NCBI GenBank assembly: GCA_049324715.1
Contig: JBMOMR010000049.1
Coordinates: 8,026-72,025, forward strand
Source: Chloroflexota bacterium
Lineage (GTDB): Bacteria; Chloroflexota; Anaerolineae; Anaerolineales; Villigracilaceae
Direction of reading: 5' to 3'
Length of the DNA: 64,000 nt
Every line of letters starts with the position of its first letter. Position 1 is the first letter of the stretch. A model generated the notes under the pieces. That model ran no database searches. It was not told the origin of the DNA and saw nothing but the letters and a program-made list of their open reading frames with translations. Positions 1 to 64,000 of the stretch are shown piece after piece. Both the position numbers and the translations under genes were made by a program.

Positions 1-1154
1 AAGCACAGGATCGGCTGACGTTCCTTCTTCGGTTTCAACGAACGGACGGCGATGTATTCCAGGATGCGTTCCTTCGGCTTCTTGAGTCCGTAGTGGTCGC
101 GGTCCAGGATCCGCGCCGCGTTCTTCACGTCGAGATTATCTTCGGTGACGTTCATCCACGGCAGGTCGAGAATCCAATCGAGATAGGTGCGGATGATGCC
201 CACTTCGGGGGCCATCGGCGGCATCTGGTTCAGGCGCTCCAGTTCCTTCATCGCCACTTTGCGCGCCTCGTCGGGCAAGGCGGCCTTCTCGATGCGCTGT
301 TTCAGTTCGTTGGCGTCCTTGGTGAAAATGTCTCCCTCGCCCAGCTCGGTCTGGATCTGCTTCATCTGCTCGCGCAGATAGTACTCGCGTTGACTCTTGT
401 CCACTTCGTTCTGGACGCGCGAATGGATCTCGTCTTCCAGTTCCAACACGTCCACTTCTTCGGCAAGAATTTTATTCATCCGTTGCAGGCGGGCGCGCGG
501 ATCGACCATCATCAAGAGCGTCTGCCGCTCCTCGAGGTTGAGCGAAAGCGACGTGGCGACCATGTCCGCAAGCCAGCCTGGCTCGGAGATGTTCATCGCG
601 AAGAGATGCGCCTCCTCGGGGATGGAGCGGTCAAGTTGCACACAGCGGTCGAAGAGGTCCAGCACGGAGCGCATCGTGGCCTGAGTCTGACGGTCGGCGG
701 TCGTCGGCTCGAAGACGACGCGCGCCCGCACCTTGATGTATGGCCGCACGCGGATGAACTCCACGATCTCGACGCGCCTGCGTCCCTGCACCAGCGCGGA
801 CGAGGAACCGTCGGGCATCGAGAGCAGGCGTCCAACCGCCATTTCCACGCCAATGGGCAAAAAGTCCTTCAAGCCAGGTTCTTCCACTTCGGGGTCGCGT
901 TGCGTCAGGCCGATCACGGTCTGATTGCGATGCTGTGCCTCCTGCAACGCGAGCAGGGAGCCTTCGCGGCCCACAAAGATCGGCGAGACCATGCGCGGGA
1001 ACACCACCAGGTCGCGTAACGGTAATACCAGCGCCTCGATGATTCCGTGCTCGTCCGCTTCCATGTTTGGCACGCGATAGAGTTCCTCGGTGCGTTGTGA
1101 AAGCGCCAGGTTAAAATTTTCGTCTTCTTCGTTCCAGTCTTCGGGATGATTCAT
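1..1154 (-). CDS. lon: ATP-dependent protease Lon, N-terminal part; the 3' end runs off the window start
   Basis: The reverse strand translates MNHPEDW...LPLRDLVVFP...LDRDHYGL.KPKERILEYIAV, a Lon N-terminal substrate-binding domain leading into the pre-AAA+ motif. The listed + strand ORF 93..1019 is its antisense shadow. Confidence 0.8.
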   Translation of the reverse strand, partial: MNHPEDWNEEDENFNLALSQRTEELYRVPNMEADEHGIIEALVLPLRDLVVFPRMVSPIFVGREGSLLALQEAQHRNQTVIGLTQRDPEVEEPGLKDFLPIGVEMAVGRLLSMPDGSSSALVQGRRRVEIVEFIRVRPYIKVRARVVFEPTTADRQTQATMRSVLDLFDRCVQLDRSIPEEAHLFAMNISEPGWLADMVATSLSLNLEERQTLLMMVDPRARLQRMNKILAEEVDVLELEDEIHSRVQNEVDKSQREYYLREQMKQIQTELGEGDIFTKDANELKQRIEKAALPDEARKVAMKELERLNQMPPMAPEVGIIRTYLDWILDLPWMNVTEDNLDVKNAARILDRDHYGLKKPKERILEYIAVRSLKPKKERQPILC

Positions 1155-1196
1155 TTCTGCTCGATTTTCGATTTACGATATTGAATTTACGATTTC

Positions 1197-1280
1197 CGTC
1201 ATTGCGAGCGGAGCGAAGCAATCTCCTACACGTTGTGCAGATTGCTTCGTCGGGGAAAGCGCCCTCCTCGCAATGACGGA
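1197..1280. promoter_or_regulatory. Long nested inverted repeat between the folC stop and the lon start, preceded by (CGATTT)n-like direct repeats at 1161-1197
   Basis: Outer arms CCGTCATTGCGAG / CTCGCAATGACGG and inner arms CGAAGCAATCT / AGATTGCTTCG, read directly from the sequence. Confidence 0.5.
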
Positions 1281-1299
1281 AGGAACAGCGAATAACCAT

Positions 1300-2625
1300 T
1301 TACAAATTACCACTTACCTTCTTCCACGCCGCCATCACCTCCGCAGTGACGAACATGCTCCCCGCGGATAGGACAATGCTACCATCTTTTGCGGATAGTT
1401 CCAGCGCCCGCGCCAACGCGGCCGAGACGGGCGTAACCGCTTCATTCGGGACTTCGAGCGTGTCAGCCAACCCCTGAATTTTCTCCACTTCCAGTGCGCG
1501 TGGATGGTCGGCGCGCGTGACAATGAGTTTGCGGATCTTCGGCTTCAACTCGCGTAGCATCCCCGCCAAATTCTTATCCTCCGAAGCGCCGAGGATAAGA
1601 TAAACGGGCCTTGCGGGGAAATACGTCTCCAGCGTTTCGCACAGACGGGCGAACGAGTCGTCGTTGTGCGCCGAGTCAAAGATGACGGGCGGCTCGCGGC
1701 GTGCCACTTCGAAGCGGGCGGGCCATTTTACCTGAGAAAACCCTTTTTGGATGTCTTTCTCGGAAATTGACAACCCACTTGTCTGGAGCGCGAGGTAGGC
1801 AGTGGCCGCGTTGATCATTTGGTGCGTACCGAGTAATGGAATATTCACGTCTAATTTAGTAGCCCGCCGAACATCCGTTAGTCGAATGGACTGCCCATCC
1901 AATGTGGAATCCAACGATTCAAATTCGACATCTCGTCCCACCACGGTCAGGGATGCGCTCTTCTCTCTGGCTATACGCAAAAGAACTTCGGCTGCCTCCT
2001 CCTTCTGCGGAGAAGAGACAACAGGCACGCCCGCCTTGATGATGCCCGCCTTTTCGCCGGCGATCTTTGCCAGTGTGTCCCCGAGCACAGCCATATGATC
2101 CATCGAAAGTGACGTGATGACCGAGACGCGCGGCGTAACCACATTTGTCGCGTCGAGGCGCCCGCCGAGGCCCACTTCGACGATAGCCGCGTCCACGCCC
2201 GCGTGTTGAAAGGCGAGGAAGCCGATGGCTGTGGTAATCTCAAAGGTGGTCAGTTTGGGGATGCGCGCCACAGCGGGCTTCACCTCGTCCACGAGCGCGA
2301 CCAGCCTCTCGTGAGTCAGAGGCGAGCCGTCCACCTGGATCCGCTCCACGTAGTCTTCCAGATGCGGCGAGGTGTACAATCCCACCTTGTAGCCCGCGGC
2401 AGCCAAAGCGGAAGCGCACAATGCAGACGTGCTCCCCTTCCCCTTCGTCCCCGCCACGTGGATGATCGGATATGCATTTTGCGGATTGCCAAGCGCGTCC
2501 ATCAGGGCGAACATGCGGTCGAGGTTGAAATCGGCCTTCGCCAATTCAGAAACGTGTTTGAGACTATAATCCACAAAACTGTAGAGGTAATCAAGGGCAA
2601 GGTTGTAGGCGGTTTCGGTGTCCAT
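1300..2625 (-). CDS. folC: Bifunctional folylpolyglutamate synthase / dihydrofolate synthase
   Basis: Mur-ligase-type P-loop HVAGTKGKGST and overall FolC-like sequence over 441 aa. Confidence 0.85.
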   Translation of the reverse strand: MDTETAYNLALDYLYSFVDYSLKHVSELAKADFNLDRMFALMDALGNPQNAYPIIHVAGTKGKGSTSALCASALAAAGYKVGLYTSPHLEDYVERIQVDGSPLTHERLVALVDEVKPAVARIPKLTTFEITTAIGFLAFQHAGVDAAIVEVGLGGRLDATNVVTPRVSVITSLSMDHMAVLGDTLAKIAGEKAGIIKAGVPVVSSPQKEEAAEVLLRIAREKSASLTVVGRDVEFESLDSTLDGQSIRLTDVRRATKLDVNIPLLGTHQMINAATAYLALQTSGLSISEKDIQKGFSQVKWPARFEVARREPPVIFDSAHNDDSFARLCETLETYFPARPVYLILGASEDKNLAGMLRELKPKIRKLIVTRADHPRALEVEKIQGLADTLEVPNEAVTPVSAALARALELSAKDGSIVLSAGSMFVTAEVMAAWKKVSGNL

Positions 2626-2669
2626 GCTGTGATTGTAATCGGAAAATCAAATCATCAAAAAGGAACTCC

Positions 2670-3950
2670 ATGAAAGCGCGCAACATTTTTCTCTTCATCA
2701 CCCTGATCGCTTCGCTCGTGCTTTCCTCCTGCGGGGGAATTCCCCAGGCCAGCGGGAACATCTCGTTCATGGTCTTCGGCGACCCCGCCGAACTCGCCGC
2801 CTACCAAACTTTGGTGGACGCCTTCCACGCGAAACATCCCGAAATCAAAGTGGAATTGATCCACATCCCCGGGCAATCGGACTACCGCAAACGCCTCGCC
2901 GCGGACCTGACAGCGAGTACGCCCGCCGATGTGGTACTCATCAACTATCGGCGTTACGCGCCCTTCGCCGCGCTGGGTGCGCTGACCCCGCTGGATTCGT
3001 ACTTCAACAATTCCGAATTGATTGCGAAGGAGGATTTCTACTCCGAATCGTTCGACCCCTTCATCTACGAGGGACAGTTGATGTGCATCCCGCAGAACCT
3101 TTCTAGCCTGGTCGTCTACTACAACAAGGAACTCTTCGATCAGGCGGGCGTCGCCTACCCGTCCGCAGATTGGACGTGGGACGACTTCCTCGCCACCGCG
3201 CAGGCGTTGACCCAAGACACGAACGGCGATGGGACGACCGACCAATTCGGCGTCGGCATCGAAGCCTCGCTCATCCGCTTCGCACCATTCGTCTGGCAGG
3301 CGGGCGGCGATCTCGTGGACGATGAAACCAATCCCACCATGTTGATGCTCGACACTGACGAAGCCTTCGACGCCATTGATTTCTTCGTCAGCCTGCAGAC
3401 CATCCACCACGTGGTACCCAACGCAGAAGAGGAAACCGCGCAGGATAGCGAAAGCCGCTTCATCAATGGTACAACGGCGATGTTCTTCAACAGCCGCCGC
3501 GGCGTGCCCACCTACCGCGAGTCCGCTGTCTTCGATTGGGACGTGGCCGCCCTGCCGCAAGGCGAGACCAAAGCGGGCATCCTCCATGCGGACGGCTACT
3601 GCCTGCCGAGTGCCTCGAAGAACAAGGACGCCGCCTGGGTCTTCATTGAATTCGCAAACTCCGCCGAGGGCCAGACCATCGTCGCCGCGTCGGGACGAAC
3701 TGTCCCTTCGTTGAAAGCGGTCGCCAACTCGCCCGCCTTCCTCGACCCGAAGTCCCGACCCGCCAACAGCCGCGTCTTCCTCGACACCATCCCGTTCATG
3801 CGCGCCCTGCCCGTCCACGCGAACTGGGCCGAGATCGAAGACGCCGCGGGCGAGGAAATCTGGCGCGCTTTCTATGGTGAGGCCGATCCATATGAAGCCC
3901 TGATTCGCGCCGTGGAACGCTCGCGCGAGATTTTCGCGCTTACTCAATGA
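2670..3950 (+). CDS. Carbohydrate ABC transporter substrate-binding lipoprotein (solute-binding family 1)
   Basis: Signal peptide with lipobox LSSCGG; family-1 SBP-like sequence; followed by two permease genes. Confidence 0.8.
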   Translation: MKARNIFLFITLIASLVLSSCGGIPQASGNISFMVFGDPAELAAYQTLVDAFHAKHPEIKVELIHIPGQSDYRKRLAADLTASTPADVVLINYRRYAPFAALGALTPLDSYFNNSELIAKEDFYSESFDPFIYEGQLMCIPQNLSSLVVYYNKELFDQAGVAYPSADWTWDDFLATAQALTQDTNGDGTTDQFGVGIEASLIRFAPFVWQAGGDLVDDETNPTMLMLDTDEAFDAIDFFVSLQTIHHVVPNAEEETAQDSESRFINGTTAMFFNSRRGVPTYRESAVFDWDVAALPQGETKAGILHADGYCLPSASKNKDAAWVFIEFANSAEGQTIVAASGRTVPSLKAVANSPAFLDPKSRPANSRVFLDTIPFMRALPVHANWAEIEDAAGEEIWRAFYGEADPYEALIRAVERSREIFALTQ

Positions 3951-4033
3951 TATGAAAACGGGACGCGGAGAACGCGGATGGACGCGGATACACGCTGATT
4001 TTTCTTTTTTCTCCGCGTTTTCCGCTTAAATCC

Positions 4034-4936
4034 GTGCCCGTCCGCGTCCATTTTCTTCAAACCATCGTGAAATCCACCCGACGCCAATCCCTCGCCCTGC
4101 TCACCCCCTACCTGCTGGGAGCATTCCTGCTCGTTGCCCTCCCAGCAGGCATTTCCTTCGCGCTGGCATTTCATCGTTACAACGGCATCACCCCGCCCGT
4201 CTTCAACGGTATTCAAAATTTCCAATATCTGCGTCTCGAGCCGCTGGCCTGGGTGGCCATCATCAACTCCCTGCTCTACATCGTGCAGGCCGTCCCGCTT
4301 CGCATTCTCGCCGCGCTCGGGCTGGCTCTCCTCCTCAACCGTCCGCGCAAAGGAATCGGCGTCTATCGCGCCGCGGCCTACCTCCCCACCGTCATCCCCG
4401 ACGCCGCCTACGCCCTCACCTGGACGTGGATTCTCAACCCCATTTACGGGCCGCTCAACCTCGTCCTTGGCGCGCTCGGCCTGTCCACTCCCGCCTGGCT
4501 CGCGGATCAGGATTGGGCGTTGCGTGGACTCGTCCTGATGTCCCTGTTTCAGGTCGGCGAGGGATTCGTCATCCTGCTGGCGGGCCTCCGTCACATCCCG
4601 CGCGAATACTACGACGCCTCCCGCGTCGACGGCGCGAGCCGCGTCCAGCAATTTTTCCGAATCACCCTGCCCCTGCTCAGTCCGTGGCTCATCCTGCTCA
4701 GCATCCGCGACATTGCCCTCTCCTTCCAAAACACCTTCACCCCCGCCTACCTGATGACGCGCGGCGGTCCCTACTACGCCACTTTCTTCGCCCCGCTGAT
4801 GATCTACGAAGAGGCCCTCGACAACTTCCGCTTCGGGATTGGCTCGGCCATGATGCTGATCATCTTTGCCGTGACTTTGATCCTCTCCCTGCTGGCCTAT
4901 TTCGTGTTCGAGGAATCGGGATTGGATGCAGACTAA
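4034..4936 (+). CDS. Carbohydrate ABC transporter permease (MalF/UgpA-like)
   Basis: Six predicted TM helices; EAA-like loop GLRHIPREYYDASRVDGAS. Confidence 0.8.
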   Translation: MPVRVHFLQTIVKSTRRQSLALLTPYLLGAFLLVALPAGISFALAFHRYNGITPPVFNGIQNFQYLRLEPLAWVAIINSLLYIVQAVPLRILAALGLALLLNRPRKGIGVYRAAAYLPTVIPDAAYALTWTWILNPIYGPLNLVLGALGLSTPAWLADQDWALRGLVLMSLFQVGEGFVILLAGLRHIPREYYDASRVDGASRVQQFFRITLPLLSPWLILLSIRDIALSFQNTFTPAYLMTRGGPYYATFFAPLMIYEEALDNFRFGIGSAMMLIIFAVTLILSLLAYFVFEESGLDAD

Positions 4937-5744
4937 AACCCCCGCCTCCTTCCTGACCCGCCACCTGCTTCCGTTTCTATTGACGGGACTCTTCCTCCTG
5001 CCCCTCGTCTGGATGTTCTCCGCCTCCCTACGCGTCGCGGGGATGCCTCCCAGCCCCACCTTCGAACTGATTCCCCACCCGTGGACATTCGCCAACTACG
5101 CGCACATCTTCGACATCCTGCCCTTCGGACGCTACCTGCTCAACTCCCTCTTCGTCGCGCTGACGGGTGTCCTGCTCACCCTGCTGACGGCTTCGTGGGC
5201 TGGCTTCGGGATGTCGCAACTCGGTCCGCGTGCCCGCTTGCGCCTGCTGGTGCTGTCCATCATCCTGCTGATGATCCCTGTCACCGCGTTGTGGCTGGCG
5301 CGTTTTGTCTTCTTCGCCTGGCTGGGAATCAGCAACTCGCACTTCGCATTGATCGCCCCCGCGCTGATGGGATCGAGTCCGCTCTTCATCCTGCTCTTCT
5401 ACTGGAACTTTCGCCGCGTGGACCGCGCCGTCTTTGAGTCCGCGCAAATGGACGGGGCCAATCTGCTGAAAATCTGGTGGCACATCGCCCTGCCGCTGGC
5501 GCGTCCCGCGTTGATGGCGGTCGGGATGCTGGCCTTCTTCTTCTATTGGAACGACTTCATCAATCCCCTGCTCTATCTCCGCTCGCAGACGCTCTACACC
5601 CTGCCCGTCGGCCTGCTCCAACTCCAGGAAATGGACAAAACCAACTGGCCGCTCCTCATGGCCGCCTCCGTTGTGATGACCGTCCCCGCGCTGGCGGTGT
5701 TTACTGCTTTGCAACGTACCTTGCTGTGGTGGGAGATGGAATGA
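4926..5744 (+). CDS. Carbohydrate ABC transporter permease (MalG/UgpE-like)
   Basis: TM permease with ESAQMDGAN EAA motif; overlaps the upstream permease by 11 nt. Confidence 0.8.
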   Translation: MQTKTPASFLTRHLLPFLLTGLFLLPLVWMFSASLRVAGMPPSPTFELIPHPWTFANYAHIFDILPFGRYLLNSLFVALTGVLLTLLTASWAGFGMSQLGPRARLRLLVLSIILLMIPVTALWLARFVFFAWLGISNSHFALIAPALMGSSPLFILLFYWNFRRVDRAVFESAQMDGANLLKIWWHIALPLARPALMAVGMLAFFFYWNDFINPLLYLRSQTLYTLPVGLLQLQEMDKTNWPLLMAASVVMTVPALAVFTALQRTLLWWEME

Positions 5745-5753
5745 TATGTTTGC

Positions 5754-5810
5754 TTGACTTCTCTCTCTAAAAGATGTACAATTTGTATAATTTGTACGTC
5801 TTGTACATCA
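5754..5810 (+). promoter_or_regulatory. Sigma70-like promoter TTGACT-N17-TACAAT with three TGTACA palindromic operator repeats upstream of the yefM-relE pair
   Basis: TTGACT at 5754-5759 and TACAAT at 5777-5782; TGTACA at 5775, 5793 and 5802; SD AAGGAGA at 5812-5818. Confidence 0.55.
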
Positions 5811-5822
5811 TAAGGAGACAAA

Positions 5823-6098
5823 ATGCCTACTTTAACAATTCAAAGCGGCGAAGCGCGCGCCAAATTCCGTGATTTATTGGATAACGTATTGGCTGGTAAA
5901 GGCGACGTGATCATCGAACGCAACGGCAAAAGCGTCGCAGTTGTGATTCCAGCGGTGGACTACGAGCAAATCCGCGCAGAATTGGATGAAATGCGCGCCG
6001 TGCGGGAAGCCGCGGCGGCCTACGAAGAATGGAAGAGCGACCCATCCGTTGCCCGTGCATGGGAGGATGTGGATGCAGAGTTGGGAAAAACAGGATGA
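5823..6098 (+). CDS. Type II antitoxin, Phd/YefM family
   Basis: 91 aa with Phd/YefM-like N-terminus; the stop overlaps the downstream toxin start (ATGA). Confidence 0.8.
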   Translation: MPTLTIQSGEARAKFRDLLDNVLAGKGDVIIERNGKSVAVVIPAVDYEQIRAELDEMRAVREAAAAYEEWKSDPSVARAWEDVDAELGKTG

Positions 6099-6367
6099 CC
6101 GAGGCGCGCTGGCAGGTCATCATCCACCGCAAGGCGGAAAAAATATTGAAGCGGCTGGATGGTGACATACTGGAACGCATCCGCCGCGCCATCCGTGGCT
6201 TGGCCAGCGAACCTCGCCCCATGGGCTATAAAAAACTAAGCGGCTATGAAAATCTCTATCGCCTGCGCGTCGGAGATTGGCGAATCATCTACGCCATCGA
6301 GGATGATAAATTGATCGTGCTGGTGCTTGAGATTTCCACACGCGGCGGCGCTTATCGCGACTTTTAA
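6095..6367 (+). CDS. Type II toxin, RelE/ParE family mRNA interferase
   Basis: About 90 aa, MTEARWQVIIHRKAEKILKRL...YRLRVGDWRIIYAIEDDKLIVLVLEISTR is a RelE/StbE fold signature. The ATG lies inside the listed longer ORF 6029..6367. Confidence 0.8.
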   Translation: MTEARWQVIIHRKAEKILKRLDGDILERIRRAIRGLASEPRPMGYKKLSGYENLYRLRVGDWRIIYAIEDDKLIVLVLEISTRGGAYRDF

Positions 6368-6484
6368 TGGCTGTCGTTCCCGCGCTCAAAAATAAGGCTC
6401 ATTGGGAATTTTCGTGACGCGCCCCACTTATAGGGGCGAACCCGTGTGTCCGCACTATAATTTCAAAATAGCCATCCACTGGAG

Positions 6485-7426
6485 TTGACCATGCAACGCC
6501 TCTTGTTTTTATCCCTCCTGACAATTTTCTTGAGCGCCTGTGCCGCGCCGATGACCAGCACGCCCATTCAGACTTCGGAAGTCAACATCACTCCCACAAC
6601 CACACTAATGCCGCCAAGCGAGACGCCAACTTTGACTCCGCTTCCAGTGGCAACTGAGGATCCGTACGTTTGGCGTTTGGTGGGAGAGAAAGGGGAGATT
6701 GCGGTTAGAGACATTGATCTAACACTTTGGCCAGGGACAGAGGGAGAACAGAAGTTTGCGGTGAACCCAGAATATGCGGGACAGCTGCGCAGAGCGATGC
6801 TTATGCATATTTATGCGGTTAACTGGGCGGCGGATGAGACCTTTAAGGCACAATACAAGACATATGATAAATGGCAAGAGGCGATAGATGTGGAGCCAGA
6901 GAAGTTGTGGGATATTTATCTGGACGAGCCACATCCAACTGCCTACAATACGGGCGGGTGGGGGATGGTACAGCCAGTGAAGGTAAGACAGCCAGTGTCG
7001 CTAAAAAGCGTGAGTTTGGAGCTGGTAGCACCAGAAAAAGCGAGGCCGTTAGTAGATAAACAGCACGGATATACTAAGCAGCATGCCTACAATGCTTATC
7101 AATTGGAAGTCGTTGTTGGTCCAGGCGGGAAGCCGATGGTGCAAATGAACTTTGCAAATACAATGGAGAGTGATGATACTGTGCATGGCCTAACGGCAAT
7201 TAAGCCAGGGGTAAATATTGATGCAAACGCGAGAATGTATGTGATTGGTTTAAATATGTTTAAACAGTATGCCGAGTGGATGGCAGGAGGGTTTGGTGGG
7301 GATGATACACGGGTAATAATGGAAAGAGGAGCTTTGTCAGTTGATTCAACGCAGAATTTGGGAGAGTTAAAAAAGGATAAATTTGAAAGCTGGGCAAATG
7401 AGGAGCCTTTAGTAGTGCCGAGATAG
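6485..7426 (+). CDS. Hypothetical lipoprotein (lower-GC island)
   Basis: Signal peptide with lipobox LSAC; no recognisable domain; local GC clearly below the flanks. Confidence 0.55.
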   Translation: MTMQRLLFLSLLTIFLSACAAPMTSTPIQTSEVNITPTTTLMPPSETPTLTPLPVATEDPYVWRLVGEKGEIAVRDIDLTLWPGTEGEQKFAVNPEYAGQLRRAMLMHIYAVNWAADETFKAQYKTYDKWQEAIDVEPEKLWDIYLDEPHPTAYNTGGWGMVQPVKVRQPVSLKSVSLELVAPEKARPLVDKQHGYTKQHAYNAYQLEVVVGPGGKPMVQMNFANTMESDDTVHGLTAIKPGVNIDANARMYVIGLNMFKQYAEWMAGGFGGDDTRVIMERGALSVDSTQNLGELKKDKFESWANEEPLVVPR

Positions 7427-7451
7427 GAAGAGCGTTGATTTGACCCGATAG

Positions 7452-7964
7452 GTGTGGGATGATGGGAAGATGAAGCGGTTGCTGGTGGGAGTATTTGTAA
7501 TATTGGTTCTTCTGACGGTTACTGTAACAAGAATGGTAAAAATTAACGGGAAGGTGATATGGGTGAGTGCTTTCCCCGATAGAGGGTGGGTTATAAATGA
7601 GGAGGCGAGGGATATATTAGCAGAATTGGCGGGAGAGAGCGGTAATGAGGGGTGGGTGATCGTGTATTTGCCTGTGGCGTACAAAGAAACCAAGGTAGGC
7701 TACGGGCGGGGGGATGACCCGCCTTTGTACTATGCCGAGTGGAGCAGGTGGAGGCAGATCCCTGTTTTGCGAATTTATGTCAACTGGGGGCTGTGGCGGG
7801 AATATAGTGAGAGCAAACGGGATCAGGGACTGGCGGTAATAATTACAAAAGAGTTGCAGGAATTTTGGCAGGCAGGAGAAGTGGGGAAAACGGTGGAGAG
7901 GAAGGCGCTAAGCGGAGAGATCATGCCATGGGGACTGTGGGCGTGGGGGAGGGGAGATGAGTAG
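7452..7964 (+). CDS. Hypothetical membrane-anchored protein
   Basis: N-terminal TM helix; Trp/Tyr-rich; same island and strand as neighbours, with an 8-nt overlap onto the next gene. Confidence 0.45.
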   Translation: MWDDGKMKRLLVGVFVILVLLTVTVTRMVKINGKVIWVSAFPDRGWVINEEARDILAELAGESGNEGWVIVYLPVAYKETKVGYGRGDDPPLYYAEWSRWRQIPVLRIYVNWGLWREYSESKRDQGLAVIITKELQEFWQAGEVGKTVERKALSGEIMPWGLWAWGRGDE

Positions 7965-8265
7965 ACGTTGGCTACTGGTAGTTGCGATATTGATTGTGGG
8001 CATGTGGATGGGAGCAAGGGTGGTGCGGGCGGCGTGTACGGGAGAGGTAAAGTGTGCGTTTGATGATGATTTTGGGGCATGTGACTTTACTTCTGACCAG
8101 TATTATGTGCGGGCCTGTAATGACAGTTGTGGGAGTGGGACGTGTGACCCGCCAGAGTGCGAGATTAGTACCACGTGTGATACGGTGGGGGGTGGGGGGA
8201 CACTGCTGTGTGCGGATGCGACGCAGCCGACGTGTAGTCTGGGGGCGTGCAGCGGCAGAGAGTGA
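7957..8265 (+). CDS. Small secreted cysteine-rich protein
   Basis: Signal peptide followed by 11 Cys in roughly 75 mature residues, with Gly runs; ATGA-type overlap with the upstream gene. Confidence 0.45.
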   Translation: MSRRWLLVVAILIVGMWMGARVVRAACTGEVKCAFDDDFGACDFTSDQYYVRACNDSCGSGTCDPPECEISTTCDTVGGGGTLLCADATQPTCSLGACSGRE

Positions 8266-8280
8266 GGCTATAATTCAATC

Positions 8281-8700
8281 ATGGACACTTGCTTCGTCTG
8301 CCGCAAACACAATGGACTTGAACCCGCCCCTCCTGGCGGCTACATCTACGAGGACGCACACTGGATGGTTTGCCACGCGCCCACCAAAATGGGTCCACTG
8401 GGGACGCTGTTCATCGAGTCACGGCGGCACTTTCTCACCTACGCCGAAATGACGGACGAGGAGGCAGCGTCCCTCGGCGGCGTGTTGAAAAAGACCTATG
8501 CCGCGCTGATCCTTCACTCGCAAGCCGAACGCATCTACCAACTATCCACGATGGAGGGCGCGCCACACTTCCACTGCTGGATCGTCCCGCGCCGCAAGGA
8601 GGTCACCGAGCGCGGACTGAAATTCCTCACCCGCGACGATTCCTGCGATGACGCGGAGGCCGCGTCACTGGCGGAGAAAATCCGCGAAGCGATGAAGTAA
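8281..8700 (+). CDS. HIT-family (histidine triad) hydrolase
   Basis: HFHCWIVPR histidine-triad motif; N-terminal CxxC. Confidence 0.7.
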   Translation: MDTCFVCRKHNGLEPAPPGGYIYEDAHWMVCHAPTKMGPLGTLFIESRRHFLTYAEMTDEEAASLGGVLKKTYAALILHSQAERIYQLSTMEGAPHFHCWIVPRRKEVTERGLKFLTRDDSCDDAEAASLAEKIREAMK

Positions 8701-8732
8701 GGCGGAATGGCATTCCGCCCCACAAATTTACC

Positions 8733-9014
8733 ATGCTCGGACAACTCACCATTCACCTTCATCTTCCTGCCTGTTCCTCGCTCAAAGAAAAGCGCAGACG
8801 GCTCAAGCCGCTCATTGCGCGTTTACACAAGGAATTCAACGTCTCGGTGGCGGAGATGGATTTGCAAGACAAGTGGACGGAGGCGATCCTTGCCTGTGCG
8901 CTGGTCAACTCCGACGCGGTTGTGGTTCGCCAATCCCTGCAAAATGTGGCAAAATGGGTGGAATCCCATTGGACAGATGGGGATGTGATCGACCAAAAAA
9001 TCGAAATCGATTGA
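8733..9014 (+). CDS. DUF503 (YlxP-like) protein
   Basis: LTIHLHLPACSSLKEKRRRLKPLIARL...FNVSVAEMDLQDKW matches the YlxP family pattern. Confidence 0.7.
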   Translation: MLGQLTIHLHLPACSSLKEKRRRLKPLIARLHKEFNVSVAEMDLQDKWTEAILACALVNSDAVVVRQSLQNVAKWVESHWTDGDVIDQKIEID

Positions 9015-9031
9015 ACGTTTAACGTTCAACG

Positions 9032-9838
9032 TTGATCAGGAGAATTATGGATCTGGGTCTCAAAGATAAAATCGCCCTCGTCGCGGGTTCGTCCCGCGGA
9101 CTGGGCTATGCCACCGCTTCGGCGTTGGCGAAAGAAGGCTGCAAGGTTGCCATCAACGGGCGGGATGAATCCAAAATAAAAAGCGCGGCCGAGAAATTAA
9201 GCAAGGAAACTGGAGCGCATGTCATCGGGTTGGCAGGCGATGTCGGCTTGCGCGATGTGCCCGCTCAACTGGTCGCACAGACTGTGGAAGTATTTGGCGG
9301 GTTGGATATTCTCATCACCAACTCGGGCGGGCCGAAGCCTGGCACATTCGAATCGCACGACGAGGCCAACTGGCAGAACGCCATTGACCTGTCACTGATG
9401 AGCCACGTCCGCTTGATACGCGTGGCCCTGCCCCACCTCCGCAAATCGTCCGCTGCCAGCGTGTTGACGGTGACATCCTATTCCGTGAAGCAACCCATCC
9501 CCAATCTGGTATTGTCGAACAGCGTGCGCGCCGCCACGGTGGGACTGACCAAGTCCCTCGCGTTGGAACTTGGCACGGACGGAATTCGTTTCAATTCCAT
9601 CCTGCCAGGCTGGACGGAGACAGAACGCGTCACAGAGTTGATGACTGCCCGGGCAACCGCGAACCAGACCTCGGTCGAGGAAGAGACGCGCAAACAATCG
9701 GCGGAGAGTCCGCTTGGTAGAATGGGACATCCCGAAGAGTTCGCCAACGCGGCCGCGTTCCTCGTCTCGCCCGCCGCGTCGTACATCACAGGCGTCATGC
9801 TCAACGTGGATGGCGGCATGTACAAGGGTACGCTTTAA
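9032..9838 (+). CDS. SDR family oxidoreductase (3-oxoacyl-ACP reductase-like)
   Basis: Rossmann motif VAGSSRGLGYATA, catalytic region SYSVKQP, NVDGG tail; the true start is probably at 9047 (MDLGLKDK). Confidence 0.8.
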   Translation: MIRRIMDLGLKDKIALVAGSSRGLGYATASALAKEGCKVAINGRDESKIKSAAEKLSKETGAHVIGLAGDVGLRDVPAQLVAQTVEVFGGLDILITNSGGPKPGTFESHDEANWQNAIDLSLMSHVRLIRVALPHLRKSSAASVLTVTSYSVKQPIPNLVLSNSVRAATVGLTKSLALELGTDGIRFNSILPGWTETERVTELMTARATANQTSVEEETRKQSAESPLGRMGHPEEFANAAAFLVSPAASYITGVMLNVDGGMYKGTL

Positions 9839-9883
9839 TTTTCGGTTTAAAATTTCGAGCGAAGATTTAAGATTGGAGAATTT

Positions 9884-10069
9884 ATGAGCAAAACCATCTG
9901 CCTGAATTGCGAACGCACCGAGCACGAAACGCCCCTGCTGATGCTGACCTTTAAAGGCGAGGCGAAATTTATCTGTGCGCAATGCCTGCCCACGCTGATC
10001 CACAAACCACACCTGCTGGTGGAAAAACTGCCTGGGATGCAGATCACGCCCGCGAAACACGAGCATTAA
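9884..10069 (+). CDS. Small zinc-ribbon protein (CxxC...CxxC) immediately upstream of murJ
   Basis: GGAG sits 7 nt upstream of the ATG; CLNC...CAQC pair; 61 aa. Confidence 0.4.
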   Translation: MSKTICLNCERTEHETPLLMLTFKGEAKFICAQCLPTLIHKPHLLVEKLPGMQITPAKHEH

Positions 10070-10078
10070 ACGTACCCA

Positions 10079-11584
10079 ATGAACAAACTTTCCCGTGTCA
10101 GCAAAAACTCGCTTATCGTCGCGGCGTTCTTTTTCCTCGACAAGATCCTGGCCTTCGTGCGGACGGGCATCATCTCGCGCCAGTATTCCGATGAAGTGCA
10201 CATGCTGGATACGTTCCACGCGGCCAACAACCTGCCCGACGTGCTGTTCGCGCTCATTTCTGGCGGCGCGCTGGCGATGGCATTCATCCCGCTCCTCACC
10301 GAATACCTGACTACCAAAGACCGCGCCGCCGCCTGGGACTTATTCTCGCGCGTCGCCAACGTGGCCTTCCTCATCACCGGTTCCATCGCCGTCATTATCG
10401 CCATCTTCGCCGAGCCGATCGTCAACGCGGAGATCGGCATCGCGCCAGGCTTCGGCACGGAGCAACGCGCCCTGCTGGCCGAACTCATGCGTCTCAACCT
10501 CATCGGCACGATCATCTTCTCCATCAGCGGCCTGGTGATGGCGAGTTTGCAGGCCAACCAGCATTTCGTCCTGCCCGCGCTCGCGCCCGCCATGTACAAC
10601 ATTGGTCAGATCATCGGCGCGATTTTCTTCGTCCCGCGCTGGGGCATTCACGGACTCGTCTACGGCGTCATCCTCGGCGCGGCCATGCACCTGCTCATCC
10701 AAATTCCCGCGCTCTTCAAATTCGGATTCAGATGGACTCCATCCCTCGACATCCGCCACACGGGACTGATCGAAGCCCTCAGCCTGATGGCGCCTCGTCT
10801 GTTGACGATGGGCGGGATCCAACTCATTGTGCTGGCGCGCGACAACCTCGCTTCGCGCCTCGACCAGGTAGGGGCTGTCACCGCCCTCACCTCTGGCTGG
10901 ATGATCATGCAAGTCCCTGAGACGATCCTCGGGACGGCCATCGCCACCGCCATGCTCCCCACCCTCTCCGAGTTCGCGGCGCGCGGGAATTGGACCGCGT
11001 TTCGCGACACGATCGAGCGCGCCCTGCGGGTTTTGATCGCGCTGACAATTCCCGTCGCGGCGGTGATGGCCGCGGGCATCCATCCCCTCGTCCGCGTCAT
11101 CTTCGGCTTCGACGAGGCCACCTCCACCTTGCTCACGTGGACGGCGCGCGCCTACCTTCTCACGTTGACGGGATACACCATCCACGAGGTGGCGGCGCGG
11201 TCGTTCTACGCGCGCAAAGAGCCGATGTTCCCGCTCTACGCGGTGTTAATCCGCCTGGTCATTTTCCTCGGCATCGGCATCGTCGGTGTGACGTTGTTCC
11301 GTGAGATTGGCGCGCCCGTCATTGCCTTCGCGGAGATCGCGTTGCTCATCGAGGCCATCATCCTGTTCAAGTGGCTCTCGAATCGGACGCATGAACCCAT
11401 CCACGTGGGTAGTTCGGTGGTGCGCGGGCTGGTGGCAGCGCTCGTTGGCGGCGTGACCGCCTACGGTCTCGCGTGGGGCGTGCCGGGCGGGGCAGTCGTC
11501 ACCGCGTTGTTGGGAATGTCCGTGGGCGGGATCGTCGCCCTCGCCATCGTCTGGAAGGACGTCCGCCTGCTGTTGCATTTGTGA
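10079..11584 (+). CDS. murJ: Lipid II flippase MurJ
   Basis: About 14 TM helices; the N-terminal SLIVAAFFFLDKILAFVRTGIISRQY and overall sequence are MurJ/MviN-like. Confidence 0.85.
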   Translation: MNKLSRVSKNSLIVAAFFFLDKILAFVRTGIISRQYSDEVHMLDTFHAANNLPDVLFALISGGALAMAFIPLLTEYLTTKDRAAAWDLFSRVANVAFLITGSIAVIIAIFAEPIVNAEIGIAPGFGTEQRALLAELMRLNLIGTIIFSISGLVMASLQANQHFVLPALAPAMYNIGQIIGAIFFVPRWGIHGLVYGVILGAAMHLLIQIPALFKFGFRWTPSLDIRHTGLIEALSLMAPRLLTMGGIQLIVLARDNLASRLDQVGAVTALTSGWMIMQVPETILGTAIATAMLPTLSEFAARGNWTAFRDTIERALRVLIALTIPVAAVMAAGIHPLVRVIFGFDEATSTLLTWTARAYLLTLTGYTIHEVAARSFYARKEPMFPLYAVLIRLVIFLGIGIVGVTLFREIGAPVIAFAEIALLIEAIILFKWLSNRTHEPIHVGSSVVRGLVAALVGGVTAYGLAWGVPGGAVVTALLGMSVGGIVALAIVWKDVRLLLHL

Positions 11585-11647
11585 AATTAGAATGAGAAAC
11601 CAGGCTTCTTAAAGAAACCTGGTTTCTCCCGGAGTATAATTGTCCCC

Positions 11648-12631
11648 ATGTCTGATCCAATCCTTGAAACGACCCAAGAGAGCCAACCGGCTCGCAAAAA
11701 GAAATTTCGCGCGAACTGGCGCGGCTTCCTGCTCGGCGCGCTGGCGCTGATCGTTATCGTCGGCCTTGGCGCGTTCGGCGGATACCAGCAAGCCATCGGT
11801 GACCGCGTGCAGGCCCAGTCTGAAGTGATTTCCCAGCAGTTGACCGAGCAATACGCGCTGGCCCTGCTGGACATTGCCGCGGGGCGCTATGGCCCGGCGC
11901 AGGAACGCCTGAAATTCATTATCGAGCACAACCCGTCCTTCCCCGAGGCAAGCCAGAAACTGGCCGAGGTGATGGTGATGGCGGCCATCCCTACCGCCAC
12001 TCCCCTGCCCACTGTGACTCCCACCCCCGACCTGAGCGGCGTGGAGGAGATTTACCAGCGCGCCCTGCAGGCCAGCAACAGCCTGGACTGGCCGAACGCG
12101 CTTGCCAACCTGGATACCCTGCGCCGCAAGGACCCGACCTACCGCACTGCCGAAGTGGACGGGATGTACTATTTCGCGCTCCGCAATTACGGCTATGACC
12201 TGATCATCAAGCAGGGCAATCTGGAAGGCGGCATCTATCAACTGACGCTGGCCGAACGCTTCGGTCCGCTGGACAGCCAGGCCAATGGTTTGCGCGAGGG
12301 GGCGCGGCTGTATGTGCTGGGCGCCAGTTTCTGGGACCTGGACTGGAAGAACGCGGTCTTCTATTTCTATCAGTTATACACTGGCTGGCCTTCCCTTTGG
12401 GACGGCACCATGACCGCCAGCGAACGGTTCCGCGTGGCCTCCATGCGTTACGGCGACGAACTCTTCGCACTGGAACAATGGTGTCCCGCGTACGAACAAT
12501 ACCAGAACGCCCAAAAGATCGGCAACCTGGATCCGACCAGTGAGAAGAATGCCTACATCGCCATGATGAAGTGCCTGCCGCCCGCGCCAATCATCCCCAC
12601 GGAACTGCCGACGGAACTTCCCACTCCCTAG
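11648..12631 (+). CDS. Hypothetical single-TM protein with TP-rich linker
   Basis: N-terminal TM helix, helical repeat-like body, PTELPTELPTP tail. Confidence 0.5.
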   Translation: MSDPILETTQESQPARKKKFRANWRGFLLGALALIVIVGLGAFGGYQQAIGDRVQAQSEVISQQLTEQYALALLDIAAGRYGPAQERLKFIIEHNPSFPEASQKLAEVMVMAAIPTATPLPTVTPTPDLSGVEEIYQRALQASNSLDWPNALANLDTLRRKDPTYRTAEVDGMYYFALRNYGYDLIIKQGNLEGGIYQLTLAERFGPLDSQANGLREGARLYVLGASFWDLDWKNAVFYFYQLYTGWPSLWDGTMTASERFRVASMRYGDELFALEQWCPAYEQYQNAQKIGNLDPTSEKNAYIAMMKCLPPAPIIPTELPTELPTP

Positions 12632-12634
12632 CAC

Positions 12635-13144
12635 ATGGACACTCCCCCCATCTGGGCGCTGACTCTGGTCTATTGGTTGCACATGCTGGCCACTGTGGCG
12701 TGGATCGGGGGGATCGTTTCCATTTCCATCCTCGTCCTGCCCGCGGCGCACAAGAGCCTGAAACCTGCCGACCTGCTGGCTTTTATCGAGGCCATCCAAA
12801 AACGGCTGGAACCGCTGGCCTGGTTCAGTCTCGGCCTGTTGATTGCAACAGGACTCTTCCAACTCAGCGCCAATTCACACTACAACGGTTTCTTCGATGT
12901 CAGCACGCAGTGGTCACTGGCGATCCTCATCAAACACGGACTGGTTGTGGTGATGGTGGTCGTCAGCGCGGTGCAGACGTGGGAGGTGCTTCCCGCCATC
13001 CGCCGCACGCTGATGCGACGCGACAAGGGCGCGAGCGAAGAGGAGATCGTCAAGTTGCAAACGCGCGAAGAGCGCCTGTTGCGGATGAACTTCATCCTCT
13101 CCATTTTGATCCTCGGCGCGACGGCGTTGGCAAGGGCGGCATAA
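12635..13144 (+). CDS. Hypothetical four-TM membrane protein (CopD-like topology)
   Basis: Four hydrophobic helices; no firm family assignment. Confidence 0.45.
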   Translation: MDTPPIWALTLVYWLHMLATVAWIGGIVSISILVLPAAHKSLKPADLLAFIEAIQKRLEPLAWFSLGLLIATGLFQLSANSHYNGFFDVSTQWSLAILIKHGLVVVMVVVSAVQTWEVLPAIRRTLMRRDKGASEEEIVKLQTREERLLRMNFILSILILGATALARAA

Positions 13145-13149
13145 CAGGT

Positions 13150-13192
13150 ACACACCAAAAACGAGACTCGCAGTGAGTCTCGTTTTTTCGTT
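13150..13192. terminator. Bidirectional rho-independent terminator
   Basis: ACGAGACTC-GCAGT-GAGTCTCGT followed by TTTTTTCGTTTT, sitting between convergent genes. Confidence 0.8.
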
Positions 13193-13206
13193 TTACGAAT
13201 TGCGTT

Positions 13207-14559
13207 TTACAACTTTATCACTTGCTGCGCAGGAGAACCCGCCAGGTCATACACCATTGCGCCCGTGATCCTCACTGGCACGATCTCCCCCACCTTCAAC
13301 TCATTCTCCACAAAGACCATGCCGTCAATTTCGGGCGCGTCGCGATAGGAACGTCCAACGGAGACGCCGTCGTTGTAGCCCTCGATGAGGACGTCCAACG
13401 TCCTGCCGACGTAGGATTGATTCACCTGCAAGGACACTCCCTGCTGGATCTCCATGAACCGTTCGTATCGTTCCTGCTTGACCTCGGGCGGGACCGGGTC
13501 TCCGAGAGGCTCGGAACTCGTCCCCGGCTCGAACGAGAATTGGAACGCGCCCGCGCGGTCAAAGCGGACCTCGCGCAGGAACTCTTCCAACGCGCGGAAC
13601 TCTTCCTCCGTCTCACCCGGGTAGCCGACAATGAACGTACTGCGGATGGCAATATCGGGCACCTTGGCACGCATTTTCTCGAGGGTCTTGTGCACCCACT
13701 CCATATTGGAGGGACGCTTCATGCGGTACAACGTCTTCGGATCCGCGTGCTGGAGAGGCATATCCAGATAATGCAGGATCTGTTTGGACGAGGACATCAC
13801 GTCGATCAGGCGGTCGGTCACGTAGCCAGGATACGCGTACATGACGCGGATCCAATCCAGATCGGGGACCGAAGTGGTGAGATTTTCCAGCAAAACGGCC
13901 AGCCCGTCCTTCATCCCCAGGTCATGACCGTAATCTGTCGTGTCCTGCGCGAGCAGGATCAGCTCGCGCACGCCCGCGTCGCGCAGACGACGCGCCTCGT
14001 CGAGGATGGTCTCCATCGGACGCGAGACGGCCGTCCCTTTGATGAGCGGGATGGCGCAGAACGCGCAGGGACGGCGGCACCCGTCCGCCACCTTGAGATA
14101 GGCCGCGGCGCCGAACACGTTCGCTCGGACGGTATCTGCCTCATCGGTCCCGACGGTGGCGGCCTCGGGCAGGTGATACAGCGGCTGGGGATGAGACGTC
14201 TTCCGCAAGTCACGCACCACCTGCAGGATGTCCATCCAGCGACGTGTGCCGAGGATCCCATCCACACCGGGGACTTGTTTCGCGACGTCCATGCCGTAGC
14301 GCTGGGTGAGGCATCCCGCCGCGATCAACACCTGACCGTTGCGTTTTGATTTTGCCAGTTTGCGTAATTCGCGAATGGATTCGTCGCGCGCCGAGCCGAT
14401 GAAGCCGCACGTGTTGACGATCAACACGCTGGCATGCGAGGGTTTCTCCACAGACTGATACCCGTCGCGGACGAGCAATTGCGCCATCGAATCAGAGTCG
14501 ACCGTATTTTTCGAGCAGCCTAAAGAGACCAGATGAAATGTGTTTTTTATTTTTGTCAT
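13207..14559 (-). CDS. rimO: Ribosomal protein S12 methylthiotransferase RimO
   Basis: N-terminal VSLGCSKNTVDSD, radical-SAM CxxxCxxC (CAFCAIP) and a C-terminal TRAM domain over 450 aa. Confidence 0.8.
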   Translation of the reverse strand: MTKIKNTFHLVSLGCSKNTVDSDSMAQLLVRDGYQSVEKPSHASVLIVNTCGFIGSARDESIRELRKLAKSKRNGQVLIAAGCLTQRYGMDVAKQVPGVDGILGTRRWMDILQVVRDLRKTSHPQPLYHLPEAATVGTDEADTVRANVFGAAAYLKVADGCRRPCAFCAIPLIKGTAVSRPMETILDEARRLRDAGVRELILLAQDTTDYGHDLGMKDGLAVLLENLTTSVPDLDWIRVMYAYPGYVTDRLIDVMSSSKQILHYLDMPLQHADPKTLYRMKRPSNMEWVHKTLEKMRAKVPDIAIRSTFIVGYPGETEEEFRALEEFLREVRFDRAGAFQFSFEPGTSSEPLGDPVPPEVKQERYERFMEIQQGVSLQVNQSYVGRTLDVLIEGYNDGVSVGRSYRDAPEIDGMVFVENELKVGEIVPVRITGAMVYDLAGSPAQQVIKL

Positions 14560-14574
14560 AACGTTAAATCCAAT

Positions 14575-15531
14575 TTAAGGAGCGGGAGTACGCGTGGGAG
14601 TCGCGGTCGGTGTGGGCGTTAACGTGAGGGTGGGCGTGGGCGAGATCGTGGGCGTGGGGCCAATGGTGGCCGTCGGCGTGATGACACCTTCGGCACGATA
14701 GATCAGGTTGACGTTTTCACCGTACCGACCCAGCAGACCCATGTCACGCTGGTTGTAGGTCAATCGCAGGGCCGCGCCGTTGCCCGCCAGAATTTCGATC
14801 TCGGTCGCCGCCTCGAAGGGATAGGCCGTGCCCGGGGTGACGCGCCCATCGAACACCACCTCGCCGTCCACGGTCACGCGCAGGTACGTCCGCTCGTTGG
14901 CGATGATGTTGATCTGCACGTTCACGCCCTCAGGAATCGTCGGCAGGCCAACAGGCGTTTCGAACGCGGCCAGGGTGGCGGTCACATTTCCCAGATCGAG
15001 CAATACGGAGGTCGGGGCGGCTGTGCCGAGAGGCGCAAGCGACGGCTCCAGCAGGATATCGATCATCGGCAGCGCGGTGGCCTTGGCCTCGGCGCTCGTC
15101 TTGATCACGTGTTGCACGCCCCAAACGGAAAACACCACGATCGCCAGCACCAATCCGATAGCGGCCAGGTCGGCGACCATGAACCCGCGCAAGGGCGGAA
15201 CGCTGGCGGGCGCGCTCGGCGCGGGACGTCCGCGCGCGCCGGGCGGCAGGGGATGCCGCTCGCGATGCCGCACCTGCAACACGTCCGCAAAGTTCAACAG
15301 CAGGGCGTCCACGTCCAGGTCGAGGAACGTGGCGTAATTGCTCAACATGCCGCGTGTCTGCACGGCGGAGGGCAGGCCGTCAAAATCGCCCCGTTCCAGC
15401 GCCAGCAAATAATGGGCGCGCAAATGGATGTGGCGTTCGATCTCCTCGCGCGTCAGGTTGAGCGTTTCGCGGCGCTCGCGTAATTGCGCGCCGATGGCGG
15501 CGAACATCTCATCGGAGGAACGGGCGCGCAA
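14575..15531 (-). CDS. RodZ-like protein (XRE-type HTH, then a TM helix, then DUF4115), ending in a TPTPT tail
   Basis: HTH in LTREEIERHIHLRAHYLLALERGDFDGLP, one TM helix, and a C-terminal beta domain with the ERTYLRVTVDGEVVFDGRV pattern. Confidence 0.7.
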   Translation of the reverse strand: MRARSSDEMFAAIGAQLRERRETLNLTREEIERHIHLRAHYLLALERGDFDGLPSAVQTRGMLSNYATFLDLDVDALLLNFADVLQVRHRERHPLPPGARGRPAPSAPASVPPLRGFMVADLAAIGLVLAIVVFSVWGVQHVIKTSAEAKATALPMIDILLEPSLAPLGTAAPTSVLLDLGNVTATLAAFETPVGLPTIPEGVNVQINIIANERTYLRVTVDGEVVFDGRVTPGTAYPFEAATEIEILAGNGAALRLTYNQRDMGLLGRYGENVNLIYRAEGVITPTATIGPTPTISPTPTLTLTPTPTATPTRTPAP

Positions 15532-15761
15532 ATTGTCTGCAACTGGATCGGACTCGACCTGCGGACTGGGCGACTCGTCCCCCTCTGGAATCGACTCCGA
15601 TTCCGCCTCTTCCCTGACCTCGTCCTGCCGCGGCTTCGAGGCGCGTCTCCCCGCCCCCGCGAACAGACGCGTCCATCCGCTCGGACGAGGCTCGTCCGCT
15701 TCGACAATTTCCTTCGGTTGTGTGACTTCGATTTCGGGGGGAGATTCAACCCGCGGCGCGG

Positions 15762-16433
15762 CTATCGGCGTTTCTTCGACTGCCTGGCTTTCGGGGAGAC
15801 TTTTTTTTTATCTTCGCTCTTCGCGGTAGATTTCGCGGCCGCTTTCGGTTTGGTCGTCTTCGGCTTGGAAGTCTTCGCGGCGGACGCGGATTTTTTCTTC
15901 GAGGAGGACGCGTCTGTTTTTCGAATGAGCGTAGGCGCGGACTCTATCTCGGGGGTGACGACAGATGTCTCGTCCACCGCAGGTTCGGGGACAGATTCCT
16001 GCACGGTGGCAGGCTCGGGCGCAGATTCGGATTCGGCGGCAGGTTCTTCGGGGACGGATCGTCTCAGCAGGCGCGCCCAAAACGGACGTCGGACCGGCTT
16101 CTCGTCCGCAGGTGACGCGGGTGGAGTCTCCTGCGCGGTGACCGACGCGGAAGGCGGTGTCACTTCCACGGGCGCGGAGACCGCGGGGGACGATTCCACC
16201 AAATCCCCATCACTCAGTTCCTTCATGGCGGCTTCGAGATCGAGGCCGAGATAATCGGCATAGAGACGCAGAAAACCGCGGCTCTGTGCGGCGGAGGACA
16301 TGACCGAATAGTTATCCGATTCGAGCGCCTGCAAATAATGGGCGCGGACGCGGGTGGCTTCTGCGGCCTTGTCGAGACTGATCTGACGCGATGTGCGGAG
16401 TTTCTTAAGGCGTTGTCCGATGGTTTCTTGCAT
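15762..16433 (-). CDS. RodZ-like HTH protein paralog with a Lys/Ala/Pro-rich disordered tail
   Basis: HTH in ISLDKAAEATRVRAHYLQALESDNY...RGFLRLYADYLGLD; C-terminus KKKSASAAKTSKPKTTKPKAAAK. Confidence 0.6.
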   Translation of the reverse strand: MQETIGQRLKKLRTSRQISLDKAAEATRVRAHYLQALESDNYSVMSSAAQSRGFLRLYADYLGLDLEAAMKELSDGDLVESSPAVSAPVEVTPPSASVTAQETPPASPADEKPVRRPFWARLLRRSVPEEPAAESESAPEPATVQESVPEPAVDETSVVTPEIESAPTLIRKTDASSSKKKSASAAKTSKPKTTKPKAAAKSTAKSEDKKKVSPKARQSKKRR

Positions 16434-16499
16434 GGCAAAAGTTTACCACAATCAGAGAGAAACCCGTTTTCTTCGAAGAAAACGGGTTTCTGGCTTTGG

Positions 16500-17063
16500 T
16501 TATTCAGCGGGTGTTTCGGGAGCGGCTTCGGCCTGTTCTTCAGCGGGAGCCTCGGCCTCGGCTTTGGGTTTGGCCTTTTTGGCTTTGGCCTTCGGCTTCT
16601 CTTCCTCTTCCGCCTCTTCGCCTTCGCGGTGGACGGTGATCTTGATCTCGGGGACGAGGTCCATCGTCAGGCGGATGTGGGCAGTGTAGTCGCCGACCTC
16701 GCGGATGGGTTGCATATCCACCTGCTGGCGTTTGACCTCGAAGCGGACCTTTTCGGTCAGGGCGGTGGCCACATCCTGCGTGGTGATCGAGCCGTACAAT
16801 TTGCCCGTCTCACCAGCTTTGACGACGAATTCCAACGCAACACCGTTGATCTGGTCGGAGAGGCCTTTGAGTTCCTCGTTCAGCGAAGCGCGGCGGATTT
16901 CTGCCTGGCCCTTGATGCGCTCGATTTGTTTCAACGCGCCCGCGGTGGCTAGCACGGCCAGTCCCTGCGGGATGAGGAAGTTGCGGCCGTAGCCATCGGC
17001 GACCTTTTTGACATCGCCAGCGCGGCCCAGTTTGTAAACGTCCTTGATGAGCATGACTTTCAT
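16500..17063 (-). CDS. rplI: 50S ribosomal protein L9 with an acidic/Lys-rich C-terminal extension
   Basis: MKVMLIKDVYKLGRAGDVKKVADGYGRNFLIPQGLA is the L9 N-domain signature. Confidence 0.85.
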   Translation of the reverse strand: MKVMLIKDVYKLGRAGDVKKVADGYGRNFLIPQGLAVLATAGALKQIERIKGQAEIRRASLNEELKGLSDQINGVALEFVVKAGETGKLYGSITTQDVATALTEKVRFEVKRQQVDMQPIREVGDYTAHIRLTMDLVPEIKITVHREGEEAEEEEKPKAKAKKAKPKAEAEAPAEEQAEAAPETPAE

Positions 17064-17183
17064 TTTGAATCAAGCCCTTTCTTTGGAAAATGTCAGGGCG
17101 AAGGGTACCACGCCCTGCGGCGGCAGATTGTACCAGAGGATGTGCGTCTTGCCAATTGGAAACAGGCGGGGTAAGATAACCGT

Positions 17184-17564
17184 ATGGACAAATTCTCCAT
17201 CAACTGGCGGCGGGTTGGCGTGTTCGTGGGGATCGCGGCTCTTTCTCTGATCGTCATCGAATTCAACGCCCGCCTCGAAGAACTGAACCGACTGACGGAG
17301 GAGGCCGAAACCTACCGCGTCGAGGCCACCCAGGCCATGCAAACGCAGATCGCATTGCAGACACAAGTGGCCTACGCGACCTCCGAAGCGGCGGTAGAGG
17401 ATTACGCCCGCGGCGACAACCACATGGTCGAGGAGGGAGACATTCCCGGTGTGCCGTATGGAAGCGGGAACGGCGCGCCTCTTCCCACGGCCACGCCCAT
17501 GCCCACGGCCACACCCATGCCAAACTGGCAGGTCTGGTGGGATCTATTCTTTGGCGAACGATAG
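17184..17564 (+). CDS. Septum formation initiator (FtsB/DivIC-like) protein
   Basis: Single TM helix plus a coiled coil (EELNRLTEEAETYRVEATQ) and a Pro/Thr tail. Confidence 0.55.
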   Translation: MDKFSINWRRVGVFVGIAALSLIVIEFNARLEELNRLTEEAETYRVEATQAMQTQIALQTQVAYATSEAAVEDYARGDNHMVEEGDIPGVPYGSGNGAPLPTATPMPTATPMPNWQVWWDLFFGER

Positions 17565-17645
17565 CAGGTCACGCCTGCAAAACAAGGTCATCAGGTACAC
17601 GCCCCGCCCCCTGCCGAATACCCGCAAACAGGACAACTTAAGTTG

Positions 17646-17682
17646 AGAAGGCCGTCGTAATCGAGACGGCCTTTTTTACATG
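17646..17682 (+). terminator. Rho-independent terminator
   Basis: AAGGCCGTC-GTAATCGA-GACGGCCTT followed by TTTTT. Confidence 0.75.
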
Positions 17683-17851
17683 CGGGACATTTTTGACCAG
17701 GACGCGGTGCGCGGCAAACGATAGTTTTTCGAGCCTTCCGCTTCGCCGCGGGACGGGAGGACGGTTTCCCGTTTCGATCAGGTGTGGACTTGCGTTTGAC
17801 TGCCATTTCAGTGAATAGACGCGGCCTGCAACCAAAGATTTACCGCGTCGA

Positions 17852-18529
17852 TCATCCTAAACCAACCAGCCGCGACAACCCATCGTGGTCGGTGAGCACG
17901 AATTCAGTGCGGGTGACTTCGATCAGTTTCTTATCCGAGAAATTATATAACGCGCGGCAGACCATCTCGCGCGTCGAGCCGACGCGGGCGGCCATTTCAT
18001 CCAGCGTCAGGTTGCGCGAAATGGACGAGTCACCTGCCTGTTTGAAATGATCGAGCAGGAGGCGGGCGAGACGTCCAGCCACGGGCTGGAAGGCCAGACC
18101 CTCCACGAGGTCGCTGGCGCGCTGCATCCTTTCGGCCATCAGGCGGCTGAGTTCCCAGGATGCTTTTCCATTGCGGAGCAGGATCGGCAGGATGGTGGCG
18201 CGTGACCAAAGGTAAAGGTGACAATCCTCGCGCACTTCCAACGAAACGGGCATGGGCGCGTCCTCGTGGAAAAATGCCAATCCCCAGAAAACCTCCCCGC
18301 GCCCAAAATGACCCACGTGCAAGTTGCGTCCTTCCGAAGATTCTTTGATCGCCTCGATCACCCCGTCTGCAATCAACAACAAATACGGCCAGATGTCACC
18401 AAACAAAACCACCTTCTCCCCCTTTTGATAGTGATGCAAAGAGGCCGCCTGCTCCACCTGTTTCAAGTCCGATGGAGCGATAATTTGAAAGATGGGGTTC
18501 TCAGTCAGTAAGGTGGATAGTTCGCTCAT
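17852..18529 (-). CDS. Crp/Fnr family transcriptional regulator
   Basis: cNMP-binding beta-roll plus a C-terminal HTH (TLDEMAARVGSTREMVCRALYNF). Confidence 0.8.
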   Translation of the reverse strand: MSELSTLLTENPIFQIIAPSDLKQVEQAASLHHYQKGEKVVLFGDIWPYLLLIADGVIEAIKESSEGRNLHVGHFGRGEVFWGLAFFHEDAPMPVSLEVREDCHLYLWSRATILPILLRNGKASWELSRLMAERMQRASDLVEGLAFQPVAGRLARLLLDHFKQAGDSSISRNLTLDEMAARVGSTREMVCRALYNFSDKKLIEVTRTEFVLTDHDGLSRLVGLG

Positions 18530-19206
18530 CGCTCTGTGCCTCCTGCAAGGTTTTCCAGTTTCTCACGATCCAAAAAAGCGAATTCCACGCGGTTGACGCG
18601 GATCAGACCCTCGTCGGCGAAGCGGTGCAGGGTGCGGCTGACCAGCTCGCGGGTAGTCCCGACCGTATCGGCCATCTGGTCAAGGGTCAGGTTACGCGGC
18701 GCGGGTCTTCCATCCACAGGGTTGTAGTGAGTCAACAGCAGGCGCGCAAGGCGTCCCGCTACGGGGTGAAAGGCAAATCCATACACCACCTCGCGCACAT
18801 TGCGCATATAACGAATCAGGATATTGGAGACATCCCACGCGGCTTGCGCGTTCTTTTGGATGATGGGCAGGATCGCATCGCGTTCCCAAAGATAAAGCAC
18901 CGCGTCTTCGCGGACCTCGAGCGAGGCGGGCATCGAGAGGCCGTCTACCACCGAATGTCCCCAGACCACCTCGCAGGGACGGAGCGTGAACACCACCTGA
19001 CGACGGCCTTCGGGCGAGAGCATCGCCCACTCCAGCCGCCCCGAAGCGATATAGGCCACATACGGCCATTCCTCCCCCTGCCAGCAGACAAATTCATCTC
19101 TGCTGAATTTCTTTTCGGTTGCCTTCGCCACCAGTTCGGCGCGTTCACGTTCGGTCAACTTGGAAAAAACAGGTGCTTGCGAAAGGCATTCCAGGATATT
19201 GGGCAT
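18526..19206 (-). CDS. Crp/Fnr family transcriptional regulator
   Basis: Paralog of the adjacent regulator (…FHPVAGRLARLLL…NLTLDQMADTVGTTRELVSRTL); 4-nt overlap with the downstream gene. Confidence 0.8.
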   Translation of the reverse strand: MPNILECLSQAPVFSKLTERERAELVAKATEKKFSRDEFVCWQGEEWPYVAYIASGRLEWAMLSPEGRRQVVFTLRPCEVVWGHSVVDGLSMPASLEVREDAVLYLWERDAILPIIQKNAQAAWDVSNILIRYMRNVREVVYGFAFHPVAGRLARLLLTHYNPVDGRPAPRNLTLDQMADTVGTTRELVSRTLHRFADEGLIRVNRVEFAFLDREKLENLAGGTER

Positions 19207-19326
19207 GAACAGTCTCCAGACAAGTTATAAAAATGCAAAGACGGATTTACACCTTCATGATATTTTACTCATGCAAAAATCTCCTGCTTTGGCAGGTTCA
19301 TTATATCAACTTCAAGGAGAAGCAAA

Positions 19327-20331
19327 ATGAAGAACGAAACCACGAAGACTCAACGCATCATCATGACCATTGTGGCGGTTGTCGGCGGCTTGTACCTGAT
19401 GCTGTTGGCGCCCACCCAGGCCATGCAAACCCTGAAGATCGCGCTCGACCAGGTGCTCCTGCGCCTTGTGCCGCACGACGCGGATTTCTACCCCGCTGTA
19501 CCCGTTCTCTCGACCACGTTCTCAGCCTGGATCATCGCCTTCGTCTTTTCTGGCGCCATGCTGTTGGTGGTGGCGAAGAAACTCTACGACGGAGTGAAGT
19601 GGGCACGCGCCGCCGCGCTGGGACTGTTCGCCATCCCCTCGGTCGCGGGGATGACCATGATGATTCCCTGGTTCGTGCTGGTTCTGGCCGAATATCCTGA
19701 AAAGGGCGTCCCGCCGCATACCATCAACGGAATGCCACCCGCCATGCCGATCCTGTTCGTCAACCTGCTGTTCTACTTCATCATCCTGCTTGCGGATACT
19801 GACACGCTCAAGAACAAGGCGCTGAAACTTATCCCCTACACCGCGTTGGGAATCGTCTCTGGCATGGTCTTCATGAACGCACAGCACGGTGTGCGCTACT
19901 TCATCCACATCCCTGGCGAGTTCGTCACTGGTGCGGATGGTCTGATTGCCGCCAACCCCACCCCGCCTCCGTTCACGTCCGCGCTGGCGCATTACATCAC
20001 CAATCTCGATCATCTGGATTGGCAAACCTTTGAATTTGTTTCAGAAAAAGCCGTGTACAGCCCGCAAACGCTGGCGCTCCTGCTCGGCGGCTTTCTGCTC
20101 TACATTGCGTCCGTGCTGTTGATCGTCTCCATCCCACTGATGGCGATGAAGAACAAAGCGGGCTGGTACATCGCCACCGCCACCACACTGGCGACCGTCG
20201 TTGTCAGTTTCCAGGGCTTCATCGTGCGGCATTCCACCGAATGGCTGCAGGGCGGGATGCTATCCGCTGTGCTGTTGGCGATCCTGCTCATCCCCGCCTT
20301 CAAGCAATTCCTGATCGAAAAAGGCGAATAA
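19327..20331 (+). CDS. Polytopic membrane protein, paralog family A (A1)
   Basis: About 8 TM helices; the shared block AKKLYDGVKWARAAALGLFAIPSVAGMTMMIPW is also present in the 21224 and 22233 genes. Confidence 0.65.
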   Translation: MKNETTKTQRIIMTIVAVVGGLYLMLLAPTQAMQTLKIALDQVLLRLVPHDADFYPAVPVLSTTFSAWIIAFVFSGAMLLVVAKKLYDGVKWARAAALGLFAIPSVAGMTMMIPWFVLVLAEYPEKGVPPHTINGMPPAMPILFVNLLFYFIILLADTDTLKNKALKLIPYTALGIVSGMVFMNAQHGVRYFIHIPGEFVTGADGLIAANPTPPPFTSALAHYITNLDHLDWQTFEFVSEKAVYSPQTLALLLGGFLLYIASVLLIVSIPLMAMKNKAGWYIATATTLATVVVSFQGFIVRHSTEWLQGGMLSAVLLAILLIPAFKQFLIEKGE

Positions 20332-20410
20332 TCGCCCGATAAAATTATCCACATTCTCCTTTGTAAACTGGAGCCAGTCACCTGGCTCCAGTTTACTTTT
20401 TCACACACTG

Positions 20411-21100
20411 TTATTCCGCACCAGCAAGTCGCTCCAACGCCGCGCGATCATGGACGGTGATGGTGGCCCGTGTCACCTGGAGCAGGCCATTCTTTTGGAG
20501 CTGATAAAGGGAACGACAGACAACTTCGGGGGAGGAGGCCACCCTGGATGCGATCTGATCAAGAGTCAGATCACGCTGCGCCGAGTTCTCCGTGGCGGGG
20601 ACTTGTTCCAATAATAACTTTGCCACGCGACCCGTCACGGGCTGAAAGGCAAGGTCAGAAATCGTGTCCCGTCGCTTGCGAATCAATCTGGTCTGACGAG
20701 CCAATAAAGCGCGAATCGCTTCGGGGTTTTCAAACAGAATTTGGAGAACGGTCTCCCCCTCCCATTGATAAATTACGCTTTCTTGGGCAGCCTCCAGTGT
20801 AGACGGCGCGGGTTCCCCATCAAAAAGTCCGTGCGCCCAGAATACATCTCCCTTCTCCCAAGTAGAGACAACATAACTCCGCCCATCCGTCGAGCGAATG
20901 ACAGCCCGCAGTTGTCCCGATGCGATCAGAAATGCGTTTGTCCAGGGATCTCCCTGCCAGAAAAGTGATTGATCCCGTTCCAGGACGCGTCGAATGGCTA
21001 ATGAAACCAACCGCTGTTTTTGATTGGCGGTAAATTTTCCAAATACTTCGGTATTTTCCAACAAGGCATCCAGGTCGGACATGCTTCTGATCCTTTCCAA
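20411..21100 (-). CDS. Crp/Fnr family transcriptional regulator
   Basis: cNMP-binding domain plus HTH (LTLDQIASRVASSPEVVCRSLYQL); divergent from family-A gene A2. Confidence 0.8.
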   Translation of the reverse strand: MERIRSMSDLDALLENTEVFGKFTANQKQRLVSLAIRRVLERDQSLFWQGDPWTNAFLIASGQLRAVIRSTDGRSYVVSTWEKGDVFWAHGLFDGEPAPSTLEAAQESVIYQWEGETVLQILFENPEAIRALLARQTRLIRKRRDTISDLAFQPVTGRVAKLLLEQVPATENSAQRDLTLDQIASRVASSPEVVCRSLYQLQKNGLLQVTRATITVHDRAALERLAGAE

Positions 21101-21142
21101 TTATTAGAAACGTCACTTATTCTTGACAAATATCAAGGTGTG

Positions 21143-21156
21143 AATGGACAAAGACA
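21143..21156. promoter_or_regulatory. FNR/CRP-type palindromic box TTGAC-AAAT-ATCAA
   Basis: Matches TTGAT-N4-ATCAA with one mismatch; lies in the divergent intergenic region between a Crp gene and the A2 membrane gene. Confidence 0.5.
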
Positions 21157-21223
21157 GATAACATATGTGCATGTCATCACAACCTGAACCCAGTTCAGGA
21201 AAAATTATAACATCGGAGGAAGA

Positions 21224-22108
21224 ATGTTATCTGCAACACCCCGTAATTCACGTCTCATCGTAATCACCCTCGTGGTGATCGCCGCGATCTTGATGATCGT
21301 GTGGGTACCCTTCATCGGGTTTGATATGTCCAACCCAATCGTCCAAGGTCAGCAGGCCCGCATCGAAAAGTTCAAGGCAGAGGGAACACCAGAGATGGCT
21401 GTTCAAGCCGCGCTCCTGGAGCTGACGGTCTGGCTGGTTTCTTTCTTCTATCCGTTTTGGAGTGTGCTTTCCGTGGTAGCCGGCGTTGCGCTATTGGTGA
21501 TTGCAAAAGACCTCTATAACGGAGAGAAATGGGCACGCGGACTCGCCTTGCTGTGCCTGTCAATCCCGTCCATGGGCGGCGCGTACATGATCGTGCCGTG
21601 GATGAATTTCGTCGGAAGCGTGCAGGGCGGATTCCCGCCCGCGGTCATCATCATGACGGTTGGCCTGATCCCGTACTTCGCCCTGTTGTTGCTCGAAAAA
21701 GGCGACTGGATGCAGAAGATTGTGGACTTCCTAGTCTTCCTGATGCTGGGCGTTATCTCCGCTGAATCCTTTGCCAACGGTCACGCGGCCTTCCGTATCC
21801 TGTATGGACACCCCAAGCGGCCTCTCTTTGCTGAGGGCATTTCCATCACTTACGTCGGCTGGCTGGGACTGTGGATCAGCGCGGCATTGACCATCGCGGC
21901 CATCTACCTGCTGGGCAATCGCAAACTCTCCGGATGGTATTATGCCTATATCGGCGCGTGGGTGGCCATTATCGCCGGCGGAGCCACGCACTATGTCCGC
22001 CACGCCACCAATGACTACCTCTACAACGTTTTGATGGGAGTGAGCCTTGTCGTCATGCTTCTCATCCCTGTTTTCAAGCAACGCCTGCTGAAAGAGTATT
22101 CAGGCTGA
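21224..22108 (+). CDS. Polytopic membrane protein, paralog family A (A2)
   Basis: Paralogous to 19327 and 22233 through the shared block AKDLYNGEKWARGLALLCLSIPSMGGAYMIVPW. Confidence 0.65.
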   Translation: MLSATPRNSRLIVITLVVIAAILMIVWVPFIGFDMSNPIVQGQQARIEKFKAEGTPEMAVQAALLELTVWLVSFFYPFWSVLSVVAGVALLVIAKDLYNGEKWARGLALLCLSIPSMGGAYMIVPWMNFVGSVQGGFPPAVIIMTVGLIPYFALLLLEKGDWMQKIVDFLVFLMLGVISAESFANGHAAFRILYGHPKRPLFAEGISITYVGWLGLWISAALTIAAIYLLGNRKLSGWYYAYIGAWVAIIAGGATHYVRHATNDYLYNVLMGVSLVVMLLIPVFKQRLLKEYSG

Positions 22109-22184
22109 GCACATTCTCCTTTGCAACTCGGGATCCAAATCGGGGTCCCGAGTTTGCTTTAAGGCAAAGATTTTACAAACCGCT

Positions 22185-22200
22185 TGTGATACCTTTCACA
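22185..22200. promoter_or_regulatory. CRP-type box TGTGA-N6-TCACA
   Basis: TGTGATACCTTTCACA ends 33 nt upstream of the A3 start codon. Confidence 0.55.
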
Positions 22201-22232
22201 CAGAATTTCCAACCACCATCCTGGAGGACGCT

Positions 22233-23078
22233 ATGAAAGATACATCGCAAGCCAATCGTAATATCATGTCCGTTATTGCCATTGTAATCGGACTGGCAAT
22301 GGCCTATCTCATTCCGTTCCTGGTCCAAACATCACTGGAACGGGTATTGGTTCATTTGTCCGCACACATCAAGGCAGGGAATCCCACTTTCTCGAGTGGA
22401 TTGCCCATGTTTGACCTCTTCTACTCTGCTTGGCGGGCGCTCATCTTTGCGGGCGGCGCAGGCTTAATTGTCATCTCGCAGGAGATCAGAAAAGGCCGCG
22501 AGTGGACCTTTCCTCTTGCCCTGTCACTTTTTGCCCTGCCCTCCATCGGCGGCTTTTTCATGTTCCTGCCCTATGTGAGTTGGGTGCCTGGCTTCCCCCT
22601 TCCGATGGTTATCGCCTTCATTGGCCTGGCGGGTTATTGGGCGTTTATTTTCCTCCACCACGGCACAAAGGCGCAAAAATGGACGCGTTTTGCCGCGTTG
22701 ACCTTCATCGGCATGTTGGCCACACACGCCTTCACCATCGGCATCGGCGCGCAACGCACCATGGCAACCCGTCCCGGCTTCCCCATGTATCCAGATTTTA
22801 CGTGGTGGCTCTTCCGCTGGGCTGGCGAAGTGAACTGGGTGGCGGTCATCTTCCTGTTCATGTCCATTCCCCTGCTGGCGATGGGAAAGCGCCGCGGCTG
22901 GTGGATGGCGGTCATCTCAGCCATCACGATCCTGATGATCAACGTCCCAACGCAATTCATCCGCACGAAGACGCTGGACTACTTCTATGGAGCGCTGCTT
23001 GCCATCGGTGTGTTGGTTTTCACTCTCATTCCATATTTCAAAAAACAACTTTTGGAAGAAAAATCATCAGAGGCCTGA
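22233..23078 (+). CDS. Polytopic membrane protein, paralog family A (A3)
   Basis: Paralogous block REWTFPLALSLFALPSIGGFFMFLPY. Confidence 0.65.
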   Translation: MKDTSQANRNIMSVIAIVIGLAMAYLIPFLVQTSLERVLVHLSAHIKAGNPTFSSGLPMFDLFYSAWRALIFAGGAGLIVISQEIRKGREWTFPLALSLFALPSIGGFFMFLPYVSWVPGFPLPMVIAFIGLAGYWAFIFLHHGTKAQKWTRFAALTFIGMLATHAFTIGIGAQRTMATRPGFPMYPDFTWWLFRWAGEVNWVAVIFLFMSIPLLAMGKRRGWWMAVISAITILMINVPTQFIRTKTLDYFYGALLAIGVLVFTLIPYFKKQLLEEKSSEA

Positions 23079-23140
23079 TTTCAGGCGCATTCTCCTTTAG
23101 GACCTCCCCCTTGTGATACAAGGGGGAGGTAACTTCAACC

Positions 23141-23290
23141 ATGAAAATCAACCCACGCTACTACCCCTACATCATCCTTGCCGCGTATATGGTTTTCCTC
23201 CTGCTTGGCATCCTGCTTGGCTTCGGACCGGAACGCGGTGGCGAAGACGGCGGTCACGGTCTCCTATTGTTGAGGCAGGCTTGCGCATGA
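23141..23290 (+). CDS. Small (49 aa) single-TM protein, translationally coupled (ATGA) to the 4Fe-4S membrane protein
   Basis: Strong SD GGGGGAGGT about 10 nt upstream of the ATG; the hydrophobic helix YIILAAYMVFLLLGILLGF; its stop overlaps the next start. Not in the ORF track as a separate call, because the track merges this frame differently (23113 extension). Confidence 0.45.
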   Translation: MKINPRYYPYIILAAYMVFLLLGILLGFGPERGGEDGGHGLLLLRQACA

Positions 23291-24111
23291 CCACGAAAAC
23301 AGCCTCGCTTTCCAAAAGCCGACGCGTCATCCAGTGGCTGGCGGTGATCGGCACATTCCTGCTCGGACTGCGCCACATCATGCCAGGCGAAACCTCGCGC
23401 GGCGGGTCATTCGACTCGTTCTGTGCCTTCGGCGGGATCGAAACATTGTTTCCCTATCTTTTCAATGGAAGCGTGCTCAAATCCACCAACCTGCTCAACT
23501 TCTCGATCCTGACCGCCACGCTGGGCGTCGCGCTCGTGGCGGGACGCGCCTTCTGCGGCTGGCTGTGCGGACTGGGCGCGCTCCAGGATTTCGTCGCAGG
23601 ATGGACACGGAAACTTCTTGGCAAAAGACGTCACGTCCGCGGCAAAGCCAGCCAAACGATCCTGCCTCTGCGCCTGCCTTCCTCCATTGACCGCCCGCTG
23701 CGGTACGCCAAATATCTTGTGCTTGCGGTGATCCTGTTTGCCAGTCTCTACACGGTTTATCCGCCCCTGCGAGAGTTCTGTCCCGTGCGCGCCGTTTTCA
23801 GCCTGAAGATGACCGCGCTCCTGTGGCTGACGCTCGTCGTCTTTGTTGCAGGATCAATTTTGGTGGAACGCTTCTGGTGCAAATATCTATGTCCGCTCGG
23901 CGCGGCGCTGGCGCTCTTCAACAAAATTTCGCCCGTGCGGCTGGTCAGCAGTTCCACCTGTAACAACTGCGGACGTTGCGACATCGAATGTTCGATGGGC
24001 ATCGCAGATGTGCCAAACAATCTGGCCGATGCCGAATGTATCCGCTGTCTCGAATGTTTGGACACTTGCGCGCGCGACGGATCACTCGAATTAAAAGTGA
24101 TTACCAAGTAA
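23287..24111 (+). CDS. 4Fe-4S binding membrane protein (NapH/MauN-like polyferredoxin)
   Basis: TM helices with CxxC pairs and two C-terminal ferredoxin motifs, CNNCGRCDIEC and CIRCLECLDTC. Confidence 0.7.
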   Translation: MTTKTASLSKSRRVIQWLAVIGTFLLGLRHIMPGETSRGGSFDSFCAFGGIETLFPYLFNGSVLKSTNLLNFSILTATLGVALVAGRAFCGWLCGLGALQDFVAGWTRKLLGKRRHVRGKASQTILPLRLPSSIDRPLRYAKYLVLAVILFASLYTVYPPLREFCPVRAVFSLKMTALLWLTLVVFVAGSILVERFWCKYLCPLGAALALFNKISPVRLVSSSTCNNCGRCDIECSMGIADVPNNLADAECIRCLECLDTCARDGSLELKVITK

Positions 24112-24144
24112 AATGAAAAGCAGGCGACAAAAGACGCATCTTTC

Positions 24145-24858
24145 ATGACCACTGGCCTGCCTCCCGCTCCCCAACATTTTACTCGGCTGAAAGCGCTCCT
24201 CGCCCGAATCCGCCACTTTGACGGAATCCCACCCGAGGTCCAGGAAAGAATCGCCGCGTCTGCATCCCCGCGTCACTTCGCGGCGGGACAGGTCATCTAC
24301 ATCGAAGGTGAACCCGCAGAGGCGCTTTACCTGCTGGAACGCGGCTGGGTGAAAGCCACGCGCATGTCACGCGACGGGCGCGAGCAGGCGATGTTGTTTC
24401 TCGAGTCGGGGGAAATCTTCGGCGATATCGCCGTGTTCAGCGGCACAACCTACCCTGGCACGGTGGTGGCGCTCGAAGACGTGGACGTGTGGACAATCCC
24501 CGCTGACAATTTTTTGGAGTTGACCAAACAATATCCCGCGCTGGCGATGGCGGTCATCCGTCACCTGAGCGGCCGCGTGCTGCACTACATCAGTCTGGTC
24601 GAAGACCTGTCCCTGCGAAATGTGGAGGCGCGGCTAGCGAACACGCTATTACAGCACGCCGAAGCGCGCGAAGGACAATTGATCGTCCCCCGCCGTGACT
24701 GGACAACGTTCGATGAAATGGCCGTGCGACTCGGGACGGTGCGCGATGTGTTGAGCCGCGGGCTGAAGACGCTCGAAGCGGATGGATTGCTCAAGGTGGA
24801 GAAGCAGGCTATCGTCCTGCTCGACCCGAAAGGTCTGGCGGAACGCGGCAAATTGTGA
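24145..24858 (+). CDS. Crp/Fnr family transcriptional regulator
   Basis: cNMP-binding domain (GEIFGDIAVFSG) plus HTH (TFDEMAVRLGTVRDVLSRGLKTL). Confidence 0.8.
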   Translation: MTTGLPPAPQHFTRLKALLARIRHFDGIPPEVQERIAASASPRHFAAGQVIYIEGEPAEALYLLERGWVKATRMSRDGREQAMLFLESGEIFGDIAVFSGTTYPGTVVALEDVDVWTIPADNFLELTKQYPALAMAVIRHLSGRVLHYISLVEDLSLRNVEARLANTLLQHAEAREGQLIVPRRDWTTFDEMAVRLGTVRDVLSRGLKTLEADGLLKVEKQAIVLLDPKGLAERGKL

Positions 24859-24887
24859 AATTTCGCACGACAAAAGTCGTATGCAAA

Positions 24888-24940
24888 AAGCAGGTCAGTC
24901 TGTACACTGGGAACAGACTGACCTGCTTATTTTTGTGATG
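24888..24940 (+). terminator. Rho-independent terminator
   Basis: GCAGGTCAGTCTG...CAGACTGACCTGC followed by TTATTTTT. Confidence 0.8.
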
Positions 24941-24942
24941 CG

Positions 24943-25209
24943 ATGACCAACCCTTCCGCCTCAAACCTGGACGAAAAACTGCGCGCTACCATCCTGTCCC
25001 GTTTCGCGGCGGATGAGCGCACCGCCTACGCCAACTTGCGCGTGGGTGTGCTGAACAGGATCGTCCACCTGGCGGGCGTAGTGAATTCCATCGAGACGCG
25101 CGTCCTCGCGGCGGAACTGGCCGAGGAGACGGAGGGGGTACGCGGCGTGGTCAACCGCATCGAAGCGCCAGGTGCGCCCAGCCCTGCGCGGAGGATTGAT
25201 CTCACGTAG
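24943..25209 (+). CDS. BON domain protein (OsmY-like)
   Basis: LRVGVLNRIVHLAGVVNSIETRVLAAELAEETEGVRGVVNRIEA is a BON-domain pattern. Confidence 0.65.
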   Translation: MTNPSASNLDEKLRATILSRFAADERTAYANLRVGVLNRIVHLAGVVNSIETRVLAAELAEETEGVRGVVNRIEAPGAPSPARRIDLT

Positions 25210-25290
25210 CACCGCAAGATTTGATTTATCATGCGCCTTCACAGGCAACATGAAGTTGCGGTACTGAATAAAATCATCAAGGAGAATGAA

Positions 25291-26106
25291 ATGAAAAACA
25301 ACCACAAACTCGGAGCCTTTCTTGCCATACTTGGATTTGCCGCAGGCCTCCTGTGTCTGTATTTCATCGCCGACACATACAACGCCGTCATTCACACCCA
25401 CTTCAACGCGGGTGATTGGGAGGAGAGCAACACTGTCCGCATTGTGTACGCGGTGCTTGGCTGGCTGGGGACGGCGGCTGGCGCGCTCTCTTCCGCGGTG
25501 TTGTGGGGATTCCTACACAAACAGGATTGGGCCTGGTTCTGGGGCGCGGTGGCCGCGACCGTCCTCCTGCTGGCGGGATTCTTCCCGATGATCCCCGCCG
25601 CGGATAGTGGACTGCCCGTCCCGACGATGTGGGTCTTTCTGCTGGCCGCCGTGATGTGGTTCGGCATGTTGTTCGTCGGCGGCGTGAGTGGCAAGGTCAT
25701 CACACTGACATTCGTCGCGGGGCTGGCATACGTGCTGACGTTCATTGACGGGGTCGCGCCCATCTCCAAATTCCAAAGCACCTTCCAGACGCCGACAACG
25801 TTCGCTGAGAACGCGAACACGTTCTGGAATGGACTGTACGTTCTTTCGCAACAGGTGAATTGGTGGGGAGCGGCGGCCTGGGCGGTCTTTATTTTCGCGG
25901 CGCTCAAGCAAAAATCGTGGGCGATACCCATTGGCATCTTTGCCGCGGTCATGTCCATGATCGGTGGATATCCGATGGGCATCCATAACGTGGCGGAAGT
26001 CCAGCGCTTCTCGATGTTCCTCCCCGCGCCCATCCTGAGTACAGTATTACTGATCGTGCTTTTACTTCCCAGCACACAAAAGTTGCTAGAGAGCAAACAA
26101 TCCTGA
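25291..26106 (+). CDS. Polytopic membrane protein, paralog family B (B1)
   Basis: SD AAGGAGA 5 nt upstream of the ATG; about 65% identical to the 26123 gene (ARWAWFWG.VAATV..LAGFFP.IP...GLP.PT.WVFL). Confidence 0.65.
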   Translation: MKNNHKLGAFLAILGFAAGLLCLYFIADTYNAVIHTHFNAGDWEESNTVRIVYAVLGWLGTAAGALSSAVLWGFLHKQDWAWFWGAVAATVLLLAGFFPMIPAADSGLPVPTMWVFLLAAVMWFGMLFVGGVSGKVITLTFVAGLAYVLTFIDGVAPISKFQSTFQTPTTFAENANTFWNGLYVLSQQVNWWGAAAWAVFIFAALKQKSWAIPIGIFAAVMSMIGGYPMGIHNVAEVQRFSMFLPAPILSTVLLIVLLLPSTQKLLESKQS

Positions 26107-26122
26107 TAATCGGAGGTTCTCC

Positions 26123-26914
26123 ATGAAAGGAAACAACAAGTTAGGGACAGTCCTGTCCATCGTCGGCATCCTGACTGGACTGCTGGTCCTGTTCCTGATG
26201 GCAAGCATCTATCAGGTCAATATTGACGGCAAACTGGCAGGGGAACGTCCCGACGAGGCCATCACAGTGCAGATCGTTTTTGCCCTGCTGGGCTGGCTGG
26301 GGGTTGCCGCGGGAGCCTTGTGGGTGATGGTCTTGTACGGCTTCCTGAACAACGCAAGATGGGCCTGGTTCTGGGGGACGGTGGCCGCCACGGTCCAGAT
26401 TTTGGCGGGATTCTTCCCGATCATCCCACCCTCCAGCATCGGCCTGCCCGCGCCGACCATCTGGGTGTTCCTGATCGCGTTCGTGCTTTGGTTCGGGATG
26501 CTCGTCATCGGCGGCGTGGACAAGAAGATTATCGCGCTGGCCTTCGTCAGCGGGCTGGCGTATGTGCTGACGTTCATTGATGGCGTCGGCGCGATCTCGC
26601 GTCACCAGACCGAGGCGAAGGGTTTCATCAGTTCGATGTACGCCATGTCGCAGATGGTGAACTGGTGGGGCGCGGCGGTTTGGGCGTCCTTTATCTTCGG
26701 GCTGGTGAAGGGTAAATCGTGGGCGCTGCCCGTCGGCGTCTTTGCGGCGGCCATGTCCATGTTTGGCGGATTCCCCGTCGGTGTGACGGATGTGATCGTG
26801 AAGGGCCGATTCTCGATGTTCCTGGTCGCGCCCGTCATGAGCACGGCGTTGCTCGTCTACTTGTTGCTCCCGTCCACGCGGAAGATGATCGAAGCGTGGA
26901 ATGCGGCGTCGTAG
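26123..26914 (+). CDS. Polytopic membrane protein, paralog family B (B2)
   Basis: Tandem paralog of B1; only a 16-nt spacer separates them. Confidence 0.65.
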   Translation: MKGNNKLGTVLSIVGILTGLLVLFLMASIYQVNIDGKLAGERPDEAITVQIVFALLGWLGVAAGALWVMVLYGFLNNARWAWFWGTVAATVQILAGFFPIIPPSSIGLPAPTIWVFLIAFVLWFGMLVIGGVDKKIIALAFVSGLAYVLTFIDGVGAISRHQTEAKGFISSMYAMSQMVNWWGAAVWASFIFGLVKGKSWALPVGVFAAAMSMFGGFPVGVTDVIVKGRFSMFLVAPVMSTALLVYLLLPSTRKMIEAWNAAS

Positions 26915-26925
26915 CGGGAAGTTTC

Positions 26926-26980
26926 AGTACCGCAACATTCATCTCGCGCATCACAGGCAACATGAATGTTGCGGTACTGG
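26926..26980. promoter_or_regulatory. Inverted repeat with 18-nt arms (CAGTACCGCAACATTCAT / ATGAATGTTGCGGTACTG); a degenerate copy sits upstream of B1 at about 25222-25266
   Basis: Perfect 18-nt arms around a 19-nt spacer; the copy CACAGGCAACATGAAGTTGCGGTACTG occurs upstream of the family-B start. Confidence 0.55.
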
Positions 26981-27040
26981 CATGGGGCTGGGACAAGGCT
27001 TGGGAGGCCGCGCCCGCTTCAGGTCAGGTGCGAAGCGCAG

Positions 27041-27056
27041 TGTGATAAATGTCACA
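27041..27056. promoter_or_regulatory. Perfect CRP-type box TGTGATAAATGTCACA
   Basis: TGTGA-N6-TCACA lying 62 nt upstream of the C1 start codon. Confidence 0.6.
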
Positions 27057-27117
27057 GAAATTGGACACGTCTTGTGCAACAATTCACTTAAGTCCAACAA
27101 AAAAGGAGAATGCACAA

Positions 27118-27726
27118 ATGGCACCAATCAAAGACATCATCTTCCTGCTCTTGACGGGCGGCCTCGCCGCCTACCTCTGCTGGTATTTTTGGCAGAGGTA
27201 CAATTTGCACAAGGCACTGCACAACATCTACTATCTGATGGGGTTTGCAGTGCTTTTGGTTTCGGGACTGCTGTTGATCTTCCTCGGCCTCGACATCCTT
27301 GCTTCGCCCTACGTGCTGACCGTGGCCAGCCTGATCCCGCTCGGCATCTCGATGGGACTGGCTGAGGAGTACTTCCCCGCCTGGAAGAAGTATTTCAAGT
27401 GGTTCGCGTTGATCGGCTTCCTCGCCATCGCGGTGACCAGCATCGGCGGGATGGACTCGCTGAAGAAGATCGCCGTTCCGCTCTTCCACGGCGTGGCGGG
27501 ACTCGTGATCTTCCTCGGACCGTTCCTGGCGAAGGGCGCGCCGAAGGGCTTCTACTGGGTCGGAATCGGCGGCGTGCTGATCGGCCTCGGCGGCATTGCG
27601 CTGGCCTTCATTTCGGTCGGCGCGCAGTTGCTGTTCTTCAGCCCTGAGTTCGTCATGCTGATCCTCACCCCACTCCTGTTCCTGATGGCGGGCGCGTTCA
27701 CGCTCGGTTTCACCCGCAAAGGGTAA
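27118..27726 (+). CDS. Polytopic membrane protein, paralog family C (C1)
   Basis: RBS AAAAAGGAGAATGCACAA precedes the ATG; paralogous to the 31370 gene (GGVLIGLGGIALAF vs GGALIGIGGLALSF). Confidence 0.6.
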   Translation: MAPIKDIIFLLLTGGLAAYLCWYFWQRYNLHKALHNIYYLMGFAVLLVSGLLLIFLGLDILASPYVLTVASLIPLGISMGLAEEYFPAWKKYFKWFALIGFLAIAVTSIGGMDSLKKIAVPLFHGVAGLVIFLGPFLAKGAPKGFYWVGIGGVLIGLGGIALAFISVGAQLLFFSPEFVMLILTPLLFLMAGAFTLGFTRKG

Positions 27727-27736
27727 TTCAAAACCT

Positions 27737-27823
27737 GTACACGGATTACACGGACACAATAGAGTTACACGGATTTATAAAAACAATCCGTGTAACTCCG
27801 TCAAATCCGCGTAATCCGTGTAC
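27737..27823. repeat. Symmetric array of six TACACGGATT half-sites forming an imperfect palindrome of about 88 nt
   Basis: Two forward half-sites (TACACGGATTACACGGAC), then the perfect inverted pair TTACACGGATT-N9-AATCCGTGTAA, then two reverse half-sites (AATCCGCGTAATCCGTGTAC). Confidence 0.6.
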
Positions 27824-27921
27824 CGCTCTTCCCGCAATCATTTGTCTTTTGTCAAAGACAGCCAGCCCGATTTGTGATATTTTTCAGCAGACTGACAACA
27901 ATCCATTTAGGAGTACATCCT

Positions 27922-29457
27922 ATGCAATTTGTCAAAGACCGTTTCGATTATCTCTTCCGTTCCACGCGCGGGCTGACCTTGGTCGCCATTGCGGTGGTTT
28001 CCATCATTACCGCCATTTTCGGAACGCTTTCTGGCCCAATGGTGGAGTGGGGCATCAAAGACATCACCGTGCGCGTGCTCGGTTTGAAACTGGTCGAGGC
28101 AGACCGTGAGGGACGCATCATCATGCTCTACCACACGATCGCCATGACCATCACCGCCATCGAAGTCTATTTCATGACCGAGATTCTGCCGATGAAACGT
28201 CACGAACAGACGATCATCAACGGGACGATCACTGTCGGGTACCTGACAGCAGCCATCTTCGGCCTGCTCTTTGCCTACTGGGGACACAACTTCATCTTCC
28301 ACGGGCTGTTTCTGGTCGGACAGTCGTTGGTTTTCTTCGCGGGTATTTTGCTGACTGTGGCACTCAACCCCTGGAAGAAAGAATACCGACTGGATAAAGA
28401 CTCGCCTCATGCCCGTTCCAAGGGCGGCATGGACCTGGAACGCCTGGCGTTCTTCGTCATGGCGATTGCCATGTTGGTCTCTGCCACCTTCGGCGCTGTG
28501 ACAGGCTCATTCTGGGGCAACGGTCACGAGACCTTCCTCGGCGAAGACCTGATTCGTATGCCACATAAGACCGAGTTACAGAAAGCCATCATCGGCCACC
28601 TGCACATTATGCTCACCCTGCTGGCTGTGGGCATCACGCTCATCGTGGGACGCTGGGTCAAATTCAAGGGCGTCCTGCAAAAGATCGCCATGCCGCTGAT
28701 GGTCATCGGTATCATCGGCACCACCGCAGGAGCGCTCTCGGTGGTCTGGTTGGAATGGGCGCATACCATCATCTATGTCGGCTCGACCTTCATCATGCTG
28801 TCGGCGTTGATGTACGTCATTTATTCCTGGGACATGCTCATCAAGGAAGGCACGGCGGGTATTCAGAAGCCGAACTTCTTCCAGAAGATTGGCGCGTTGC
28901 TGCGTGACCCGCTCAAGTTCGGGCCTGGCTGGCAAATGGTCTTCATGAACTTTACGGTCAGCGGCGTGGGCATTTTCATGGCGGTCAAACTGGAGGAGAT
29001 CTTCCGCGTCTGGCCCCACCGCGAGGAACGCATCACCCTGACGGGACACTGGCACATCCTCTCGGGGCTGATCGCCACTATCATCCTGATGTACTTCGCC
29101 GACCTCTCGGGCTTGAAAGGCAAAGTCCGCAAGTGGTTCGGCTGGGCCATTATCCTCCTCTCCGACGTTGCCTTCGGCTCCGCCACCGTTTTCTCGATGA
29201 AGCGCCTCTTTGTGGACGAGATCAACCAGCAGGGCATCGTCAACACCACCATGCTCCTCATGGATCTGGGGTTGGGCATCCTTCTCGTTGCATTGGCGAT
29301 CTTCATGATCTGGAGGTTATACGACTTGCTCCAAAAGAAAGGCCACTGGTCCATGGAATATGCGGCGGAGCGCAAGACCAACGCCGAGGCGGAACTCGCG
29401 GAACAGAAACGCAAAGCCGAGGAACTCAACGCCATTTTGAAGGAGGTGTCGAAATGA
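27922..29457 (+). CDS. Large polytopic (about 12 TM) membrane protein with a C-terminal coiled coil; function unknown
   Basis: RBS AGGAG; 12 hydrophobic segments; C-terminal EAELAEQKRKAEELNAILKE; ATGA-coupled to the downstream FGE-like lipoprotein. Confidence 0.6.
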   Translation: MQFVKDRFDYLFRSTRGLTLVAIAVVSIITAIFGTLSGPMVEWGIKDITVRVLGLKLVEADREGRIIMLYHTIAMTITAIEVYFMTEILPMKRHEQTIINGTITVGYLTAAIFGLLFAYWGHNFIFHGLFLVGQSLVFFAGILLTVALNPWKKEYRLDKDSPHARSKGGMDLERLAFFVMAIAMLVSATFGAVTGSFWGNGHETFLGEDLIRMPHKTELQKAIIGHLHIMLTLLAVGITLIVGRWVKFKGVLQKIAMPLMVIGIIGTTAGALSVVWLEWAHTIIYVGSTFIMLSALMYVIYSWDMLIKEGTAGIQKPNFFQKIGALLRDPLKFGPGWQMVFMNFTVSGVGIFMAVKLEEIFRVWPHREERITLTGHWHILSGLIATIILMYFADLSGLKGKVRKWFGWAIILLSDVAFGSATVFSMKRLFVDEINQQGIVNTTMLLMDLGLGILLVALAIFMIWRLYDLLQKKGHWSMEYAAERKTNAEAELAEQKRKAEELNAILKEVSK

Positions 29458-30404
29458 AACGGACACTCTTCATCCTGGCCCTGCTTGCGCTGACTCTCGC
29501 CGCCTGCGGAAACGCTCCAAGCGTTGGTTCCATCACGCCTCCTTTCATAGACCCTGGAATTGACCCCGAATCCTGGGCCACTGTCCCTGCTGGTGAATTC
29601 CCCTACGGCCAGCACGACCACATGACGATGGTGGATTACGATTACGAGATCATGGTCACCGACGTGACCAACGAACAGTATGCCCGCTTCCTGAACGCGG
29701 CCCTGACCGACGGGACCGTCAAAGTCGGCGAAGTGGAAGTGGAGGCAGGCGAACAGATCTGGCACGAGACGGGCGTGCATGGCGCGTACCCTGGCGATCC
29801 CTTCGACGGCTACGAGCACGAAGAGGAGATCAGGGCTGGCGACAAACTCTACGCCCCCACCCAGGTGGAGGGCCTGCGCCTGACCTTTGACGGCGCGCAA
29901 TTTACCGCCATCTACGAGTATGGCAACCACCCAATGACAATGGTCACTTGGTTCGGCGCGAACGCCTACTGCCAATATTACGGTTGGCGTTTGCCGACCG
30001 AGATCGAATGGGAAAAAGCCGCGCGCGGCACCGAACTGGTGAACGGTCACGGCCTGCCCTACCCCTGGGGCGAGCACATCGAACGCAACAATGCCAACTA
30101 CTACTCGTCCTTCGACCTGTTCGAGAAGATGTTCGGAAAACTCGGCAATACCACGCCCGTCGGATTCTTCAATGGCAAGACCTACGACGGCTACACAACC
30201 CTCGACTCCGCCTCGCCCTATGGTTTGTACGACATGGCGGGCAACGTCTGGCAATGGACAGGCGACGACTATCCCGACCAGCACTACCGTATGTTGCGCG
30301 GCGGTAGTTTCTACACCTACGAAGTGGACCTGCGCGTCTGGAAGAACAACTCGGCTGGGCCGCAGTATTACAGCCCCCAAGTCGGCTTCCGTTGCGTGAG
30401 GTAA
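29454..30404 (+). CDS. FGE/SUMF1-family lipoprotein, non-catalytic variant (NirV-like)
   Basis: Lipobox LAACG. FGE motifs are present: GWRLPTEIEWEKAARG, LYDMAGNVWQW, RGGSF…GFRCV. There is no Cys pair between RGGS and GFRC, so it is not predicted to be a catalytic FGE. Confidence 0.7.
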   Translation: MKRTLFILALLALTLAACGNAPSVGSITPPFIDPGIDPESWATVPAGEFPYGQHDHMTMVDYDYEIMVTDVTNEQYARFLNAALTDGTVKVGEVEVEAGEQIWHETGVHGAYPGDPFDGYEHEEEIRAGDKLYAPTQVEGLRLTFDGAQFTAIYEYGNHPMTMVTWFGANAYCQYYGWRLPTEIEWEKAARGTELVNGHGLPYPWGEHIERNNANYYSSFDLFEKMFGKLGNTTPVGFFNGKTYDGYTTLDSASPYGLYDMAGNVWQWTGDDYPDQHYRMLRGGSFYTYEVDLRVWKNNSAGPQYYSPQVGFRCVR

Positions 30405-30482
30405 AATTGAGAGAGCAGAGAGTAGAGAACAGTCACTATCTCTACTCTCTAATTATCTACTCTCTCGCTTTAGGAGTTCCCC

Positions 30483-31370
30483 ATGACCACCGCCACCCAA
30501 TCGTCAATCGCAAATCGCAAATCAAAAATTTCCCACTACTGGCCGCTCACCAAACCCCTGCAAACAGGCTTGCTCCTCGCAACAGGTTTGGCTGGTTACA
30601 TGAGCGCACGTTGTCCCGTCTTCAACATCGGGACGTTCCTCGGCGTGGCGGGAAGTCTCTTCCTCGCCATCGCGGGGAGCACCGTGCTCAACATGTGGTG
30701 GGACCGCGACATCGACGCGAAAATGGGGCGCACCCAAAAGCGCGCCACCTCTTCGGGACAGGTGACTGAAAACGAAGTCCTGCGTCTCGGCTTGATCCTG
30801 TCAGTGCTGGGCGTTGGCTGGGCGGTGGCGATTGACGCGCTCTACGGGCTGATCGTCTTTGCAGGTCTCTTCTTTGATGTGGTCGTTTACTCCATCTGGC
30901 TCAAGCGCCGCACGGCGTGGAGCATCGTCTGGGGCGGCGTTTCGGGTGCCATGCCCATTCTGGCAGGCCGCGCTCTCGGTCTCGGTTACGTGGACTGGAT
31001 CGGCCTGACGCTCGCTCTCGGCATCCTCTTCTGGATCCCCACCCACACCCTCACCTTCAGCATGAAGTTCGCCAAAGACTACGCCGCGGCCTGCGTTCCC
31101 ACCTTCCCATCCACGTATGGACTCGGATTCACCCGCGCCACCATCGCGGTCTCATCGGTGCTGGCCGCGCTGGCAATGGTCATCGCTGGCTACGGCATCG
31201 GCATGGACTGGGGCTTCCTGCGCCTGCTCGGTGTGCTGTCTGCGGGCCTGCTCTTGCTGGCCGTGGCTATCACCTTCAAGCCCTCCGAGCGCGTCAACTT
31301 CGGCCTGTTCAAGTACGCATCCATCTATATGCTGGCTGCGATGATTTTGGTTGTTATCGAAGTAATGTAA
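30483..31370 (+). CDS. UbiA-family prenyltransferase, heme O synthase (CtaB/CyoE)-like
   Basis: NMWWDRDIDAKMGRTQKR resembles the CtaB NxxxDxxIDxxMxRTxxRP motif; about 8 TM helices. Confidence 0.6.
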   Translation: MTTATQSSIANRKSKISHYWPLTKPLQTGLLLATGLAGYMSARCPVFNIGTFLGVAGSLFLAIAGSTVLNMWWDRDIDAKMGRTQKRATSSGQVTENEVLRLGLILSVLGVGWAVAIDALYGLIVFAGLFFDVVVYSIWLKRRTAWSIVWGGVSGAMPILAGRALGLGYVDWIGLTLALGILFWIPTHTLTFSMKFAKDYAAACVPTFPSTYGLGFTRATIAVSSVLAALAMVIAGYGIGMDWGFLRLLGVLSAGLLLLAVAITFKPSERVNFGLFKYASIYMLAAMILVVIEVM

Positions 31371-31975
31371 TGAAAATGTCCCCCCTCGACCGCGTCCTCC
31401 TCCTCGTCACTGGCCTGCTTGCCGCGTATCAAGTGGCGGTGGGCATAGACGGCTTCGGCGCGGTCCCCATCATCGCTTACACCATCGCCTTCGGTGTCCT
31501 GCTCGTGGCGGGACTCCTGCTCATCATCTGGGGCTTCGACGTGTTGGATTCGCCCGTGGTGGTCATCGTCTCGACGGCCATCCCGCTCTCCATCTCATTG
31601 GGACTCGTCTGGCAGTACCTCGTTTCATTTCGGACCTCGTACCTGGTCTTCGCCATTTTGGGTTTCCTCGCCGTGACGTTGACCCGCTCGATCCCCACCC
31701 CTGGCAAAATCCCCACCATCATCCTCGCCCTTGTCCACGGCATCGCGGGCATGACGATCTTCCTGCTCCCCATCCTCTTCTCCGTCCAGGGGATGACCCA
31801 GCCGCTCTTCTCCCTCGTCGGCGTGGGCGGCGCGCTGATCGGCATCGGCGGGCTGGCGCTGTCCTTCCTCAAGGCAGGCAAACCCATCCTCTCGAAAGAA
31901 CTGATCCTGAAGATCCTGCCCGTCATCCTGTTCCTGATGACACTCTGCTTCGTAATTGGTTTCAAGTATGGATAA
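31370..31975 (+). CDS. Polytopic membrane protein, paralog family C (C2)
   Basis: Its start overlaps the UbiA stop (TAATG); paralogous to C1; the listed ORF 30917..31975 is an upstream extension in the same frame. Confidence 0.55.
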   Translation: MKMSPLDRVLLLVTGLLAAYQVAVGIDGFGAVPIIAYTIAFGVLLVAGLLLIIWGFDVLDSPVVVIVSTAIPLSISLGLVWQYLVSFRTSYLVFAILGFLAVTLTRSIPTPGKIPTIILALVHGIAGMTIFLLPILFSVQGMTQPLFSLVGVGGALIGIGGLALSFLKAGKPILSKELILKILPVILFLMTLCFVIGFKYG

Positions 31976-32453
31976 GACGCAAGTCCTCTCGTATCTCGCC
32001 CATCTCAAATCCTTTCGCGGCGAGTTGAAGAAAAGCCGCTACAAGATCTGGCTGCGCGCCTTCCTGCTGGTCCAATTCTCGGCACTGTTTTGTATCTATT
32101 TCGTTCGCGACATCGGCAACGGATATTTCAGTTGGACGCGTGTTCTGGAAGTGTTCGCCTGCTTCATCCCAGTCGGATTCCTGCTGAGTCTCATTGTCCC
32201 CATGAAAGCGGACGTGGAACTCGGCGCGGTTACCCTCTCGCTCGACCGCTTCTACCTCTTCCTGATCTGGTTTCTGGTCATCGCCAAACTCATCATCGGA
32301 CGCATCCCATTCTTCACCCCTGAAGCGGACTTCATCATGTCGGCCATCATCGGCATCATGTTCGGCAGGCTGGGAGGCATCGGGCTGAGAGTTCGGCAAT
32401 TGAAAGTGCAATATGGTTTCATAAAAAGACAAAACTCAACAGGTCACGCATAA
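31956..32453 (+). CDS. Hypothetical four-TM membrane protein
   Basis: Overlaps the C2 end; hydrophobic helices; the likely start is 31968 (MDKTQ). Confidence 0.45.
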   Translation: MVSSMDKTQVLSYLAHLKSFRGELKKSRYKIWLRAFLLVQFSALFCIYFVRDIGNGYFSWTRVLEVFACFIPVGFLLSLIVPMKADVELGAVTLSLDRFYLFLIWFLVIAKLIIGRIPFFTPEADFIMSAIIGIMFGRLGGIGLRVRQLKVQYGFIKRQNSTGHA

Positions 32454-32487
32454 GGCGTGGCCTATTTTTTCTCAAAAGGAGAATGCA

Positions 32488-33171
32488 ATGTCCCACAACA
32501 GTTTCTTCGCAAAATCCCTCCGTTTCATCGGCATCGTGCTGATGGCGCTCACGGGCGGATTTACCCTGCTGGGCGGCGTTGGCACGTCCTGCGTCGCCAT
32601 CAGTCCCACAGGCTTCGGCGAAAGCATGGCCCCGCTGGCAAAACTCCAGTGGTTGTACATCCTGTTCGTGCTGGCAGGGATCACCATCGGCGTGCTGGGC
32701 ATCCGCGCCACCATCGCGCTCATCAAAGGCGCGGACAAGTCCTACCGCGACGCGTTGTACGCCTTGATCGCGGGTGTGGTGGTCGGGTTCGTCCATATCT
32801 TCGTCTCACGCGCCCTGCGCGGCAAATCCATGCCCGTGGACGCGGTGGTGTACACGACCGTCCTCACGCTGGTCATCTTCCTGCTCTTCAAGATCCCCGC
32901 CATCTGGCAGGGCGTGGACTTTGCCAAGGCCAAAGCGGAGAAGAACAAACCCGCGGGCGGCGCGGCGGCCATCCTGCTCGGCCTCCTGACGCTCACCATC
33001 CAATACACAATGGGGCCCACTCACACCTGGGACAACGTCAACTATGCGGACGCCTTCAACCTGTCCATGACGGGGATTGGGATTGGATTGTTGCTCCTCG
33101 GCGCGGCGGTATTCGTTCCGTGGCGAGCGCTTCTTCTATTCCGAAGGAATGGAATGATTGTAAAGGCATAA
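32488..33171 (+). CDS. Polytopic membrane protein with a family-C-like RBS and N-terminus (C3)
   Basis: RBS CAAAAGGAGAATGCA precedes the ATG, the same motif as upstream of C1; the L(M/L)TGG N-terminal helix resembles C1. Confidence 0.5.
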   Translation: MSHNSFFAKSLRFIGIVLMALTGGFTLLGGVGTSCVAISPTGFGESMAPLAKLQWLYILFVLAGITIGVLGIRATIALIKGADKSYRDALYALIAGVVVGFVHIFVSRALRGKSMPVDAVVYTTVLTLVIFLLFKIPAIWQGVDFAKAKAEKNKPAGGAAAILLGLLTLTIQYTMGPTHTWDNVNYADAFNLSMTGIGIGLLLLGAAVFVPWRALLLFRRNGMIVKA

Positions 33172-33286
33172 ACATCAATCCACAAAAATCCCGAGGGGAT
33201 GACATGATTCACTCGATCTATGCCATCCCTTCGGGATTCCGAAAACTGACCCCTCGTTTTATAATCATTTCACCCCTTCGGGGTTT

Positions 33287-33715
33287 TCATCCCCATAGTT
33301 CCTTCGTTAACTCGATTATCTGATTCTGCTGTTCCGCGCTCAAACCAACAAACGGGGAATTTGCATCAGTCGTATCGCGGTTCTCCACGATCAACACTTT
33401 TGCATCCTCGCTGAATGTGTGCGAGTGCCAGGCGCCGCGCTTCACGTTGTAGAGTTTGTGCGGCTCCATATCCACCGCGTGGACGGCGGTCACGCTTTCG
33501 TCCCCCTCCCCCAGGAATAGGATACATCGTCCCGCCAGTAGGACGAAGACCTCGTCCGTCTCGATGTGTTTTTGCATCCAATTAATCTTTTCGGGCACGA
33601 GGTCGGGCGTGTAATTCATCAGCGCCACGCGCCAACTCTGATAGTCAATGAGCGGCTTGTAGTCGGGGCCGTTGTGTTCGCGGATTTCGAGGAGGGATTC
33701 GGGGAGAGTGGTCAT
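33287..33715 (-). CDS. Cupin domain protein
   Basis: VFVLLAGRCILFLGEGDESVTAVHAVDMEPHKLYNVKRGAWHSHTF is a cupin_2 pattern; the listed longer ORF 33287..34144 over-extends across the ferredoxin gene. Confidence 0.6.
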   Translation of the reverse strand: MTTLPESLLEIREHNGPDYKPLIDYQSWRVALMNYTPDLVPEKINWMQKHIETDEVFVLLAGRCILFLGEGDESVTAVHAVDMEPHKLYNVKRGAWHSHTFSEDAKVLIVENRDTTDANSPFVGLSAEQQNQIIELTKELWG

Positions 33716-33766
33716 GCCATGGATTCTACTCCAGTCTGCGGACGGCTTTCGAGTATACTCGGCACA

Positions 33767-33982
33767 ATGCCTCGTCTGATCCGCATCCGCATCAACCTGG
33801 ACCTCTGTCAGGCCTGCCAGCAATGTTCGGCGCTGAAGATCTGTAAGCCGCGCGCCATCATGCAGCCTGACCCGGGGGAATCTCCGTACCTGGATATCGA
33901 GCGTTGTCGCGATTGCGGCGTCTGCATGGAAGCCTGTCCGTTTCGGGCGATCGAGTTGACGGGCACGTTCCCCCAAGCCTGA
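33767..33982 (+). CDS. 2x[4Fe-4S] ferredoxin
   Basis: CQACQQCSALKIC and CRDCGVCMEACP motifs; 71 aa. Confidence 0.65.
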   Translation: MPRLIRIRINLDLCQACQQCSALKICKPRAIMQPDPGESPYLDIERCRDCGVCMEACPFRAIELTGTFPQA

Positions 33983-34182
33983 TAAATCGAATAAGGGAAA
34001 ATCTCCCCCACAGCACGCGGGGGCGAGAAAACGCGTCCATTGCCGCGCCCGCCTCAAGTCAAGAAAGATGCGGATTTTTGCATCCGCATCAATTTTATTT
34101 AATTTAGGATTGACAATTTCAATATTATAAGTATAATTATTCAAAGATAATCAATTTTGTTTTTCGTTTTCTTGAGGCCGAA

Positions 34183-35469
34183 ATGCAAAATCCTAACCAA
34201 CCTGTCCCCCAAAACTGGGCTGTCCGCTTTTTCACCATCTTCGCGGGACAGGCCTTTTCGCTGTTCGGCTCGTCTGTGGTGCAGTTCGCACTGGTCTGGT
34301 ATCTGACCCTCAAAACGGGATCGGCTACGGTGCTCGCGACCGCCTCCCTGTTCGCCATGTTGCCGCAGATCCTGCTCGGACCGATCGCGGGGACCGTGGT
34401 GGACCGCGGCAACCGCCGCCTCATCATGATCGTTTCAGACTCGCTGATCGCCCTGTCCACGCTCGTGTTGATCTACCTGTTCTGGGTGGGCAAAGTGGAA
34501 GTCTGGTACATCTACCTCATCTCCGCCATCCGCTCGCTGGGTGGCGCGTTCCATTATCCCGCCATGGCGGCATCCACCACGTTGATGGTTCCCGAAAAAC
34601 ATTTGGCGCGCGTGGCTGGCGCAAACCAGACCCTGCAGGGATTGGTGAGTATCGTCGCGCCGCCCATCGCCGCGCTGCTCGTGGCGGCCATGCCCACACA
34701 GAACGTGCTGATGATCGACGTGCTGACCGCCATCCTAGGCGTGGCTCCCCTGCTCTACTTCTCCGTCCCTCAGCCCGCCTCCGACTCCACCGAAGCGGGC
34801 ACGGCTCCGAAAAGTTTTCTACAAGACCTGGGCGCGGGATTCAAATACGTGGTCTCCTGGCCTGGCCTTTTGATGCTCGGCCTGATGGCTACTCTCCTGA
34901 ATTTCCTGCTCGCGCCCACCAGTGCGCTCACGCCCCTGCTCGTGACCAAATACTTCGGCAAAGGCGCGCTCGAACTCGGCAGTCTCGATTCGCTCTTCGG
35001 CATCGGGATGATCATCGGCGGCCTCATCCTCAGCGCGTGGGGCGGGTTCAAAAGACGCATGGTCACCTCGCTGACGTTCATCGCGCTCTTCAGTTTCGCC
35101 ATCCTTGCCATTGCCATCGCCCCCGCCGACAAGTTCTGGATCATGCTGGCTGCGATGTTCGCGTTCGGATTATTCCTGCCATTCGTCAACGGCCCCATCC
35201 ACGCGCTGTTCCAATCCCTGATCGAGCCGAACATGCAGGGACGCGTCCTCTCGCTGGTCAACAGCGTGGCGCAGGCCATGATGCCGCTCAGCCTGCTGAT
35301 CGCTGGTCCCGTCAGCGACGCGACCAGCCTGCAGACCTGGTTCTGGGTCGCGGGCATTCTCAACCTCGCCATCGCGCTGATCGGATTCTTCGTCCCTGCG
35401 CTGATTCGGATCGAGGACAATCACCACTCGAAGGTGAACGAGACCGAGACCGTCGCCGCGGCGGATTAA
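34183..35469 (+). CDS. MFS transporter (EntS/macrolide-efflux-like)
   Basis: 12 TM helices; MFS motif GPIAGTVVDRGNRR; TTGACA-N16-TATAAT promoter at 34111-34138. Confidence 0.8.
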   Translation: MQNPNQPVPQNWAVRFFTIFAGQAFSLFGSSVVQFALVWYLTLKTGSATVLATASLFAMLPQILLGPIAGTVVDRGNRRLIMIVSDSLIALSTLVLIYLFWVGKVEVWYIYLISAIRSLGGAFHYPAMAASTTLMVPEKHLARVAGANQTLQGLVSIVAPPIAALLVAAMPTQNVLMIDVLTAILGVAPLLYFSVPQPASDSTEAGTAPKSFLQDLGAGFKYVVSWPGLLMLGLMATLLNFLLAPTSALTPLLVTKYFGKGALELGSLDSLFGIGMIIGGLILSAWGGFKRRMVTSLTFIALFSFAILAIAIAPADKFWIMLAAMFAFGLFLPFVNGPIHALFQSLIEPNMQGRVLSLVNSVAQAMMPLSLLIAGPVSDATSLQTWFWVAGILNLAIALIGFFVPALIRIEDNHHSKVNETETVAAAD

Positions 35470-35562
35470 TCTTTCCAAACGAACGAGCGCGTCCCACCAT
35501 CCAAAAATAAAACAGGGTTGCATTTCTGCAACCCTGTTGGTCGGAAAACCAATCTTGTAGTC

Positions 35563-35775
35563 TTACGTGAGCAGGACAACGTTCGCCGCCTGAAGGCCCT
35601 TCGGCCCTTCTTCGACGGAGAACTCCACCTTTTGCTCAGCCTCCAATTTTTTGTAACCTTCCATCTGCAACGCGCTGAAATGGACAAAAACATCCTCGCC
35701 ATTCTCGCGGCCGATGAAGCCGTAGCCCTTCGTGGCATTGAACCACTTGACGGTGCCAACAAAACGTTCAGACAT
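35563..35775 (-). CDS. csp: Cold-shock protein (CspA family)
   Basis: [21 protein letters not shown]…DVFVHFSAL carries the RNP1 and RNP2 motifs; long 5' UTR; hairpin terminator at 35497-35530. Confidence 0.85.
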
Positions 35776-36056
35776 GCTACTTTCTCCTAACAGAAACAGA
35801 ATTCGCCCGGTCGTCCGTTTCGCTTGCAACGGGCGAACGCGGGCACGTTCGCTAATTTATCACTTCTAATTGGACATGTCAAGCCCAAATTTTATTTTCT
35901 TCCGAATCGTCGCAAAACGCGAGACAAGATGGACCCACGGCGGTGACCACCTCACCCGCGGGACCCCACGCTGGATGACCATCCGCAACTCCTCTGGACA
36001 TAAAATATTTTTTTCAAGGACAAGATTCCCCTCCAAATTAGCAATGCTGAATTAGA

Positions 36057-37343
36057 CTACACGATACATACTACTCTAAAACCAACATTATTTAATGCTT
36101 CCTCATCGGGAAGAAAAGTATATCGGCTAGAAACACGCGCACCGTACTGATAGAAACTCCACGCGCCCCCGCGTAATGCAAGCCCTGTGCATGATCTGTC
36201 ATAATAATTAGCCTGCCATTCCCAAACATTGCCAGCCATATCCATCACCCCATGTGTGCTAATTCCACGTAGGTAGGCGTTCACCGGAGTGGTACCGCCA
36301 ATATTGTAATGGACATTTGCCCGTCGCGCGATTTCCCTATCGTTCCTCGTCGCTATGTGAGCCTTATCCCATGGATAACGAGACATTGGATTTTCTCCTC
36401 CCGCTGCGGCTGACCACTCAATTTCCAAAGGAAGGCGGATTTGTTTAGGGTGAAAATCTGGATTTGCAAGTTCTTCAAGACTGTCCTTCCAGTTACGAAG
36501 TAGCCATTTGCAATAGGCATTTGCCTCATACCATGAAATAGCAACTACAGGATGATCGTGTTTAACAATGCCAAGTTCAGCATCGTGCCAATAGGTAGGG
36601 AAATATCCTGAAATTTTCGATTTACTTTTTAACCACTTCCAACCTTCATTTTCCCACTGACCAATTTGGATACAGTTTTCGTTGAATTTAGGAAACTCAG
36701 TCCATATCGAATCGTTTACAGAAAAATCAAGCGAAGATAAAAAACGTTCGTACTGTACATTAGTGATGGGATATTTGCTAATATGGAATGTATAAGGAAC
36801 TTGACCAATGGGTATAGAAACGAATCTATGCAGATCAAAATCATCGCTATCCTTAAAATCCAATGCCAGTTCCGCAGGTGTCTTTCGATCCAAATCGCGG
36901 GCGCATTTCTCTAGCGCTTGCAATAATTGTGGATAGGCATACAAGGAAGAATCGCCTATGGAATGGCTAGCAAACCTAATATGATGTAAATGGTTAAGAC
37001 AAAATGGAACATCACAATTGTCAAACAAATAAGGCACAATAAAAATTCTACCGTCAGGTTTGTTTTTTGAAATATCTAAAGCCTCCTTAATTTCTCTTTG
37101 AACATAGCCATCTTTAGTTGTAGACTCTTTCGAGAGACAAATAATAATATTGTCCACAGTACTCATGACTTTAAGAATCTTCATATCCCATTTTTCCCCC
37201 GGTAGCAGTTGCTCTTCAGCTATCCAAGGGTCGATCCAAGCCTCAGTTTTTAAGCGATCGTATAACTTACGCGCTTTAGATTCATCTTCCTGAGCATGGC
37301 AGATAAACACACTAAGTTTTCGATGCGTTGAGGATATAGTCAT
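36057..37343 (-). CDS. TIR domain protein fused to a C-terminal non-catalytic FGE/SUMF1-like domain (low-GC island)
   Basis: TIR motifs are SVFICHAQEDESKARKLY, YVQREIKEAL and RIFIVPYLFDNCDVP. FGE motifs are ISWYEANAYCKWL, MDMAGNVWEW, RGGAWSFYQY…GFRVVC. No Cys pair follows RGGAW. Local GC is about 40%. Confidence 0.75.
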   Translation of the reverse strand: MTISSTHRKLSVFICHAQEDESKARKLYDRLKTEAWIDPWIAEEQLLPGEKWDMKILKVMSTVDNIIICLSKESTTKDGYVQREIKEALDISKNKPDGRIFIVPYLFDNCDVPFCLNHLHHIRFASHSIGDSSLYAYPQLLQALEKCARDLDRKTPAELALDFKDSDDFDLHRFVSIPIGQVPYTFHISKYPITNVQYERFLSSLDFSVNDSIWTEFPKFNENCIQIGQWENEGWKWLKSKSKISGYFPTYWHDAELGIVKHDHPVVAISWYEANAYCKWLLRNWKDSLEELANPDFHPKQIRLPLEIEWSAAAGGENPMSRYPWDKAHIATRNDREIARRANVHYNIGGTTPVNAYLRGISTHGVMDMAGNVWEWQANYYDRSCTGLALRGGAWSFYQYGARVSSRYTFLPDEEALNNVGFRVVCIV

Positions 37344-37420
37344 AGAAACCAGCCTAATATTTTATGCGAACAAGTTCAATAGCCAATTAACTAATCCTAC
37401 CTGAAATTGTGGGTAGTACT

Positions 37421-38101
37421 TTATTGTCTCAAATCGGCTTTGAATTTCTTGATCACAAAAGCATACCGAGAAGCCAAATGAAACCAAGGGGGAGACCACT
37501 TAACGCATGGAACGCTATTTTTGATAGCCTGCCGTAAACCAATTGGGTTGTCAAACCAATGGAGGAAAAGTAGGGATCGTCCAACTTCTATTGCCGCGTG
37601 TGCATCCGAACCAACTGTTCCTGCCACATTATACCTTTTTGCAAACCATTTTGCATGATTATTAAACCACGGCAACATACACCGTGAGTTGAACACCTCA
37701 ATTGCATCCACCAACGGGACAATTTCCTCCAAATCGAACAGTGCCCAGCCCCCTTTCCGCAACCTGTCGAACGGATGCGACACGCTGATAAACGCCCCCT
37801 GCTCCCGCAACCGACGGATCGTCTCCTGCGGCGAAAGCCCCGCGGGAACCTCCTCCGACACGAACGCGGCCAGAATCTCCCCCCGCGTCGTCATAACCTC
37901 CTCCCCGACGATGATCCGCTCTGGGTCAATTCTCTGTGCTTCGAGTGCCCCCGCAATGGAATTGTGATCCGTCACAACGACGCGGTCAATCCCCTTCCGC
38001 CGCGCCGCCGCGACCAGGTCCGCGGGACGGAGGAGGGAGTCCGCTGAGGCGGAGGTGTGGCAGTGGAATTCTACACGAAATTGGGATGATATTTGTGGCA
38101 T
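37421..38101 (-). CDS. PHP-domain metal-dependent phosphoesterase
   Basis: HCHTSASADSL is the PHP motif I; additional His and Asp residues (DHNS, SHPF, GSDAHA). Confidence 0.7.
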   Translation of the reverse strand: MPQISSQFRVEFHCHTSASADSLLRPADLVAAARRKGIDRVVVTDHNSIAGALEAQRIDPERIIVGEEVMTTRGEILAAFVSEEVPAGLSPQETIRRLREQGAFISVSHPFDRLRKGGWALFDLEEIVPLVDAIEVFNSRCMLPWFNNHAKWFAKRYNVAGTVGSDAHAAIEVGRSLLFLHWFDNPIGLRQAIKNSVPCVKWSPPWFHLASRYAFVIKKFKADLRQ

Positions 38102-38197
38102 TCGTTACTTGACAAAGAAGTTTTTGCCAGTATATACTGACAGTACGAAATACGCAAAGACGACTTTGGTTTAGCCGGTGGCGGAGAGCATCGCTGA

Positions 38198-40042
38198 ATG
38201 AACGTGATTGCGTTTCTCAATAACATGTTCGTCCTAGCCAACGCAATGTTGGATGTTGCGTTTCTTTGGGGTGGAATAATTCTGCTTCTTGCAGTTTATC
38301 CCGTTTACTTTTTCTCGTCTAATCTCAAAAAATACACAAAGGAACATCACGGTCCAGAACTGCTGATGCAAACCGTTATCCTTGTCCTGATCGTCGCGGT
38401 AATTGCATTAGTTTGGGCGCTTCCAGATATCATCTGGGCATTCAAAATGCGGGTAAGCGAACCATCGACTACCTCAATCACACTAAATGTAGTTACCGAT
38501 ACAATGAGGATTGATAGGCAGATCGGTTGGAACGAAAAGCCATCCATCGTGCTAAATATGTCTAATGAAGCATTGACAATCGATGAGCCCGTCACTTGGG
38601 GACAATTTGCATGGACTTTTTCATCGATTCGCTGGGGAGTGCTCCTCCTCGCATTTTTTGCCGCCGCATATCTATTGGGACGCGAACACGGAAAAAACCG
38701 ATGGCTGATTTCTGCTGTTGGACATGTTGCGGTGATTGCGATTGGCTGGATTGTCAATTTTTGGATGGGTATTATCTTCATTTCCATACCAATCATTGTC
38801 ATGTACTATGGCGCACTCTATGATCTTGCAAATGTTGTCCTTCCCGCATCAAATCCCGAAGACCGCGCGGAGAAGAAGAAAAAGTTCTTTGTGCTGGCAT
38901 CCTACGCCTGGGGAACCCAGGCGCCCCTCACAGTTGTGGATGACCACGCCTGGAAAAAATATGAACCGCGCATCTCCGGTGATATTACATGGGAATTTTC
39001 TGAATTCCCTATTCCATTCCTGAATAAACTTCAGCGCCCCGGGCTGATCTGGACAAAGTCCCACCAGGTAGCCGCAATTTCTGGCGGAACGAACTTCAGG
39101 CGCATAGATGGTCCCGGCGTGATATTTCCCAGCAAGTTGGAACGTCTCGACCAGGTTTTTGATTTACGGATACAACTCCGCACCAGGGAAATTGAAGTTG
39201 TTAGCAAGGATGGCATCCGCTTTATCGCGCGCTACTTTACCGCGTTTCGCCTCGATAAAGATGAGTGGAACAAGGAACTCTACGACAAAATTCGTCCACT
39301 CAACCCGCTTCTGCGCGGTGCAGACAAGTTGAGTTACACCAAGGGAAGTTTCCCCTTCTCCCACGCGCGTATTCAAGCGACCTTGAGCACTACCAGTACA
39401 AAAGTCAGTGAAGGGACACCGCTCATCCTGTGGGATCAGTGGGTGATGAACGTGGTCGAAGACCAGACGCGCAAGATCATCTCGCAAAAGAATCTGGACG
39501 AGATGTGGCGTCCTACAAATGATTATAAATTTGCCAATGCAATGGATGTTATCGCAATCGAACTCAAGGCAAATTCTGAATTGGCATTGCGCGCGGCTGG
39601 CATTTTGCTGGTTGCCGCTCGAGTGGTGAATTTCAAATTCCTGTTCACAGAAGAACAGGGCGACGAAATTGCCAAGCAGCAAATCCACACATGGGGCTCC
39701 GAATGGGAAAGAAAACGTCACGGCATCCTTGCAGAAGCAGAAGCGGAGGCAGAACGCGCACAACAGGAGGCGCGCGCCTACGCTGAGTCATTGCTTTTGA
39801 ATTCCATCGCGGAAGGCCTGCAAAAAACACACGAGATCAACCCAGAGTTACCTCGCCATGTTATAGCGATGCGTTTCTTGAGTTCACTTCAAGATTACGT
39901 TCACAAAGAAATGTCAGAAGAAGAGGAAGGCGAGGAAGAGAAAAACAACAAGACCAGCGAAAAAGAAAAGAGAGAAATGTTGAGCAGGTATTTCAAGGAT
40001 TGGCAGGACACCTTCTTCTCGGGCCGCGGCACGGAGAAATGA
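38198..40042 (+). CDS. Membrane protein with an N-terminal polytopic region and a C-terminal SPFH/band-7-like domain plus coiled coil
   Basis: About 6 TM helices; the SPFH core is VFDLRIQLRTREIEVVSKDGIRFIARYFTAFRL; C-terminal AEAEAEAERAQQEARAYAE; low GC. Confidence 0.6.
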   Translation: MNVIAFLNNMFVLANAMLDVAFLWGGIILLLAVYPVYFFSSNLKKYTKEHHGPELLMQTVILVLIVAVIALVWALPDIIWAFKMRVSEPSTTSITLNVVTDTMRIDRQIGWNEKPSIVLNMSNEALTIDEPVTWGQFAWTFSSIRWGVLLLAFFAAAYLLGREHGKNRWLISAVGHVAVIAIGWIVNFWMGIIFISIPIIVMYYGALYDLANVVLPASNPEDRAEKKKKFFVLASYAWGTQAPLTVVDDHAWKKYEPRISGDITWEFSEFPIPFLNKLQRPGLIWTKSHQVAAISGGTNFRRIDGPGVIFPSKLERLDQVFDLRIQLRTREIEVVSKDGIRFIARYFTAFRLDKDEWNKELYDKIRPLNPLLRGADKLSYTKGSFPFSHARIQATLSTTSTKVSEGTPLILWDQWVMNVVEDQTRKIISQKNLDEMWRPTNDYKFANAMDVIAIELKANSELALRAAGILLVAARVVNFKFLFTEEQGDEIAKQQIHTWGSEWERKRHGILAEAEAEAERAQQEARAYAESLLLNSIAEGLQKTHEINPELPRHVIAMRFLSSLQDYVHKEMSEEEEGEEEKNNKTSEKEKREMLSRYFKDWQDTFFSGRGTEK

Positions 40043-40043
40043 C

Positions 40044-41435
40044 ATGAAACTCCCTGACCCAGACCTCGTCAACTGGCAAACCGCCTACAGCCGCGATGAT
40101 GCCTATCGGGATTTTGGCAAGTATGCCCGATATTACAAGTATCTGTTATTTGCGAGCATTGGCCTTATTGCGGTTTTTATGGCAATCCAATTCTCACCAG
40201 CCGTTGACCAATGGGTTTCCCATTATTTGGGTAAATCGGATGCTTTGACAAAGGCGTCCATCCTGATGACCTTCCTGCTGGCCTTGTTGGCGGGGTACAT
40301 TGCCCTCTCGCTTATTCGGTCCAGGGCATTTCATTTTGCGACCTTGTTCTTTAGTGATTTTCATCAACCGCCTGAAGGCATCGAGCCAGCAAAAATCATC
40401 AAATACCGTCTCCACGGCAAATTCAAACTACCATCGCCGTTCACGATGATTTTTCAATTCAAATACATCATGGCAAAAGAAGGAGAGTTTATCAAAGCCG
40501 ATCAATGGCCTGCATGGATGGCGCGCACGCTTGGAGGTCCATTACTACTGATCGTATTTGACGGATGCGCCTTATATCTCGAACGCGGCAACCGTTTCTC
40601 GCGCGTTGTCGGCCCCGGGGATAAAATCCCCTTCTTGGAATGGTATGAAACTATCAAGTACGTGGTGGACCTGCGGCCAAGAGTCCGCGAGGATAAATTC
40701 GATGTTTGGACCAAGGATGGGATCAAGATAGAAATCAAGGCGCGCGTCGAGGGTCGCATCGGAGACCCCAAGAAGACGGACCCCGAAGGAAAGTTGATAT
40801 ATCCCTACGACCCAATGGCTGTACAAAAAGCCATTGAACGCTATGCCCTGCGCTGGTCTACCTGCCCGGAGGGAGAACCCGTTGAATTCACGTGGATTGA
40901 CGCAGTTTGGGGGCAGGTAACGGGGATAGTTCCAAGTTATATCGGTAGCAGAACATTAGATGACCTTCTACTAGAAAACCGAAAAAGTGGACAAATGCTC
41001 TCTCCAATTGCTGTTCAAGAGATGTTCGATAAACTAAATAATACTACTCAGGGCTTTGGAGTTTATGTAACAGATTTTCAAATCGTAGAAATAAAGATTC
41101 CACACGAAGTAGAGGAACTTCAAAAGGAATATTGGAAAGCAGAAAGACAAAGCGTGTCTACTATCTTGGGCGGACAGACCAAGGCACTCTATATTAGGTC
41201 TAGAGAAAAAGCCCGTGCAGATGCTCAACGCGACTTGATACTATCTATTGCTGATGGGCTTGAAAAGAATGAAAACGAAAATGAAAATGAACGCTTTACA
41301 GCACCCTTGCTTCTAACTTTCTCAAAAATCCTAGACAATAGCCTTAGCGACCCTCTTATGCGAGCGTACTTAGCAACAGCGACCCTTGAAACTCTTGAGA
41401 AACTACAGAGTATGCTTTCAAAGACATCTCAATAG
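40044..41435 (+). CDS. SPFH/band-7 (stomatin/HflK-like) membrane protein
   Basis: Two N-terminal TM helices; the SPFH core is LERGNRFSRVVGPGDKIPFLEWYETIKYVVDLRPRVREDKFDVWTKDGIKIEIKARVEGRIGD; overlaps the upstream gene (TGAcATG). Confidence 0.7.
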   Translation: MKLPDPDLVNWQTAYSRDDAYRDFGKYARYYKYLLFASIGLIAVFMAIQFSPAVDQWVSHYLGKSDALTKASILMTFLLALLAGYIALSLIRSRAFHFATLFFSDFHQPPEGIEPAKIIKYRLHGKFKLPSPFTMIFQFKYIMAKEGEFIKADQWPAWMARTLGGPLLLIVFDGCALYLERGNRFSRVVGPGDKIPFLEWYETIKYVVDLRPRVREDKFDVWTKDGIKIEIKARVEGRIGDPKKTDPEGKLIYPYDPMAVQKAIERYALRWSTCPEGEPVEFTWIDAVWGQVTGIVPSYIGSRTLDDLLLENRKSGQMLSPIAVQEMFDKLNNTTQGFGVYVTDFQIVEIKIPHEVEELQKEYWKAERQSVSTILGGQTKALYIRSREKARADAQRDLILSIADGLEKNENENENERFTAPLLLTFSKILDNSLSDPLMRAYLATATLETLEKLQSMLSKTSQ

Positions 41436-41444
41436 GACAATCTA

Positions 41445-42488
41445 ATGGTTCTTAACCTTCAATTAATAACTAGTTGGCTTGAAATAGAAGATGGCAGGAT
41501 TGTTGATCTAAAAAACAGCATCATGGCCACATTTGGTAACCCTCAAAAAATGCGTCCATTGATTGATCGACAGTGCGAAAACCGAGAGCAAACCCATTGC
41601 CTCTCGTGTGAAAGCGAAAGTGGGTGCTTGATTTTAAATGGAATTGTTTATCTAGAGTTAGGAGAAATTGAAAACGCAATAAGAGAGATTGAAAGTGCCA
41701 ACCGGCATTTCCGTAATAAAAATGAGACTCTAAATCAAATTATCGGTCTCGTATTGCTGGGACAAGCTTATGAGGATAAGAGAAAGGACCATTTAGCTCT
41801 CCGTGAATACGAACAAGCACAAAATGTTCTTGGAAACTATCGTCGAATCCATGCAAACGATTACTTAACAAAAGCTGAAGCCCTAAAAGATATCCTAGAC
41901 GGAAAAATCTCTGAACTTTCAGAGTCAAACTTTTCTGGCAATAGTTCACCAGCAGGTTCTGTAAATACAAATCCCAATCAAGCTATCAACGCCGGAAAAG
42001 ATTTTCTCGCGTTATTTTCCATTCCAATTTACGGAACCGTCGAAGCGGGCCTAGATGGCACATTGCACATAGATCATTTCAACATTTTCACGATTATCAA
42101 CCAAGTCGAGCTTAAAAAACAACTTTATGATGTCTATAATGTGCATGGCACCGCAGAGGCAGATCGGCAAATAACCATTACAACAAAGAGAGAACATGGC
42201 TGGCTGCGCGTTCATGGTCTAAGCATGAACGACTGGGATTTGCCTTTTAGCGAAAACGATTATGTTTTATTCTACAAATCCCAGACTGCGTCACATCATG
42301 ATTTTGTTATTGCATCAAACACCGACCCGTCAGGCGAAATAGATCTAATGGTCAAAAGATTTGACGCAGAAAAAAATCAATTGGTTTCCAAGTCGAAGGA
42401 TAAAAGCAAGCCGTATGGACCCATTCCAGTTGATGAGAGACACCAAATCGTAGGCATTGTAATCGCCATTGCCAAACCTGCCAAATAA
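41445..42488 (+). CDS. LexA-like S24 peptidase domain protein with a novel Cys4/helical N-terminal domain and no HTH
   Basis: The C-terminal LRVHGLSMNDWDLPFSENDYVLF…DLMVKRF matches the LexA/CI Ser-Lys dyad region. The N-terminal cluster is C-x7-C-x2-C-x5-C. Confidence 0.65.
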   Translation: MVLNLQLITSWLEIEDGRIVDLKNSIMATFGNPQKMRPLIDRQCENREQTHCLSCESESGCLILNGIVYLELGEIENAIREIESANRHFRNKNETLNQIIGLVLLGQAYEDKRKDHLALREYEQAQNVLGNYRRIHANDYLTKAEALKDILDGKISELSESNFSGNSSPAGSVNTNPNQAINAGKDFLALFSIPIYGTVEAGLDGTLHIDHFNIFTIINQVELKKQLYDVYNVHGTAEADRQITITTKREHGWLRVHGLSMNDWDLPFSENDYVLFYKSQTASHHDFVIASNTDPSGEIDLMVKRFDAEKNQLVSKSKDKSKPYGPIPVDERHQIVGIVIAIAKPAK

Positions 42489-42532
42489 CAACCAGACAAA
42501 AACAACGGGAATTTACGGGTAAAATAAAAGTT

Positions 42533-43459
42533 ATGCCCTCTCCCCTCCTCCTCGGCTCCTCCTCCCTCGACATCGTCGGCCGCCTGGATTCTGACCTCCA
42601 GCCAGGCACGTCCAATCCCGCGCGGATACGCACCTCGTACGGCGGGGTGGCGCGGAATGTGGCTGAGAATTTGGCGCGGCTGGGGCAGCCCGTGAAACTC
42701 GTCAGCGTGGTGGGCAAGGATCGGTCTGGGGACGAGTTGCTCGAGAGCACCGCCTCCGCGGGCGTGGATGTGTCTGCGGTCCTCCGCACCGACCTCTACC
42801 CCACAGGCTTCTACATGGGCGTGGTGGATTCTCGGGCACATCTCCGTTTCGCGGTGGACGATATGCGCGTCATGTCGGAACTCACGCCTGAATATCTCCA
42901 GCAAAACGCCAGCCTTTTTGATGAAGCCAGTCTCGTTTTCATGGACGGCAACCTGCCCGAAGCCACGCTCAAAGCCGCGGTGGCACTCGCCCGAAAGGCG
43001 AAGGTCCCCATTTGCGCTGATCCCGCCTCCTCGGTCCTGGCGGAGCGATTACAACCTCACCTCGGCAAACTGCATCTCGTCACCTGCAACGTCGCAGAGG
43101 CCGTCGCCCTCACAGGTCAGGCTTTCGAGTCGTCCGATCCACGCGCGGCGCTGGAAGATGCCCGCGCCCTGTTATCCAAAGGTGCGGACATCGCGCTTGT
43201 CACGCTCGCGGAATTCGGCGTGGTGTACGCCACCGCCGAGACGAGCGGGCACATCCCCGCCATCCAGACGCCCATCCTCGACCCCACAGGCGCGGGTGAC
43301 GCGCTCACCGCGGCCGTCCTCTTTGGCCTCGTCAACGAAATGGAAATTGACGACGCGGTGCGGCTCGGCGTTTCTGCCGCGTCGCTCACCCTGCGGCACT
43401 CGGGCACCGTCTTCCCCCAACTCACGCTCGAAAAACTCTACGAACAATTGGTGATCTAA
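42533..43459 (+). CDS. psuK: Pseudouridine kinase (PfkB family)
   Basis: Ribokinase-like fold with the DPTGAGDA motif; immediately upstream of psuG. Confidence 0.7.
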   Translation: MPSPLLLGSSSLDIVGRLDSDLQPGTSNPARIRTSYGGVARNVAENLARLGQPVKLVSVVGKDRSGDELLESTASAGVDVSAVLRTDLYPTGFYMGVVDSRAHLRFAVDDMRVMSELTPEYLQQNASLFDEASLVFMDGNLPEATLKAAVALARKAKVPICADPASSVLAERLQPHLGKLHLVTCNVAEAVALTGQAFESSDPRAALEDARALLSKGADIALVTLAEFGVVYATAETSGHIPAIQTPILDPTGAGDALTAAVLFGLVNEMEIDDAVRLGVSAASLTLRHSGTVFPQLTLEKLYEQLVI

Positions 43460-44391
43460 TGAACTCTCTCCCTGCCTCCTTTATCGTTAAGGATGACGTC
43501 AAACGCGCCTTGAAACTGGACCAGCCCGTCGTCGCGCTCGAATCAACCGTCCTGACTCACGGACTCCCGCATCCGACCAACCTCGCGCTGGGTCGCGACA
43601 TGGAGGCCGCCGTCCTCGCTGACGGCGCCACGCCCGCCACGATCGCCGTCCTGCGCGGCACGATCCGCGTCGGCCTGACGGATGAAGAACTCGTCGAAGT
43701 CGCGCAATCCAGCACCATGAAGATCAGCCGCCGCGACTATGCCGCCGCCATCGCAAAAAAAGCCAGCGGCGGGACAACCGTGGCAGGGACGATGTTCGCG
43801 GCCGACAAAGTCGGCATCAAGGTTTTCGCGACGGGAGGCATCGGCGGCGTGCACAAGGAAGGCCGCTTCGATGTTTCCACCGACTTGCAAGCGCTGGCCT
43901 CCACACAGATGATCGTCGTCTGTGCGGGTGCGAAATCCATTTTAGATTTGCCGTCCACACTGGAGATGCTCGAAACGAACGGCGTCCCCGTTCTCGGCTA
44001 CGGCACGGACGAGTTCCCCGCCTTCTTCTCGCGCTCCAGCGGATTCAAAACCAGCGCCCGCGTCGACTCGCCGCAAGAAGTGGCGGAGTTTGCCCGCGCC
44101 CATTGGGAAATTGGAATGCCGTCTGCTGTGTTGGTCTGTCAGCCTATCGCAGAGAAAGATGAGATCTCCCGCGAGGAAATTGACCCCATCGAGGAACGGG
44201 CCTCGCTCGAAGCGCAGGAAAAGGGGATCAGCGGTCAGGCACTGACGCCGTTCCTGCTTCAGCGCGTGAACGAGTTGACGAACGGAAAGTCCATGCGAGC
44301 GAACATATCGTTTTTGCTCAACAACGCCCACCTCGCTGCGCAGATAGCGAAGGCGATGGCCCCCACAAAGATTAAGATCAAGGCGATGTAA
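43459..44391 (+). CDS. psuG: Pseudouridine-5'-phosphate glycosidase
   Basis: YeiN/PsuG-like sequence (…ALESTVLTHGLP…GGIGGVHKE…). Confidence 0.85.
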   Translation: MNSLPASFIVKDDVKRALKLDQPVVALESTVLTHGLPHPTNLALGRDMEAAVLADGATPATIAVLRGTIRVGLTDEELVEVAQSSTMKISRRDYAAAIAKKASGGTTVAGTMFAADKVGIKVFATGGIGGVHKEGRFDVSTDLQALASTQMIVVCAGAKSILDLPSTLEMLETNGVPVLGYGTDEFPAFFSRSSGFKTSARVDSPQEVAEFARAHWEIGMPSAVLVCQPIAEKDEISREEIDPIEERASLEAQEKGISGQALTPFLLQRVNELTNGKSMRANISFLLNNAHLAAQIAKAMAPTKIKIKAM

Positions 44392-44392
44392 A

Positions 44393-44444
44393 TACAGAAC
44401 CCTCCGAGAGATTAGTTTCGGAGGGTTCTTTCATTTTTATTTTT
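44393..44444. terminator. Bidirectional rho-independent terminator
   Basis: GAACCCTCCGA…TCGGAGGGTTC followed by TTTCATTTTTATTTTTT. Confidence 0.8.
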
Positions 44445-44954
44445 TCAACCTGCGTTATTCAACATATCTTTCACCAATTGCTCGGGGACTTGCACAGCGA
44501 CCACCTCGCCTTTCACGGTGACCACTCCGTTGACCGTGATCCATTCCTCAATAATGACCTTCCTCCCTTTCACTTCTTTCACCTTGCCGCGAATTTCAAG
44601 CGTGGGGCCGAGGGGAGTGGGCTTCAGATAGTCCACATGCAGAGAGGCGGTCAGGTAGCGGAGCGGAGGCTCGGTGTCCATCTCGCGGTTTTCGGTGCGG
44701 TAGCCAGCCGCGGCGGCGGTCCCCGTCCCGTGGCAGTCGATCAGCGAAGCGAGCAATCCGCCATAAACGTAGCCAGGAATCGCCGTGTGGTACGGCTGGG
44801 GGTTGAAGTACGCGACCGATTCGTCCCCATCCCAATGACTCTTGATCTGGTGGCCGAGTTCGTTCTGGCTTCCACATCCATAGCAGACGGCGAAATAATC
44901 GGGGTAGTAATCCTGAAAGGCCTTATCAGACATGCAATGAAATCTCCTTTTCAA
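44445..44954 (-). CDS. PaaI/hotdog-fold thioesterase
   Basis: Hotdog-fold pattern with the N-terminal Zn-ribbon-like CYGCG; GYVYGGLLASLID. Confidence 0.6.
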   Translation of the reverse strand: MKRRFHCMSDKAFQDYYPDYFAVCYGCGSQNELGHQIKSHWDGDESVAYFNPQPYHTAIPGYVYGGLLASLIDCHGTGTAAAAGYRTENREMDTEPPLRYLTASLHVDYLKPTPLGPTLEIRGKVKEVKGRKVIIEEWITVNGVVTVKGEVVAVQVPEQLVKDMLNNAG

Positions 44955-44979
44955 AAATAGAGCGAGATGGGTTCTCGCT

Positions 44980-45807
44980 CTACGGTGTTGCGGTTTGTGC
45001 GCTCGTTGGAGTTGGGCTGAGCGTCGCAGAAGGGATGGGCGTGGGAGGCGCGTCCCCTTCCACGGTGAACGAACCCGCGCGTTTGAAGATTACGCCCACG
45101 TAAATTTGCACCGAGTATTCCCCCGGTTGCCAGCCGCCAGTGGGAAAATCGCACTCGCTGTAATAATAGCCGCCTGTGCCGCCGTCCCACGGATAACTCT
45201 CGAAGCAGTCCATCAACTCGCCGTTACGGTACCAGAGCGCCGTCCACTGCGAGCCAGGGACCATGCCATCGTACGAAAAAGTGGCAAAGACCCTCTGGAT
45301 CGGATTGCGGAACAATGTGGACGGGTTATCGGGCAGGCCGCCGACCACCGCCGTGGAAAACACCAGCGGACTGATGACCGCGTCGGGATTGGGCGTCACC
45401 ACGCTGATGAATCCCGCCTCCACGACCAACGGGAGAAACGGGGTTGCTGTTCCTGTCGGCGTGTCGGTGACGAGGGGTGTATCGGTGATGGTGGGCGTCA
45501 GTGTAATGGTGGGAGTGAGCGTAATCGTCGGGACGATGGAGGGCGTCAGCGTGGGGGCGATGGTGGGCGTTGGCGGGTAGATCTGGAAGGCAACTTTCAA
45601 TCCCGCGGTGGGAAGTAGGATGGCAAGCACGACCATGATCAGCGCGCCAAAGAACATCCACCACGCGGCAGACATGCGTGACTGACGCAGGCGGTAGAAC
45701 GTCAACTTGCGGGCAGATTGGAGGATTTGCAGTCCGTTGCGGGCAACCAGCAACGCCCCCAACCCAAGGATGACCGCAATCGCAATGATGCCAGAGCGAA
45801 TGTCCAT
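44980..45807 (-). CDS. Hypothetical membrane-anchored protein with TP-rich linkers
   Basis: Two TM helices; PTPTI repeats; the conserved C-domain (WYRNGELM…GEYSVQIYVG) is shared with the next gene. Confidence 0.5.
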   Translation of the reverse strand: MDIRSGIIAIAVILGLGALLVARNGLQILQSARKLTFYRLRQSRMSAAWWMFFGALIMVVLAILLPTAGLKVAFQIYPPTPTIAPTLTPSIVPTITLTPTITLTPTITDTPLVTDTPTGTATPFLPLVVEAGFISVVTPNPDAVISPLVFSTAVVGGLPDNPSTLFRNPIQRVFATFSYDGMVPGSQWTALWYRNGELMDCFESYPWDGGTGGYYYSECDFPTGGWQPGEYSVQIYVGVIFKRAGSFTVEGDAPPTPIPSATLSPTPTSAQTATP

Positions 45808-45829
45808 ACGATGATTATAGCACTGCCCG

Positions 45830-46651
45830 TCAGCGCGTCGGAGTGGCGCTCGGCGTCTCGGATGGAGGCGGGCTGGAGGTCCAGGTGGGAGACGAGGTGG
45901 GCGTATCGGTCGGCGTGGGCGGATTGCCCCTCAGCGTGAAGCGCCCCGTCGCCTTCCACTGCGCCCCCACGAAGAACTGCACTTCGTATTCCCCTTGGTG
46001 CCACTCGTGGATCGCAGGCTCCCATTTGACGGACGCACCGCCGCGTCCGCCCGATTCCCATGGACCGCTCTCGAAAAAGACCAGTTCGCCGTTGCGGAAC
46101 CACAACACGGTAAATTGAGCGCCATACGTCATGTGGCTGTAGGCAAAACTGGCGTACATGCGGAGAATGGGATTGGTGAACTCGAAACGATTGCCGATCG
46201 GATAATTACCATCCAGCGCTTCGGAAAAACGAATGTCGTTGATGACGGCGGAGGGCTGCGGCGTGACCGAACTGACCACCATGATTTCCAGTGAGATGGG
46301 CAAATGCGGAGTCGCTGTGGATGTGGCCGTGGCGGTCATCGTGCGGCCGGGGCGCGGCGTGGATGTCGGCGTGCGGCTCGGCGTGACAACCGCCGGCGAT
46401 GCGATCACCGCGGTGGCTGTCGGTTCGGGAGCAAGGATCGGAATGCGAGCGCGGTACAAAAGCAGGGCGACCACCGCCAGTAACAGCGACGCGCCCGTCA
46501 TCCACCAACCCGCGAGCACGCGCTGTCGGCGGTGTCGGAAGTAGATGGTTCTGCTTCCCAGCCGCAGGGCGCGCACGCCCGAAAGTAGCAGAAAGAAAGA
46601 AACGGCTACAAGAATGAAAACGAGCAGGTTGGTCCTGCTGAACAAGTCCAT
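45830..46651 (-). CDS. Hypothetical membrane-anchored protein, tandem paralog of 44980..45807
   Basis: Same architecture (WFRNGELVFFESGPW…GEYEVQFFVG). Confidence 0.5.
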   Translation of the reverse strand: MDLFSRTNLLVFILVAVSFFLLLSGVRALRLGSRTIYFRHRRQRVLAGWWMTGASLLLAVVALLLYRARIPILAPEPTATAVIASPAVVTPSRTPTSTPRPGRTMTATATSTATPHLPISLEIMVVSSVTPQPSAVINDIRFSEALDGNYPIGNRFEFTNPILRMYASFAYSHMTYGAQFTVLWFRNGELVFFESGPWESGGRGGASVKWEPAIHEWHQGEYEVQFFVGAQWKATGRFTLRGNPPTPTDTPTSSPTWTSSPPPSETPSATPTR

Positions 46652-46724
46652 GGGAAAATTATACCGCTCTTGGGTGTTTTATAGCACGCTTGACGCTCGT
46701 TCCCGCCTATGCTAAAGTCGGTGC

Positions 46725-47549
46725 ATGACCGAACTCGTTTTCCTCAAATTGGGTGGATCGCTCATCACCGACAAGGACAAGCCCTACACACCTCGCCTCG
46801 ACAAATTGAAAGAACTGGCGGACGAAATCGCCTCTTCCCTGACATCAGACCGGCACCTGGTCCTGGGGCATGGTTCTGGCTCCTTTGGCCACGCGGCCGC
46901 GAAGCAATACGGCACGCGGGATGGGTTGCGGCCCTCACCCCCTGCCCCCTCTCCCGATGACGGGCGAGGGGAATATTGGAAAGGTTTTGCCGAGGTCTGG
47001 TTCCAGGCTTCGCAGTTGAACCGCTTCGTGATGGAGGCGCTGCGCGCGGCGGGAATCCCGTCGGTGGCGCTGGCGCCCATTTCCGCGGTGACCTCGCGCG
47101 AGGTCCGTGTGGCGCGCTGGGATTTGACTCCGCTTCGCTCCGCGCTGGAGGCGGGACTGCTTCCCGTCATCTACGGGGATGTGATCTTCGACGAAGCGCG
47201 CGGCGGGACGATCCTCTCGACCGAAGATTTGTTCACCCATCTGGCGTGCGAACTCCGCCCGAACCGCATCCTGCTCGCGGGACTGGAGGCGGGCGTCTGG
47301 GAGGACTTCCCTGCGCGGACGCGGCTCGTAAGCGAGATCCACTTCCAGTCGTATGAGGCGATGCGAGCGGGAATCGGCGCCTCCGCCAGCGTGGACGTCA
47401 CCGGGGGGATGGCGGCCAAAGTCGAACAGGTCTTCGGGCTGGTACAGCAGGTCTCGGGCTTGACTGCACAAATTTTCTCGGCCGAAGAGCGCGGAAATCT
47501 GGCCCGGGCGCTCGCCGGGGAACGTGTTGGCACGCTTTTGCGCCCGTAA
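46725..47549 (+). CDS. ipk: Isopentenyl phosphate kinase (amino-acid-kinase fold)
   Basis: LKLGGSLITDK and HGSGSFGH motifs. Confidence 0.6.
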   Translation: MTELVFLKLGGSLITDKDKPYTPRLDKLKELADEIASSLTSDRHLVLGHGSGSFGHAAAKQYGTRDGLRPSPPAPSPDDGRGEYWKGFAEVWFQASQLNRFVMEALRAAGIPSVALAPISAVTSREVRVARWDLTPLRSALEAGLLPVIYGDVIFDEARGGTILSTEDLFTHLACELRPNRILLAGLEAGVWEDFPARTRLVSEIHFQSYEAMRAGIGASASVDVTGGMAAKVEQVFGLVQQVSGLTAQIFSAEERGNLARALAGERVGTLLRP

Positions 47550-47640
47550 GTGACAAAATACGTGACGGAAGTCCATTGCTTTTTGTGAATTTTTTCGTTA
47601 ATATCAGGGTAATAACCAACCAATGTAAGGAGACCCTAAC

Positions 47641-49629
47641 ATGGCAACAGCAAAAAAGCCTACCAAGAAAGTCGCAACCAAGAAGGTCGTAAAGAAGAAG
47701 GTCACGGTTAAAAAAGCCGCCGCCAAGAAATTCCCCTACAAGCCCACCAAACTGAAACTGCTCAATCCCGTCCCCTCGGACATCGAGATCGCGCAGGCTG
47801 GAAAATTGAAACCCATCCTCGAGATCGCCAAAGAGCTGGGGATCAAGGATAGCGAACTCGAACTTTTCGGCCCGTACAAGGCCAAGATCAAACTCGAAAT
47901 CCTCGACCGTCTTGCCAAGCGCAAGAACGGCAAATACATCGACGTGACCGCCATCACCCCCACCCCACTGGGCGAGGGCAAGACCACGACCACCGTCGGC
48001 GTTTCGCAGGCGTTGGGCACTCACCTTGGCAAGAAGGTGATGACCGTCATCCGCCAGCCATCACAGGGCCCGACCTTTGGCATCAAGGGTGGCGCGGCCG
48101 GTGGCGGCTACTCGCAGATCATCCCAATGGAGGATTTCAACCTCCACCTGACCGGCGACATCCACGCCATCACCGCCGCACACAACCTGTGCGCCGCCGC
48201 GTTGGATGCCCGCATTATGCACGAGGCCAACACCCCCGATGACGAGAAACTCTTCAATGCGCTCTGCCCGCCCAACAAAAAGGGTGAACGCAATTTCTCT
48301 CCGAGCATGCTGCGCCGCTTGAAGAAACTTGGCATCGAGAAGACCAACCCCAACGATCTGACCCCCGAAGAGAAGAGCCGCTTCGCCCGCCTCGACATCG
48401 ACTACAGCGGTGTGCAGTGGCGCCGCGTCATTGACATCAATGACCGCATGCTGCGCGACATCCAGGTAGGCTTGGGCAAGGACGAGGCTGGTTTCGAGCA
48501 CAAATCTGGCTACGATATCACCGTCGCCTCCGAGATCATGGCCATCCTGGCGCTGACCACCGACATCGAAGACATGCGCGACCGCCTCGGCCGCATGGTC
48601 GTGGCTGTCAACCGCAAGGGCGAAGCCGTCACCGCGGAAGACCTCGGTGTGGCTGGCGCGCTGACCGTCCTGATGAAGGACGCCATCAAGCCGAACCTGA
48701 TGCAAACCCTCGAGGGGACTCCCGCCATCGTTCACGCGGGACCGTTCGCTAATATCGCGCACGGACAGTCCTCCATTATCGCTGACAAGATCGCGCTCAA
48801 GATGGCCGATTACGTCATCACCGAATCGGGCTTCGGCGCCGACATCGGCATGGAAAAATTCATGGACATCAAGTGCCGCTACTCGGGCCTGATCCCGAAT
48901 GTGGTGGTACTGGTGGCAACCGTCCGCGCGCTCAAGATGCACGGCGGCGGCCCGAAGGTGGTTGCTGGCAAGCCGTTGGCCCCCGAATACACCGATGAGA
49001 ACCTCGAACTGCTCCAGAAGGGCCTGCCCAACATGGTCCAGCACATCGAGAACGCCCTCAAGTACGGTGTGAACGTGGTCGTGGCGGTCAACTCCTTCGC
49101 CAACGACACACCCGCCGAGGTGGAAATGGTCCGCAAGGCCGCCATCGAAGCCGGCGCCATGGACGCGGTCGTCTCCCGCCACTGGATGGAAGGCGGCAAG
49201 GGCGCCATCGCCTTGGCCGAAGCCGTCGTCAAGGCCTGCGAGAAACCCAGCAACTTCCAGTTCCTCTATCCGCTGAACATTTCGGTCAAGGAAAAGATCG
49301 AGACCATCGCCCGCGAGATCTATCGCGCCGACGGTGTGGATTACACCCCCGAAGCCGAAGCCAAGATCGAGCAGTTCACCAAGCTCGGATTCGGCGACCT
49401 GCCGCTCTGCATGGCGAAGACCCATCTCTCGTTCACCGACAAGGCGGACCAGAAGGGTGCGCCGCGCGGCTTCCGCGTGACCATCAGCGACATTCGCGCC
49501 TCGGTTGGTGCAGGCTTCCTGTATCCGCTGCTCGGCACGATGCGTACGATGCCCGGTCTGCCCACTCGCCCGGTCTTCTACGATGTCGATCTCGACCTCG
49601 AGACCGGCAAGGTGCTCGGCCTGTTCTAA
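47641..49629 (+). CDS. fhs: Formate--tetrahydrofolate ligase with an N-terminal Lys/Ala-rich (histone H1-like) extension
   Basis: [15 protein letters not shown]-loop and full-length FTHFS; the first ~40 aa are [16 protein letters not shown]. Confidence 0.9.
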
Positions 49630-49654
49630 ACCGTTGCGGACTAATGTCCGCGAT

Positions 49655-49700
49655 CTGAAATACGAGGCGGCTGGATTCTTCTCCAGCCGCCTTTTTGTTT
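49655..49700 (+). terminator. Rho-independent terminator
   Basis: AGGCGGCTGGA-TTCTT-CTCCAGCCGCCT followed by TTTTTGTTTT. Confidence 0.85.
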
Positions 49701-49716
49701 TCAAGCACCCTGCCGC

Positions 49717-50277
49717 TTATGGACAAGCGCCGATGTCCACCTGGTAAATCACACAGCCCGGCTCGACATCCGTCATGGGCCAACAACAGCCCGCCGCGGA
49801 ACTATACCCATATCCTGCAGGACAACGCCCCGCGGTTTCATCAAGCGGAGGCGCCGAACAAGAGGCCGTGCAGACTTTCACCCTGTAGGAATGAAGCTGC
49901 TCGCCGGTACAACTGAACTGATGAACACCACTCCAGGTTTTCTCGTCTGTGCAGGTCATTCCAGTATCCAACACTTCGAAGGCGGCATCGGCGGAAATCC
50001 CGATACTGGTGTAGGGAACTTTCTTATTACAGGTTTTGTTCAGTGTCCCCACACTGGGATCGGTACAGGCTCCTGCAAAAGGATCCACGCTGCACACCGG
50101 GGCAGGCTGGGTTGGGATGATCGTGGGAACAGGCGTTTCAGTGGGGGGCGAAAGTGTGGGGAGAACAATGGCAGTTGGCGCAGGTGTGGGCGTATTGACC
50201 GGCACGAAGACGGTAATACACCCTGTCAGAAAGACAGCGAGGATGAGCACGAACGCCAGTGAATATTGCCATTTCAT
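49717..50277 (-). CDS. Cys-rich lipoprotein related to the C-terminal region of the adjacent FGE protein
   Basis: Lipobox LTGC (start MKWQYSLAFVLILAVFLTGC); the motif CPAGYGYSSAAGCCWP resembles CPAGFSFNDASQCCQAP of the 50315 gene. Confidence 0.55.
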   Translation of the reverse strand: MKWQYSLAFVLILAVFLTGCITVFVPVNTPTPAPTAIVLPTLSPPTETPVPTIIPTQPAPVCSVDPFAGACTDPSVGTLNKTCNKKVPYTSIGISADAAFEVLDTGMTCTDEKTWSGVHQFSCTGEQLHSYRVKVCTASCSAPPLDETAGRCPAGYGYSSAAGCCWPMTDVEPGCVIYQVDIGACP

Positions 50278-50314
50278 TTGGTTCCCTCCGCAAGGAATTG
50301 AGTGTGGTGTTTGC

Positions 50315-52075
50315 CTACTTCTCCAGCTCGCAAACGCTATCTTTTTCGTTCCAGACACAACCATTGGATTGATTGTTGATGCACTGCACCTCAGTGGTGT
50401 GCTGTCCACAATTATAAAGCGGAGCGCATTGCAGCATGTCTACAGAAACGAAAGTACATCCCGTGGACGCGCTGGCCTGCTCGACGCGCGGGGCGCACGC
50501 ACCCGTGGACGGGTCATACGCGAATCCAGGTTGGCAATCGGGATAAAGGCCGATGGCCGGCGCCTGACAGCATTGGGAGGCATCATTGAACGAGAATCCC
50601 GCCGGGCAACCCACATAGCAGGTGCTGGCAAGTGACGGGTCGTTGATGCCGTAGAGATTGCAGTTGGCCTGTCCATTGGCAGGGACACAGCCGCCGAATA
50701 ACGCGTCGAAGTATTGCCCGGAGGGGCACTGATTGTCGAGGCCGATGGTGGGGCGGCAAACCTGTCCCGTGGAATCAAGCGCGTAGCCCGGCGGACAGCC
50801 CTCAGGTCCGCTTTGAGGCGTGATCGGGGTGTAGGCGCACTGTCGGGTGGCGGGGTCATACGCGTAGCCCGGGTCACACACCGCGTTCCCCAACGGGACG
50901 GTGGCGGGCTGTTGGTCGTCACAAGAGGAGTTGCAAACTTCCAGCGTGCCGCTCGTGGCATCGGGACCCGTACAGGTGACCTGCAACATGCCGCCCACGA
51001 TGGCATCGGTGCATTGATAGCCTGCCGTGCGGATGCGATAAGTGGTGCCAAGCGGAAGGATGATCGTATTGGACGGGACTTTGCCCTTGCAGGATGGTCC
51101 CACCCTCTGCGCCACAGGAACGGTGCAAAGACTGGACGGCGTGGGCGCGGTCAACTCGCCGGGCAGGTAGGGACTGGCCTGGCAATACGCCGGGAAATTG
51201 ATGGGTTGCTGGACGACACAACGGAAACCCAGGTCGCGGCTGGTGTAATTCGGGTCGGCGGGACGGCGGATGGAGGAGGCGATCTGCGTGGCGTCGCTCT
51301 CGAAGCTACTGCCGCGGATCACGCGATAGACGCCGCTTTCCGCACCGGGCGGATCCTGAATGGGCGAGGTGGCGTAGTAGGAGGCGTCGTACCAATCGGC
51401 CACCCACTCGAAGGCGTTGCCAGCCATATCGAGCGCAAGGTAGGGACTGGCGCTTTCAGGGTAGGAAACCACACTCTTGGTGGAGCCTCCGCAACCCGCG
51501 TAGTTCAACAGGTCACAGGAGGGCTGCTCGTTGCCCCAGGGATAGGTATTTCCGCCGGGACCGCGGGCGGCTTTCTCCCATTCGGCCTCGGTCGGCAGGC
51601 GTCCGCCAGCCCAGTTGCAGTAGGTGTTGGCCTGTTCCCAGTTCACGCCCACAACGGGGTGGTCGGCGTAAGTCGGGTTGGTGTACACCGGTCCGCCGGG
51701 GGTGGAGGCGGGCGGCGCGCAAACACCAACGCCCACACACAACGCGTACATGCGATTGGTGATCTTGGTGCGCGAAATCCAATAAGCGGAGAGACTGACC
51801 GAGTGGCTGGGGTTGTCGGCCCCGTTGCCGCCCATGGTGAACTGCCCCGCTGGGACATATGCCAGCGACCCGCCGTCCATCCAGGACATGACCGTCCCCG
51901 CGTTCGGCCCGCTGAGCTGGATCGGAACCAGCGTCGGGACGGCGGTCTCGGTGACGACGGAAATCAACGTGGGGGTGGGCGGTTCGGAGGTCGCAGGGGT
52001 CGCGGTCGGCGCACAGGCGGTGAGAAGGATCGCCAGTGCGAGGCCCAGTCCAAACAATGCTTGCAGTTTTTTCAT
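50315..52075 (-). CDS. Lipoprotein with an N-terminal non-catalytic FGE/SUMF1-like domain and a C-terminal Cys-rich repeat region
   Basis: Lipobox LTAC; FGE motifs GGRLPTEAEWEKAARG, LDMAGNAFEW, IRGSSF…GFRCVV with no Cys pair; about 7 repeats of C-P-x-G-[YF]-x-[YF]-D-x(n)-C. Confidence 0.7.
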   Translation of the reverse strand: MKKLQALFGLGLALAILLTACAPTATPATSEPPTPTLISVVTETAVPTLVPIQLSGPNAGTVMSWMDGGSLAYVPAGQFTMGGNGADNPSHSVSLSAYWISRTKITNRMYALCVGVGVCAPPASTPGGPVYTNPTYADHPVVGVNWEQANTYCNWAGGRLPTEAEWEKAARGPGGNTYPWGNEQPSCDLLNYAGCGGSTKSVVSYPESASPYLALDMAGNAFEWVADWYDASYYATSPIQDPPGAESGVYRVIRGSSFESDATQIASSIRRPADPNYTSRDLGFRCVVQQPINFPAYCQASPYLPGELTAPTPSSLCTVPVAQRVGPSCKGKVPSNTIILPLGTTYRIRTAGYQCTDAIVGGMLQVTCTGPDATSGTLEVCNSSCDDQQPATVPLGNAVCDPGYAYDPATRQCAYTPITPQSGPEGCPPGYALDSTGQVCRPTIGLDNQCPSGQYFDALFGGCVPANGQANCNLYGINDPSLASTCYVGCPAGFSFNDASQCCQAPAIGLYPDCQPGFAYDPSTGACAPRVEQASASTGCTFVSVDMLQCAPLYNCGQHTTEVQCINNQSNGCVWNEKDSVCELEK

Positions 52076-52177
52076 TCATCACTCCTGCGGCAGAGTTTTA
52101 CCCGCCGCGGCAGAAATTATACCCGCGCACGTTGAACCTCTCTCAGACTATATTAAGCAAGAAGAATCGTCCGCTTT

Positions 52178-53101
52178 TCACTTCCCTATGAAAAACTCGC
52201 GTAGGAATTGGGCATACTCCGACGATAAAGGCAGATACGGGAAATGTCCCACTCCCGACATCGTGTGAATCACCGCCGAGGGATACGTCTCCTTCAACTG
52301 TTCGCGCAGGGCGGCTTCCACCAGCGGGTCGTTATCCGCTTCCATGATCATCACGGGGATTCCCAGCGCGTCGGGATTCGGCGCGGTGAATTTTTCGACC
52401 ACACAGCGATACCGTCCCGCCACCTGTGCGCGCGAGACGCGTCCGTAACTGAGTTCCATCAGAAAGGCCATCGTCAACTCGTCATTGCCCGAGGCGGGAT
52501 AAACCGCTTCCACAAAACTGCCGCGCAACACGTCAATCACCAGCCATTCGGGCAGGAAGGGAATCAGCCCGCCGATCGTCCCGTTTTTCTCTTTGATCAA
52601 ATCGTTGGGCGGGAAGGTGTTCGAGAACACGGCCCGCGAAACACGGTCGGGATGGGTCGCCACGAGATACTGCGCGAAATATCCGCCGAGCGACGTGCCG
52701 ACGATGTTGGCCTTGTCCACACCCTCCGCGTCCAAAATCGCAAGCGCGCCCGCTGACATCTCCTCCAGCGTGTTCACCGCGGGATACGTCACTGAGATGA
52801 CGCGGTATTCCGACTGCAATTCCTCCATCACGCGCCACCAGATATCGTACGCGCCCGTCATGCCATGCAAAAACAAGATCGTTTCGTTTCCCTGCCCGAA
52901 TGAAACATACTCCCAATCCGTGCCGTTCACTTCGATGACCTTCGGTGGATGCGCGGTGCGAAACTCTTGCAATGAGGCGACGATATCCGAATCCACCTTT
53001 GCATACACATCGTCAAATGCGACGCGCGGGATGGGCCACACGTAAACGGTCAGCAGGATGACCAGCAAGACAAGTGAAATGATGCGTATTTTGGATTTCA
53101 T
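52178..53101 (-). CDS. Alpha/beta-hydrolase-fold protein with an N-terminal membrane anchor
   Basis: Nucleophile elbow GTSLGG; C-terminal HFPYLP. Confidence 0.6.
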   Translation of the reverse strand: MKSKIRIISLVLLVILLTVYVWPIPRVAFDDVYAKVDSDIVASLQEFRTAHPPKVIEVNGTDWEYVSFGQGNETILFLHGMTGAYDIWWRVMEELQSEYRVISVTYPAVNTLEEMSAGALAILDAEGVDKANIVGTSLGGYFAQYLVATHPDRVSRAVFSNTFPPNDLIKEKNGTIGGLIPFLPEWLVIDVLRGSFVEAVYPASGNDELTMAFLMELSYGRVSRAQVAGRYRCVVEKFTAPNPDALGIPVMIMEADNDPLVEAALREQLKETYPSAVIHTMSGVGHFPYLPLSSEYAQFLREFFIGK

Positions 53102-53176
53102 GTGAACCTCTCCCACAATAGTACCGCGAGATTCATCTTGTAACCATACTGGGCAATCTAAATCTCGCGGTACCGA

Positions 53177-54082
53177 TCAATCTTTTGCCAACGACAGGAA
53201 GACATCCTCCAGCGTCGGTTCGCCGCGCTCGATTTTTTCGATTTCCACACCCGCGCGGGTCAACGCCTCTTTCAGCGCTTCAGGCTGGACCTCGCGGCTG
53301 ATCGTCCGCAAATGATCGCCCGCCAACCCCACGCGTTGGACTCCCGCCACGCGTCCCAGAGACTCGAGTCCCGTTTCGAGGGGATGGGCGTAGACTTCCC
53401 ACACGTCGCCCTGAATAATGGACTTCTTCAAATTTGTCGGCGTGTCCATGGCGAGCAACTTCCCCGCGCGCATAATGCCGACGCGTTCGCAGTATTCGGC
53501 CTCATCCATGTAATGGGTTGTCACCAAAATCGTCACGCCGCTCTCGGCCAGTTCATAGATCAAGTCCCAGAAGGCGCGGCGCGCGGACGGATCCACGCCC
53601 GAGGTGGGTTCGTCGAGGAAGAGCAATTTCGGTTCGTGAACGAGGGCGATGCCGAGGGCGAGTCTCTGCCGCCAGCCTGCGGAGAGGGATTTCGTCAGCG
53701 TGGACTCGTGACCAGCCAGGCCGACCAGCTCGAGGGTCCGCGCGATGCGGGTTTTGTCCGTGATGCCATAGACACCGCCGTAGAACGTCAAATTTTCCAG
53801 CACGGTCAAGTCGTCGTAGAGCGCAAACTTCTGCGACATGTATCCCGCGCGGGCGCGAACTTCCTCGCTCTGCGTGAACGCGTCGAAGCCGAGGACAGTC
53901 GCCTTGCCGTCGGAGGGTGCGAGCAGGCCGAGCAACATGCGGATGGTGGTGGTCTTGCCGCAGCCGTTCGGGCCGAGGTAGCCGACAACTTCGCCCACGC
54001 CGACTTCAAAGTTGATGTGGTCTACTGCGACGAAATCGCCGAATTTGCGGGTGAGATTTTGGACGGAGATGACAGGGTTCAT
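53177..54082 (-). CDS. ABC transporter ATP-binding protein (ABC-2 exporter type)
   Basis: Walker A GPNGCGKTT, signature LSAGWRQRL, Walker B LLFLDEPTSGVD. Confidence 0.85.
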   Translation of the reverse strand: MNPVISVQNLTRKFGDFVAVDHINFEVGVGEVVGYLGPNGCGKTTTIRMLLGLLAPSDGKATVLGFDAFTQSEEVRARAGYMSQKFALYDDLTVLENLTFYGGVYGITDKTRIARTLELVGLAGHESTLTKSLSAGWRQRLALGIALVHEPKLLFLDEPTSGVDPSARRAFWDLIYELAESGVTILVTTHYMDEAEYCERVGIMRAGKLLAMDTPTNLKKSIIQGDVWEVYAHPLETGLESLGRVAGVQRVGLAGDHLRTISREVQPEALKEALTRAGVEIEKIERGEPTLEDVFLSLAKD

Positions 54083-54119
54083 AAGGGTCTCAAGTCGAAA
54101 GTCAACGAACGCTAAACGT

Positions 54120-55133
54120 TTAACGTTCCGAGAGGGCGATGAAGATATCCTCGAGCACGGGCGGGATGGGACGAAGTTCGTGGAGAGTTGCGCCTGCCTG
54201 GTCGATTTCCTTGGTCAGGCGGGCGATCACGTCGCTGGCTGTGTTCTCTTTGACGCGCACGTGGAGTTTGTCGCCGAAGGCCGCCACGTCTTCCACATCC
54301 GCGTCCTGGTGTGCGACGTGTCGCAGGGTGTTGATGGGATCGCCGCGCAACTGGAGGACGCGTCCGTTGAGGCGGGCGCGGAGATTCGAGGGGGTGTCTT
54401 CGGCGATGATTTGTCCAGCCTTCATGAAGCCAACGCGGTGACAACGCGAGGCTTCGTCCATGTAGGGAGTGGAGATGATGACGGAGACAGAGGGAGATTG
54501 GTGATCAGAGATCGGAGATTGGCGATTGGTTATTGACGTGTCTACGTGTGTACCCGGCTGCGAAACGAGTTTGATGACGAGTTGCCAGAAGTCCTGCCGC
54601 GTGACGGGATCGACACCCGTGGTGGGTTCATCGAGAAGGAGCAGGCGCGGACGCGTGACAAGGGCGGAGGCGAGACCGAGTTTTTGCTTCATCCCGCCCG
54701 AAAGTTGACCCGCGCGGCGATCCTTGAAATCGGCCAGACCGACGAAGTCGAGAATCTCCATGCAGCGCGGGAGCCACTCGTCCGACTTCAGTCCGCGCAC
54801 CTCGGCAAAGAAGCGGATGTTCTCCAGCACGGTCAGGTCTTCGTACATCGAGAAACGCTGCGAGAGATAACCGATCTGCGAACGCGCCTGTTCCACTTGC
54901 TTGAGGATGTTGTAACCGCAGACTTGGATCTCACCCGCGTCGGGCAACAACGCACCGACGAGCAGACGCATGGTGGTGGTCTTCCCCGCGCCGTCCGAGC
55001 CGACGAGCCCATAAATTTCGCCTGGGGCAATATTCAGACTCACGCCGTCAACGGCACGGTTGTTGCCGAAGGATTTTTTGAGGTTGGTTGCTTGAACGAG
55101 GGTATCGGTCATTGTGATCCTGTCGAAAGTCAA
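54120..55133 (-). CDS. ABC transporter ATP-binding protein with an insertion of about 20 aa between Walker B and the H-loop
   Basis: Walker A GSDGAGKTT, signature LSGGMKQKL, Walker B LLLLDEPTTGVD; then the inserted PGTHVDTSITNRQSPISDHQSPS before TPYMDEA. Confidence 0.8.
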   Translation of the reverse strand: MTFDRITMTDTLVQATNLKKSFGNNRAVDGVSLNIAPGEIYGLVGSDGAGKTTTMRLLVGALLPDAGEIQVCGYNILKQVEQARSQIGYLSQRFSMYEDLTVLENIRFFAEVRGLKSDEWLPRCMEILDFVGLADFKDRRAGQLSGGMKQKLGLASALVTRPRLLLLDEPTTGVDPVTRQDFWQLVIKLVSQPGTHVDTSITNRQSPISDHQSPSVSVIISTPYMDEASRCHRVGFMKAGQIIAEDTPSNLRARLNGRVLQLRGDPINTLRHVAHQDADVEDVAAFGDKLHVRVKENTASDVIARLTKEIDQAGATLHELRPIPPVLEDIFIALSER

Positions 55134-55245
55134 AGGTCGAAGGTCGTCGAAAGTCGGTCAAAGGTTAAAAGTCGAAGGTCGGTTAGGCTTCGTAGTCAGC
55201 GGAGTCGTCGGAGATGCGGCGAGGGTGAGGGTTGGATTCGAGATA

Positions 55246-55593
55246 TTAGATAAAGTTGGCGATTTGGCGGGCACAGGTTTCGGCGGTTGCGTAAGTGTCT
55301 TTGAATTGTTCTTCTGTGATGTACTTCAGGTCGAGAGCAACATAGAGCTGAGCGCGTACTTCGCCAGCAGAGGCACGTGCCATACCAAGGAAATTGATGA
55401 ACTGTACATCCGTGCGGCTTTCAAACCCTTCGGCGATATTGCTCATCACAGAGACACTTGCCCTGCGAATCTGGTCGCGTAGCCCAAAATCCTTGTTAAA
55501 ACCAATCAGGTTTGTATACGCATAAATCGAATTAATCAAATGACGTGCCGTCTTCCATGCCTCGATGTCTTCAAAACGAGAAATTACGGCCAT
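55246..55593 (-). CDS. Four-helix-bundle protein (23S rRNA intervening-sequence-type)
   Basis: The N-terminal FEDIEAWKTARHL…IAEGFESRTD…NFLGMARASAGEVRAQL is the TIGR02436 pattern; GC is below its neighbours. Confidence 0.7.
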   Translation of the reverse strand: MAVISRFEDIEAWKTARHLINSIYAYTNLIGFNKDFGLRDQIRRASVSVMSNIAEGFESRTDVQFINFLGMARASAGEVRAQLYVALDLKYITEEQFKDTYATAETCARQIANFI

Positions 55594-55644
55594 GATTTTT
55601 CATCTCCTTGGAAGTGTTTTTGACTTTGGACCTTCGACCTTTGA

Positions 55645-56106
55645 CTAATTCGGATGAACAATCACAACCGCCTCCTCCGCCGCCAGCCCTTCCAATTGCT
55701 CGCGGCTGGGACGGCGCGGAAGTCCATGCGCTTTCTCCATAATGAGTCCGATCATGTGCGGATGACGCTGGAGACGGACTTCGAGAAAATCGGCAAAGCG
55801 GCTCGGATCGGTGACCACTTCGGCCTGGCCTTCGAGGCGTTTCGCACCGACGCGGATTTCCACGCGTGGATCGGACTGGATGTTGCGGACCCAGTCTGCT
55901 TTCCGTCCGCGCGCCGCGCCGAGGTAGTAATCGTCGCCGATTTTTTCGTACTGTAAAGGCGTGACTCGCTTGAGGCCAGACTTGCGTCCCGTGGTCGTCA
56001 GAAGGAGGATGATCCTGCCGATGAGCGGTCCCAGCCCGAGGGCGTAGAGGACGCGATGGATCTTTTGGATGTGTTTCATTTTTGTCCAATCGAACGGGGG
56101 ACTCAT
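55645..56106 (-). CDS. Deazaflavin-dependent nitroreductase-family protein (DUF385/PNPOx-like)
   Basis: LLLLTTTGRKSGLKRVTPLQYEKIGDDYYLGAARGRKADWVRNIQSDPRVEIRVG follows the DUF385 pattern. Confidence 0.65.
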   Translation of the reverse strand: MSPPFDWTKMKHIQKIHRVLYALGLGPLIGRIILLLTTTGRKSGLKRVTPLQYEKIGDDYYLGAARGRKADWVRNIQSDPRVEIRVGAKRLEGQAEVVTDPSRFADFLEVRLQRHPHMIGLIMEKAHGLPRRPSREQLEGLAAEEAVVIVHPN

Positions 56107-56184
56107 GGTGTACTCCTTTCCACGAGGATGGTCACAGATCGAAAGTCAAAAGTCAAACCGACCTTCGACCTGTGACTTTTGACT

Positions 56185-57612
56185 TTATTGAAAAACAACA
56201 TCCGCGGGCATGCCGATCTTCAGCTGGCCTTCCGCGTCGGCGACGCTCAACTTGATGGCATAGACCGTCGAACTGCGCCCATCCACCGTCTGCACATTAC
56301 GCGGGGTGAACTCGGCCTTGTCGGAGATCTGGATCACGGTCGCGGTAAAGCTCGCCCCGGGGAACGAATCCACCGTAACTGTGGCCTGTTGTCCCAACGC
56401 GATCTGTCCGTAACGGTCTTCGGGGATGTAAACGGTAATGGTCAGGTTGCCAAGTTCACCAACAACAAAGGCGGTCGAGCCTGGTTGGAGAAAAACGCCA
56501 ACCTCCGCATTACGCGTCAACACGACGCCATCGATCGGCGCGGTGATGGTCAGTTTGGACATTTGCGTATCGATCAAGGCCAGGCTGGCTTCGGCCTGCT
56601 GGACCGCGCCTCCCGCCTGTCCCAGGGCGGCATTGGCCTGCTCCAGGGCGGCCGCGGCGATCTTGACCTGCGGGGAGTATTCGCCCGTCTGCAGGCGGGT
56701 CAACGTGTCGAACGCGACCTCGTAGCGTTCGCGTGCAACTGACAAAGCCGCGCGGGCGGTGAGCACAGCATCGGCGGCATCGGTATCCAGCAATTCATCA
56801 TAGGCTTTCTGCGCTTCGTCCAATTCGGACTCTGCCAGATCGAGAGAATCCTGGGCGGCCGTCACCACGTCGCTAACGCCGCTGAGACTTTTCGCGATCT
56901 CGATCTTCGTCCGATAGGTGGAAAAATGAGGCGGCATCTCAATGTCATCGGGGCTGACGGTTCCGCCCGTGACCTGCGAGCGGTCGTACACAGCTTTCGC
57001 GACCAGATACCCGACCCTCGCTTCCGCCAGACGGGTCTCCGCCTCCACAAAATCGGCGTTCTTCAAGTCACTGATGACGGCATCGAGATCGCTCTGGGTC
57101 TTGACCAGACTCTCGCTGGCGGCCTTCACTTCAGCCTGTGCGGCGGCAATCTGCTCGGCCTGCGAGAAATACCACAGAGGCTGGTCAAACTGCGAAGGGG
57201 CGCGATAGACCCAATCCGACAGGCGGGCGGATCCCTGCTGGGCCCGCGCGGAGACCAGCGCCGCGTCGTATTGCGCCTTCGCGAGGGACTGTGCGCTTTG
57301 CGCTGTCAGCAGGGCGTTTCGGGCAGATTCGACCTGGGCGGCCGCGACCGCGCGTTGGGCAGTCAGCAGGCTCGGGTCCAGACGAAGAAGCGGGTCGCCC
57401 TTCCGAACGGCCTGCCCCTCGTCGACGAGGATTTCCGTCACCCTGCCCGCGAGTTCAGGCGCGACGTTCACCTGGGTCGCTTCGATGGTGCCTGAGGCAG
57501 TGATCTGACCGTTATCCTGATTGAGAATTTGCGAGGCGACGAAGTAAACGCCGATGATGACCAGCACGGCAATGACAACAATGGCGGGAAGCGGCGGACG
57601 TTTGTGGTTCAT
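56185..57612 (-). CDS. HlyD-family periplasmic adaptor / secretion protein
   Basis: N-terminal TM helix, long coiled coil, C-terminal beta-barrel (QLKIGMPADVVF). Confidence 0.8.
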   Translation of the reverse strand: MNHKRPPLPAIVVIAVLVIIGVYFVASQILNQDNGQITASGTIEATQVNVAPELAGRVTEILVDEGQAVRKGDPLLRLDPSLLTAQRAVAAAQVESARNALLTAQSAQSLAKAQYDAALVSARAQQGSARLSDWVYRAPSQFDQPLWYFSQAEQIAAAQAEVKAASESLVKTQSDLDAVISDLKNADFVEAETRLAEARVGYLVAKAVYDRSQVTGGTVSPDDIEMPPHFSTYRTKIEIAKSLSGVSDVVTAAQDSLDLAESELDEAQKAYDELLDTDAADAVLTARAALSVARERYEVAFDTLTRLQTGEYSPQVKIAAAALEQANAALGQAGGAVQQAEASLALIDTQMSKLTITAPIDGVVLTRNAEVGVFLQPGSTAFVVGELGNLTITVYIPEDRYGQIALGQQATVTVDSFPGASFTATVIQISDKAEFTPRNVQTVDGRSSTVYAIKLSVADAEGQLKIGMPADVVFQ

Positions 57613-57688
57613 GGTGAGTCTCCTTGGAAATTGCCCTTCGATCGCGGGTCCCAGCGAACACGCGACCCTCCGTTCAGGGCGGGGGATT

Positions 57689-58816
57689 TTAGTCCAGGCG
57701 TTTGCGGAAGCGCAACGCGGCGGCGGTCATGATGGCAACTGCAAAAAAGGTCATCGCGATGACGTCGGTCTGGATCATGGCAAGTCCGACACCCTTCAAC
57801 AGGAGGGATCGCAGAATGACAAGGTAGTAACGCAACGGCATCAAATAGGATATCCACTGCAAGACTTTGGGCATGGCTTCGAGAGGGAAGAAGAAGCCAG
57901 AGAGGAAGATGCTCGGCAGAAGCGTCATCCAGACGGTGAGCATGGCTTCCTGTTGGGTGTTGGCGATAGTGGACGCGAACAAGCCAATGCCAAGCCCTGT
58001 AACAAGGAATACCAGCGAGAGCAGGATGATGAGTCCGATATCGCCGCGGATGGGCATTCCGAACCACCAGTGACCGACGGCCATCACCTCGAGGGTGTTA
58101 AAGAATCCGAGAATGACGTAGGGCATGAGCTTGCCGACGATCAATTCCCATGGACGGATGGGCGTGACGATGAGTTGCTCGATGGTGCCGCGTTCGCGTT
58201 CACGCACAACAGAGGTGGCGGTCAGGATGGCAGCGATGGCGAAAAGCACCATGCCGATCACCCCAGGGATCATGAAGTGCGCGCTGATCATATCGGGGTT
58301 GTACCAGACGGTGGTGTGGACCTGCACGGGAGGCTGGACGCGCAAGTCCATTCCCGTGCGCGCAATGCGTTCGACGAGAATCTGGGTGGCATGGGACTGG
58401 CTGATGAGTTGCGCGGCAGAGAGGGCGGTGGAGGCGCTGGTCGGGTCGGAACCGTCGAGGATGAACGCGACCTGGGCCGTGCCATCTGCAAGTCGATGGG
58501 CGTAATCGGGCGGGATGATGACCGCGGCACGCGCGTCGCCTCGCGAGATCAGTTGCTCGATCTCCGCCTCAGACTGGACATCATACGCGATCCGAAAATA
58601 ATCTGCGGCACGATAGGAATCGAGCAGGGCGCGCGACTCGGGACTGCGACTCTGGTCCAAAACGGCCAGCGGGATGTTGCGCACGTCACTGGTGGCGGAA
58701 TATCCCAGCAGGAATAACTGCATGATCGGGATGACCAGGATCATCACCAGCGTGCGCGTGTCGCGGAAGATCTGGATGAATTCCTTGCGGATGATGGAGA
58801 GGAGGCGGGTATTCAT
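57689..58816 (-). CDS. ABC-2 type transporter permease
   Basis: An N-terminal periplasmic domain followed by six TM helices; ABC-2 family pattern. Confidence 0.8.
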   Translation of the reverse strand: MNTRLLSIIRKEFIQIFRDTRTLVMILVIPIMQLFLLGYSATSDVRNIPLAVLDQSRSPESRALLDSYRAADYFRIAYDVQSEAEIEQLISRGDARAAVIIPPDYAHRLADGTAQVAFILDGSDPTSASTALSAAQLISQSHATQILVERIARTGMDLRVQPPVQVHTTVWYNPDMISAHFMIPGVIGMVLFAIAAILTATSVVRERERGTIEQLIVTPIRPWELIVGKLMPYVILGFFNTLEVMAVGHWWFGMPIRGDIGLIILLSLVFLVTGLGIGLFASTIANTQQEAMLTVWMTLLPSIFLSGFFFPLEAMPKVLQWISYLMPLRYYLVILRSLLLKGVGLAMIQTDVIAMTFFAVAIMTAAALRFRKRLD

Positions 58817-58910
58817 GGGGACTCCGTTGAAAAGGATGAATGCGGAAGGATGAAGGATGAATGTTCAATGCAGGCAGCTATAGACCGATGCGGTTTTCAT
58901 CCTTCATAAT

Positions 58911-59528
58911 TCATCCTTCATCCTTAAGAATGCCGTGCAGATAAATATCCATGTAAGTGTCTGCGGCGTCTTTTGGCATAAGTTTGCTGATCACGGAATT
59001 GGCTGTGACCATCTCCGTAACGAAATACGAGATGATCATGCCGAAGAATGAACGCAGAAACATGGCGGGGTTGTTGATTCGCAATCCCTTGCGGACTTTC
59101 AACATCTGCTCGAAGATGGGCAACACCTTCGGGGCGATCTCCTTGAACATGCTCGCGCCGTGTCTGCCGCTGAATTCCACCATCTCGATCATCATAAGCT
59201 TGATGTAAACAGGATTGTTGCCAAGTTCAGTCACCGTGATCTTGAATGCGTTCCGCAGGAACTCCTCGGCGGTTTCGCCGGGCGCTTCCATGACCAGCGG
59301 CAAAATGAGTCTGTAGGGATGCTTATCCACAACAATGGCTTCGAATATCTCTTCCTTACTGGCAAAGTGATTGTAGATTCCGCCCAGCGCCAGTCCCGCA
59401 CGTTCAGCGATCTGCCGCATGGACGTGGCGTGGTAGCCCTGCTCCATGAACAATTCGATCGCCGCGTCTTCGATGGCAAGGCGGGTGGTTTCACCTTTGG
59501 TGGGAGTGTCTTTCGGTTTGGGAGACAT
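58911..59528 (-). CDS. TetR/AcrR family transcriptional regulator
   Basis: The N-terminal HTH is RLAIEDAAIELFMEQGYHATSMRQIAERAGLALGGIYNHF. Confidence 0.85.
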   Translation of the reverse strand: MSPKPKDTPTKGETTRLAIEDAAIELFMEQGYHATSMRQIAERAGLALGGIYNHFASKEEIFEAIVVDKHPYRLILPLVMEAPGETAEEFLRNAFKITVTELGNNPVYIKLMMIEMVEFSGRHGASMFKEIAPKVLPIFEQMLKVRKGLRINNPAMFLRSFFGMIISYFVTEMVTANSVISKLMPKDAADTYMDIYLHGILKDEG

Positions 59529-59550
59529 TATTCCTTCTTGTACAAAAATG

Positions 59551-59564
59551 AACGAACGTTCGTT
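59551..59564. promoter_or_regulatory. Perfect 14-bp palindrome AACGAACGTTCGTT immediately upstream of tetR, a candidate operator
   Basis: Lies 23 nt upstream of the tetR start codon. Confidence 0.55.
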
Positions 59565-59938
59565 TTTATTTTACGCCAACCCATCCGTTTGTCAAGGCTT
59601 GCAAAGCGGTAAAATATTCCCCCGATGAAAAGGTCTTCGCTTCTCTTGTATCTCCTGCTCGGATCGATATTGCTCTGCCTGATTGCGACACAACTCCAAC
59701 CTGTCCTGCTCCGAACATTGGATGCGGTGGACGGGAGTTTTGGTCTGCGCCCCATGACCCACCAGTGTGCGGGACTCAGACTGACGGGCGGGGCGGTGTC
59801 TGCGCGATTCCCATCCGCAGATTGGGAGGGGACGATCGGGTTTTTCCACGTCCGCTACTTCGTCACGCGTGATGCGATGGACCGGGACTTTTGTCTCGGG
59901 CAGGATGTCTGGTTCGGCGAGTGAGTATAATCAGGCGC

Positions 59939-60712
59939 ATGTCCAAGATCCTTCTCCCCTTATTGCTAGCGCTCTGCATCGTTTTATCGTCTTGCGCGTC
60001 CCCCGCGACCGCGACCGTCACACCCACCATCGTTTCGTCCACAGACACCGCGACACCCCTTCCACCGAGCGACACGCCCACGCCAACCGACACAGCGACA
60101 CCGGTCCCACCCACTGCAACTCCACTTCCCACCGAGACCGTCACTCCATCACCAGTTCCAATCGTGGAGAGCCTGAAGGCCGTCGTCAACACCAATTTGC
60201 TCAGTTGCCGCTACGGCCCGGGCGCGGAATATCTTTATCTTGACGGGTTCCTCCAGGGCCTGAACGTCAGATTGGTCGGTTGGACGGGAGGCAGTAACTG
60301 GGTCTGGGTAAAAGGCGACAAGCGAAACTGCTGGGTCAACGCCAAATTCCTGGACATCGAGGGCGATTTCAAAACCCTGCCGGTCGTCTACCCGGACCTT
60401 GCACCGCTTCCCGAATCCCCCTATTACTCCCCGTCCACGGTGTTAAGCGCCAACCGCGATGGCAACAAAGTGACCATCATTTGGCTCGGGGTTCCCGTCA
60501 GCCCGGGCGATTACGAAAAACCCAACATGTTCATCTACGTGATCGAGGTCTGGCGCTGTGAAGGCGGACAACTCATCTTCGATCCGCTGTTTGCCAATTA
60601 CGAAACCATCTCGTTCATTGACGAACCAGGCTGTGCCCAGCCATCGCATGGCCGTGTATTCGTGCAGGAAAAACACGGCTACGCGGGACCCGCTGAGATC
60701 CCCTGGCCGTAA
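59939..60712 (+). CDS. Lipoprotein with a TP-rich linker and an SH3-like domain; paralog of 63105..63881
   Basis: Lipobox LSSCAS; CRYGPGAEY…NWVWV is an SH3_3-like pattern; the conserved C-terminus is EPGCAQPSHGRVF…GYAGPAEIPWP. Confidence 0.55.
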   Translation: MSKILLPLLLALCIVLSSCASPATATVTPTIVSSTDTATPLPPSDTPTPTDTATPVPPTATPLPTETVTPSPVPIVESLKAVVNTNLLSCRYGPGAEYLYLDGFLQGLNVRLVGWTGGSNWVWVKGDKRNCWVNAKFLDIEGDFKTLPVVYPDLAPLPESPYYSPSTVLSANRDGNKVTIIWLGVPVSPGDYEKPNMFIYVIEVWRCEGGQLIFDPLFANYETISFIDEPGCAQPSHGRVFVQEKHGYAGPAEIPWP

Positions 60713-60772
60713 ACTGTAGTGACGATTTCACAGTGTATAATTGCATCCAATCTTGCAGATAAGGAAAAAGGG

Positions 60773-61366
60773 ATGACTGATCTTACCTGGATCGAAATCA
60801 TCTACTGGGCATCAACAATAATCGGCGGGACTCTTTTCATCCTCCGTTTGATCATGCTGTTTATCGGGGGCGGAGTCAGTGACGATGGGCTTGACTCGGC
60901 CCTTGACGCGAACATCGACGCGGGCCACACCGATCTGGCCGATCATCACGGGGACGCAGATGTAAGTTTCAAATTGTTATCTCTCCAAGGATTGACCTCC
61001 TTCTTCATGATGTTCGGTCTGGTTGGACTGGCCCTGCTAAAGGCGGGATTGCCCGTGCTATTGACCGTGCTCGGCGGAATTATTGCAGGCCTCGGCACAG
61101 TCACCATCATCAGTCTGATATTCACCCAGATGAAACGACTCCAAACCGATGGGACGGTTAACATCCAGAACACCATCGGGCAGGATGGGAATGTGTACCT
61201 GACCATCCCCAAAAACGGATCGGGGCAGGTGCAGATCATCGTGCAGGGATCGCTGAAGATTTTCGATGCGGTTTCCAGCAACAAGAATCCAATTTCCACG
61301 GGCGAGAAGATCCACGTTGTAGGCGTGGCGGGTGGCAACACCCTGATCGTGGAAAAAACCAAGTAG
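60773..61366 (+). CDS. NfeD-family membrane protein (short YuaF-like form with a C-terminal OB fold)
   Basis: RBS AAGGAAAAAGGG; two TM segments; the C-terminal beta-rich domain is GSGQVQIIVQGSLKIFDAVS; sits immediately upstream of the flotillin gene. Confidence 0.65.
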   Translation: MTDLTWIEIIYWASTIIGGTLFILRLIMLFIGGGVSDDGLDSALDANIDAGHTDLADHHGDADVSFKLLSLQGLTSFFMMFGLVGLALLKAGLPVLLTVLGGIIAGLGTVTIISLIFTQMKRLQTDGTVNIQNTIGQDGNVYLTIPKNGSGQVQIIVQGSLKIFDAVSSNKNPISTGEKIHVVGVAGGNTLIVEKTK

Positions 61367-61384
61367 GCCCAGGAGGAGCACCCA

Positions 61385-62995
61385 ATGAATGCTGCAGGTT
61401 TTGGAATACTTTCACTGATCGCTTTTATCGTACTGGCCTTCTTCACGGTGGCCTTCATGGCCAGCCGCTACAAACGCTGTCCATCGGACAAGATCCTTGT
61501 CATTTACGGACGCGTGGAAAAAGGCCGCTCCAGCAAAACGACCCACGGCGGCGGCGCGTTCGTCTGGCCGCTCATTCAGGATTACGCCTACCTGAGTCTG
61601 ACGCCCATCACGATCAACATCCCGCTGGAGAACGCGCTCTCCCTGCAAAACATCCGCATCAACGTGCCGAGCACGTTTACCGTGGGCGTCAGCACTGCGC
61701 CCGAGATCATGAGCAACGCGGCCGAAAGGATCCTGCGCCTGCCGCAGAATGCCATCGAGGAAATGGCCAAGGAGATCATCTTCGGCCAGTTGCGTCTGAC
61801 GGTCGCCTCCCTGACCATCGAGCAGATCAACCAAGACCGCGAGAGTTTCCTCGAGGCCATCCGCCGCAACGTGGAGCCCGAACTCAACAAGATCGGTCTG
61901 CAACTCATCAACGTCAACATCACCGACATCACCGACGCGTCCGATTACATCGCCAGCATCGGTAAGAAAGCCGCATCGGAGGCGATCAACCAGGCAAAAG
62001 TTGACGTTGCGCAACAAACCAAACACGGCGCCATTGGTGAAGCGCTTGCAATTCAGGAACAGGAAATCAAAGTCGCCCAGGCTATGGCCGAAGCCGAGAT
62101 CGGACGCAAGACTGCGGACGCCAACCAGCGCAAGAAGGTGCAGGAACAGGAAGCCGACGCGGTGCAGGGCGAAAACACCGCCAACGCCAACATCGCCAAA
62201 TACAACGCCAACCTCGAGATCGAGCGCGCCAAAGCCAGCGCCGATTCCGAAAAGGGAAAGAAATCCGCCGAGGCCGACCAGCGTATCTTCGTTCAGGAAC
62301 AGGAAGCGCAAGCCATCAAAGGCGAGAACACGTCCAAGGCAAACATCGCCAGCTATAACGCCGAATTGGAAGTGAAACGCGCGGCGGCATTGAAACAGGC
62401 TGAAGTCGCGCGCTTCGAAGCGCAGGTTGCCATCCAGCAGGCGCTTTACAAGGCCGAACAGGAACGCCTGCGAGCGGAGGAAGTTGTCCGCCAAGAGATC
62501 GAGAAGAACAAGGTCGAGATTGCTGCGGAGGCCCAGGCAGAACGGACCCGCCGCGAGGCCAAAGGCGAAGCGGACGGCATCCTCGCCAGGTATCAGGCCG
62601 AGGCCGAAGGTATGCGCAAATTGCTCGAAGCCAAGGCGGATGGCTATCGCCGCCTGGTGGAAAGCGTGGGCGGGGACGCGCAAGCCGCATCCACGTTGCT
62701 GATGATCGAAAAACTCGAAGAACTTGTCGCACGCCAGGTGGAAGCCATCAGCAACCTCAAGATCGACAAGATCACCGTCTGGGACTCGGGCGGCAATGGC
62801 GACGGTTCCTCCACTTCGAATTTCATCGCCAACCTGTTCAAGAGCCTGCCGCCGCTCCAGGAGATCTCCGAAATGGCGGGGGTTCAATTGCCAGAATATC
62901 TCGGCAAGGTCAAAGGCCAGGAGACGACGGTGGTATCGGCAGATCCCACGGAGGCAGAGGATGCCCCGCCGCCATCCAAGGGGAAAGCCAAGTGA
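61385..62995 (+). CDS. Flotillin-like SPFH protein (FloT/YuaG-like)
   Basis: N-terminal TM helix, SPFH domain and long Ala/Glu-rich flotillin repeats (EAQ…AEA); 536 aa. Confidence 0.85.
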   Translation: MNAAGFGILSLIAFIVLAFFTVAFMASRYKRCPSDKILVIYGRVEKGRSSKTTHGGGAFVWPLIQDYAYLSLTPITINIPLENALSLQNIRINVPSTFTVGVSTAPEIMSNAAERILRLPQNAIEEMAKEIIFGQLRLTVASLTIEQINQDRESFLEAIRRNVEPELNKIGLQLINVNITDITDASDYIASIGKKAASEAINQAKVDVAQQTKHGAIGEALAIQEQEIKVAQAMAEAEIGRKTADANQRKKVQEQEADAVQGENTANANIAKYNANLEIERAKASADSEKGKKSAEADQRIFVQEQEAQAIKGENTSKANIASYNAELEVKRAAALKQAEVARFEAQVAIQQALYKAEQERLRAEEVVRQEIEKNKVEIAAEAQAERTRREAKGEADGILARYQAEAEGMRKLLEAKADGYRRLVESVGGDAQAASTLLMIEKLEELVARQVEAISNLKIDKITVWDSGGNGDGSSTSNFIANLFKSLPPLQEISEMAGVQLPEYLGKVKGQETTVVSADPTEAEDAPPPSKGKAK

Positions 62996-63104
62996 TGGAC
63001 TCAAAAAGTTTTACAAGGAAGGCCCGGCGCTCGCCGGGTCTTCCTTTTCACTCATACTTTCATCAGTTAGAATGTAAGATGAAAACCTATCGACAAGGAG
63101 CATC

Positions 63105-63881
63105 ATGAAGAAGAAAATAATCCTCCTATTCAGCCTGTTTATCGTGACCCTCTCCGCCTGCGGAGGCGCGGACTCGACTCCAGACCCCGCGCTCGACCCC
63201 GCCATTGCGATGACCGCGGCCTTCGCCACTGTGAACGCGTCCTTCACCCAGACCGCGCAGGCCATCCCGACCACGCCTCCCCTTCCCACGGAGACGCCCA
63301 CAGCCACCGCGCTTCCACAACCAGCCGAATTTGTGCCGACCAATACCATCCCCATCACCATCACGGCACCGGCGAACTGCCGCTTCGGACCCGATACCGT
63401 GTACATCGGCCCGGGCGGATTGCGCACCGGCAAGACCCTGGAAGCGATCGGCCGCGACACCAGCGGACAGTGGCTGCTCGTCCGCGAGGCGGGCGGGAAG
63501 AATTCCTGCTGGGTTAACGTTATCGCCATGAGCGTGCAAGGAGACATCAACACGCTGTCCCTTGCGCCCGTCAGCCTGCTTTTTACCGCAGGATACCCGT
63601 CCCCCGCCAACGTCACTGCGACACGCAACGTGGACCAGGTCACCATCAGTTGGGCGGAAGTCCCTCTCCAACCCAAGGACACCCATCCCGAAGGCCGTTA
63701 TTTCCTTGAAATGTGGCTATGCGCCAACGGCACGCTGACGTACACTCTGCGCTCCACCAACGACCTGACCATCACCGTCATTGACCAGCCCGGATGCGCC
63801 GAGGCTTCGCACGGGCAAATCTACACTGCCACCCGCATTGGCTATTCCCAGCCAGCCGTTATTCCCTGGCCCACACCTTAG
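63105..63881 (+). CDS. Lipoprotein with an SH3-like domain; paralog of 59939..60712
   Basis: Lipobox LSACGG; CRFGPDTVY…SCWVNV; C-terminal QPGCAEASHGQIY…GYSQPAVIPWP. Confidence 0.55.
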   Translation: MKKKIILLFSLFIVTLSACGGADSTPDPALDPAIAMTAAFATVNASFTQTAQAIPTTPPLPTETPTATALPQPAEFVPTNTIPITITAPANCRFGPDTVYIGPGGLRTGKTLEAIGRDTSGQWLLVREAGGKNSCWVNVIAMSVQGDINTLSLAPVSLLFTAGYPSPANVTATRNVDQVTISWAEVPLQPKDTHPEGRYFLEMWLCANGTLTYTLRSTNDLTITVIDQPGCAEASHGQIYTATRIGYSQPAVIPWPTP

Positions 63882-63902
63882 AAAAATCAAACTCCGCTTT
63901 AA

Positions 63903-63942
63903 AAATCCCGCTGAAAGGCGGGATTTTTATTGGAAATATCCA
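63903..63942 (+). terminator. Rho-independent terminator
   Basis: AAATCCCGC-TGAAA-GGCGGGATTT followed by TTATT. Confidence 0.8.
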
Positions 63943-64000
63943 AAATAGTATTGACAAAATAAATATATGCTTTTAGAATACGAAACGTTGGTTCAAAAAT

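Follow-up and report, generated by a model that had tools for sequence, protein, structure and literature searches.

A TPR-S24 peptidase gene linked to two paralogous SPFH genes in Chloroflexota: a possible cleavable regulator of a membrane scaffold

Within the window (the whole 64,000-nucleotide stretch of Chloroflexota DNA that was analysed), three co-directional genes occupy the region 38198-42488 of the + strand. Gene 1 (SPFH-A, 38198-40042) and gene 2 (SPFH-B, 40044-41435) are ORFs of 614 and 463 aa, respectively, and they are followed by gene 3 (TPR-S24, 41445-42488), an ORF of 347 aa. Reading of the junctions corrected two details of an earlier note on this DNA: the TGAcATG motif taken there for an overlap of genes 1 and 2 contains a 1-nt spacer between the stop and start codons (TGA-c-ATG), and the gap separating genes 2 and 3 (TAG-gacaatcta-ATG) is 9 nt, not 10 nt long. 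On the − strand, a gene for a 226-aa PHP-family metal-dependent phosphoesterase (37421..38101; Pfam PHP and PHP_C) diverges from gene 1, and the intergenic region between them includes a sigma-70-like promoter candidate, TTGACA-18-TATACT (38109..38138, + strand), which is a pattern match only, found by consensus scan with 11/12 matching positions. The central observation of the earlier note, an operon of two SPFH genes and an S24 peptidase gene, was confirmed by profile and fold searches, while its interpretation was partly supported.

Gene 2 was recognized by the Pfam model Band_7 (PF01145) with 41.9 bits vs a cut-off of 23.6 (E 1.5e-10), which places it in the SPFH/Band_7 superfamily, and its family profile matched PH stomatin in the PDB at 6.5e-5, in addition to HflC, QmcA, and stomatin. 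A basic N-terminus, two N-terminal TM helices predicted by the TM scan (residues 33-51 and 73-91), a divergent SPFH domain and a helical C-terminus make up this protein. It had been described as a classical HflK/stomatin-like protein; the SPFH part of this description stood but the word classical did not, as the domain is very divergent and the equivalog models of HflK and HflC fail (TIGR01933, 21 bits vs 159.4, and TIGR01932, 17.2 vs 134.4, respectively). Gene 1 itself had no match in Pfam, NCBIfam, or PADLOC, and its identity as the second SPFH protein comes from three sources, the first being the precomputed Band_7 (PF01145) match of many of its homologues. The second is the profile comparison with gene 2 (hhalign probability 99.1%, E = 1e-18), by which genes 1 and 2 are paralogues at the sequence level. 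The third is the fold: the AF2 model (pLDDT 76) shows SPFH strands, a 58-residue helix and TM helices, and its best Foldseek match was HflK (7vhq_E) at 2e-7, with stomatin, HflC, prohibitin, erlin, flotillin, and QmcA as further matches; the E values for HflK, stomatin, prohibitin, and flotillin fell between 1e-7 and 1e-5. The protein thus displays the alpha/beta domain, the long coiled-coil helix and the N-terminal membrane anchor of the superfamily. An N-terminal multi-TM region had been proposed and was found at residues 20-207, though with about five helices rather than the suggested six or so (hydrophobicity scan: 20-38, 55-73, 143-161, 170-188, and 189-207). It is accompanied by the conserved juxtamembrane motif LPASNPEDR, the SPFH alpha/beta core at about 244-480, a long helix at 490-547 and a C-terminal tail.

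Gene 3 has no TM segment, and consists of a helical TPR-like domain (1-163), a disordered linker (162-197) and a LexA/CI-type beta domain (199-345). The S24 assignment, on which the earlier note had made its reading depend, held in every type of search: Pfam Peptidase_S24 (PF00717) scored 39.1 bits vs a cut-off of 23.3 (E 6.7e-10), the family profile matched the C-terminal domains of LexA, UmuD, and CI in the PDB at 1e-7 as well as TPR proteins, and the best Foldseek matches of the AF2 model were the lambda CI cleavage fragment (2hnf), the M. tuberculosis LexA C-domain (6a2s) and TPR domains. Pfam TPR models were sub-threshold for gene 3, and those of its orthologues (TPR_12, TPR_2) were stronger yet remained below the Pfam cut-offs; however, both the family profile and the AF2 model of the N-terminus matched TPR proteins, among them Sgt2, Rap, and designed CTPR, in agreement with the TPR-like helices proposed earlier. 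The predicted absence of a DNA-binding domain was also borne out, since neither an HTH nor a LexA_DNA_bind match was obtained by Pfam, NCBIfam, or PDB profile searches. Gene 3 is consequently not a LexA or phage repressor proper, for which a winged-helix/HTH domain is required, and true LexA proteins with PF01726 were only distant matches. The cysteine cluster C44-x7-C52-x2-C55-x5-C61, read from the translation (codons at 41574..41627, + strand), is present as described previously, but it is a clade-specific trait and not a family feature: it is only within the close clade that C52, C55, and C61 never vary, and orthologues farther away lack them. Residues 45-56 have low confidence in the AF2 model.

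The absence of an HTH recalls UmuD, an S24 protein without HTH that responds to RecA*. By this precedent, and as its S24 domain is closest to those of LexA, UmuD, and CI, RecA*-stimulated cleavage of gene 3 might relay DNA damage or phage replication to a membrane scaffold. We consider this quite improbable: recA, lexA, or SOS genes were tied neither to the locus nor to the inspected relatives, the UmuD model (NF007621) gave gene 3 only 26.9 bits vs a cut-off of 110, which also excludes it from the UmuD subfamily, and RecA*-responsive proteins lack anything comparable to its extra strands and TPR domain. Compared with LexA, lambda CI, and UmuD (peptidase family S24), which share the fold, the Ser-Lys dyad and the upstream Ala-Gly with gene 3 and are its best PDB matches by both sequence and fold, the DNA-binding domain of LexA/CI is replaced here by the TPR-like domain of about 160 residues. 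Gene 3 also differs in its long disordered linker and in additional strands that lie between the cleavage site and the Ser. Furthermore, its gene neighbours encode membrane proteins and are not SOS or prophage genes.

The LexA-type Ser-Lys dyad that had been noticed in gene 3 (GLSM…VKRF) proved to be intact and conserved family-wide, across two trio families. Ser260, the predicted nucleophile (GLSMN, 42222..42224, + strand), is invariant in the alignments, and 95 of 99 sequences contain G-x-S-M, while the remaining four are truncated or frameshifted. Lys304, the predicted general base (VKRF, 42354..42356, + strand), is nearly invariant and aligns with the VK motif of LexA; its equivalent in the second trio family, K320, is invariant. 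Peptidase S24 members have an Ala-Gly (or Cys-Gly) cleavage site, and the sequence of gene 3 offers a nearly invariant Ala201-Gly202 (42045..42050, + strand) as the predicted self-cleavage site, for which we take LexA Ala84-Gly85 to be the analogue. In 86/94 family members an x-A-G precedes the catalytic Ser by 35-85 residues (84 by regex and two read by eye from the regex exceptions), and A-H, A-T, A-N, or A-S replaces A-G in about 9% of the family. These data suggest that gene 3 may cleave itself at Ala201-Gly202.

In the characterized S24 members, LexA, CI, and UmuD, the own chain is the main substrate. This, the variability of the gene 1 and gene 2 tails, and the conserved A-G at canonical distance upstream of the Ser, which points to a self-substrate, make it improbable that gene 3 acts as an NfeD/STOPP analogue, clipping both SPFH proteins in trans within their C-terminal regions and controlling scaffold assembly in this way. 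NfeD proteins additionally have an OB-fold. As stated in the earlier note, the trio contains no NfeD, and Pfam and NCBIfam searches found no NfeD or ClpP-type domain in genes 1-3 or their neighbours. This absence favours cleavage in trans, as do the conserved linkage and conserved Ser-Lys dyad of the trio, the common presence of a protease or NfeD gene as dedicated partner in SPFH operons, and the reported clipping of stomatin PH1511 by PH1510, a Ser-Lys protease from its own operon (PMC13086221, PMC4208085). The stomatin-NfeD/STOPP systems (P. horikoshii PH1511/PH1510 and E. coli QmcA-YbbJ) likewise join an SPFH gene to a dedicated operon partner. The long NfeD form is a membrane-bound Ser-Lys dyad protease with a ClpP-class fold (PMC13086221), while the trio protease is soluble, has a LexA/signal-peptidase fold and carries its own A-G site and a TPR domain.

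Of the 34 assessable genome loci, 30 have the TPR-S24 gene immediately after the SPFH pair, and the stop and start codons within the trio frequently overlap by 1-4 nt (e.g., L015, L018, L030, and L038); the SPFH pair occurs without the S24 gene in four loci (L010, L020, L028, and the first pair of L007). The conserved synteny that the earlier note had proposed to check was therefore found, gene 3 being adjacent to, co-directional with and often overlapping gene 2 in homologous loci, and the order is kept in dozens of independent loci, as expected of one unit. A second trio family with the same order (phmmer E about 1e-5 to 1e-8 vs genes 1-3) is present in L040, L041, L046, L048, and L049 and in about 17 metagenome loci, and the two families co-occur in L007, L048, L051, and L060. 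All named source genomes belong to Chloroflexota, thus some synteny is expected, which would be in line with three functionally unrelated genes that are neighbours by descent only. This explanation is hardly credible, as the order persists at a depth of divergence where Pfam misses the majority of the second-family SPFH proteins, has withstood inversion, duplication, and relocation, and often involves translational overlap. The linkage of the trio is not chance. No published description of the SPFH-SPFH-S24 arrangement was found in the searched literature, which agrees with the novelty claimed for it. Within the trio, gene 3 evolves fastest: its median pairwise identity is 33%, compared with 52% (gene 1) and 57% (gene 2), and it has the lowest identity in 180/190 locus pairs.

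The trio has a fixed position across genomes, between the PHP/cold-shock and the PfkB/IndA genes, and both families sit in this slot even where their proteins share just 30-60% identity. In nearly all type-1 loci the PHP gene lies upstream of the trio and diverges from it, while in type-2 loci it is directly downstream, co-directional and sometimes overlapping, as in L046, where it overlaps the S24 gene. It may be either a fourth partner or a mere conserved chromosomal anchor; its GC3 resembles that of the housekeeping flank, not that of the trio. The fixed position and the restriction to one phylum fit a vertically inherited housekeeping module better than mobile defence, and no viral contig contained the trio family. 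PADLOC 2.0 gave no meaningful match for genes 1-3 either (genes 2 and 3 had marginal partial hits, E 0.028 and 7e-4), the PADLOC TIR models being matched only by the neighbouring TIR protein. These features, together with the PHP gene adjoining the trio in both orientations, speak for a housekeeping membrane module of Anaerolineae-type Chloroflexota, involved in membrane organisation or quality control without any conflict role, which might act together with the PHP phosphoesterase and the cold-shock gene next to it, the TIR neighbours being incidental insertions at a permissive site. On the whole we regard this as unlikely, albeit a serious option: the GC3 of the trio is consistently below that of the flanks with gene 3 the lowest, gene 3 diverges quickly, and some loci link the family to conflict genes, as described below.

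TIR domains recur in the family in several ways, not just as neighbours. In TIR-gene 1 fusions, the TIR stands where the first TM block would be, with two TM helices kept, thus the SPFH part is expected on the TIR side of the membrane. Both fusions examined (L028 and L080) are without an S24 gene, which indicates that the SPFH scaffold can exist without it. A TIR lies between the TPR and S24 domains in P0294 and L058, P0173 has a TIR-TPR-S24 architecture, in L003 gene 2 is separated from gene 3 by an inserted TIR coiled-coil gene, and the S24 homologue of L042 is paired with a PLD gene. L041 and L080 are located amid toxin-antitoxin, Abi, and STAND genes, the context of the L041 trio differing by the nearby AbiEii, transposase, and STAND ATPases. 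Since TIR proteins are common in these genomes, TIR adjacency alone is weak evidence; the fused, inserted and interdomain TIRs nevertheless hint at a role in conflict or cell death. The phage sensing suggested by the earlier note finds only indirect support in these TIR fusions and insertions and in a few defence-island-like contexts.

Paired SPFH proteins include HflK/HflC, prohibitin 1/2, and flotillin 1/2. Like HflK/HflC-FtsH and prohibitin 1/2 with the m-AAA protease, the trio has two adjacent paralogous SPFH genes, for which a hetero-oligomeric cage plus a protease may be expected, and the gene 1 model superposes on both HflK and HflC. In this respect the trio is a variation on the established scaffold-plus-protease theme. 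However, the FtsH protease is an AAA+ zinc enzyme, whereas that of the trio is predicted to be a small soluble Ser-Lys autoprotease of the LexA type; the SPFH domains of HflK/HflC are periplasmic, whereas those of the trio are predicted to be cytoplasmic; and the approximately five TM helices of gene 1 set it apart from HflK/HflC and prohibitin 1/2. No FtsH gene was present in the loci inspected, but an FtsH partnership needs no adjacency.

The reading we prefer, with somewhat less than even confidence, is that gene 3 serves an SPFH scaffold on the cytoplasmic face of the membrane as a regulatory subunit that can be cleaved. Genes 1 and 2 would probably co-assemble into a large membrane-anchored scaffold, with their SPFH domains facing the cytoplasm, as the basic N-terminus and two TM helices of gene 2 and the TIR-gene 1 fusions suggest, and gene 3 would be a soluble cytoplasmic partner, whose TPR-like N-terminus may dock on the scaffold or bind a ligand. 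Upon a stimulus, the S24 domain could cut its own chain at Ala201-Gly202 by means of Ser260 and Lys304, and this one-shot switch would disconnect the TPR and S24 parts, thereby changing the assembly state or the output of the SPFH proteins. The fast evolution of gene 3, the TIR domains joined to its TPR and S24 domains in some relatives, the TIR coiled-coil gene of L003 and the PLD partner in L042 would fit such a switch. We infer the physical interaction, the trigger and the output, as well as the self-cleavage and topology mentioned above. In some relatives the output may be a TIR domain, pointing to NAD+ consumption, and for this reason a role in stress, infection, or cell death in filamentous Chloroflexota is the most likely biological context.

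In multicellular bacteria, Band7-like domains of conflict systems have been described as forming superstructures, and both Band7-like and TIR/FGS systems are enriched in filamentous or multicellular bacteria (PMC7159879). The systems of Kaur et al. (2020) combine Band7-like superstructure modules with TIR and FGE-sulfatase (FGS) effectors, as seen here; however, they are built on vWA-MoxR, STAND, or GTPase cores, while the trio has no such NTPase as a constant partner, and S24 peptidases have 0 occurrences in that paper (PMC7159879). An accessory neighbour of the trio encodes a 428-aa protein with TIR_2 and FGE-sulfatase domains (Pfam; 36057..37343, − strand). It is inserted between the PHP and cold-shock genes, its orthologues were found at the equivalent position in L009 and L030 only, and its GC3 of 0.36 matches that of gene 3.

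The trio lies on the + strand of the window and consists of three ORFs, gene 1 (38198–40042, 614 aa), gene 2 (40044–41435, 463 aa), and gene 3 (41445–42488, 347 aa). Genes 1 and 2 had been described in the earlier note as overlapping (TGAcATG), but the sequence reads TGA-c-ATG with a 1-nt spacer between the two codons, and the gap between genes 2 and 3 proved to be 9 nt rather than 10 nt. A near-consensus candidate promoter (TTGACA-18-TATACT, 38109–38138) was detected by pattern matching inside the 96-nt interval separating gene 1 from the divergent PHP gene (metal-dependent phosphoesterase, 37421–38101, − strand). The Rfam scan gave no match 5′ of gene 1, and no convincing terminator was found within the trio cluster. 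In the matching NCBI Chloroflexota MAG, gene 3 is annotated as “S24 family peptidase” and gene 1 as “hypothetical protein”.

Gene 2 exceeded the Pfam Band_7 threshold (41.9 bits vs. a cut-off of 23.6) and remained far below the cut-offs of the HflK and HflC equivalog models of NCBIfam. Gene 1 matched nothing in Pfam, NCBIfam, or PADLOC, and its profile found no match among the PDB sequences. Its assignment as an SPFH protein is based on the precomputed Band_7 matches of many of its homologues, on the hhalign alignment of the gene 1 and gene 2 family profiles (probability 99.1%, E = 1e-18, 274 columns aligned), and on its AlphaFold model (pLDDT 76), which has TM helices at its N-terminus, an alpha/beta core, and a helix of 58 residues, and for which Foldseek returned HflK, stomatin, HflC, prohibitin, erlin, flotillin, and QmcA (2e-7 to 2e-5). 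Thus, genes 1 and 2 are a paralogous SPFH pair; that both encode SPFH proteins had been proposed from the sequence. By hydrophobicity, gene 1 has about five predicted TM segments and gene 2 has two, whereas none is predicted for gene 3; the N-terminal membrane region claimed for gene 1 stands, with about five helices instead of about six. Gene 2 has a basic N-terminus followed by a two-helix TM hairpin, and the first TM block of some gene 1 homologues is replaced by a TIR domain, with two TM helices kept; since both features fit the same orientation, the SPFH domains of genes 1 and 2 are probably located on the cytoplasmic side.

The S24 call on gene 3 passed the Pfam Peptidase_S24 cut-off (39.1 bits vs. 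23.3), and the family profile and fold searches agreed with it. Searched against PDB, the family profile matched LexA, UmuD, and lambda CI in their C-terminal domains, and its N-terminal half matched TPR proteins; the xylanase matches obtained in a single-sequence PDB search were spurious and the family profile was needed. The AlphaFold model (pLDDT 76) comprises a TPR-like helical domain (residues 1–163), a disordered linker (162–197), and a beta domain, whose best fold matches were a lambda CI fragment that spans the cleavage site and the C-domain of LexA from M. tuberculosis. No HTH was detected, as expected from the earlier reading. Catalytic conservation was scored over 99 non-identical family sequences: G-x-S-M occurs in 95 of them, the other four being truncated or frameshifted, and the catalytic Lys is present essentially always, so that the LexA-type Ser-Lys dyad noticed in the window is conserved across the family. 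The C-x7-C-x2-C-x5-C cluster is also present, although its conservation is confined to a close clade and is not family-wide. A hydrophobic-x-Ala-Gly motif lies 35–85 residues before the Ser in 86/94 members (84 found by regex and two by eye among the regex exceptions); in the window it is Ala201-Gly202, and judged by its position it corresponds to the self-cleavage site of LexA/CI. Counted at 50% identity, the TPR-S24 family comprises 432 representatives (full HMMER search, E ≤ 1e-30). Gene 3 diverges fastest within the trio, with a median pairwise identity of 33% compared with 52% for gene 1 and 57% for gene 2, and it was the least conserved of the three in 180 of 190 locus pairs.

The scan for the gene 1 family, covering one genome per GTDB species, yielded 33 loci, throughout in Chloroflexota MAGs labeled mostly as Anaerolineae or Anaerolineales. 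One carrier, L015, bears the label Anaerolinea thermophila. Linkage in this family, called type 1, was assessed by profile searches of the locus ORFs together with four contexts reached via gene 3. A TPR-S24 gene lies immediately 3′ of the SPFH pair in 30 of the 34 loci for which downstream DNA was available (four of the 30 genes are long forms of 579–723 aa), and overlaps of stop and start codons are frequent; that gene 3 might turn out to be unlinked in homologous loci, as the earlier note had allowed, was not borne out. One locus (L007) contains an extra trio, inverted, highly diverged, and complete with a separate S24 gene, and a search started from this S24 protein revealed a second family, type 2. 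The order SPFH, SPFH, S24 recurs here in L040, L041, L046, L048, L049, and approximately 17 metagenome loci, even though the members match genes 1–3 with phmmer E values of only about 1e-5 to 1e-8; therefore, the linkage has outlasted very deep divergence. It was also kept through inversion, duplication, and, in L041, relocation into a different neighborhood. Chance or recent common descent is excluded as its cause by these rearrangements and by the depth of the divergence.

SPFH scaffolds are found throughout life and, to our knowledge, most of the bacterial ones have no known function. Those that are functionally understood partner with a protease, that is, FtsH, m-AAA, or NfeD/STOPP. Reviews of bacterial SPFH operons name NfeD and FtsH as partners (PMC13086221). 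The trio differs from these in that the partner is a LexA-type autoprotease, in which TPR replaces the DNA-binding domain, and this partnership is kept in two deeply diverged trio families. No SPFH-S24 partnership is described in the full-text literature that was searched on SPFH with S24, LexA-like, anti-phage, and TIR. The component families and the theme of an SPFH scaffold plus a protease are already known. The domain identities, the conserved catalytic residues, and the linkage are observed; the interaction of the three proteins, the cleavage, its trigger, and its output are what we infer. As far as the sequences allow, the best-supported model is that genes 1 and 2 would assemble at the cytoplasmic face of the membrane into an SPFH scaffold that is hetero-oligomeric, and that gene 3 would serve this scaffold alone as a regulatory subunit that can be cleaved, a one-shot switch of LexA type, whose TPR domain would dock or sense. 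If gene 3 is indeed a self-cleaving switch, LexA-style autoproteolysis would extend from gene regulation to the control of a membrane machine. The known protease partners could suggest instead a STOPP/NfeD-like system in which the gene 3 protease acts in trans on the scaffold proteins; given the conserved Ala-Gly motif within gene 3 itself, we regard this as unlikely. No pattern of co-variation was seen between the presence of gene 3 and the C-terminal tails of its two partners. A switch coupled to RecA*, which the earlier note had raised as one option, seems to us slightly less probable still.

Several family proteins offer clues to a role in conflict. TIR is built into them in three arrangements: N-terminal in gene 1 homologues (P0152, P0157, L028), N-terminal in a TPR-S24 protein (P0173), and between the TPR and S24 domains (P0294, L058), where cleavage at A-G would split the TPR-TIR part from the S24 domain. 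In L042, a PLD gene and not an SPFH pair accompanies the S24 homologue, and L041 and L080 are surrounded by Abi, toxin-antitoxin, and STAND genes. The TIR/PLD/Abi-type features of the trio family resemble conflict systems of multicellular bacteria, for which Band7-like, TIR, and FGE-sulfatase domains are on record (PMC7159879). TPR-S24 might be imagined as a portable “cleavable safety catch” in an immune or cell-death system that filamentous Chloroflexota would possess and that is as yet uncharacterised: the TPR domain or the SPFH cage would sense a signal, LexA-type self-cleavage would follow and then license an effector, which could be the SPFH membrane assembly, a PLD enzyme, or a TIR NADase that is either scaffold-fused or lodged between TPR and S24. 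If so, LexA autoproteolysis would for the first time be at work outside the control of transcription and translesion synthesis, an SPFH-based immune effector would be known for the first time, and the TIR and PLD variants would tie the SPFH cages of multicellular bacteria to immunity or to programmed cell death. Taken as a whole, this reading is tentative and rather improbable, and an immune or cell-death switch of a new kind is a minority possibility. A typical defence system is disfavoured by the fixed chromosomal site and the restriction to a single phylum, by PADLOC, which gave no meaningful match for genes 1–3 and no system-level match, by the scan of viral contigs with the gene 1 family, none of which carry it, and by the lack of an S24 gene at both examined TIR-gene 1 fusions. 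NCBIfam had no equivalog match for genes 1–3. A purely housekeeping role is the next most likely reading after the switch model, though not a probable one.

In L080, the locus of the TIR-gene 1 fusion (3074–4772) has neither PHP nor an S24 gene, and the toxin-antitoxin pairs RHH/PemK and DUF2281/PIN are found immediately upstream of it. Among other architectures of the TPR-S24 family, P0298 combines Trypsin_2, pentapeptide repeats, and two S24 stretches, while P0288, P0309, P0317, P0325, and P0401 have two or three tandem S24 domains.

The slot collects variable genes in several type-1 and type-2 loci. In the window, a TIR_2 + FGE-sulfatase fusion (36057–37343, −) is inserted between the cold-shock and PHP genes, and orthologues at this position are restricted to L009 and L030. 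Elsewhere, L003 has a TIR coiled-coil gene inserted between genes 2 and 3, L001 has response-regulator-TIR and response-regulator-SLFN genes, L046 has a KAP NTPase, an ORC/CDC6-like ATPase occurs in L006, L007, L010, and L020, and further SPFH pairs occur in L001, L009, L027, and L030. The ATPase (approximately 525 aa, weak ORC-CDC6-like and ATPase_2 matches) is encoded on the opposite strand directly after the trio (L006 11073–12650, L007 13172–14749, L010 13139–14716, L020 4451–6019, all −), and in L010 and L020 it occupies the place of the absent S24 gene. The additional SPFH-like pairs (L009 8066–11448, L027 10354–13355, L030 14870–17871, L001 19240–20910) are a third, more distant kind of pair downstream of the trio, without an S24 partner, each having one member above the Band_7 threshold. 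The window encodes two further FGE-sulfatase-domain proteins (29133–30404, +; 50315–52075, −), making three paralogues; the latter has a weak match to chitin-binding CBM_14. Two tandem paralogous ORFs of approximately 275 aa each (44980–45807 and 45830–46651, both −) have a hydrophobic N-terminal segment and Thr/Pro-rich low-complexity stretches, and no Pfam match.

In type-1 loci, PHP is the divergent 5′ neighbor, usually followed by the cold-shock gene, and PfkB and IndA genes are often found downstream. In type-2 loci, PHP is co-directional with the S24 gene and comes directly after it, sometimes with an overlap, and the cold-shock gene follows PHP. PHP is thus a possible fourth component; it was downgraded from a definite subunit because the PHP/cold-shock position is constant while the trio inverts or duplicates alongside, because its GC3 is flank-like, and because L041, L080, and L018 lack it. 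Alternatively, inversion and duplication of the trio may have taken place next to a fixed anchor made up of PHP and the cold-shock gene. The GC3 of PHP is as high as that of the housekeeping flanks and that of the trio is consistently lower, lowest in gene 3; in the window, gene 3 and the TIR-FGE gene have 0.36 vs. 0.77–0.82 in the flanks. Recent horizontal acquisition was rejected as the explanation, since the low-GC3 gradient occurs in most orthologous loci and so is a property of the gene family, not a recent event in the window. A sub-threshold Rfam match to the cspA thermoregulator (35508–35838, −; 47.4 bits vs. a gathering score of 78, E = 8e-10) spans the cold-shock gene (35563–35829, −). 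In L041, the one trio not adjoining PHP, a calcineurin-like (Metallophos) phosphoesterase gene (2818–3786, −) is in the divergent upstream position and may be an analogous replacement of PHP.
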